Source: Escherichia coli (GTDB lineage Bacteria > Pseudomonadota > Gammaproteobacteria > Enterobacterales > Enterobacteriaceae). Taken from it: a stretch of 64,000 nucleotides of DNA. The notes below the pieces were generated by a model that had not been told where the DNA came from, made no database searches, and saw only the letters and a list, made by a program, of their open reading frames with translations. The DNA lies in NCBI RefSeq assembly GCF_003334315.1, contig NZ_QOWR01000025.1; one strand, given 5' to 3'. Below, piece by piece: positions 1 through 64,000 of this stretch (the stretch's first letter is position 1; each line of letters begins with the position of its first letter). Both the position numbers and the translations under genes were made by a program.

Positions 1-38432: not shown

Positions 38433-39857
38433 TTACTGCATTAACAGGTAGATGGTGCTGTCGCCGCGCTGAATGTTGAGTGCCAGCACAGACGGTTTGC
38501 TGTCGAGAACTTTACGCAGTTCAGCGATGTTTTTCACTGCCTGCTGGTTCGCGCCAATAATCACATCACCTTTCTTCAGGCCGATCTGCGCAGCCGGAGT
38601 GCCCGTTTTCACGTTGTTCACTACCACGCCCTGATCTTTGCCTTTGTTGCTCATCTCAGCGCCTTCAATGCCGTTGAAGATGGAGCTGGAATCAACCTGA
38701 TTCTGGCTGCTCTGCTGCAGTTCCAGGTTCACGTTAACCTGCTTACCGTCGCGCAGTAAGCCCAGGGTCAGTTTGCTGCCTACCGGCATAGTACCCACCT
38801 GAGCACGCAGTGCGGCAAAGCTGCTGATCGGCTTACCGTTCAGTGAGGTGATCACATCACCCGCTTTAATGCCCGCTTTTGCAGCGGAGGAATTAGGCAG
38901 AACCTGGCTTACGAAAGCACCGCGCTGGGCGTCAACTTTCATCGCTTTCGCCAGTTCGGAGTTCAGCTCAGTCCCCATAATACCCAGCTCACCGCGTTTC
39001 ACCTGGCCGTATTCCACCATCTGCGAGGTCAGGTTTTTCACCATGTTACTCGGGATAGCAAAACCGATACCGATGTTGCCGCCGTCCGGTGCGAGGATCG
39101 CGGTGTTGATACCGATCAGTTCGCCGTTCAGGTTAACCAGCGCACCACCGGAGTTACCACGGTTGATCGCTGCATCGGTCTGGATGAAGTTTTCGTAGTT
39201 TTCGGCATTCAGGCCGCTACGCCCCAGCGCAGAGACAATCCCGGAAGTTACCGTCTCGCCCAGACCAAACGGGTTACCAATCGCTACGGTGTAATCACCC
39301 ACGCGCAGTGCATCAGAATCCGCCATCTTAATTGCGGTCAGGTTTTTCGGGTTCTGGATTTGGATCAGCGCGATATCAGAGCGCGGATCTTTGCCAACCA
39401 TCTTCGCGTCGAACTTACGGCCATCGCTCAGTTGAACTTTAATGACCGTCGCGTTATCAACAACGTGGTTGTTGGTGACGACATAGCCTTTATCGGCATC
39501 AATGATGACGCCGGAACCCAGCGCCATGAATTTCTGTTGCTGGCCGCCACCATTACCGCCCTGGCCACCCTGGCAGAACGGAGAGCTCTGGAACGGAGAA
39601 CCTTCCTGGCAGAACGGAGAATCATCACCGAAGAACTGCTGGAAATTACGCGGCATACGCGGCGTATTAACGGTTGTGCTACCTTCTACGTTAATGCTGA
39701 CCACTGAAGGCATCACCTTTTCGAGCATCGGTGCAAGGCTTGGCATCTGCTGGGCTGTCGTTGCTGAAGAAGTCTCAGCCGCCGTTGCAGAGAGCGGAGA
39801 TAACGCCAAACCTAAACTCAGAGCCAGTGCACTCAGTGCTAATGTGGTTTTTTTCAT
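38433..39857 (-). CDS. degP: Periplasmic serine endoprotease/chaperone DegP (HtrA)
   Basis: 474 aa ORF; signal peptide, catalytic GNSGGAL and two PDZ domains. Confidence 0.97.
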   Translation of the reverse strand: MKKTTLALSALALSLGLALSPLSATAAETSSATTAQQMPSLAPMLEKVMPSVVSINVEGSTTVNTPRMPRNFQQFFGDDSPFCQEGSPFQSSPFCQGGQGGNGGGQQQKFMALGSGVIIDADKGYVVTNNHVVDNATVIKVQLSDGRKFDAKMVGKDPRSDIALIQIQNPKNLTAIKMADSDALRVGDYTVAIGNPFGLGETVTSGIVSALGRSGLNAENYENFIQTDAAINRGNSGGALVNLNGELIGINTAILAPDGGNIGIGFAIPSNMVKNLTSQMVEYGQVKRGELGIMGTELNSELAKAMKVDAQRGAFVSQVLPNSSAAKAGIKAGDVITSLNGKPISSFAALRAQVGTMPVGSKLTLGLLRDGKQVNVNLELQQSSQNQVDSSSIFNGIEGAEMSNKGKDQGVVVNNVKTGTPAAQIGLKKGDVIIGANQQAVKNIAELRKVLDSKPSVLALNIQRGDSTIYLLMQ

Positions 39858-39902
39858 GTATTTCAGTCTCGATTAACAGATAACGCAAAATTGCTGTGTT
39901 CT

Positions 39903-39930
39903 TCAGATTCGTTTTATAGCCTGAAGTTCC
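39903..39930 (-). promoter_or_regulatory. Sigma-E (RpoE) promoter of degP
   Basis: Minus strand reads GGAACTT-N16-TCTGA; CpxR-like GTAAA half-sites lie just upstream (about 39950..39977). Confidence 0.75.
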
Positions 39931-39986
39931 GAACTAAAGTTTCTGCAAAAGGTAAAAATTTATTGTTCGTCTTTACAAAAGCCTGG

Positions 39987-41504
39987 TTATTGTTCTACGG
40001 CCATCAGACGTCGGTATTCATCCCACGCATAGAGGTCGGTCATACCGCTGATATAATCCTGCAGCAGGCGGCAACGGTAATAATATTCCCATAGCGGAAA
40101 CTCAGGAGAATCTGACGGTAATTTACTGACAGCCTCGACATAGGCCAGCCGATGGCGCGTCGAGAGTTTGTGGAATAAGCGCGATTCAATAGGGAAACGT
40201 TTCACCCGTTCTTTTTCTACCAGTTCAGTAAAGTCTGATAACGACAGGCTTAATAAAGGACGATAAATCTCTAATAATCCGCTAATGACCCGATAGCCCT
40301 GCAATTCAAGCTGCTCGACATCTGGATGGCTAAACACATGTTTTACAGCGACATTTTTATATAGCTTAAGAAGATCGCTGCATTCGCTGGCATCTTCCAA
40401 TAATGCATGATTAAACGTTCCGGCGAAAATCGCAGGCAGATTATCAATAAATCGTTGTGCCGCGTAGGGTACCAGTTTATTTAGGGTGTTTACCCGTAAA
40501 TACATAAAAAACTGATCTTCCGTACTGCGGCTTAAACTATTTGAGCGTGATTTTTCCCAGGCATTTTCAACCACCAGCGAAAAGAGCGAACCTTTCTCAT
40601 GCTGGCCCCACGCTTCGTGCAAATGATGATAAAGCTGCTCAACGGTAAATATTCTTTTCTCTACCGCATCTTCAAGGTCTGCCACACAATAGGAGATGTC
40701 GTCGGCAGCTTCCATAATCCACGTTAATGGAAAACGACTGTAAAGCGCCAAATTAAGTTCTTTACGCAACCGGGCAATATAGGCTTCTTCAGAAAGATAA
40801 TAACCCGGCTTTTTCATTAAATAGTGATGTGTCTCAGGCGTTTCGCCACGCCACCACGCCGGACGGGTATATTTTAAAATACCGCCAACCTGTGCCCAGG
40901 TGAGATTCATCCGCATCAATGTATGCACCAGGCGAATGCCTTGTGCATTCCCCTCAAAATGACATAAGTCCTGACGAATCTTGCGCCGCAGCTCGTTAAG
41001 CGGTTCTTCCCCGTCCCGTAAACGTAGTGCCGCCACGCTGCAGCGATCGTCAGTCAGAGGCTGGCTTTCGGCATCTTCCGGGTGCAAACGTTGGCGAAAC
41101 CAGTCATTTATCGCCGCTTCGCCAAAATGACCAAACGGCGGATTGCCGATATCGTGCATCAGGCATGACATCTCAACAATGCTTTCAAAGGGACCGGTCA
41201 GTTCATCCAGGCCGTATGCTTCCAGTAATTTAAGCTCTTTCAGACGGCTTAAAATTTCTTTGGCGATGTAGCGCCCCACCTGCTGGACTTCCATCGAGTG
41301 GGTAAGACGCGTGCGCACGGCGGCATTGCGCTCCAGTGGAAAAACCTGGGTCTTTTGTTGCAGACGACGAATTGCCGGAGAGTTGATGATACGCCCGCGA
41401 TCGCTCTCGAAGATCCGCAGGATCTCATGTTCGGTTTTAACGCCCTGCGGTGAACGGTAACGACGATGCCAGTTTATTTTTTTTCGGAAATCAATCTGTG
41501 CCAT
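39987..41504 (-). CDS. dgt: dGTP triphosphohydrolase
   Basis: 505 aa ORF beginning [23 protein letters not shown]-domain. Confidence 0.96.
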
Positions 41505-41587
41505 GTCCTCTCCCGCGTGAGAAATACGCTTCCCCGTAAGCGCATGGTAAACTATGCCTTCAAATCGGGCTTATCGCGAGTAAATCT

Positions 41588-42286
41588 ATGAAAATCGGCA
41601 TCATTGGTGCAATGGAAGAAGAAGTTACGCTGCTGCGTGACAAAATCGAAAACCGTCAAACTATCAGTCTCGGCGGTTGCGAAATCTATACCGGCCAACT
41701 GAATGGAACCGAGGTTGCGCTTCTGAAATCGGGCATCGGTAAAGTCGCTGCGGCGCTGGGTGCCACTTTGCTGTTGGAACACTGCAAGCCAGATGTGATT
41801 ATTAACACCGGTTCTGCCGGTGGCCTGGCACCAACGTTGAAAGTGGGCGATATCGTTGTCTCGGACGAAGCACGTTATCACGACGCGGATGTCACGGCAT
41901 TTGGTTATGAATACGGTCAGTTACCAGGCTGTCCGGCAGGCTTTAAAGCTGACGATAAACTGATCGCTGCCGCTGAGGCCTGCATTGCCGAACTGAATCT
42001 TAACGCTGTACGTGGCCTGATTGTTAGCGGCGACGCTTTCATCAACGGTTCTGTTGGTCTGGCGAAAATCCGCCACAACTTCCCACAGGCCATTGCTGTA
42101 GAGATGGAAGCGACGGCAATCGCCCATGTCTGCCACAATTTCAACGTCCCGTTTGTTGTCGTACGCGCCATCTCCGACGTGGCCGATCAACAGTCTCATC
42201 TTAGCTTCGATGAGTTCCTGGCTGTTGCCGCTAAACAGTCCAGCCTGATGGTTGAGTCACTGGTGCAGAAACTTGCACATGGCTAA
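41588..42286 (+). CDS. mtnN: 5'-methylthioadenosine/S-adenosylhomocysteine nucleosidase
   Basis: 232 aa ORF beginning [25 protein letters not shown]. Confidence 0.96.
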
Positions 42287-43079
42287 GTCACTGTTCAGGG
42301 CGCTGGTCGCCCTGTCTTTTCTTGCGCCACTGTGGCTCAACGCCGCGCCGCGCGTCATCACGCTTTCTCCCGCCAACACTGAACTTGCCTTTGCCGCCGG
42401 GATCACGCCGGTTGGGGTCAGCAGCTATTCCGACTATCCTCCACAAGCGCAAAAGATTGAGCAGGTTTCCACCTGGCAGGGGATGAATCTGGAACGCATT
42501 GTCGCGCTGAAACCCGATCTGGTGATTGCCTGGCGTGGAGGTAATGCCGAGCGGCAGGTTGACCAGCTGGCTTCGCTGGGAATAAAAGTGATGTGGGTCG
42601 ATGCGACAAGCATTGAACAAATTGCCAATGCGTTACGTCAACTGGCCCCCTGGAGTCCGCAACCAGACAAGGCCGAACAAGCCGCGCAATCCCTGCTGGA
42701 TCAGTACGCGCAATTGAAAGCGCAATATGCTGATAAACCTAAAAAACGTGTTTTTCTGCAATTCGGCATTAATCCGCCATTTACCAGTGGAAAAGAGTCG
42801 ATTCAGAACCAGGTACTCGAAGTTTGTGGCGGAGAAAACATCTTTAAAGACAGCCGGGTTCCCTGGCCGCAAGTTAGCCGCGAACAGGTGTTAGCACACT
42901 CGCCACAGGCGATTGTCATTACAGGCGGACCGGACCAAATTCCTAAAATCAAACAATACTGGGGTGAACAGCTCAAAATTCCCGTTATTCCTCTCACGAG
43001 TGACTGGTTTGAACGTGCAAGCCCACGTATTATCCTCGCTGCACAACAGCTCTGTAATGCGCTTTCACAGGTAGATTAG
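42279..43079 (+). CDS. btuF: Vitamin B12 periplasmic binding protein BtuF
   Basis: ORF-track 42252..43079; start set at [22 protein letters not shown] (signal peptide), 266 aa; overlaps mtnN 3' end by 8 nt. Confidence 0.92.
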
Positions 43080-43116
43080 CGCCTGACCTTTTCAGGTGCT
43101 CAGTGGGGATTGAACA

Positions 43117-43740
43117 ATGCTCGTCTATTGGCTGGATATAGTCGGCACAGCGGTATTTGCCATCTCCGGCGTTTTGTTAGCCGGAAAATTGCGTATGGAC
43201 CCTTTTGGTGTTCTGGTACTGGGCGTGGTAACCGCAGTAGGCGGCGGGACAATTCGCGACATGGCGCTGGATCACGGCCCGGTATTTTGGGTGAAAGATC
43301 CCACCGATCTGGTCGTTGCAATGGTCACCAGCATGCTGACCATCGTGCTGGTGCGCCAGCCAAGACGCTTACCAAAATGGATGTTGCCGGTGCTGGACGC
43401 CGTTGGTCTGGCGGTGTTTGTCGGCATTGGCGTGAATAAAGCCTTTAATGCGGAAGCCGGTCCGTTAATCGCGGTTTGTATGGGCGTCATTACTGGCGTT
43501 GGCGGCGGGATCATTCGTGATGTTCTGGCCCGCGAAATCCCCATGATTTTACGTACAGAAATCTACGCAACTGCCTGTATTATCGGCGGTATTGTCCACG
43601 CTACGGCTTATTACACATTTTCCGTACCACTGGAAACAGCCAGTATGATGGGCATGGTCGTGACGCTATTGATTCGGCTGGCGGCTATTCGTTGGCATCT
43701 TAAGCTACCGACGTTTGCGCTGGATGAGAATGGGCGTTGA
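43117..43740 (+). CDS. yadS: UPF0126 inner-membrane protein YadS
   Basis: 207 aa multi-TM ORF with two internal repeats each carrying a Gly-rich motif (GGGTIRD / GGGIIRD). Confidence 0.88.
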   Translation: MLVYWLDIVGTAVFAISGVLLAGKLRMDPFGVLVLGVVTAVGGGTIRDMALDHGPVFWVKDPTDLVVAMVTSMLTIVLVRQPRRLPKWMLPVLDAVGLAVFVGIGVNKAFNAEAGPLIAVCMGVITGVGGGIIRDVLAREIPMILRTEIYATACIIGGIVHATAYYTFSVPLETASMMGMVVTLLIRLAAIRWHLKLPTFALDENGR

Positions 43741-43750
43741 AGAGAGAAGA

Positions 43751-43775
43751 TGTGCCGGATAGTTTATCCGGCACA
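43751..43775. other. Perfect hairpin between convergent yadS and erpA
   Basis: tgtgccggat-agttt-atccggcaca, 10-bp stem. Confidence 0.55.
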
Positions 43776-43786
43776 TGAACAACAGA

Positions 43787-44131
43787 TTAGATACTAAAGG
43801 AAGAACCGCAACCGCAGGTGCTTTTCGCGTTCGGGTTGGTCACGATGAAACGAGAACCTTCCAGACCTTCGGTATAATCAACGGAACCGCCGACCAGATA
43901 TTGCAGGCTCATCGGATCAACCACCAGGCCAACGCCCTGTTTTTCGATGGTCATATCGCCTTCGTTCACCTGATCATCAAAGGTGAAACCATACTGGAAG
44001 CCGCTGCAACCGCCACCGGTGATATACACGCGTAATTTCAGATTCGGGTTATCTTCGTCAGCGATCAGGCTTTTAACTTTGTTGGCTGCTGCGTCGGTAA
44101 ACTCCAGCGGCAGTGCTACGTCATCACTCAT
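43787..44131 (-). CDS. erpA: Iron-sulfur cluster insertion protein ErpA
   Basis: ORF-track 43787..44176; start set at [11 protein letters not shown] to give 114 aa; C-terminal CGCGSSF motif. Confidence 0.93.
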
Positions 44132-44212
44132 ATTTTGCTCCAAACGACATCGGCAATTGGGCAAATTATAACCCAATAATAATCGCCATTATCTAATACC
44201 CTGGTATTTCGT

Positions 44213-45652
<1,440 letters not shown>

Positions 45653-45858
45653 TCATACAAATAAGATGACGGCATTTTACTCGCACGTTCCATGAAAATC
45701 CTTTGCAAAGCGTAATGTTTCAAATGCACAAAACTTTTATACTCTAAGAAATCAGGATTGCACCAGTACAAGCAGCCTGATGTTTGACGAGTATTTAACT
45801 TGTTATGAATAACATAGAATAGCAGCCATTCACTTTTTCTACGAATCAGGAACCCTCC

Positions 45859-47139
45859 ATGAGTAAGTCTGAAAATCTTTACAGCGCAGCGCGCGAGCTG
45901 ATCCCTGGCGGTGTGAACTCCCCTGTTCGCGCCTTTACTGGCGTGGGCGGCACTCCACTGTTTATCGAAAAAGCGGACGGCGCTTATCTGTACGATGTTG
46001 ATGGCAAAGCCTATATCGATTATGTCGGTTCCTGGGGGCCGATGGTGCTGGGCCATAACCATCCGGCAATCCGCAATGCCGTGATTGAAGCCGCCGAGCG
46101 TGGTTTAAGCTTTGGTGCACCAACCGAAATGGAAGTGAAAATGGCGCAACTGGTGACCGAACTGGTCCCGACCATGGATATGGTGCGCATGGTGAACTCC
46201 GGCACTGAAGCGACCATGAGCGCCATCCGCCTGGCCCGTGGTTTTACCGGTCGCGACAAAATTATTAAATTTGAAGGGTGTTACCATGGTCACGCTGACT
46301 GCCTGCTGGTGAAAGCCGGTTCTGGCGCACTCACGTTAGGCCAGCCAAACTCGCCGGGCGTTCCGGCAGATTTCGCCAAACATACCTTAACCTGTACTTA
46401 TAATGATCTGGCTTCTGTACGCGCCGCATTTGAGCAATACCCGCAAGAGATTGCCTGTATTATCGTCGAGCCGGTGGCAGGCAATATGAACTGTGTTCCG
46501 CCGCTGCCAGAGTTCCTGCCAGGTCTGCGCGCGCTGTGCGACGAATTTGGCGCGTTGCTGATCATCGATGAAGTGATGACCGGTTTCCGCGTAGCGCTAG
46601 CTGGCGCACAGGATTATTACGGCGTAGTGCCAGATTTAACCTGCCTCGGCAAAATCATCGGCGGTGGAATGCCGGTAGGCGCATTCGGTGGTCGTCGTGA
46701 TGTAATGGATGCGCTGGCCCCGACGGGTCCGGTCTATCAGGCGGGTACGCTTTCCGGTAACCCGATTGCGATGGCAGCGGGTTTCGCCTGTCTGAATGAA
46801 GTCGCGCAGCCGGGCGTTCACGAAACGCTGGATGAGCTGACAACACGTCTGGCAGAAGGTCTGCTGGAAGCGGCAGAAGAAGCCGGAATTCCGCTGGTCG
46901 TTAACCACGTTGGCGGCATGTTCGGTATTTTCTTTACCGACGCCGAGTCCGTGACGTGCTATCAGGATGTGATGGCCTGTGACGTGGAACGCTTTAAGCG
47001 TTTCTTCCATATGATGCTGGACGAAGGTGTTTACCTGGCACCGTCAGCGTTTGAAGCGGGCTTTATGTCCGTGGCGCACAGCATGGAAGATATCAATAAC
47101 ACCATCGATGCTGCACGTCGGGTGTTTGCGAAGTTGTGA
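45859..47139 (+). CDS. hemL: Glutamate-1-semialdehyde 2,1-aminomutase
   Basis: 426 aa ORF beginning [26 protein letters not shown]. Confidence 0.97.
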
Positions 47140-47148
47140 TCCAGCATG

Positions 47149-47285
<137 letters not shown>

Positions 47286-47296
47286 ATATGGAAAAA

Positions 47297-49279
47297 TTAA
47301 CGGCTCTGCTTTCTCAACAAATAGATAAAATATGGCGCGCCGATAAAGGTTGACAGCAGCCCCGCCGGGATCTGGAATGGAAACAGCACCATCCGCCCAC
47401 ACCAGTCAGCGAACACCAGCAGTAAACCACCCACCAGCGCCGAAATTACGATGTGTGGCATCGTCCGTCGAAAGCCCATCATCCGCGCAATATGCGGTGC
47501 CATTAAACCAACAAAACTCAACGGTCCAATAGTCATCGTCGCGGTCGCCGTCAGGCAAGCCGCTAACAGCAGCAGCGCAATTCGCGTCGGCGTCAGCGCC
47601 ATTCCTACGGCTCGGGCGGTATCACCACCCAGCGGTAAAATGGTCAGCCAGCGGCGGCACAGCGGGGTAATCGCCAGCAAAATCACCATCACAATTCCGG
47701 TGCGCCAGACCTGCGCATCGGTCGCGTTGTAGGTCGAACCGGAAATCCAGGTCAGCACTTGCGCCATTCGCGGGTCACCACTTGCCTGCAACATCATCAA
47801 AAGCATGGTGAACGCGGTGCTTAACGCCATCCCCGCCAGTAACATACGGTGTGGGGAAAATCCACCGCGGCCGGCGGCGATCATAATGATCAACAGCGTC
47901 ACCGCCGCGCCGAGACTGCCTGCAGGTAACAGCCAGCCAAAGGCATTACCCGGCACCAGAAACAGCATCAACACCACGCCAAACGCCGCGCCGGAGCTAA
48001 TCCCCAGCACTTCCGGGCTTGCCATCGGGTTTCCGGTCAGTCGCTGAATAATACAGCCCGCCACCGCCAGCATGACGCCCGCAAACAGCGCCGCCATAAT
48101 TCGCGGCCAGCGCCAGGGCATTAAATCCTCGAGCAACGCCCCGCTCGCCCACGTCCAGCCGTGCGCATCACGACCAAACGACAGCGCCACCACCACAGCC
48201 ATCAACAGCAGCACGCCGCCCGCGAGGGCAAACGCCAGCACATGTTGGCGTTCAGCCGCGACACGATCGTTGACCTTCATATCCGGCGCGCTAATGCTGC
48301 GTAAACGCGGCAACAGCCACAGTAGCAGCGGCGCACCGATCAACGCAGTGACCGAACCGGTGGACACTTCCATCCACACGCGAGTCAGCCAGAGGATGAT
48401 TTGATCGGAAAGCCAGAGGATCAGCGCACCAATCAACGACGCCAGCATCAGTCGTGGCAGCAGACGCCGCGCCCCCAGCATTTTTGCCAGCAGCGGCGCG
48501 AACAACCCGATAAAGCCGATAATCCCCACAGCGTTCACCAGCAGCGCACTGATGACAATCGCCAGCGACAGCGCCGCCAGACGCGCAAGCGACAAGGCCA
48601 GCCCGAGATTGCGCGCCACGCCATCATCAAGCCCCATCAGGGTTAACGGACGAAGTAGCAGCAACGTCAGCATCACACCGCCCAGCAACTGCGGCCATAA
48701 ACGCTCAACACCGCCCCAGTCGGTTTGCGTCAGCGTTCCAGTGCTCCACAGAAACATGCTTTGCAACTGGTCATGATGGAAGATAACCAGTAACTGATTG
48801 ATTGCCCCACAATAAAGGCTCACTACCAGCCCCGCGAGAATCAGCGTAACCGGCGAAAGCCGTTTCCCCCACGCGACGCCAAAGACAATTAAGCCAACAA
48901 CGCAAGCCCCTGCCAGCGCAGCAAACTGGCTCGCCATAGCACCGGGGATCGCCCAGAGCGTGGTGACGGTAATCCCCAGTTGCGCGCCTGTAGCAACGCC
49001 CAACGTCGTCGGTTCCGCCAGCGGGTTACGCAGCACTTGCTGAAACAGCACGCCCACCAGCCCCAGGCCCGCGCCCACCAGTAGAGAAATCGCCAGACGT
49101 GGTAACAAGCTGTAGTGAAAAATCATCTGCTCGATGACGTTAATATCCGGCGACCAGGCGGCCTGCGCCCACTGGCTACGCGGCAGCGCCTGCGAAAAGT
49201 TCATCCAGGTCAGCGCCGTAGCGACAATCACCAGCAGCGCCAGCAATAACGCCGGAAAAAGCGCAATTCGTTTACTCAC
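47297..49279 (-). CDS. fhuB: Ferric hydroxamate ABC transporter permease FhuB
   Basis: 660 aa ORF with two FecCD-type permease halves. Confidence 0.96.
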   Translation of the reverse strand: MSKRIALFPALLLALLVIVATALTWMNFSQALPRSQWAQAAWSPDINVIEQMIFHYSLLPRLAISLLVGAGLGLVGVLFQQVLRNPLAEPTTLGVATGAQLGITVTTLWAIPGAMASQFAALAGACVVGLIVFGVAWGKRLSPVTLILAGLVVSLYCGAINQLLVIFHHDQLQSMFLWSTGTLTQTDWGGVERLWPQLLGGVMLTLLLLRPLTLMGLDDGVARNLGLALSLARLAALSLAIVISALLVNAVGIIGFIGLFAPLLAKMLGARRLLPRLMLASLIGALILWLSDQIILWLTRVWMEVSTGSVTALIGAPLLLWLLPRLRSISAPDMKVNDRVAAERQHVLAFALAGGVLLLMAVVVALSFGRDAHGWTWASGALLEDLMPWRWPRIMAALFAGVMLAVAGCIIQRLTGNPMASPEVLGISSGAAFGVVLMLFLVPGNAFGWLLPAGSLGAAVTLLIIMIAAGRGGFSPHRMLLAGMALSTAFTMLLMMLQASGDPRMAQVLTWISGSTYNATDAQVWRTGIVMVILLAITPLCRRWLTILPLGGDTARAVGMALTPTRIALLLLAACLTATATMTIGPLSFVGLMAPHIARMMGFRRTMPHIVISALVGGLLLVFADWCGRMVLFPFQIPAGLLSTFIGAPYFIYLLRKQSR

Positions 49280-50166
49280 GCTTTACCTCCGATGGCGTTA
49301 TCCAGAACGCGCACAAAGTGCATTGCCGAGAGCGTCGCACCATAAAACCAGACTGCGGGTACGCGCTGAAAGCGTCCGGCGCGGACAAACGGCATGGCCT
49401 GCCACAGCGGGGTTGCCATTAGCGCGTCCATGTCTTTGCTGTTGTCGTGATCAAAACAGAGCACATCAACATCTTTATACGCCGCCAGACGATCGATGCT
49501 GACGGCGGTACTGCCCCAGAAGTTGGTTTCCCCTTGCCAGGCATTTGGGATGCCGTACTCATCAAGAATTTCCTGAAACAAGCTGTTTGGACCGAAAACC
49601 AGCATATGGCGCGGATCGATAAGCGTCGTCAGCAATAACGGGCGTTCACCACGCTTCACAAAGCGGGGTTTCATGCTGCGGATAAAGTCTTCATAGTGCG
49701 CTAAATGCGTTTCTGCTGCGCTTTGCAGGTTAAGTAAATCTGCCATTTCCGTCAGTGACTTACGCGCCATCGCCAGCGGCTGTTTGCCATCGCTGAAGTT
49801 AAATCCACGCCCCGGCGCAATACGAGCCAGCATTTCTGGTGAAGGGCCATATCCTGCCGACCAGACCATAAACGACGGTTTCATTTCGGTCAGCAGTTCA
49901 AGGTTAGGTTCTGTGCGCAAACCGACGTCGATCACTGAGTCCGGCAATGGTGGTTCGCTGACCCACAGGCGATAGTTGATGGTATCCGCCACGCCGTAAG
50001 GCACGATGCCGAGCGCCAGCAGTAATTCCACCGGCAACCACTCCAGCGCCACAATACGATTGGGATCAATAGCCGCCGCGTGGGCGGTATTCATCTGCCA
50101 TAACAACGGAGAAAGCGCCATCGCCGTTAACAGTCGACGGCGCGAAATAAGAGGTAAGCCGCTCAT
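49276..50166 (-). CDS. fhuD: Ferric hydroxamate periplasmic binding protein FhuD
   Basis: ORF-track start is a TTG one codon upstream; ATG start gives 296 aa (MSGLPLISRRRLLTAMA); stop overlaps fhuB start by 4 nt. Confidence 0.94.
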   Translation of the reverse strand: MSGLPLISRRRLLTAMALSPLLWQMNTAHAAAIDPNRIVALEWLPVELLLALGIVPYGVADTINYRLWVSEPPLPDSVIDVGLRTEPNLELLTEMKPSFMVWSAGYGPSPEMLARIAPGRGFNFSDGKQPLAMARKSLTEMADLLNLQSAAETHLAHYEDFIRSMKPRFVKRGERPLLLTTLIDPRHMLVFGPNSLFQEILDEYGIPNAWQGETNFWGSTAVSIDRLAAYKDVDVLCFDHDNSKDMDALMATPLWQAMPFVRAGRFQRVPAVWFYGATLSAMHFVRVLDNAIGGKA

Positions 50167-50963
50167 CAATAAACAAAACTCACAGGTGCAGCACCCGCCG
50201 GATGCGGCAAAATACCCATCGGGATGCCATAAATCATTTCGAGGGTTTCGCCGCGCATAATTTCCGCAGGCGTTCCCTGAGCAATCATTTCACCGCCGCG
50301 CAGGGCGACCAGATAATCACAGTAGCGTGCCGCCATATTGATATCGTGCAACACGGCAATGACCGTCAGGCCACGCTCCTGACTTAAACGGTGCACCAGC
50401 GACAGCACATCAACCTGGTGGGCGATATCCAGCGCCGAGGTCGGTTCGTCGAGCAACAGACAACGGCTATCCTGCGCCACCAGCATGGCGATCCACGCCC
50501 GCTGACGTTCGCCGCCAGAGAGACTATCGACCAGCCGATGCGCCAGCGGTTTTAAGCCAACCAGCGAGATAGCTTCCTCGACTTTTTCGCGATCTGCCGC
50601 CCCAAAGCGCCCCAGCGCGCCATGCCACGGGTAACGACCAATCGCCACCAGTTCACGCACGGTCATCCCTTCTGCCGGAGGAAGCTGCTGCGGCAAATAA
50701 GCCACTTTGCGGGCAAACGCTTTGCTGCTCCAGCTTTCCAGCGGTTGGGCATCAAGAAGAATCTCCCCTTCCGACGGCGGCTGATGACGGCCAAGCATTT
50801 TGAGCAGAGTGGATTTACCAGAACCGTTGTGACCAATCAGACCGGTCACTTTCCCGGCAGGAAAGGTTAACGACAGCGGATGCAAAAGCGTGCGCCCGGG
50901 CACACGAAAGGAGATATTACGCAGTGCAAAAGTGGTATCGGAATGATTCGTGTATTCCTGCAT
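50166..50963 (-). CDS. fhuC: Ferric hydroxamate ABC transporter ATPase FhuC
   Basis: ORF-track 50166..51005; start set at MQEYTNHSDTTF to give 265 aa; Walker A GHNGSGKST; stop overlaps fhuD start by 1 nt. Confidence 0.94.
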   Translation of the reverse strand: MQEYTNHSDTTFALRNISFRVPGRTLLHPLSLTFPAGKVTGLIGHNGSGKSTLLKMLGRHQPPSEGEILLDAQPLESWSSKAFARKVAYLPQQLPPAEGMTVRELVAIGRYPWHGALGRFGAADREKVEEAISLVGLKPLAHRLVDSLSGGERQRAWIAMLVAQDSRCLLLDEPTSALDIAHQVDVLSLVHRLSQERGLTVIAVLHDINMAARYCDYLVALRGGEMIAQGTPAEIMRGETLEMIYGIPMGILPHPAGAAPVSFVY

Positions 50964-51013
50964 AACAGCCAACTTGTGAAATGGGCACGGAAATCCGTGC
51001 CCCAAAAGAGAAA

Positions 51014-64000: not shown

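Follow-up and report, generated by a model that had tools for sequence, protein, structure and literature searches.

The degP control region of a K-12-like Escherichia coli strain combines a sigma-E promoter, an upstream CpxR site and a predicted thermometer leader

We analyzed a stretch of Escherichia coli DNA of 64 kb (the window hereafter), in which dgt and degP follow each other on the minus strand and are separated by a gap of 129 bp. The features of the locus are collected in Table 1. As originally predicted, rseP, bamA, skp and nlpE are all located within the window, and so is rcsF. Positions 2..44741 of the window are collinear with K-12 positions 176000..220740, with 99.908% identity, 40 mismatches and one 1-nt gap; the 40 mismatches in 44.7 kb rule out that the window is K-12 itself. 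Over the whole segment from dgt to degP, genes included, a single base differs from K-12, inside dgt, and the DegP protein is identical. The 451 nt around the degP promoter are 100% identical to K-12 MG1655, and the same 451 nt are present with at least 99% identity in 5408 of 5425 complete E. coli genomes, with annotated dgt and degP. For the 129-bp intergenic region, at least 99% identity to the window was observed in 1389 of 5425 E. coli genomes.

Table 1. Features of the dgt-degP region, in window coordinates; distances in the fifth column are relative to the main degP start (+1)
Feature	Position	Strand	Sequence	Distance from +1	Remarks
dgt	39987..41504	-			ORF list
dgt stop codon	39987..39989	-			ORF list
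degP coding sequence	38433..39857	-			474 aa, serine endoprotease DegP; ORF list and annotation
Sigma-E -35	39924..39930	-	GGAACTT	-33..-27	7/7 match to consensus
Sigma-E spacer	39908..39923	-	CAGGCTATAAAACGAA		16 nt; contains TATAAA at 39918..39913
Sigma-E -10	39903..39907	-	TCTGA	-10..-6	3/5 match to consensus TCAAA
Main degP start	39897	-	A	+1	K-12 180844; two genome-wide start maps
Proximal CpxR box	39962..39976	-	GTAAAGACGAACAAT	-79..-65	centre -72; listed as 'degP1'
Invariant pentamer	39952..39956	-	TTTAC	-59..-55	GTAAA on the plus strand
Distal CpxR box	40112..40126	-	GTAAATTACCGTCAG	-229..-215	inside the dgt coding sequence; listed as 'degP2'
Weak upstream start	40072	-			inside dgt; K-12 180669; 215-nt leader; Cappable-seq
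degP leader, HtrA RNA thermometer	39852..39897	-			Rfam RF02700

The original prediction placed an exact sigma-E consensus, GGAACTT-N16-TCTGA, at 39930..39903 of the minus strand. Both the coordinates and the spacing were confirmed: GGAACTT (39930..39924) is followed by a 16-nt spacer and by TCTGA (39907..39903). Scans with consensus and mismatch patterns found the complete motif once in the 64-kb window, compared with 0.02 matches expected from shuffled sequences (2 of 100 shuffles contained a match). When the pattern was relaxed, the number of sites was at the chance level, both in a first scan (6 found, 3.06 expected) and in a second one (8 found, 7.07 expected). Hence the signal resides in the complete motif. 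Of the window's sites matching the relaxed pattern, the one at degP alone has a perfect -35 element.

The sigma-E consensus derived from 28 mapped promoters (Rhodius et al., 2006) consists of the -35 element GGAACTTTT and the -10 element (T/C)GGTCAAAA. According to the same work, a 16-nt spacer is strongly preferred within a range of 15-19 nt, the discriminator is 5 or 6 nt long, the start is a purine, the T, the C and the final A of the -10 element TCAAA matter most, and A/T-rich peaks are found at -48/-49 and -57/-58 (Rhodius et al., 2006). The degP promoter thus has the optimal spacing for sigma-E and an exact -35 element, and its -10 element is off consensus at two of five positions; the claim of an exact consensus holds for the former element and has to be dropped for the latter. 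A further sigma-E-like sequence, GGAACTAAAAGCCGTAGATGGTATCGAA, lies at 23722..23749 of the minus strand, inside rseP and about 900 nt upstream of bamA. It has one mismatch in the -35 element, a 16-nt spacer and the -10 element TCGAA, and may act as an internal promoter through which sigma-E transcribes bamA-skp.

Two genome-wide maps of transcription starts cover degP of K-12. In the supplement of Kim et al., 2012 (PMC3415461), the sole degP start in MG1655 is 180844, with a leader of 40 nt, and the upstream sequence printed there ends with ...GGAACTTCAGGCTATAAAACGAATCTGAAGAACA. The same position is listed in the Cappable-seq data with a read score of 41.6 (Ettwiller et al., 2016, PMC4782308). 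After conversion of coordinates (K-12 position = 220741 minus window position), this start falls on the A at 39897, 6 nt past the last base of TCTGA, leaving a 5-nt discriminator (AGAAC). A start about 7 nt past TCTGA had been predicted; two independent data sets place it 6 nt past this element, and the prediction is thereby not refuted. The name given to the promoter in the original prediction, degP P3, did not survive: P3 comes from Salmonella nomenclature (htrAp3), and our literature search found no paper that uses 'degP P3'.

Upstream of the sigma-E site, the minus strand carries the predicted pentamers GTAAA (39976..39972, -79..-75) and TTTAC (39956..39952, -59..-55) and, between them, a third pentamer, ACAAT (39966..39962, -69..-65). 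GTAAA and TTTAC had been described as resembling CpxR half-sites. Two of the 41 known CpxR sites compiled in Table S1 of PMC9600279 (citing De Wulf 2002) belong to degP, and the listed proximal box pairs GTAAA with ACAAT as a direct repeat and excludes TTTAC (PMC9600279). The distal box of the list falls outside the interval covered by the original prediction. GTAAA is therefore the recognized half-site, and the inverted TTTAC is not its listed partner. The proximal site is GTAAA-N5-ACAAT, and ACAAT matches GTAAA at two of five positions.

How much the pentamers tell by themselves differs strongly between the single element and the pair. A lone GTAAA is uninformative because the window contains 171 copies of it, whereas the inverted arrangement GTAAA-N15-TTTAC occurs once (0.05 expected). 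The window as a whole is enriched in GTAAA, with 171 copies compared with 106 +/- 9 in dinucleotide-preserving shuffles. This excess is probably a codon-usage effect and calls for caution when single pentamers are read as CpxR half-sites.

A scan with a CpxR weight matrix, proposed as a check in the original prediction, gave a weak score for the proximal box. With a matrix built from 39 published sites, both degP sites being left out, the proximal box reached 6.2 bits (rank 149 in the window); known sites have a median score of 14.1 bits. For the distal box the score was 12.4 bits (rank 11), and for the box on the TTTAC side, read on the plus strand, 0.2-1.1 bits. Within-window sequence statistics do not establish a CpxR site at degP. 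Among the best matrix scores in the window are also GTAAATCTATGAAAA at 41580..41594 of the plus strand, in the dgt-mtn intergenic region (16.9 bits), and GTAAAACCTGGTAAG at 20380..20394 of the minus strand, upstream of skp, which is a listed known CpxR site.

To extend the comparison beyond E. coli, the Enterobacteriaceae were scanned at one genome per species, yielding 80 degP loci from about 25 genera; the upstream regions of 78 of these loci were aligned together with the window (79 sequences). Both GTAAA (-79) and TTTAC (-59) are invariant in all 79 sequences. The middle pentamer is NCAAT in all of them (ACAAT in 46, CCAAT in 23 and TCAAT in 10). The -35 element is GGAACTT in 62 sequences, GGAACTA in 12 and TGAACTT in 5; the -10 element is TCTGA in 67, TCTTA in 6 and TCTCA in 3, so that the relatives keep TCT and the final A and have G, T or C as the fourth base. 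The spacer is 16 nt long in 76 of 79 sequences, and the distance from TGTAAAG to the -35 element is 47 nt in 65 and 46 nt in 14. Flanking intergenic positions show 51-77% identity across the aligned sequences, with a mean identity to the window base of 0.64 at -54..-34, 0.51 in the discriminator and 0.52 from the dgt stop to -80. The promoter elements and both pentamers are thus kept while their neighbors drift, which provides independent evidence of function.

The alignment also revealed variation around these elements. At spacer positions 39922-39921 (positions 2-3 of the spacer), the window and K-12 have AG, and the two other E. coli genomes and the one Escherichia sp. sequence examined have GC; GGAACTT is accordingly followed by CAGG in the window and K-12 versus CGCG in those three sequences and in many other genera. 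About seven extra bases (e.g., TAGTCAC) follow TCTGA in Klebsiella, Kluyvera, Pseudocitrobacter, Atlantibacter and others, placed between the -10 element and the ACACAGCAA block (loci such as L021, L044, L060, L070, L077 and L078); the mapped Klebsiella start falls within this insertion, 8 nt past the -10 element. In Intestinirhabdus alba (L011), a G+C-rich insertion of about 82 bp, unique among the aligned sequences, separates the dgt stop from the conserved TTGTAAAG block and thus sits immediately upstream of the CpxR elements.

Conservation bears directly on the possibility that the pentamers match by chance, in intergenic DNA rich in A/T, and play no part in regulation. The abundance of GTAAA in the window and the weak matrix score of the proximal box are what one would expect in that case. 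Neither the invariance of both pentamers, set against the identity of adjacent intergenic bases, nor their fixed spacing to the -35 element would be, and the curated compilation of known CpxR sites includes the box. We consider a chance origin extremely improbable and rejected it as contradicted by conservation.

The conserved block GTAAA-N5-NCAAT-N5-TTTAC has mirror symmetry about position 39964; successive elements are spaced by 10 bp and the outer two by 20 bp. Conservation of the inverted GTAAA (-59..-55) is just as strict as that of the recognized CpxR half-site. TTTAC may be contacted by CpxR or may instead be a distal subsite of an UP element. If the latter holds, TTTAC and the A/T tract around it (-64..-55) would form the distal part of an UP element for the C-terminal domain of the polymerase alpha subunit, and the CpxR site would be GTAAA-N5-ACAAT only. 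The A/T-rich peak of sigma-E promoters at -57/-58 is indeed covered by TTTAC, UP-element modeling included degP as one of the sigma-E promoters whose basal activity is measurable, and TTTAC lies outside the published CpxR box and scores close to zero on the CpxR matrix when read on the plus strand. Many A/T sequences would be tolerated in an UP element, yet TTTAC is invariant, its C included, and its exact distances to GTAAA and NCAAT and the mirror symmetry look like protein recognition. We regard the UP element as a possible reading that is nonetheless the less probable one; the complete invariance of TTTAC, including its C, leans toward specific recognition.

One arrangement with specific recognition of TTTAC would be a symmetric three-element CpxR operator, GTAAA-N5-NCAAT-N5-TTTAC, in place of the listed two-pentamer direct repeat. 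If this is true, the operator could be bound by CpxR dimers that face both ways or by CpxR and another factor jointly. As a separate matter, the distal dgt box may serve the start at 40072. We put these readings forward tentatively and consider them rather doubtful. The conserved inverted GTAAA could help to sharpen the picture of how the degP promoter is engaged by CpxR or by the alpha subunit of the polymerase.

Published expression data tie degP to both stress pathways. Overproduction of sigma-E increases degP expression 56-fold; the cpxA24 allele increases it 26.6-fold, and overproduction of NlpE 32.4-fold, or 6.4-fold without cpxR. Overproduction of CpxR alone did not induce degP in the study that reported the 56-fold effect of sigma-E, and its authors suggest that this reflects the dependence of degP on sigma-E. 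Reviews place degP in both the sigma-E and the Cpx regulons, and the core sigma-E regulon lists DegP by name.

CpxR might instead work mainly through other promoters, either a sigma-70 promoter that uses the TATAAA of the sigma-E spacer and starts about 7 nt upstream, or the weak promoter inside dgt. Related species do have additional starts. In Salmonella, three htrA starts are known, with leaders of 40 nt (htrAp3), 47 nt, and 215 or 449 nt, and in the first study the htrAp3 start was detected only under stress (PMC5602114). Klebsiella also has GGAACTT-N16-TCTGA, with mapped starts just downstream; there, a second start precedes the sigma-E-type start by 9 nt (PMC3415461). In E. coli, neither Kim et al., 2012 nor Cappable-seq reports a start of this second Klebsiella type (PMC3415461, PMC4782308). 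The TATAAA at 39918..39913 is retained by 61 of the 79 Enterobacteriaceae sequences and is better conserved than the remaining spacer; it could serve as the -10 element of a sigma-70 promoter that overlaps the sigma-E one, like Salmonella P2 or Klebsiella 207608. It is, however, without an acceptable -35 element, and a sigma-70 scan around degP detected no sigma-70-like promoter on the minus strand. A terminator scan of 39700..40400 gave 0 sites, with no terminator-like hairpin between dgt and degP.

As for the promoter inside dgt, Cappable-seq detected a weak E. coli start at K-12 180669, with a read score of 1.8, about 23 times below that of 180844 (PMC4782308). Its leader has the length of the Salmonella htrAp1 leader, and in the sequence TATTAT is present 7 nt upstream of the start (40085..40080, minus strand). 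The distal CpxR box, which outscores the proximal one, lies just upstream, at -54..-40 from this start. These features suggest a possible small CpxR-responsive promoter inside dgt, and the distal box may serve the weak start and not the sigma-E promoter. Escherichia and a few Citrobacter alone retain the full distal box; its first half is kept in Salmonella and Citrobacter. Between 180669 and 181771, Cappable-seq reports 180844 alone in E. coli (PMC4782308), the position that is also the sole degP start of the 2012 map. The low signal of the upstream start, the restricted conservation of the distal box and the explanation offered by the authors of the CpxR overproduction study likewise speak against a main role of such promoters, which we consider unlikely. 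The preferred reading remains that CpxR acts at the sigma-E promoter through the proximal site.

The original prediction made no mention of an RNA thermometer, although one lies within its coordinates. The leader matches the Rfam family RF02700 (77 bits compared with a gathering score of 52, E = 1.1e-16, model positions 1-46 of 46), and the match begins exactly at the mapped start and fills the 40-nt leader. In the minimum-energy fold, UUUU (39890..39887) pairs with the Shine-Dalgarno sequence GAGA (39870..39867), the C at 39885 is bulged out and the loop has 5 nt; these pairs agree with those of the Rfam model and with the structure described for Salmonella htrA. The hairpin is not more stable than shuffled sequences (z = 0.95); since weak stability is expected of a thermometer, this is little counter-evidence. 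RNAalifold predicted no consensus structure for the aligned leaders, and covariation for the thermometer structure was not significant (77.4% of cells paired versus 76.5% in shuffles). The RF02700 gathering score was reached by 8 of 20 genus representatives. With neither covariation nor excess stability, the assignment rests on the Rfam score and on the Salmonella literature, where the structure of the htrA thermometer was tested and translation was found to be temperature dependent (PMC5602114). By homology, the E. coli degP leader would function as a thermometer.

Taken together, the region is, with a probability of about 0.93, the control region already known for degP (htrA) of E. coli, made up of a sigma-E promoter, a CpxR site upstream of it and a thermometer leader. 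The original description of this envelope-stress control region as intact is borne out by its identity to K-12 over 451 nt and by the retention of its elements across relatives. The present analysis itself establishes the motifs with their conservation, the position of the mapped start, the identity to K-12 and the Rfam match; the dependence on sigma-E and Cpx and the listing of the CpxR boxes are taken from published papers.

An activator box centered at -72 is in a typical class-I position, and we infer both a class-I contact between CpxR and the polymerase at degP and a role for the TTTAC pentamer. In the proposed mechanism, envelope stress would release sigma-E and switch degP on, with sigma-E RNA polymerase recognizing GGAACTT and TCTGA across the 16-nt spacer and initiating at the A at 39897. 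Phosphorylated CpxR would bind the conserved block at -79..-55, including the box GTAAAGACGAACAAT centered at -72, and, from a class-I-type site that shares its face of the helix with the polymerase, would increase transcription further. In this manner degP would integrate the sigma-E and Cpx stress pathways. In the leader, the four U would cover the Shine-Dalgarno sequence until heat melts the hairpin, and translation should then rise.

The degP control region of this K-12-like strain is an ordinary textbook promoter that is already known. A standard, intact region means that degP should show its normal response to envelope stress, through sigma-E and Cpx, as well as to temperature; the result is of use for annotation and adds no new biology.

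Compared with canonical CpxR boxes (GTAAA-N5-GTAAA, as at cpxP, ppiA, psd and yccA), degP shares the GTAAA first half, the 5-nt gap and the location upstream of the promoter. It differs in its degenerate second half (ACAAT) and its low score (6.2 bits versus the median of 14.1), and, beyond the canonical consensus, has an invariant inverted third pentamer 10 bp further on. With the consensus sigma-E promoter it has in common the -35 element GGAACTT, the 16-nt spacer, the 5-nt discriminator, the purine start and A/T-rich upstream sequence; unlike the consensus, it has TCTGA instead of TCAAA and CA instead of TT after the -35 element. Salmonella enterica htrAp3 has the same GGAACTT-N16-TCTGA, the same leader length of 40 nt and the same thermometer hairpin (four U, bulged C, 5-nt loop), and differs in a few bases of the spacer, discriminator and leader. 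Two further starts are documented in Salmonella (47-nt leader; 215- or 449-nt leader), whereas E. coli has the weak 215-nt counterpart alone. The closest likeness is to the degP (htrA) promoter of E. coli K-12, with which the whole intergenic region and degP itself, including the -35 and -10 elements, spacer, start and leader, are identical.

Follow-up and report, generated by a model that had tools for sequence, protein, structure and literature searches.

An open reading frame on the plus strand of a 64,000-nt stretch of an Escherichia coli contig (NZ_QOWR01000025.1; hereafter the window) encodes a membrane protein with two glycine-rich segments, and the locus raises three linked questions: whether the two halves of the protein share one ancestor, what fold they build, and what that fold passes across the membrane. 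The frame opens with ATG at position 43117, contains 207 codons and ends with its stop at 43740, and comparison with E. coli K-12 MG1655 shows that the RefSeq boundaries of the yadS CDS coincide with it exactly, within a 1051-nt stretch of 100% DNA identity around the gene. The RefSeq product name is 'TRIC cation channel family protein', where TRIC stands for trimeric intracellular cation channel, and the NCBIfam equivalog for YadS (NF007874, PRK10578) matches the translation end to end (positions 1-207 of 207) and scores 438.5 bits, well clear of its cut-off (326). The frame is E. coli yadS, encoding a prokaryotic member of the TRIC family (UPF0126, Pfam PF03458) that is also named EcTRIC. 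Of 5426 complete E. coli genomes, 5425 contain the yadS region, and in 4252 the identity is at least 99%. The remaining genome gave no match; three of the matches are plasmid-borne, and the region occurs twice in some genomes.

An ancient tandem duplication within YadS

Both halves of YadS match one and the same 78-position Pfam model, PF03458, as tandem copies in a single 207-residue polypeptide. Repeat 1 covers residues 4-78 (43126-43350, plus strand; E = 1.5e-24) and corresponds to the N-terminal triple-helix bundle TM1-TM2-TM3, and repeat 2 covers residues 92-163 (43390-43605, plus strand; E = 1.4e-21) and corresponds to the C-terminal bundle TM4-TM5-TM6. These two copies bear out the UPF0126 assignment made in the initial annotation, which had also described homologous halves with glycine-rich motifs near residues 45 and 130. 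The motifs are found at residues 40-52 (AVGGGTIRDMALD; 43234-43272, plus strand), at the kink of TM2 and including the invariant residues G43, G44 and R47, and at residues 127-139 (GVGGGIIRDVLAR; 43495-43533, plus strand), at the kink of TM5 and including the invariant residues G130, R134 and D135. An extra helix, TM7 (residues 172-192; 43630-43692, plus strand), is seen in the AlphaFold model, lies outside the duplication and outside both PF03458 matches, and carries the invariant R187.

Comparison of the halves with one another was made at the level of single sequences and of profiles. BLASTP of residues 1-87 against residues 88-207 gives 21 identities in 43 positions at E = 0.076 for this single comparison, which is marginal on its own. 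The Smith-Waterman local score between the halves is 89; composition-preserving shuffles of the second half score 30.3 ± 5.5 with a maximum of 64 (0 of 5000 reach 89, z = 10.7), and shuffles inside 12-residue blocks, which preserve the helix/loop hydrophobic pattern, score 32.5 ± 6.4 and likewise never reach the observed value in 5000 trials (z = 8.8). The homologue pool, made up of representatives of 50%-identity clusters, numbered 7806 proteins at E ≤ 0.001, and our working alignment, A1, held 103 full-length homologues with 33-56% identity to YadS together with YadS itself, 104 sequences in all. When A1 was split into two halves and the resulting profiles were compared with hhalign, the halves aligned with 98.4% probability and E = 4.9e-15 over 79 columns that take in all three helices of each half, and each half matches an HMM constructed from the other half alone, at E values of 5.8e-13 and 1.9e-10. 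The two halves of YadS are the product of a true, ancient tandem duplication, with a resemblance far beyond chance and as the initial annotation had held. The opposing view, in which glycine-rich hydrophobic helices merely came to look alike with no duplication, could appeal to the BLASTP E value and to the biased composition common to membrane helices, but its probability is negligible: it is refuted by the Pfam, shuffle and hhalign tests, given that PF03458 matches both halves at E < 1e-20, that no full or block shuffle equals the observed score and that the profile alignment runs through every helix of the repeat, and in homologue crystal structures the halves superpose at 1.5 Å over 81 Cα atoms (PMC5143425).

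Three cluster representatives in the homologue pool, P0132 (304 aa), P0136 (305 aa) and P0144 (293 aa), contain three PF03458-like units in place of two units and TM7; in P0144 these span residues 2-83, 89-170 and 174-252. Such three-repeat proteins could represent a genuine form of the TRIC fold, or they could be artefacts of assembly or gene calling.

Inverted topology and the TRIC fold

A Kyte-Doolittle profile with a 15-residue window resolves seven hydrophobic segments in YadS, and an AlphaFold2 model computed with A1 as input (mean pLDDT 96.5, pTM 0.91) places helices at residues 2-24, 29-51, 63-79, 89-111, 116-137, 151-166 and 172-192, a 3+3+1 arrangement in which short re-entrant helical turns follow TM2 and TM5. 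The profile and the model both contain the hydrophobic helices that had been described as flanking the glycine-rich motifs. With helix boundaries taken from the model, 13 Lys and Arg residues (K24, R26, R80, R83, R84, K87, R134, R139, R146, R187, R192, K196 and R207) lie on the face formed by loops 1-2, 3-4 and 5-6 and the C-terminal tail, versus three (R47, K60 and K108) on the opposite face. By the positive-inside rule, this 13:3 distribution places the N-terminus of YadS outside and its C-terminus inside, and because each repeat contains an odd number of helices, three, repeat 2 is oriented opposite to repeat 1. The GFP-tag orientation of YadS, in the form in which it is cited in PMC5477506, agrees with the same N-out/C-in arrangement. 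An antiparallel pair of repeats with a periplasmic N-terminus and a cytoplasmic C-terminus, proposed as probable in the initial annotation, is thus supported by the odd helix number, the charge distribution and superposition on inverted-repeat crystal structures (PMC5143425, PMC5477506).

Structure prediction and comparison with channel folds place YadS among the TRICs. In a Foldseek search of the model against the PDB, all nine top matches are prokaryotic TRICs, with TM-scores of 0.85-0.89 normalised to the query and 0.88-0.95 normalised to the target and rmsd values of 1.4-2.2 Å. These include CpTRIC (5wuf; TM 0.88/0.93, rmsd 1.8 Å, 51% identity) and SaTRIC (5wuc; TM 0.89/0.95, rmsd 1.4 Å) as well as 5h36, 5wud, 5wue, 5wtr and 5h35. 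Eukaryotic TRIC-A and TRIC-B rank after the prokaryotic proteins with TM-scores of about 0.6, and the best match outside the family has E = 0.046. A search of PDB chains with the YadS sequence returns the same proteins: CpTRIC 5wuf at E = 2.8e-54 over residues 3-204, RsTRIC 5h36 at 9e-40, SaTRIC 5wuc at 2.5e-31, and SsTRIC at 3.4e-29 (5h35) and 2.1e-28 (5wtr). Among the PDB sequences searched there was no structure of YadS itself. Kinship with other 3+3 inverted-repeat channels, namely aquaporins and FocA-type formate/nitrite channels, would make YadS a pore for neutral solutes or anions, and a similar six-helix inverted-repeat topology in these proteins has been noted (PMC5477506). We judge this kinship highly improbable: no such structure is present among the 50 Foldseek PDB matches listed, in which only TRICs fall below E = 0.04, Pfam finds neither a MIP nor a Form_Nir_trans match in YadS, and the overlaps between these folds are highly divergent and carry no sequence signal (PMC5477506).

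The TRIC fold assigned to YadS has a published history, and both the duplication and the inverted channel fold recovered here are a correct rediscovery of what crystal structures established for the family in 2016-2017. UPF0126 had earlier been placed in the TRIC family as its prokaryotic branch (PMC5477506), and, according to the accounts given in PMC5477506 and PMC5143425, a duplication of three transmembrane helices followed by a C-terminal helix had been derived bioinformatically before any structure was available. Duplication, glycine kinks and channel fold were in this way predicted first and shown structurally afterwards, in structural-genomics work on prokaryotic TRICs for which YadS was the seed sequence. 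The label 'unknown function' in the initial annotation is correspondingly outdated, as UPF0126 proteins are the prokaryotic TRICs, several homologues have been solved and characterised by electrophysiology, and YadS appears in that literature as EcTRIC.

CpTRIC from Colwellia psychrerythraea (5wuf; Su et al. 2017, PMC5477506), found by expansion from the seed sequence YadS (PMC5477506), is the closest solved relative. Seven helices, a GGG(T/M)IRD motif in each of TM2 and TM5, and a D-R-D-Y gate are common to it and YadS; R139 and D64 of YadS are replaced in CpTRIC by Asn and Tyr, respectively. SaTRIC, SsTRIC and RsTRIC (5wuc-e, 5h35, 5wtr, 5h36) share the YadS fold with equivalent pore and gate residues at 31-40% identity, and SaTRIC differs in its N-terminal repeat, where N13-S53-N54 stand in place of the acidic and basic D7-R47-D48 of YadS. 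The eukaryotic proteins TRIC-A and TRIC-B (5egi, 5eik, 6iyx and others) have the same 3+3+1 inverted repeats with kinked TM2 and TM5 and are matched by Foldseek with probability 1.00 at 14-21% identity and an rmsd of about 5 Å. They differ from YadS in residing in ER/SR membranes, in binding PIP2 and in having a long C-terminal tail, and the Phe caps and D-R-D-Y network are not conserved in them (PMC5477506, PMC5143425).

Pore, gate and transported substrate

We consider it likely, with a probability of roughly three in four, that YadS is a TRIC that forms a homotrimer with one pore for monovalent cations (K+) in each subunit. In the mechanism we propose, YadS is a three-helix unit duplicated in tandem, with a seventh helix added, and its two units run in opposite directions through the inner membrane and pack against one another. 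GGG clusters bend TM2 and TM5 at mid-bilayer and, by analogy with solved homologues, would expose backbone groups that line the centre of an hourglass-shaped pore within each subunit, between the inverted bundles. This pore would be capped by F14 of TM1 and F101 of TM4, and a hydrogen-bond network of D94, R134, D135 and Y150 would lock it at its cytoplasmic end. Three subunits would assemble, stabilised by lipids and with lipid-filled lateral fenestrations, into a trimer whose pores work independently and admit monovalent cations, preferably K+. Fold, topology and the conservation of pore and gate residues were read from YadS itself, whereas its assembly into trimers, its K+ conduction and its gating are inferred from homologues that share 31-51% identity with it in structural alignments.

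Work on these homologues provides the basis of the analogy. Kasuya et al. 2016 describe a separate pore in each subunit, and mutants of the glycine kinks in RsTRIC lose channel activity (PMC5143425). K+ conductance has been demonstrated for SaTRIC, RsTRIC and SsTRIC (PMC5477506, PMC5143425, PMC5401562), and SaTRIC in planar bilayers has a conductance of 159 pS with the order K+ > Na+ > Rb+ > Mg2+ ~ Ca2+ (PMC5477506). The neutral lipids of SsTRIC were also found, as lipid bands, in purified EcTRIC (Ou et al. 2017, PMC5401562). The suggestion in the initial annotation that YadS is a candidate channel is in line with the K+ conduction of its homologues (PMC5477506, PMC5143425). What a K+ pore would do for E. 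coli is conjecture: YadS could serve K+ flux or the buffering of membrane potential, and Ou et al. suggest a role in membrane potential or K+ homeostasis (PMC5401562).

We mapped YadS onto SaTRIC through HMMER alignments. The pore caps F14 (TM1) and F101 (TM4) correspond to SaTRIC F20 and F106, the helix kinks G42-44 (TM2) and G129-131 (TM5) to GGG48-50 and GGG134-136, and the gate network D94-R134-D135-Y150, which spans TM4, TM5 and TM6, to D99-R139-D140-Y155; M143 in the gate region corresponds to L148. Conservation across A1 is high at these positions. G43, G44, R47, D94, G130, R134, D135 and R187 are invariant in 104 of 104 sequences, G42 and G131 are conserved in at least 98% (n = 104), and F14 (90/104), F101 (96/104) and Y150 (103/104) are nearly so. 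YadS, like most bacterial members, also has D7-R47-D48 in its N-terminal repeat, and with this triad kept both bundles of YadS carry the lock motif.

Two positions in YadS are unusual. R139 (codon 43531-43533) aligns with SaTRIC N144, near a cation site on the three-fold axis, and the residue at this position across A1 is Asn in 36 sequences, Gly in 26, Ala in 13 and Arg in 12 (n = 104). Cations are described as binding along this axis, SsTRIC N142, the equivalent of SaTRIC N144, binds Mg2+, and the SaTRIC mutant N144A opens more often (PMC5477506). D64 (codon 43306-43308) occupies a position at which 71 of 104 relatives have a Tyr that mirrors Y150. R139 suggests that the response of YadS gating to cations may differ, and R139 and D64 together that its gating may depart somewhat from that of the solved proteins.

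E. coli encodes a second TRIC-family protein, YicG, which is similar to YadS in length (205 aa), has the same RefSeq family name and is 42% identical to it over 151 aa (E = 7e-38). The yicG gene lies at a different locus, between ligB and dinD (MG1655, L007:18883-19500, minus strand). TM1 of YicG reads AEAMTG in comparison with AVFAISG in YadS, so that an Ala aligns with the pore-capping F14; as this Phe is retained by most relatives in A1, YicG may have a wider pore or a different mode of gating.

Two literatures disagree about the family, one describing a K+ channel from the electrophysiology of homologues and the other a glycine transporter from the fitness of homologue mutants. In the latter account YadS would keep the TRIC fold and act in vivo as a transporter or facilitator of glycine or small metabolites, with the kinked glycine-rich pore passing a zwitterion. 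The account originates in transposon fitness data: in 5 bacteria, UPF0126 genes proved specifically important for the utilisation of glycine, one of these genes being SO1319, annotated yadS in Shewanella (Price et al., 10.1101/072470). For the published version, PMC12173739 gives the number as 11 bacteria. Price et al. proposed a glycine transporter, Pfam names PF03458 'Gly_transporter' or 'Glycine transporter', and an earlier proposal of metabolite efflux is noted in PMC5401562. A Shewanella study of formate tolerance also mentions yadS, as the neighbour of the mutated gene, and there knocking yadS down left formate tolerance unchanged.

We regard glycine transport by YadS as unlikely. The K+ conductance of solved homologues is channel-like (PMC5477506), and a fitness phenotype on glycine could be an indirect effect of ion balance. 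In E. coli, the paralogue YicG has no significant phenotype in the preprint, which gives no result for yadS (10.1101/072470). Genomic signals of a link to glycine are likewise absent where we searched for them. Rfam models run near yadS at E values up to 1 return no riboswitch, their sole match being a spurious lncRNA at 41432-41551, and neither a glycine riboswitch nor another credible Rfam element was found at five loci of three divergent homologues. Neither yadS in E. coli nor any of these five loci has gcv or other glycine-metabolism neighbours; the five share no conserved neighbourhood, and their contexts range over flagellin genes, DUF3083 and tyrosyl-tRNA synthetase. A literature search linking TRIC with the glycine riboswitch gave no genuine hit, the match stemming from the word 'tricistronic'.

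A related and similarly doubtful proposal is that the TRIC fold of enterobacteria does not serve chiefly for K+ conduction: YadS, together with YicG, would be a low-affinity facilitator for small zwitterions or metabolites such as glycine, and the K+ conductance of homologues in vitro would be a side activity. If this were true, R139 and D64 of YadS would reflect a different gating ligand. The facilitator idea has already been published for the family by Price et al., and its demonstration for YadS would be the only new element. With two paralogues and easy genetics, E. coli would be well suited to deciding between K+ and glycine, and we retain the K+ channel as the reading we favour for YadS.

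Genomic context of yadS

In the window, yadS follows dgt (minus strand), mtnN (plus) and btuF (plus), and is itself followed on the opposite strand by erpA, yadW and clcA. The mtnN and btuF frames overlap by 8 nt (42279-42286), and btuF and yadS are separated by a 37-nt spacer (43080-43116, plus strand) that contains no promoter-like or terminator-like site and no Rfam element. A spacer of this length with neither kind of site makes co-transcription likely, and the sequence indicates that mtnN, btuF and yadS, three functionally unrelated genes, are probably carried on one transcript. No PADLOC match to a defence system was found.

Between the convergent genes yadS and erpA lies a perfect 12-bp hairpin, ATGTGCCGGATA-GTT-TATCCGGCACAT (43750-43776), with a predicted folding energy of -19.5 kcal/mol and z = -7.4. 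The element is terminator-like on the minus strand, with a pyrimidine-rich tail on the erpA (minus) side only, and is probably a terminator shared by yadS and erpA. Two short RefSeq genes on the minus strand, both below the threshold of our ORF listing, lie beyond it: yadW, whose 21-aa product is encoded at about 44124-44189, overlaps the start of erpA, and yadX, encoding 15 aa, sits just upstream of clcA.
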